From Ginkgo biloba (Eukaryota; Plantae; Ginkgophyta): 24,304 nucleotides of DNA. The position numbers and the translations under genes were made by a program. Shown one piece after another: positions 1-24,304 of the stretch. The stretch spans positions 103,247,851 to 103,272,154 of the forward strand of contig JANKJI020000002.1 in NCBI GenBank assembly GCA_024626585.2. The letters run 5' to 3'. Position 1 is the first letter of the stretch. The number at the start of each line of letters is the position of its first letter. The notes below the pieces were generated by a model. It did no database searches. It was not told the DNA's origin and saw only the letters and a list, made by a program, of their open reading frames with translations.

Positions 1-2204
1 TCTTTCAATGGTAGGCGCGACTGGGCTTTCTGGGTTGTATTGAATATGAGTTTCTTTTGCCAGTAAAGTCAGCAAGAGTAGGTAGAGCAGAGCAAGCAGG
101 TGGGTAGAGTATCATATTTTTTCATTATATGGGCATTTGTTTTATAAATAAAAACTGCTTAATATAATAGTGAATGCTACAGTCAAATATATTTGTTGGA
201 ACTGCTCCGACAGAGACCTTTGGTTTCTCACTTATATTTGTTGGCATTACTTCCCAAGTCATTTGNNNNNNNNNNNNNNNNNNNNNNNNNNNNNNNNNNN
301 NNNNNNNNNNNNNNNNNNNNNNGGGCACAAGATTGCTTGGATTTTTTGTTTGCTGTTCACTATTGGGCAACGGGAGTTGGTTAAACAATCAAGCAGTGTC
401 TCGTGTGGTTGGCAGGTACATCAAAAATGTTGTAAATCCTTTTCAGCTGGTAGTTGGCTAAATTGCACTGCATTTGGCTTTTCTTATTGCTTGCAATGTA
501 TGATAATTTCTTTTCATATGTATAATTGCCACCTAATTCTACAAGAAGAGGGAGCACAGTGCTGTGACGATCATTGATTGGAGAAATTGGAAGATAGACG
601 TTCACCGTAACATAAGTCACTGTAGAATATAGTTTGTTTCCTTTTTATTGTTGTATTAAACAAAAGGAAACACAATTTTACATTTTGCCACTAAATAACA
701 TTCAAAGCTGTAGAATTATGAGAACAGCAGGATTGGATTGTTGGTATTTTTATTTTTGCAATAAATGGCATATAAAAGAATGAACAAACAAATGGATTAA
801 GAGAAAACAAACATCATGATCCACATAAAGCAACCGGCCTTCTTCAATTCAATTAACATTGTAAGATTTCACTGAATGAAAACACAATTTCACAAATTTG
901 GAACGTCATAGGAGGCAAAGTCAGAAGAAACGAGTGAGCGGTCGTAGTCGTTGGGATGTTTTTTTTGGTGTGCATTAAAGCTTTTTTATTTAGTGTTTTT
1001 TCAATTCAATGATTGGATATTTCCTTGGGACAAGATTTTACATCTATAGTTTGTGTATTGATTGCCAGCTTCAAACATTCTTTTATAGTTTTTTGCGGCA
1101 TTCAAATGACTCTGAATTTTTTTTTGATGGTGAATTGATGAAGAAGAATAGATCATGAGAGAAATCTTTTAGTACACATTGCGACTATAGAAGAAAATAA
1201 TTCTTTTCACGTTGTATATAGTCTGGTCAGATCAATTGATATTCACGTCAGGGCCAAGTTTTTACAGAAGATAGTGATAGTTCAGATTACCCTAGAGGAG
1301 TAAACCAACTATATGTAGCATGTAGAGGGCCATGCATTGTTACACATCTTATGAGTGTAAGCTGCTGGAATTACGTTGAAAGTGGAATTTGGAATTTCAA
1401 ATTTTTTTGATAAATGCATGTGGAATTGCAATGCATTAATAAATCCCTTAGAAGGGTGCATTGGATGGAATAGCACAATGCAGATTTAGAGGTCAAAATT
1501 GGGGAGGGTTGGTATGTGCAAGTAAATTTCTGCATATGCCAAAAATTTATACCAAGAATCTCTCTTTTCTTTTTTTTGGTTGAAATGAGACTATTATATT
1601 AAAGAAAATTNNNNNNNNNNNNNNNNNNNNNNNNNNNNNNNNNNNNNNNNNNNNNNNNNNNNNNNNNNNNNNNNNNNNNNNNNNNNNNNNNNNNNNNNNN
1701 NNNGTCGTTAAAGTGGATGCTTATGGCCCACCATGATTAAGGGTTGATATTGTTACCCACTTGTGAATTATATAAAAACAGACTAATCATGATACAAAAT
1801 AGGCCTTGTGCTAACATTATTAATCGGTGATATCCAATAGGGTCCTCACATTATCTTGTCTATATCTTTGTCCATACCTTACATAATGAATGGAAGAATT
1901 CTTCAGAGCCCAGATACTTTTTGCTAAATTACTACGGAGGCAATGTGTTTTTAGCTTATTACTAGTCCGTACTTGAAAATTGCGAATGCATTTAATGTGT
2001 TTTTNNNNNNNNNNNNNNNNNNNNNNNNNNNNNNNNNNNNGCATTTAATGTAGGATATATAAAGATGGTATGGATAGTGTTCTTGAATTATTTTTATAAT
2101 ATGATATTAAATATGTTGGAATAATTTAATCATTTTATCATTAATTTTTTTCGTAAATGACAAAGTAGTTGGATTGACCTGACTTAAATGAATGCATAAT
2201 TTTT

Positions 2205-3987
2205 TAACAAATGAGGGGTGGTTGAACACGCCAACGTTTTTAGTATCATGGCATAGTANNNNNNNNNNNNNNNNNNNNNNNNNNNNNNNNNNNNNNNNNN
2301 NNNNNNNNNNNNNNNNNNNNNNNNNNNNNNNNNNNNNNNNNNNNNNNNNNNNNNNNNNNNNNNNNNNNNNNNNNNNNNNNATTAAAATTATAAAAAAATG
2401 GTAAATTTTTTAGAAGAATTTAGCTTATTTGCGAATCTCATTTTTAAAAATTTTGAAAAAAAATAGCCAATTGGCTATATATAGCCACTAGGATTTTCCT
2501 TGAAATAAACACACAAATCTATAAAGTTTTGTATTAAATACTTCAATGATTTAATAATATTATAAAGACATAATTTATTCAAATTAATTCATAATTTTAT
2601 TCATTAACAAATAAGGGGATGTTTGGACAAGCTAATTACTACAAAATAATGATCAATAAATCTTTATTCATTACTTACTTTATAATGATTTATGTTTTAA
2701 ATAAATACCATCTATCAAATAAAGACAAATATTTATAAAATTTTGTATTAAATACTTTAGTGATTTAATAATATTATTAAAGGCATACTTTAATCAAATT
2801 AATTCATAATTTTACTCACTAACAAATGAGAGGGTGGTCAAACATACCAATTATTACAAAATAATAATAAAAAAATCTTTATTTATTACTTACTTTATAA
2901 TGATTTATATGTTTTAGATAAATATCATCTATTTGATAAAGACAAAGCTTATAGTAATTTATAATTTTGCATTCAACACCTTAGTAATTTAAGAATATTA
3001 TTGAAGACATACTTTAATCAAAGTAATTCATAATTTTATTCATTAATAAATGAGGGAGTGATTGAACATGCAAATATTTTTAGTATTATAGTATATGAGT
3101 CTTATATCCATGTAAATAATTGTCATGATTATGTAATTTTCAATAATCACATTCGGTAAACATGTATATATAGGAAAAGGTGGCAAAGATTTTTTTAAGT
3201 AGGGGTTCTATAATTTGAGGAAACCATATGCATACTCTTTGAAGCTATTCACCCCAATATCAAAGCCCTAAGTTATCTCTAAACATTGCTAGTAACAAAT
3301 ATTTTCCACATTTATTTTAGAATGGATTATACAAAGCTCTTCATAATGAAGAAACAAGTCCTTGGTGTCATAGGTTGATGCAATTGTAATATTGAGCATC
3401 TTATAGGGTTGTAACAATGCAAATAAATGTGGAGAAAGGGTCGTGGAAGGATTGTACAATTTTTGTTTTTTTTAAAGAAATTACTTATGGCAAATAATTT
3501 TTCTCTCATCAGGATTCCAATCCATCTCTAGTGTTTGTCCCCTATTTTTGGATCATCTTGCCCCATTCCTTCTCTCTCATCCTATCCTTTCCTTCATNNN
3601 NNNNNNNNNNNNNNNNNNNNNNNNNNNNNNNNNNNNNNNNNNNNNNNNNNNNNNNNNNNNNNNNNNNNNNNNNNNNNNNNNNNNNNNNNNNNNNNNNTAT
3701 GTAGATATATATTCTCATTAATGTATTAATATTAAATATTATTTGTAACAATTGTCACTAATTTTATTTAACTTTACATTCTTTTAATAATTTTTATATG
3801 AATTTTTCATTAATTAATAAAATAATGATTGAATGACATAAATAAATCCATATGTTAATTTTTATTAATGAATGTGTTATGAAATGAGCCCTTTTTGTTT
3901 TGATATGTTAGATTTTTTTTTCTTATTAATAAAGGTGTTTTTTCATACTAATGAGCGCTGGTCGATCGAACATGCCATTTTTTTAGT
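2205..3987 (+). mobile_element. Probable non-autonomous Helitron remnants with three 3' termini (ending ~2243, ~3083, ~3986)
   Basis: A GC-rich imperfect palindrome (ggggtggttgaacacgcc 2215-2232; variants at ~3055 and ~3955) ends ~10-11 nt before TTAG|T. This fits a Helitron hairpin plus a CTAG end deaminated to TTAG. No Rep/helicase seen. Confidence 0.5.
2515..3085. repeat. AT-rich tandem repeat, ~215-225 bp unit, ~2.6 copies
   Basis: ttttgtattaaatactt...gatttaataatatt recurs at ~2527, ~2741 and ~2965. aattcataatttta...aa(c/t)aaat(a/g)ag(g/a)g recurs at ~2586, ~2801 and ~3025. Confidence 0.88.
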
Positions 3988-4500
3988 ATATAGATATATA
4001 CTAAAAAAATATCACATTTGGTAAACATATATACACCAAAAATATTGTAGAGGTTTTTTTTAAGTAGGTGATCCATAATTTGGAGAAACCATATGCATAC
4101 TCCTCTAAATTGTTTGCCCCAACATCAAAGCCCTCGATTATCTTTGGACCTTGGTTGTGACAAATAATTGTCATGTTTGATCTAGAATGGATTCGACAAA
4201 GCTTCTCATAATGAAGAAATAGGTCTTCATTGTCATAGGCCAAAGCAATTGTAATATAAGGGATCTTATGGGGTTTTAACATTATAAATGAATATGGAAG
4301 ACGGGTTATGGAAGGACCATCAAATGCTTATTTTTTCAAGAAAATGATCTATGGTAAATAATTCTCCTCTCATCTCGTTTCCAACACATCTTTCGTCTCT
4401 AATGTCCCATTCCCTCTCTCTTATTTATATCCTGTCCCCCACCTCTTATCTTATTCTTGTCTTGTCTGCCATCTCCTTCCCATCTCTAGTTTTGTTCCCA
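3146..4500. repeat. Diverged direct duplication of a ~370-400 bp segment (3146-~3540 vs 4011-~4375, tail ~4480-4500), offset 865 bp
   Basis: Shared colinear blocks: atcacatt(c/t)ggtaaacat, gaaaccatatgcatactc, atcaaagccct, tagaatggatt, tcataatgaagaaa, gcaattgtaatat, ctctcatc. Confidence 0.9.
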
Positions 4501-4867
4501 TGTCGTTTTATTCATGTTCACCCCCTTGATTTTTGTCTCTTATCTTGTTCCTGTGTATCATCTTTATTCCCATCTTCCCTCTAGTCAAACACTTATTTTT
4601 TGGTAAAAATCAATGACAAATAATTATTGCATGTCAAATCTACATTAATACATTTAATCTTAATATTCATATATTTTGACTAATTTTTATTTAAAAAAAA
4701 AAAAAGAATATGATGATTTATTTTACATTTATTATTTTTTTGTTGTNNNNNNNNNNNNNNNNNNNNNNNNNNNNNNNNNNNNNNNNNNNNNNNNNNNNNN
4801 NNNNNNNNNNNNNNNNNNNNNNNNNNNNNNNNNNNNNNNNNNNNNNACTAATATTAATCTTAGTGCT

Positions 4868-4995
4868 AGATTCATCCATCTCTTTAATAAAAATATCTCT
4901 CTCCTTGATGATGGAATCCCTCTCCTTAATAAGAGTACCCCTCTCTCTAATGATGGTTTCCTTATTTATGATAGTGGAATTCATCTTCTCCATTG
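4868..4995 (-). repeat. Degenerate 21-bp tandem repeat encoding coiled-coil heptads in a decayed ORF, probably TE-borne
   Basis: Minus ORF 4718..5023 reads IINKETIIRERGTLIKERDSIIKERDIFIKEMD with 7-residue periodicity. Upstream the same frame contains stops. Confidence 0.65.
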
Positions 4996-5469
4996 CCTGA
5001 GATATAGTTACATCTTTATACATATTTATCTAGGATACCTAAGATGGATCAATTTATGATGGGATACCTCTATAAATAACTATGCCACTAGAAGGTAAAA
5101 CCCTAAAAACATCTCTAGAAATAACCCATACTCCCTCTTTAATAAAATTCCATGATCCCTAAGTTTCCTTAAGGGTTTAAACACACACCAAATCATATAA
5201 TCTAAGTCTAAATATAGGTGGTGGTGGTGGAATTTCTTTCAACCTATGGAAACTCTCTATATAGTCATACTATCCACCCCCTTTATATCTATGATAATGT
5301 TGATGACTATTGAGATCCACTCTACACTATAAGATAATATACACATATAACTTCTTGATAAAATATACCAAAATATGTAGGTGTGTGGGGTATGATAAAA
5401 AGTACAAAATAATATAGGATAAATCAATAATTGAAACACTAGATGAATGCAACTCATGATTGAAAAAGA

Positions 5470-5524
5470 AAGACTATGATAATGCGGACAATATTATAGA
5501 CTATGATAATGTGAACAATCTTAT
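5470..5524. repeat. Short tandem duplication, ~28 bp x2
   Basis: agactatgataatgcggacaatattat followed by agactatgataatgtgaacaatcttat. Confidence 0.8.
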
Positions 5525-6177
5525 CAATATTAAATCATGTCATATGACATAAGGCNNNNNNNNNNNNNNNNNNNGCAATATAATTCCATTGAGACCCTTC
5601 TCAAAACTCTATAGAAACTTATATGTATCATTATAATGTGCAATAAGAGTCTATAATGAGTCCCCATGATGTCACTAATACTAACTTAGATATGTACAAC
5701 TACACCTTAATGATTTAATTATACCATCAATCATATGTCGATAGTGATTTGGGGATATTGATACAAGTTGAATAATCTACATGGGATTATGATAAACATC
5801 AGTAATATCCTTTAATATACCTTATCATATACTATTGGCCCTTATTTCTTATCTTGTGTAGATTGTACTATGGTAATATAATCCCCTATAGTACCTTATG
5901 CATCAACATTGGGTGCTACAACCATATCTTGTGCCTCCTTACTTTTTCCTTGACCAAATATCTCACTAAATATAAACATGGGAGTGTCCTTGGATATGAT
6001 GATATTTTAAGCTTATGATAAATGGTTAATTAATTAAAATGTTATAATTAAAATTTTGGTAGCACTTCATTATAAATTCTTTACCTCACTATCACTTAAG
6101 GTTATGCCTCTCTTAGAAGTAAAAATGATCCCAAATAAAAAAATAGGGGTTTTTAAAGGGAAATTAGTTCTTAGGGT

Positions 6178-7037
6178 GACCTCGATCTAATTCTTCAAAT
6201 ATACCTCAATCAAGTTATTTAACACCTCAATTGAGGTATCAAAGACCTTAATTAAGGTGTCTTAGGAGCTTGATTGAGGTGCAATGACATATAAATTAAT
6301 AATGAAAGGACCTAATTGAGGTGATTGAATTACACTAAGATTTTCTATTAACCTTGGATAAATTTATCATGTATAATGACCTTAGTTGAGGCCTCTTAAT
6401 ACCTTAATATAGGTGTTAAATATCTCAATCGAGGTGATCCCTCATAGTAGGATCATAAGAATCCTCCTTCTGAAGATCTTCTAATTAAGGATGACCTTGA
6501 TCGAGGCATTAAATAATTCAATGAAGTTTATATAACATTAAATATCATGATAATCCTCCTTACAAAGATATAATCATTAAGGATGACTTTGATCAAGGTC
6601 TTTTGTAACACAAATTGGGGGTCTTTAGCTCAAAGNNNNNNNNNNNNNNNNNNNNNNNNNNNNNNNNNNNNNNNNNNNNNNNNNNNNNNNNNNNNNNNNN
6701 NNNNNNNNNNNNNNNNNNNNNNNNNNNNNNNNNNNACAAGGTGAAGCCCTTAATTAAGGCATAACCTTATTAATAGCCTTAAGAAATATTTGTTGATTGA
6801 TGGACCATGTTAAAAATACCTTAATTAAGGTAATTACCTTGAGTAGTAATCTCATCATACCTCAATTTAGGTATTACCCAATGATTAAGATTTTTGGAGG
6901 CTACCTTGATCGATGTATTCCTTATTCTGAGCCTGATTTTTTATGACCTCAATCGAGGTCTTAATGCTAATTCTAGAAATTTTTAAATCCTAGCATGAGA
7001 CCTTAATCAAAGTCTCTAGGAGGACCTCAATTAAGGT
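6178..7037. repeat. Array of ~18 decayed copies of the 14-bp palindrome ACCTCGATCGAGGT
   Basis: Copies start at about 6179, 6203, 6224, 6245, 6267, 6309, 6379, 6401, 6422, 6494, 6586, 6747, 6818, 6859, 6903, 6946, 7000 and 7024 (e.g. acctcaatcgaggt, accttgatcgaggc, accttaattaaggt). Confidence 0.85.
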
Positions 7038-8464
7038 ATTTCCTTGAAAAATGTACCATGTTATATTTTCCAAAAAAGTGGTCATCTGATCTTGTGACCA
7101 CCTTATACTTTTATTCTACGTATTTATTATCCCTTCTTATTAGGAGGGATATTGAATTCATATCTTTTGAAGGATTCATATCAATGGAATATTACTAATC
7201 TATAATCCCATTCTTAATTTTTTGTTTAAATTTTATGTTAAAAGAGGTAAGGGACTCATCACCACATGGTTCTTATTTCATTGTTATAATTTCTCCATTT
7301 GAATTTTATACTCAATTTCTATTCTCATAAACTTAGCAAAGGTAATATAAATTTCAATATTCCCCTCATTTTTTAAATGGTACAAACTTGATTTGACAAC
7401 TTAATGACAACCTTTATACACAAAATAAATCATCACCCATTAAGTAAGATACCTTCTATCTATGACTTGAATTCTAGTCTTTCAAGTTCCTCTTGCTAGT
7501 GACATGTGAGGTGCTCATCAAGATAACTTGTTTGAGGTAACAAAAATAATTTCTTTTCAATCTTAGAGTTGCACTTGTATCTATAAATGGTTTAAACTGA
7601 ATTATTAAAATATATCCTTATGTATCTCATTCAAGTTAGTTGCATCTTGTGTGATAGAAAATATAAAATATAAAATCTAATTTAAATAGACTTGAATATT
7701 TCTATATTTAGATTTTTTTTCTTGGACAATTAAACTTATAAAAAAATATGCACATATAAGAATATAATGTCTATGATCTAAAACTTTATATCTATATAGT
7801 GGAAATATTTTTTACAATAGTTAATTCTTTCCCTTCNNNNNNNNNNNNNNNNNNNNNNNNNNNNNNNNNNNNNNNNNNNNNNNNNNNNNNNNNNNNNNNN
7901 NNNNNNNNNNNNNNNNNNNNNNNNNNNNNNNNNNNNCATCAATAAGTATCTATAGATATATATGTTCAGAGACAAATTGATATAGATAAAAAGAAATTTG
8001 TTACATCAAAATGGCCCTTTTAATATCAATGTGTCAATTGAGTTATGTGGTATCTTCTCCTTTCAAAATAAATTTTGTCTAAACTTCATGACTTGTTGTA
8101 TGGACTTCTGATTGTGTTGATCTTATTTATCTTAGATGGAGAATTCAAATCATCTTACATACATATTTTAAAGTTAAAGGGTTCCTCTCACACACATATG
8201 AATAAATAAAATATTTATCTATAGATTTTAGGATAGAATATATGAAGATCTCTTTTTTCCTTACCAAAATATTTTGTGTATAATAAGTATTCTTCAATCA
8301 CTTAAAAGATAAATTATATCAGAACATTCATGAATTTCTATGATTCTATCTCTCCAAGGAGTTTTATCACAACTTAAAGAACTTATATAATAAATTATAC
8401 CCTAGTACAAAATTAGACATAGAATAAAAATAACACCCTTGCATATGCATATGATTTTAATAAA

Positions 8465-10381
8465 TGCCTCAAAATAGGAGAAAAATTTAACATATAAGTC
8501 TTTTAGGACTATTCAAAATTAAAAGTTTGTATATTTTAGACATAAGATAAGTATGCAAATTATCTCACATTTAATAAATAAAATACAAAATTATCCTCAG
8601 ACCAAAAATTTTTAACCCCTTTAAGACTTAACTCCTCTTAATTCTAGGTCCATATTTTCTCTCCTCCAAGTGCTTATCCCACTTTAGCTTATCAATATGC
8701 TCATCAAGTATGATTAGTGCTATTATTAACTCTTAAATTAATCATATACAAGAAATAATAGGAACTAAAACTAACCTAAAAATATGTATTTAATTAATGT
8801 AGTGATTATTGTTTAGTATATCACATCATACCCTTCCTAGTAGTAATCCATGACCTACATTGATCTTTACACTAAGCCATCTTAATTAAATGAATAATTT
8901 ATTTAAGAGGGCCTATATATTGTCAATAGTTTAAATTATTTATTTTAATATGTTTCTTACTTAGACACCAAATCAAAAATCAAAATCTCATAGTCGACTA
9001 AACTGCATTATGAGTTGTGATCTCAACATCAAACATGGATCACATTGATATTTTTATAAATCTCTTCAATGGTGTGGGGAGTATGTAGTTATCATATTTC
9101 TTTGAGTTATAGGAATCCTAATNNNNNNNNNNNNNNNNNNNNNNNNNNNNNNNNNNNNNNNNNNNNNNNNNNNNNNNNNNNNNNNNNNNNNNNNNNNNNN
9201 NNNNNNNNNNNNNNNNNNNNNNNNNNNNNNNNNNNNNNNNNNNNNNNNNNNNNNNNNNNNNNNNNNNNNNNNNNNNNNNNNNNNNNNNNNNNNNNNNNNN
9301 NNNNNNNNNNNNNNNNNNNNNNNNNNNNNNNNNNNNNNNNNNNNNNNNNNNNNNNNNNNNNNNNNNNNNNNNNNNNNNNNNNNNNNNNNNNNNNNNNNNN
9401 NNNNNNNNNNNNNNNNNNAGAAAAGGAAACTATACTCACAGTAATTTTTTAAGATGATAAATATAGTTGTATTAAATCAAACACAAAGATACCTTTATCA
9501 TAATAATAAAATATAATAATAAGTAAATGAAATAGGCATCCAAGGCTCCAATTACTATCTGCTTATATGGAGGAACGATGAAGATTTGGTCAAATATTCA
9601 TAGTCCAAAATTTATTTTCTTACATATAGTGGCCTAGTGGAAATTTGCCTATCAAACCAAGACCAATAATAAAATGCAACATCAAATATAAATCCCTTGT
9701 GAGATGAATAAAAGATACAAAATATGGAAGAAACTACATGGATCATAGTGGCTATAACTTTGCTAATGGTAGTTGCCCTCTTTATCATATAAAGGAAACA
9801 AACTATACAATGGAAGAAAGCACATGGGATTACACTTGCCTCCATGCAATTTCCATTGCTTGGAGAGTCTCTCTAGTACTTTCTTTCATCAGATAAGTTT
9901 GTGGATGATCGTTGAAATTTGTAAGTAATTGCTTATAATTATCATATTATTTTCATCTTTTTTAGATGTGGTGTCTTAAACATATATTTTTTTTTATAAC
10001 TTGACAATATACTTGAGTAAATTATTTCTAATATTTATGAATTTATGTTGAATATGACACAAGTATGGGAATATATTTAGTACGACTCTATTAGGAGATC
10101 CTACAATCATCTGTACTAATCTAGAGGTTAATAAATTTTTACTATAAAATAATCAGTTGTTCACTGTACGATATCCACCTTTTACTAAACAACTAATGGG
10201 AAAGTGGAACATGGCCTTAACCCATGGAAAAATCGATAAGAAACTGTGTAGTGGATTTGATTTTTTTTATTGCCACTACACTTAAAGACTGCCTTCTCAC
10301 TCGAATTAAAAATGTTATCATTTTCAAACTTCAAAGCTGGTGGGATTAAGAATTATGAATGTTCTTGATAAAACTCAAGAT
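8465..10381 (+). repeat. ~1.9-kb segmental direct duplication, copy 1 (partner ~13765-15738): upstream region plus P450 exons 1-2
   Basis: Colinear shared blocks such as aaataggaga..., ccctttaagacttaactcctctta, tcacatcatacccttc, tttatttaagagggcctatatattgtcaata, cattatgagttgtgatctcaacat and agtggcctagtggaaat occur in both 8470-9660 and 13770-14955. Confidence 0.92.
9724..10381 (+). pseudogene. Truncated P450 pseudogene, copy A (exon 1 9724-9920, exon 2 10063-10381)
   Basis: Translates MEETTWIIVAITLLMVVALFII*RKQ...FPLLGESL*YFLSSDKFVDDR* / YGNIFSTTLLGDPTIICTNLEVNKFLL*N..., colinear with copy C. GTAAGT donor at 9921, acceptor mutated to cacAA, intron 2 donor GTGGGT at 10382. Several stops. Cut at ~10457 by an LTR. 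Confidence 0.92.
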
Positions 10382-10457
10382 GTGGGTTTAATTTTTAATA
10401 ATTTTATTATTAGGAAACTTTTTCATGATTTTTTAAAGTTTAATAAGTAGTGTTTTG

Positions 10458-11019
10458 TGTTATATTTATTCACTTATGTCTTTAATAAATACTTATAGTT
10501 GAGATGAAATTAAACCAATAAAAAAAATATGCAAGTAAGTTTTTGTCATCTAATAGAATTCTTTTAAGTTGCAAGCAAGTTTTTGTCAATTGACAAAAAA
10601 TTGTCCACACATAAAAGGCAAGTAGTTGATCGCAAGTGACTTTGCCTTTAACAGTCTAACATTTACTTACAGTAGGTATGCAAGTGATAATAGTGCATTA
10701 CACACATAGTAAACAAGAACAAAGAAAAGCACAAATCATAGTAGAGAGAAGTGGATAGAATCAACCTTTTTCCTTTTTAATAAGCACATGCATACATTAT
10801 AATGTACATATACATACATATATACATACATACATACATATATATATATGTACAACATAAAATCACAATAGCTCATGAGATTATAGTTACAAATTCAACC
10901 ATTGAGAAAATAAATCATTTTAATTTTGTAGGTGAATCATTTCATTTCAGCAGTCGAATCAATTCATTTATATAGTTGAATTACTTTCTATACACTCATA
11001 AATTGCTATATTTATAACA
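10458..11019 (-). repeat. Copia long terminal repeat (~562 bp)
   Basis: Bounded by a perfect 7-bp inverted repeat TGTTATA (10458-10464)...TATAACA (11013-11019). It is adjacent to the PPT and begins where A/B intron-2 homology stops. The partner LTR and TSD are not visible. Confidence 0.75.
10803..10852. repeat. (TACA)n/(TA)n microsatellite inside the copia LTR
   Basis: tacatatacatacatatatacatacatacatacatatatatatatgtaca read directly. Confidence 0.9.
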
Positions 11020-11727
11020 CTCCTACTTAATCAAGTGTTTACTGATCTAACTTCTCACTTGCAGACTACATGCAGGTAAATTCTACAAGTGACTTAATTG
11101 TAGCCTATGTGAGGGTAACTTTTCACTTGCACCTTGTATGTAAGTAACTTCTCATTTGAAGCACGTGACACTTGGATAATGTATTGTCATCCATCATAAT
11201 TCATCTTGAAGGATCCCTTATAAAAATTTAAACTTATCCCTTACAAGATCCTTCATTAATACATGAGAAACCATCTTTCTAGTTTCATAAAACTCCATCT
11301 ATAAAATTCCCTTCTCAACCTATTCTTGAATGAAGTAATATTGTAGCTCAATATGCTTTTCTTTGGCATGGATTCTTGGATTCTTCATCATTACAATGCA
11401 ACTCTGACTATCATAATTTATTACTAGAAAATTGAGTTGATACACACCAACACTCTCCTACAATCTCCTCATCTAGATCATCTATTTAGTCTAATAACTT
11501 GTAGAGATATATTTATCCTTAGAAATAGACAAATAAATGGTTTTATTCCTTTTACTTACTTACTAAACTATCCCACCAGCTACTTTGAAGTAGTACCCAA
11601 ATGTTGATCTATGATCATCCACATCCCNNNNNNNNNNNNNNNNNNNNNNNNNNNNNNNNNNNNNNNNNNNNNNNNNNNNNNNNNNNNNNNNNNNNNNNNN
11701 NNNNNNNNNNNNNNNNNNNNNNNNNNN

Positions 11728-11840
11728 CATCTTGTATGCAAGGTGAAGAAAGCACTTTATGGTTTAAAGCAATAACCAAGGGAACAATACGAGAAGATAG
11801 ATACTTTATTTAGAATTGTAAGATTAGTGATAAGTAGTTA
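11728..11840 (+). mobile_element. Ty1/copia reverse transcriptase fragment
   Basis: Plus translation HLVCKVKKALYGLKQ*PREQYEKID matches the copia RT motif VCxLxKALYGLKQxPRxW. Confidence 0.88.
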
Positions 11841-11884
11841 ATATAATTTGGAATTGGAAGGAAAAATAGCTCTGGATTGATTAC

Positions 11885-12766
11885 ATAAAATATTTTGGTG
11901 GAAGGAGTATGGGGAGCCTTTATTGGAAGTATCATAAGCCCTTTTCTCATAACATGAAAATATTATTTTAAAATTTAGAGTTCTTATCCTGGTGAAAGGC
12001 TGATGAGCTACCTGGCCATGAAGGAAAATTTCATCTGCCCTAAAATATATGCAATTAAACAAATCAATATTTGTTAAACTTTAGAAAAGCATGCAATTTT
12101 TTTTCAACTATAAAATGATCAATTAAACCCACATCTTGAGTTCCATTAGTAACATTCATAATTCTCCCTCCCCAACTTTTGAGATTCAAAATCATAATAG
12201 TTTCTATTTGGAGAAGAAGACTGTTTTTCAAAGCAACGATGTTGAGAAAACTCAAAGACACTCCACTCATTTTCTTATGGAAATTCCCACTTTCCCATCA
12301 GTTTTTAATAGTCTTGTCTTATTATTTAGCACCCATTTATTGATTTCAAGATAAGTTGAGAAAATCATGGGATATCCTAAGATTAATATGGTGAACATCT
12401 TACGATGTTTGTGACATAAAATTAATTAATTTAAAAATATTAGAGAAAATAAATTATTAGATAGATAGATAGATAATAATTTTATTAACATCCTCAGAAG
12501 AAGATAGACACTATAGAGAAATCATACCTGAGAAAAATATGATGAAAGGTTATCTTGATAGGAACTAACGATCTAATACACTTCACCACAAACTGTTGTG
12601 GGCAAAGAAATAATTGGAGAGACTCTCCCAGCTGTGGAAATCTCATGGAGCTAGGTGGAATCCCTTGTGCTTTCTACCATCGTATGGCATGTTTCCTTTC
12701 TATGACAAAATGAACAATTGTTAATGGCAGTGTTGAAACTACTATAATCCATGCAATTGTTTCCAT
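11885..12766 (-). pseudogene. Inverted truncated P450 pseudogene, copy B (exon 1 12766-12570, exon 2 ~12408-12133, exon 3 12034-11885)
   Basis: Minus strand reads METIAWIIVVSTLPLTIVHFVIERKHAIRW*KAQGIPPSSMRFPQLGESLQ..., then a deleted exon 2 ending ...WGGRIMNVTNGTQD, a GT-AG intron at 12132-12035, a 150-nt exon MKFSFMAR*LISLSPG*EL*ILK*YFHVMRKGLMILPIKAPHT..., and a GTAATC donor at 11884. Confidence 0.9.
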
Positions 12767-13296
12767 GGATTTTACTCATTTGTACATTATAATCATATGT
12801 CTGATGCATAATGACATCTTCACCTAGGATAGTCCTTCCATGTATAGTCCACCACAACCACATGCATATATACAAATATTAGAATCTAGATAAGACACTT
12901 CCTTTAGTGTTCTACACTGCTTTATCATTGTCTCCAATGTTTATATATCTCTTTAATTAATAAAATCAATTTTCTATACTTTTTCCCCTTAATTCCTAAA
13001 TAGCCTCCATTTTCACTTTCCAAAATTTTGTGACTATCCCATAATATTTTGAGTTCACTCCCTAAATTGACTCTCTCATTACTAAAAATGGGGGTAATTC
13101 CCTTAAAATATATAAGAATAGAATGTATGAGTTATTGATAATATTCCCCTACTAAATCACCTCTAATACAGTTTTACCATATAATAAAACATTCAANNNN
13201 NNNNNNNNNNNNNNNNNNNNNNNNNNNNNNNNNNNNNNNNNNNNNNNNNNNNNNNNNNNNNNNNNNNNNNNNNNNNNNNNNNNNNNNNNNNNNNNN

Positions 13297-13740
13297 TGGG
13301 GTGCATAAATATAATCTCTTAAATATTTGATGATACCCCCAAATCACTCATCTTCATTGGATATGAGGATAAATGTATCATTAGAAAAATATGTATCAAC
13401 TATGAAAATGAGTCCTTGAGATATAGTATATTAAAAAAGAAGTTTAGTAAGGCTCATCCTTTTTTAAGATTTATGATGGATAAATTTAAGTTCAAATTCT
13501 TATAAAAGGATGATCTAACAATCAAAGTGTTTACATAAAATTTTCTTATCTATGAGCTACTTAGTAGAGTTGTTAGAAATCATTACCTTGGTGTGGGAGT
13601 GCATCATATAGTATTAGACTCACTTATTTACATGAATAATTTTAAGTCTTTGCTTGTCAATTTCTGGATACTTTAGTTCATACTCAACCAAATACTTATT
13701 AATGTAGTAGATAACTCTCTCAATGTGGGAAGCATCCTCT
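13297..13740 (-). mobile_element. Ty3/gypsy pol remnant (RNase H and linker toward integrase)
   Basis: Minus translation EYELKYPEIDKQRLKIIH...YYMMHSHTKV...*IILL*EFELKF...DE*FGGIIKYLRD resembles gypsy ExNYxxxEK...HY...WxxLLQEFDL...WYxDIxxYL. Confidence 0.72.
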
Positions 13741-13764
13741 TACATTAGAATAGAACTTATAAAC

Positions 13765-15738
13765 ATTTCAAAATAGGAGAAACATTTAACATAAGTCTTT
13801 TAGAACTATTCTAAATAAAAAGTTTGTATAATTCAAAAGTAAGATAAGTGTGCACATTATCTTACTTTTTGATAAATAAAATATAAAATTATCCTCGGAC
13901 CAAAAAGTTTTAATCCCTTTAAGACTTAACTCCTCTTAAGTGTAGGTCCATATGTTCTTTTCACTAGGTGCTTAGCTCACCTTAGCTCATCAAATACTAT
14001 TAGTGCTATAATTAACTCTTAAATTAATAGTATTATAAGAAATGAAAGTAACTCGTACTAACTCAAAAACATATATTTAACCAATGTATTGATTATTATT
14101 TAGTATATCACATCATACCCTTCTTAGTAGTGATTCATGCCTTGCATTGGTCTTGACATTGAGCCATCTTAATTAAATAAATAGTTTATTTAAGAGGGCC
14201 TATATATTGTCAATAATTTGAATTATTTAATTCAATATGTTTCCTCCTTAGACATGAAATCAAAAGTCAAAAGCTCAAACCCCATTATGAGTTGTGATCT
14301 CAACATTGAACATGGGTCACATTGAGGTTTTTACAAATCTCCTCAATGGTGTGGGGCCTATGTAGTTATCATATTTCCACGAGTTGTAGGAATCCTTATG
14401 ACCTCACATGTTGTTATAAAAGTTTTATGAAATGTATGTGAATAACTACAATCCTTAATCATGGGAAGCCAAGATTGATAGGGGTGATCTCCAATCTTAA
14501 TCCACCAAATGACAATATTAAGGCTAAATATCGATCTATAAGCTCCGAGTTGTGACTAATATACTTTCTTCCATAAAAAATTACATGTGACTTGAAGCAA
14601 TGAGTCTTGTACTTTGATAAATTCAAGTTTGCCTAATGAATGTTACGAAATCGAATACCAAACCGCCTCATACCTATTTAGCAAGTATGCAAGCAGAGGC
14701 AACCATACTAAGTAATTTCTGAAGATTACAAATATAGCTGTATTAAATCGAGGCGGCAATAATATAATATATCAAACACAAAGATGCCTTGGTCATAATA
14801 ATAAAATATAATAATAAGCACATGAAACGCGTATCGAGGGCTTCAATTACTGTGTAATTGTATCGATCCACCCTGCGAAGATTCGGGCAAACCTTCAAAA
14901 CACAATATTTGTTTGCTTACATCCAGTGGCCTAGTGGAAATCTGCCTATCAAACCAAGGCATTGCCAGATGAATTGAAAATAACGATCAGATGTAGCAAC
15001 CCTAAAGCCCTTGCCCTTGGTGATCAGATGTGGAAATCTGCGTATAAAGCCCTTGCCAGATAAATTGAAAATAAAAAATTATGGCAGAAACTGCATGGAT
15101 TGTAGTGGTTGCGACTCTGCTAGTGGTAGTCGCCCATTTTGTCATACAAAGGCAACACACCAGACGATGGCAGAAAGCATATGGGATTCCACCTGGCTCC
15201 ATGGGATTGCCATTGCTCGGAGAGTCTCTCCAGCACTTGCTTCAATGAGACAAGTTTGTGGATGATCGTCGGAAGTTGTAAGTGATTCCTTACAAGTATC
15301 GTATTATTTTCATAAGATGAGGTGGCTTTGAGATATAATTTTTTTTTCCCAATGTTTGAGTATAACTTGAGTAAATTGTTTCCAATATTTGTGAATTTCC
15401 AATGAATATGGCACAGGTAGGGAAATATGTTTAGTACGTCTCTGTTAGGACGTCCTACAGTCATCTGTACTGATCCAGAGGTCAACAAATTCGTGCTACA
15501 AAATGATCGCATGTTCGCTCCGCGATATCCACCTTCTGCTAAACAATTGATGGGAAAGTGGAACATGGCCTCAACGTGTGGCGAACACCACAAGAAACTG
15601 CGTGGAGTGGCTTTATGCTTTTTGAACGCCACTGCACTTAAAGATCGTCTTCTCGCCCGAATCGAAAATGTTATGATTTCCAAACTTCAAAGCTGGCCGG
15701 GAGGAAGAATTGTGAATGTTCTCGATGAAACTCAAGTA
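13765..15738 (+). repeat. Segmental direct duplication, copy 2 (partner ~8465-10381)
   Basis: Same colinear blocks as copy 1. This copy keeps many CpGs from ~14530 onward where copy 1 shows TG/CA. Confidence 0.92.
14930..15075 (+). promoter_or_regulatory. Putative proximal promoter/5' leader of P450 copy C with internal mosaic duplications
   Basis: gtggaaatctgc, gatcagatgt, aaagcccttgcc and ttgccagat(g/a)aattgaaaataa each occur twice. TATAAA at 15043-15048. Function is inferred from position only. Confidence 0.4.
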
Positions 15739-17348
15739 ATGACTTTATCTACCATGGCCCAAGAGCTTATTGGGTTTATGCTAGGGAATGAATTACAAAC
15801 TTTAAAACATGATTTTTATGTTTTCAAGAAGGGGTATGCTAATATCCCAATAAAGGATTTTGGTACTCTTTACAAAAACAACTTCAAGAAAAGGCAATAT
15901 ATAGTGAACCAGATCCAAAATATTATTGAAGACAAAAGAAAACTAATACATATCCNNNNNNNNNNNNNNNNNNNNNNNNNNNNNNNNNNNNNNNNNNNNN
16001 NNNNNNNNNNNNNNNNNNNNNNNNNNNNNNNNNNNNNNNNNNNNNNNNNNNNNNNNNNNNNNNNNNNNNNNNNNNNNNNNNNNNNNNNNNNNNNNNNNNN
16101 NNNNNNNNNNNNNNNNNNNNNNNNNNNNNNNNNNNNNNNNNNNNNNNNNNNNNNNNNNNNNNNNNNNNNNNNNNNNNNNNNNNNNNNNNNNNNNNNNNNN
16201 NNNNNNNNNNNNNNNNNNNNNNNNNNNNNNNNNNNNNNNNNNNNNNNNNNNNNNNNNNNNNNNNNNNNNNNNNNNNNNNNNNNNNNNNNNNNNNNNNNNN
16301 NNNNNNNNNNNNNNNNNNNNNNNNNNNNNNNNNNNNNNNNNNNNNNNNNNNNNNNNNNNNNNNNNNNNNNNNNNNNNNNNNNNNNNNNNNNNNNNNNNNN
16401 NNNNNNNNNNNNNNNNNNNNNNNNNNNNNNNNNNNNNNNNNNNNNNNNNNNNNNNNNNNNNNNNNNNNNNNNNNNNNNNNNNNNNNNNNNNNNNNNNNNN
16501 NNNNNNNNNNNNNCTAAAGGAAAAAGAAACCCAAGAGAGTAGCAAATTTTAGTTAACAACTGAACAAATCATGAATTTAATTTTGAATCTAAGTTTTGGT
16601 GGGTATGATACCACATCTAAGACTATGGCCTTTGTTGTGAAGTATCTATCAAAAAACCCATAAGTCATCTCAAAATTGAGGGTGGAACACAAAGCAATCA
16701 AACAAAATAAAAAGAAAAATGAATTGCTTTCATGGAAGAATTTTAAGTCAATGTGATTCACAAGAGATGTGATCAAAGAAACATTAAGATTATATCTGGG
16801 AATATCCACTAGATATTTTAGAGAAACTCTAGAAGGTGTAGAAATCAGAGGATATAAAATCCCTAAAGGATGGACATTCATAGTATGTGGAAGACCATGT
16901 GGCCTAAACAGCAGCAAGTACTATGAAGATCCTCTCAGCTTTAATCCACGGAGATGGCACGTATAATATTAATTGATGTATTATAGTAATTACATTGCCT
17001 CGGATTAACCATTGTATTGATGCGTGTCAAGTGATGTTGCAGCGAAGGGAGGTGATTCAAGCTCCCTTTACTCCATTCGGAGAAGGCATTCGGCTTTGCC
17101 CTGGATATGAGTTGGCGATGCTGCAAGTGTCGTTCTTCATCCATCATTTGGTCACAAAACTAAAGTAAGTCACAGCTAATGTCGAACTGATCTGAGGAAA
17201 GGCGCATTGGACATACCGGGAAGTGATTAATTTGTTGACTTAATGCAGGTGGGAGTTGATTGCTCCAGACGAAACCATAGCAGGTTGGTTAGGCTCTTTC
17301 AAGGTCGTCCTACCAAAGGATATCAAAATTCGAGCACAACATTTGTAA
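15081..17348 (+). pseudogene. Near full-length cytochrome P450 pseudogene, CYP85 clan (CYP720/CYP90/CYP724-like), copy C; exons 15081-15277, 15417-16960 (spans N gap 15956-16513), 17043-17164, 17249-17348
   Basis: Manual translation gives a TM anchor MAETAWIVVVATLLVVVAHFVI, Pro hinge IPPGSMGLPLLGESL, DPEVNKFVLQN, I-helix FGGYDTTS, K-helix ETLR, GYKIPKGW, FNPRRW, heme motif [10 protein letters not shown] and TAA at 17346-17348. GT-AG introns at 15278-15416, 16961-17042 and 17165-17248. In-frame stops: TGA 15246, TAG 15418, TAG 16550, TAA 16661, TGA 16754. Clan assignment is from recalled motifs and exon structure; the exact family is unresolved. Confidence 0.93.
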
Positions 17349-19086
17349 GCGACGAGTTCAACTTCATCGGCTAAGGTTGCTGTGTTTTCTTCGCATTCGA
17401 TGTCGTATATTTGGTTCTTCTAAAAGTCCAAAGTGGGACAATAAAGTACAGTTTTTTCTTCGTCAATTATTAGTATAAAGTGACGCTCCACTACCTTAGT
17501 TCTTTCCGAGGGTTGTTTTTATTAAACTTTTATTATATTTAAAAATAAATAAAATGTACTTCATCTGATAAGTAAAAGTTAAAAGCTTATTAGATCATCG
17601 CTCGTATCAATGCAAGTTAAACGGTTATTATATTATTAGTTTATGTATCAATGCATATTATTTTTAAAAATTATTAAAAAATAAANNNNNNNNNNNNNNN
17701 NNNNNNNNNNNNNNNNNNNNNNNNNNNNNNNNNNNNNNNNNNNNNNNNNNNNNNNNNNNNNNNNNNNNNNNNNNNNNNNNNNNNNTCTCGTAGTTGCTCT
17801 CTTTAGGGATGAAATCTTTGGAGGGTGTCACAAAGGGCAAATATTGACAACCATCTTAAGATTTAAAGGACCCATCAATTTATCCTCTAACTTGTAATTA
17901 TCCATGATATTTAGGAGATCTATCAACTAGGCAAAAATGCTAAACTGGGATGTTTTATTTTGGCTTCTTTATCAATATGATTAAATTATTTGACAAGAAT
18001 GTTATCTTGCAACTTTCACTTTCATCCTTAAAAATCATATAGTATGCCACAAAAACCTAGTTTTGCTCTATTCGTTAGTCCTACTTATTGTATGCAATAT
18101 AAATCTTTGTTAGTGTAATAAAGACATGATGTCTATTTTTAATCATTATCTTATTTTTAGTCTTTCCATTGATATAACAACTATTCTAAATTAAATGTAG
18201 ATTACTAGCGCTAACTTGTTGTGATATAATTTGATAGTCGAGATAGTAATTAAAGACCAAGTTCCATGATTGAGACTTCATTTTAGGCTCTTATAATGTG
18301 ACTCTCATGTTAAATGAAAGAAAAAAATTGACATTTCCTATGCTTAAAATATAAAGTCTTCAATTCAAATAAAAAAAGATGATCTAAGTAGTAAAAAGTT
18401 AATACATTCACTATCGTGAGATTTATTTTGAAGCTTCATGTGCTTCATTATGAAAGCCCTTTCTTATAATTATGACCACCACTAAAAGAAAAATACATCC
18501 ATCGTAATGATTAAAATTGATAATCCTCACAAAGTCATTCCAAGGCCCACTTTGCACTTGCTTTTGAAAAGAATTGAAATTATTTTCACTTTTTAATTTT
18601 TCTTCAAGGAGATCAATAAGAATTATAAATACAATTGATTTAGACCATATTGTGTTGATTCATTCTTAAAAGAAATCTTTAATAGAATGTTGTATAAAAT
18701 TACTCAAATTATTATGTCAATTTTATTTAATTTGTTGACAAATGAGAATCGACCCTTAGCCATACGAAAAAATGCAAAAATAAAACTATAACAATAAAAT
18801 TGCATTTAGTATATGAAGAGTGGACCAAGTGGTAAAGAGTCAATGATTTTATCAATATAACCAACGTTGATTTTACCATTATAACCAAGGTTTAAATCTT
18901 GGAGGTACATATATGACCTTTTTCTGCATTCCATATTTGTATAAAAAACCAAAAACAAATATTACATAAAATCAAGCTACATCAAANNNNNNNNNNNNNN
19001 NNNNNNNNNNNNNNNNNNNNNNNNNNNNNNNNNNNNNNNNNNNNNNNNNNNNNNNNNNNNNNNNNNNNNNNNNNNNNNNNNNNNNN

Positions 19087-19470
19087 CATTAAAAATAGCA
19101 TCGTTCCTTAATTTTGAGATAACCCACAAAATTCTAGCTCTAATTAGATTCCAAGTCTATATATATCCCTTATCTAATGTGTAAACATCCCCCAATAGTG
19201 TTGTTCCATTATAAAGGTTGAAATAATTACCTTTAGTAGGCCTAATCCAACCTATCTTTAATGGGAGAAATCTTGGTGCAACCTCAAAAAAGATATAAAG
19301 GGGATTCTTCATTAGCACAAAATGACTAATTACATCTAATGACAATTTTAGCTAGATGAGATCTAAGAAGAAGAGATTTTGTATAAGAAGATATAAGAAT
19401 AATGTAATTTTTCCTTCAATATTTAGTTTCCAAATTGGGCTTAATCAAAGTTCCCATGCATGTAATAGAT
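19087..19470 (-). mobile_element. Possible LINE 3' remnant (zf-RVT to RNase H junction)
   Basis: Minus translation AWEL*L...EGK followed by GWIRPTKGNYFNLYNG loosely resembles WxLWxxRN...FEG and WxxPxxGxxKxNxDG. Highly decayed. Confidence 0.35.
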
Positions 19471-19546
19471 CAAACCTTTTGTATTACTTGTTACATTGTC
19501 AACATATAAAAGAAACCATGTTGATGCCTTCCTAATAATGTAATTA

Positions 19547-19685
19547 TGAAATAAAAGTATTAGAAACCTAACTCATTCTACCAAAAATCTCCCAGACATT
19601 TGTGAATCTGCTAAATTACCCTGAAAATAAAAGTATAAAAAACCTAACTCATTCTACCTAAAAACGCCCAGACATTTGTGAATCT
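19547..19685. repeat. Direct repeat of ~63 bp, period 75 bp
   Basis: tgaaataaaagtat...aaacctaactcattctacc...cccagacatttgtgaatct at 19547-19609 and 19622-19685. Confidence 0.9.
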
Positions 19686-19769
19686 TCTCCCAGATCCATG
19701 TTGCTACCCAAATGCTCCATGTGACTTTGGTATAGGACACTAGCATGTTAGTATCTGAAAGACTCTATC

Positions 19770-20110
19770 CTTTGTCTTTGTGAATTAAGAGATTTAATTT
19801 GTTGACATAATGAGTTGTATGTTATTATTCTCCTTCCTCATATCCACTTATGATGGATAGTCTATAAAATTTATTATTTCATCCCTCAACACTCTTCTCC
19901 CTCTCTCGTAGGTTCTATAATTCCCAAAACAATCATTTCTCATGATCTGATAGAAAGAATTTTCTCTTGAGTTTGGTCACCATATTCTTCCAAGTGCTAA
20001 TCTTTTCCTTACCCATTTGTGTCCTTTTCTTTTTCAAGTACTCCCACCATAGAGAGAATGTACCTTTAACTTAGTACATGAAAACTTAACCCTCTTAAGG
20101 TCTTCCATCT
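19770..20110 (-). mobile_element. Ty3/gypsy Gag remnant (Retrotrans_gag-like)
   Basis: Minus translation with one frameshift: KRVKFSCTKLKVHS/LWWEYLKKKRTQMGKEKISTWKNMVTKLKRKFF...EL*NLREREKSVEG*NNKFYRL, a typical gypsy Gag pattern (LWW...IxTWxxM...NLRQxxxSVxEY). Confidence 0.82.
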
Positions 20111-20587
20111 CCTCCTAATCATTAAGAAAAGAACACTAAGAAAATATACACAAAAGAGGAGAGGAGTGCAAAAAATATGGTCAAAAGTAGAGGAGGAAGC
20201 ACTAATAGTTTAGAGACTGGAGTAATAAGGAAGAGGGTTTTAGAGTTGGATAATGAGAAGGAACTAAGAAGAATTAGTAAATCCTTAAATCCTAAATAGG
20301 TGAGGCAATGAGCACCTCATAGGCTAGAAGAGTTTGACACATTANNNNNNNNNNNNNNNNNNNNNNNNNNNNNNNNNNNNNNNNNNNNNNNNNNNNNNNN
20401 NNNNNNNNNNNNNNNNNNNNNNNNNNNNNNNNNNNNNNNNNNNNNNNNNNNNNNNNNNNNNNNNNNNNNNNNNNNNNNNNNNNNNNNNNNNNNNNNNNNN
20501 NNNNNNNNNNNNNNNNNNNNNNNNNNNNNNNNNNNNNNNNNNNNNNNNNNNNNNNNNNNNNNNNNNNNNNNNNNNNNNNNNNNNNNN

Positions 20588-21035
20588 AAATTATAATTTT
20601 GTCCATCAAAGAAGTGAGGTTCTCCAATGAAGCTTAAATTATCACATTAGTATCATTAACAAACTTCCCATATAGAATCTATTTCTAATATTTAGTATAA
20701 TAATTCCCTTAAGAGTGGACATATTTTGACTTTCTTGATAAAAATATCCTAAAGCATCCTCAGACATGGCATATAATAAAGGAGTAAGAGGGTATCCCTG
20801 ATGTATAAATATCTATAAACTAATTAGTTTAGATATAAACTTATTCACCATAATTTGAGATGAATTATTTGAAAAGAGGGTTCTTATCATTTAACAAAGA
20901 AATGGTTTGACTTGCAACTTTTATATTATAGACAAGATAAAATACCATTAGATTTTACTATAGGATTTTTTAAGATAAATATTAATGAACACAATAGACT
21001 ATCCAAACTCTCTAGCCCATTCAAAAACCACTATA
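20588..21035 (-). mobile_element. LINE (L1-like) reverse transcriptase remnant
   Basis: Minus translation EWAREFG*SIVFINIYLKKSYSKI*WYFI ... IHQGYPLTPLLYA ... LKGII ... KFVNDTN, a decayed version of LDFxKAYDRxEWxF / RQGCPLxPLL / QFADDT. Confidence 0.8.
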
Positions 21036-21409
21036 CATGATGAAAATAAAATTTAAGTGTTGGAAGTAAGGGCTTAATTCAAGATATCAAATCCCAAAAT
21101 GATCGTCTCTTCAAAGGTTTACAAGGTGGTTAGATTAAACATTGCACAATTGCATAACTAAAATAGGATATTTATAATAATATGGATGATCCAAGTATAA
21201 GTGAGGATGAGATCAATATAGCACGTGGGCATAATCATTTGGAAAGGGAATACACTTATATNNNNNNNNNNNNNNNNNNNNNNNNNNNNNNNNNNNNTTA
21301 TGTGCATTAAATGTTGATTACTATTAAAGAGTGTTCCATAACTTATACATCTATATAATTATAATATACTAAAATTATTATATATATTTCTATCAAAGTA
21401 TGCAAATTT

Positions 21410-21825
21410 CTATTAATGTGGCCATATGGATAATATTTAGAGTGGATAGAATGGATATAAAGAAGATGACCTTTGATTGTAGAGTTATAATTGACTTCTA
21501 ATAAATAATTCATGCAAGTTTAAAGGATAAAAACTTAATTGAAGGAAAATTATAATATCTTGGGAAAAAATAAGAAGTCATTGAGTTAAATTATAAATCA
21601 TATAAAGATTTAATTTAATGTAAGTTATTTAAGTCATTTGATATGATAATAGTCAAATAATATCCTTATAGTGGTTTATATTCTATATACACTATAAGGT
21701 TTCTTCATAAAAGTAAGGATCCATATGTTTTTCCATTACAATATGAGTAAGTGTTTTTCTACCCATATATTATATGGTATTTTTTTATTCACTATAATGT
21801 TAGAGAGAGAGACACCTTCTTAGGT
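21410..21825 (+). mobile_element. CACTA/En-Spm transposase C-terminal remnant (DUF4216-like)
   Basis: Plus translation KKMTFDCRV...YLGKK*EVIELNY...CKLF...SGLYSI...DPYVFPLQYE*VFFYP...W resembles TxDSGV...YxGxIxEIIELxY...FxCxWF...EPxVxxxQxxQVFY. It is followed by a decayed Asp-rich tract to ~22200. Confidence 0.68.
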
Positions 21826-24304
21826 GCACTTGACATTGATAAATTTATGGATATTCCTCAATAAGGTAAGGATAATATGGATGTATGTTATGGAGATATA
21901 TGAGAGATTAATCAATATTATACTAATGAGTATTTTAATGATGATGTCATCCCTTTCAATGCAAATATAGCAAATATTGATGGTAATAAAGAAGATCAGG
22001 TTATGAGGAAGGATATACATATGATAATCATATTGATCCCATTGATATCCTTCTAGATATTTAAATTAAAGAGAATATAGATGATGATAATATATTAGTA
22101 TGGTTACATAATAATAGAGATGTATTTCTAAGTCATCTAGACAATATTGGTAACAAAAAATGAATGATATAGACAAACATGGTGAGGAAATTGAAATATT
22201 TTTTTTTGAANNNNNNNNNNNNNNNNNNNNNNNNNNNNNNNNNNNNNNNNNNNNNNNNNNNNNNNNNNNNNNNNNNNNNNNNNNNNNNNNNNNNNNNNNN
22301 NNNNNNNNNNNNNNNNNNNNNNNNNNNNNNNNNNNNNNNNNNNNNNNNNNNNNNNNNNNNNNNNNNNNNNNNNNNNNNNNNNNNNNNNNNNNNNNNNNNN
22401 NNNNNNNNNNNNNNNNNNNNNNNNNNNNNNNNNNNNNNNNNNNNNNNNNNNNNNNNNNNNNNNNNNNNNNNNNNNNNNNNNNNNNNNNNNNNNNNNNNNN
22501 NNNNNNNNNNNNNNNNNNNNNNNNNNNNNNNNNNNNNNNNNNNNNNNNNNNNNNNNNNNNNNNNNNNNNNNNNNNNNNNNNNNNNNNNNNNNNNNNNNNN
22601 NNNNNNNNNNNNNNNNNNNNNNNNNNNNNNNNNNNNNNNNNNNNNNNNNNNNNNNNNNNNNNNNNNNNNNNNNNNNNNNNNNNNNNNNNNNNNNNNNNNN
22701 NNNNNNNNNNNNNNTGGTAGATTAATATCTAGAATATTTAGCTTCATCCCCTTTTATTTCATCATTGGGTTGGCCAACTTTATTATCATTACACCTACAT
22801 TCGCTTATTGAATTCCTTTAGTAATAATTTTTTCTATAACCTATTGATACTGTTTACAATTTATGGGGTAATTAAACCCCATGGTTTCACCCACTACTTC
22901 ATAATGGATATCCTTTGTATTATATGCAATAACCATAATTTCTTGCATAATATATATGCCATATGTTTATAATTACTTATTTGTATTCCTTGTATGTGAT
23001 TCCACTTCTGCATGGTGTGTGTTCCCTATGTTTTAACTTGACTTTATTTCACTTATTTATCTTCTTGATTGCATATAAGAAATATAACTAGAATGGTTTT
23101 GACTTTCCATTTTCTCAATAGATTTGAAACCACTCAATGTAAGTTGATAATTTTGGAATAACATAGAGACTTATAAAATCTAAGTGTTATTATCTCAACA
23201 TTACTACACTTGTCATGATGATTATCTGATGTCTAGTACAAACTATCTAAAATCAAATCACATCCTTTAGGATTACCATGAATTTTGGCCTTACATGCTT
23301 ATGATTAGATAATAATGATATATTCATGGAATATCAATGGGTCCTCTATGATTTGTCTCACCAAATGAATAAGTTGAGAATACATAAGGTCCTTGAGGTT
23401 GGGTTGGAACCCATTTTATTGAAAATAATTCTTTAAGCTTTGGAAATTTGATCTGTGTATGAATTTGAGATCTAAATTAAGTAAAGAGTAGTCTTAAAAT
23501 CATAAAATAAATAAAATTTTCATGATAATCATTAGGAAACCAATGGAAATAACCTTCCAATGATTTTTTTATGGTATAAAGATCAATTAATGTTGGGTCC
23601 TCCTATATATAAGCTCCTTCCTTAATTTAAAAAAATTTGAAAAATATTTCTAGATCAACCTTATTTTTTATCAGTGCNNNNNNNNNNNNNNNNNNNNNNN
23701 NNNNNNNNNNNNNNNNNNNNNNNNNNNNNNNNNNNNNNCTACTAAACCTTATCTCTAGATAAAATCATCACAAATGGATGCTCTATGGGATAAATTCTAG
23801 TGAATATGATTGTGGTTATTTAGACTATATCTCCACCATACCTAGTTCCATCTCACTATGTATGGTAAGAATTTAGATTAATTATAAATACTATTAATGC
23901 ATTCATAAAAAAGTTAAGATGGAGTTGTATCTTAATCCTTCCACTTTATAAAGAAAGGTAAATTCCATCTTAAAGTGAACTAATTTTAGTTATTAATTCA
24001 ANNNNNNNNNNNNNNNNNNNNNNNNNNNNNNNNNNTCCAAAAACCTACTTTCATTGAAAACCATAAGGGAAATTGGCTTTCATGTATTGATTATTTGGTT
24101 AAATAAATATTCTACTTTCCTAAGTCTATTACCTTTGTACAGTTACTTGAGTCCCTAATAGACATGGTTTAATCTGAATAATTTTCCCCTCTAGAAATTT
24201 ATTTTAATTCCATAATGTCTTAGTGATGGAAAATTCCCACCTATGGATTCATACTAATGATTAATAATAAGTTTCAACCTCGTTGACTAGGGTTGGATGC
24301 CTTT

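Follow-up and report, generated by a model that had tools for sequence, protein, structure and literature searches.

Three relatives of one cytochrome P450 lie in the window, by which we mean the whole 24,304-nt stretch of Ginkgo biloba DNA analysed here. The third of them, copy C, is as assembled a mosaic of two dead relatives, G and R, which would both belong to one P450 subfamily of the CYP85 clan. G would be an intron-bearing, CpG-retaining pseudogene that contributes the upstream DNA, exons 1-2, the rest of exon 7 and exons 8-9, together with introns 1, 7 and 8. R, an old, C>T-decayed processed pseudogene (about 15737-16886), would have arisen from reverse transcription of a spliced mRNA. 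The direct observations are the intron-free junctions, a break in base composition, in-frame stops and, in other individuals, separate contigs of the G type and of the R type. With a confidence a little above even, we infer that the join between G and R is an artefact of short-read assembly or gap filling.

Gene structure and intron sites

The intron sites were set by mapping three relatives onto their own genes, namely the Diphasiastrum and Amborella homologues, with nine exons each, and Cajanus CYP90A1, with eight exons and only intron 1 missing. All three genes agree in the site and phase of introns 2-8, and the corresponding positions on copy C are 15738/9, 15888/9, 16681/2, 16768/9, 16850/1, 16960/1 and 17164/5. 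The initial annotation had stated that copy C reads through five junctions, at the last three of which genes such as CYP90A1 normally have introns, and that it retains introns 1, 7 and 8. These observations were borne out. The fused junctions are ETQV/MTLST (15738/9), NNFK/KRQ (15888/9), KLR/VEH (16681/2), FTRD/VIKE (16768/9) and EIRG/Y (16850/1). They coincide in site and phase with introns 2-6 of the relatives, and Cajanus CYP90A1 as well as the Diphasiastrum and Amborella genes carry introns at these places. Introns 1, 7 and 8 of copy C have GT-AG ends and ancestral phases. Compared with the three mapped genes, the absence of introns 2-6 from copy C is precise, falls at the ancestral sites and preserves the reading frame. 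The copy C exon lengths of 322, 150 and 87 nt are those of the lycophyte (Diphasiastrum) gene. The features discussed here are listed in Table 1.

Table 1. Positions of the P450 relatives and of the parts of copy C in the window
Feature	Position	Strand	Description
Copy A	8469-10458	+	5' pseudogene fragment: upstream DNA, exon 1, intron 1, exon 2, start of intron 2
Copy A exons	exon 1 9733-9912; exon 2 10064-10379	+	intron 2 starts ATGTGGGTTTAATTT at 10380
Copy B	11888-12766	-	5' pseudogene fragment with stops and frame breaks
Copy B exons	exon 1 12766-12587; exon 2 12407-12136; exon 3 12034-11888	-	intron 2 of ~100 nt
G-left	13768-15736	+	upstream DNA common with copy A, exon 1, intron 1, exon 2
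Copy C	15081-17348	+	P450 relative; introns 1, 7 and 8 present, sites 2-6 fused
Copy C exon 1	15081-15277	+	TGA at 15246
Copy C intron 1	15278-15416	+	GT-AG, ancestral phase
Copy C exon 2	15417-15738	+	TAG at 15418; CpG-rich
Left switch zone	15699-15736	+	X2 block-type contig begins 15699; X2 and X10 gene-type contigs depart 15734
Intron-free block	15737-16886	+	exons 3, 4, 5, 6 and first 36 nt of exon 7, fused
Assembly gap	15956-16513		nominal 558 N, inside exon 4
Right switch zone	16850-16886	+	X2 gene-type contig begins 16850; X10 block-type contigs depart 16886
G-right	16887-17348	+	remaining exon 7 (to 16960), intron 7, exon 8, intron 8, exon 9
Copy C intron 7	16961-17042	+	GT-AG, ancestral phase
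Copy C exon 8	17043-17164	+	haem-binding motif
Copy C intron 8	17165-17248	+	GT-AG, ancestral phase
Copy C exon 9	17249-17348	+	ends in stop codon

Copies A and B

Copy A contains several stops and is followed downstream by nothing P450-like. Intron 2 is present in copy A, and introns 2 and 3 in copy B, in agreement with the earlier description of intron-retaining copies next to copy C. Copies A and C have ~2 kb of DNA in common (8469-10379 versus 13768-15736) at 74-83% identity. The homology begins ~1.3 kb before the start codon, continues across exon 2 and ends at 15736, and the ~1.3 kb of common upstream DNA reported previously was recovered at this identity. The argument that dates the intron loss by the A/C duplication fails, because the block and its flanks have separate histories. 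The loose end ATGTGGGTTTAATTT at 15736 in contigs of runs X1 and X10 was considered as proof of an intron-bearing copy C and was dropped, as it is the start of copy A intron 2 (10380). Elsewhere in the window there are direct repeats at 2503-3075 (about 215-220 nt, 80-82% identity) and a separate repeat pair at 3146-3527 and 4011-4391 (about 380 nt, 74% identity).

Family assignment and decay of copy C

In all protein searches the exons of copy C were queried singly, never as one spliced model. Pfam p450 (PF00067) matched 16769-16963 (E=1.1e-13) and 17040-17165 (E=1.3e-6), and 15427-15954 matched it at E=0.0065, under the curated cut-off. The haem-binding motif FxxGxRxCxG lies at about 17073 in exon 8. 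The Pfam matches and the haem motif confirm the cytochrome P450 family, and on sequence grounds copy C is assigned to the CYP85 clan. Its nearest protein is Ginkgo Gb_27379 (P0001), with 68% identity. The nearest named protein is Ginkgo CYP798B1 (P0002), followed by CYP90-type proteins of the CYP85 clan. P0001 and P0002 are 47% identical to each other, and copy C has ~35-65% identity to P0002 exon by exon, the exons being compared singly and the family threshold being >40%. CYP798B has been mentioned in the literature as a family without characterised members (PMC9436924).

Segment-wise identity was considered as a separator of block and flanks and was dropped, since P0001 is nearest in every segment. 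Gb_27379 differs from the window at 16555-16605, where it has the I-helix region in a shifted frame, with NSRRNHGFNFESVFWW instead of EQIMNLILNLSFGG. The public Ginkgo model of this protein is without the last exon. Gb_27379 is itself probably a mis-modelled pseudogene of the retrocopy type.

Copy C has five in-frame stops, at 15246 (TGA), 15418 (TAG), 16550 (TAG), 16661 (TAA) and 16754 (TGA), and is therefore a pseudogene that encodes no working P450. The stops at 15246 and 15418 are also carried by the X2 individual, in a contig without differences from the 5' half of copy C. In the RNA run X24 no reads fell on the stretch in the ~6% of the run that was sampled, which is too little to judge expression.

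Composition and substitution bias

The block and the flanks of copy C have different histories. Exon 2 has a GC content of 0.45 and 17 CpG (observed/expected 1.06), whereas the block (15739-16886) has a GC content of 0.31 and 0 CpG in 590 nt. The CpG-free run extends from 15724 to 16948, the last CpG before the block being at 15723 and the next at 16949. GC is 0.43-0.48 in G-right, and 0.44-0.47 in exons 8 and 9. CpG observed/expected is 0.14-0.51 in the window background and in copies A and B, and against these values the flanks of copy C stand out as undecayed. The 3' flank of copy C (17350-17685) has a GC content of 0.28 yet contains 12 CpG (observed/expected 1.8), which is unusual beside the 0.31 of the window background.

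The substitutions differ in the same way. When the block was compared with P0001, 22.5 replacements were explicable by one C>T/G>A change and 2.0 by the reverse (about 11:1), whereas in the flanks the corresponding values were 12.7 and 13.3 (about 1:1). The same trend was found with P0003 and P0004 as references. Each of the three stops in the block (16550, 16661 and 16754) differs from a sense codon by a single C>T-type change, and at the place of the TGA at 16754 P0001 has Arg. The block is thus an old processed pseudogene, set between CpG-rich, intron-bearing gene parts, and it is not a fresh cDNA because of its CpG loss, low GC and 11:1 C>T/G>A bias. When a fresh cDNA recombines with its own gene, the same history is expected in block and flanks; the pattern seen here calls for a copy without introns that was already old and silenced. 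The initial annotation had proposed that a partial cDNA or a retrocopy replaced the centre of the gene. The retrocopy is the sole form of this proposal that fits the data; the fresh cDNA does not, as the block is far more decayed than its surroundings.

Contigs of other individuals

The contigs of X2 and X10 were compared over 41-49% of their number, with run-on sequences shown for 30 letters. One X2 contig (record 17; 1444 nt, depth 9.1, i.e. single-copy) matches 14920-15734 with 0 differences over 815 nt. Past 15734, its remaining 629 nt do not resemble the window except for a 30-nt rematch at 15805. This rematch may be read as G's own exon 3, and the stretch after 15734 as intron 2. Similarly, X10 record 11 has 0 differences over 15618-15734 and is then unlike the window. 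At the other end of the block, X2 record 22 matches exon 6 only (16769-16851, 93% identity) and is unlike the window to either side of it. The start of X2 record 23 falls exactly at 16850, the intron 6 site, and the contig extends from there as far as exon 9, with introns 7 and 8 and exon 8 included.

Contigs of the R type were found in the same individuals. The block is carried by X2 record 19, which begins at 15699. Over 16745-16886, X10 record 14 has 1 difference from the window; beyond this it continues with ATGAAAAATCATGTCTCCTTGAC, which encodes YEKSCLLDNN, a decayed exon 7. This peptide is a G>A/C>T-shifted form of the exon 7 in the window and is close to YEKSCRLDSN of P0001. The loose end of record 14 is common to four X10 contigs. 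Two individuals from two studies therefore hold G and R as separate sequences, and the window switches between them within 15699-15736 and within 16850-16886. A chimeric join of a gene and an unlinked retrocopy at 15738/9 had been named in advance as the finding that would speak against intron loss, and the contigs come part of the way to it: exon 2 departs after 15734 in X2 and X10, and the block departs after 16886 in X10. The G/R join was not found among the X2 and X10 contigs covered (41-49%). When the 176-aa ORF that spans the left join was used in a protein word search, no match was obtained among ORFs on the contigs of the other runs.

Apart from the window, run X1 alone showed the join. 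In X1, 100% of the sampled words were present, with 0 differences from the window throughout. X1 contigs at a depth of about 73-79 (14700-15952 and 16627-17685) pass through both switch zones without interruption, and the block is at single-copy depth. X1 has a total of 1.6 Gb of contigs at a uniform depth of about 75, compared with about 8 Gb in other runs. X1 may be the assembly's own source, or may be derived from the assembly. The two gap edges in X1 are fused without letters, as expected of scaffold-derived sequence from which the Ns were removed. One X1 contig (depth 79) joins 16769 to 16849 and skips 79 nt, which is near, but not exactly, the 82-nt exon 6; it carries the retrocopy-type A at 16887. 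It may represent another retrocopy, made from an exon-6-skipped transcript, or a deletion variant.

The assembly gap inside exon 4

The window has 20 N gaps in 24.3 kb and a GC content of about 0.30, and is part of a very fragmented draft. Eight of the gaps measure exactly 100 N, with a spacing of 1.1-2.5 kb (about 1.1-1.3 kb in most cases), and occur among others of variable size (19-558 N), a pattern that suggests scaffolding in two stages, one of them inserting gaps of unknown size.

At the site of the gap inside exon 4, the three mapped relatives all lack an intron. The 418-nt X2 record 19 covers 15699-15944, then has 37 other letters, and then continues with 16514-16648. The bridge translates as EDKRKL-SLDTNKDFILFL-LKEKE, and its counterpart in P0001 is EDRRKL-SLGPHEDLLSFL-LKEKE. 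With the bridge, exon 4 is 261 nt long, compared with 258 in the lycophyte. The two sides of the gap are thus continuous and in frame in the X2 individual, and the true gap is tens of bases. Since X2 bridges it with 37 in-frame letters, the nominal 558 is ~530 nt too long. In X1, a 165-nt contig fuses 15955 straight to 16514 and thereby disrupts the reading frame. Just ahead of the gap, the 11 letters at 15945-15955 (AATACATATCC) differ from the X2 bridging contig (CTCACTTGATACTAATAAAGAT), and are either an indel allele or a faulty contig end.

In the scaffold, 1112 nt separate the end of exon 2 from the start of exon 7, and the fused exons need ~580 nt of this. The excess of ~532 nt is about that of five introns of local size (139, 82, 84 and ~100 nt). 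Because of this fit, the data suggest that the scaffolding read pairs saw an intron-bearing gene.

Origin of the join

The artefactual join is favoured because G and R are unjoined in X2 and X10, because of the gap arithmetic and the doubtful status of X1, and because of the prior odds. In so fragmented a draft, chimeric contigs and gap fills occur far more often than private conversions of 1 kb. R reads would have been threaded between exon 2 and exon 7 of G via short stretches common to both, and the real locus in the tree would still have introns 2-6. A counter-argument comes from X1: if it consists of ordinary reads of a real tree, the join is present in the DNA of that tree. The mosaic would then be real, with ectopic gene conversion or a double crossover putting ~1.15 kb of R into G. 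Introns 2-6 and G's exons 3-6 would have been erased in one step, and the converted allele would be young and rare, because other trees keep G and R apart. The X1 contigs agree with such a conversion in spanning both switch zones with 0 differences, at a depth of about 75 and with a single-copy block, and G-left is identical to X2 over 815 nt, as for alleles. The decay signature of the donor within the block is also the predicted trace of conversion by a processed pseudogene (PMC3652778). On the other hand, the X2 and X10 contigs covered do not contain the join, and X1 may be the source of the assembly or derived from it. A surviving donor R should double the depth of the block and break the X1 contigs, neither of which is seen, and only heterozygosity of the tree would account for the 558-N gap. 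Moreover, private conversions at a single locus are a priori far rarer than chimeric contigs in such a draft. We therefore regard a real mosaic as a possible but less likely explanation of copy C.

The two remaining explanations involve a single gene. Introns 2-6 may have been lost long ago in place via the gene's own cDNA, the centre then decaying faster than the flanks. Five adjacent introns precisely missing is a classic hallmark of reverse transcriptase (PMC3652778), but this reading is improbable in view of the composition break at the block edges: no process is known that spares exons 1, 2, 8 and 9 of the same dead gene. Moreover, the block is found with its own decayed exon 7 in X10, and G-left continues differently in X2 and X10. 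Even less credible is that the whole of copy C is a semi-processed retrocopy of a partly spliced pre-mRNA with introns 1, 7 and 8. Although partial intron retention is possible in retrocopies, the ~1.3 kb of upstream DNA common with copy A, at 74-83% identity, makes the left part of copy C a DNA-level duplicate, and the composition break is left unexplained.

Comparison with known systems

Both partners are dead genes, so that no working enzyme is at stake under either an artificial or a real join. If the join is an artefact, copy C provides a worked example of a retrocopy threaded into a parent-like gene, which mimics block intron loss in a fragmented draft, and scans for lost introns in drafts of this kind should check base composition as well as reads. 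A real join that segregates among trees would be a rare instance in which donor, recipient and product can all be observed in living trees, so that the processed-pseudogene sub-model of intron loss could be tested directly.

In this sub-model of reverse-transcriptase-mediated intron loss, described by Zhu & Niu (2013), an intronless processed pseudogene converts the genomic gene, and exon sequence near the lost introns is predicted to resemble the pseudogene; no convincing case was found in their mouse and rat data (PMC3652778). Copy C is similar to the prediction in that adjacent internal introns are precisely absent and the nearby exons resemble a processed pseudogene more than they do the remaining gene. 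It differs in that both partners are dead, the join has been seen only in the assembly and its likely source, and the unconverted form is found elsewhere. Compared with plant P450 retrocopies, the block is likewise intron-free at five ancestral sites, has stops and has lost its CpGs. Unlike them, it has no poly-A or target-site duplication in the window and sits between intron-bearing exons, and its own flanks are known solely as loose ends in contigs of other individuals. With the CYP798 family and the CYP85 clan, which have the 8- to 9-exon structure of CYP90A1-type genes, copy C has in common the p450 matches, the FxxGxRxCxG motif of exon 8, and the intron sites and phases, but its identity to Ginkgo proteins is 47-68% and it has five stops. 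The last comparison is with chimeric de Bruijn contigs and gap fills in paralog-rich regions. The repetition of the join in X1 is unlike these, being unexpected if X1 consists of independent real reads. In contrast, the switches lie in ~36-38 nt common to two paralogs and the N run is consistent with intron-bearing spacing, in a region with 20 gaps in 24 kb, all of which resembles such chimeric assemblies.
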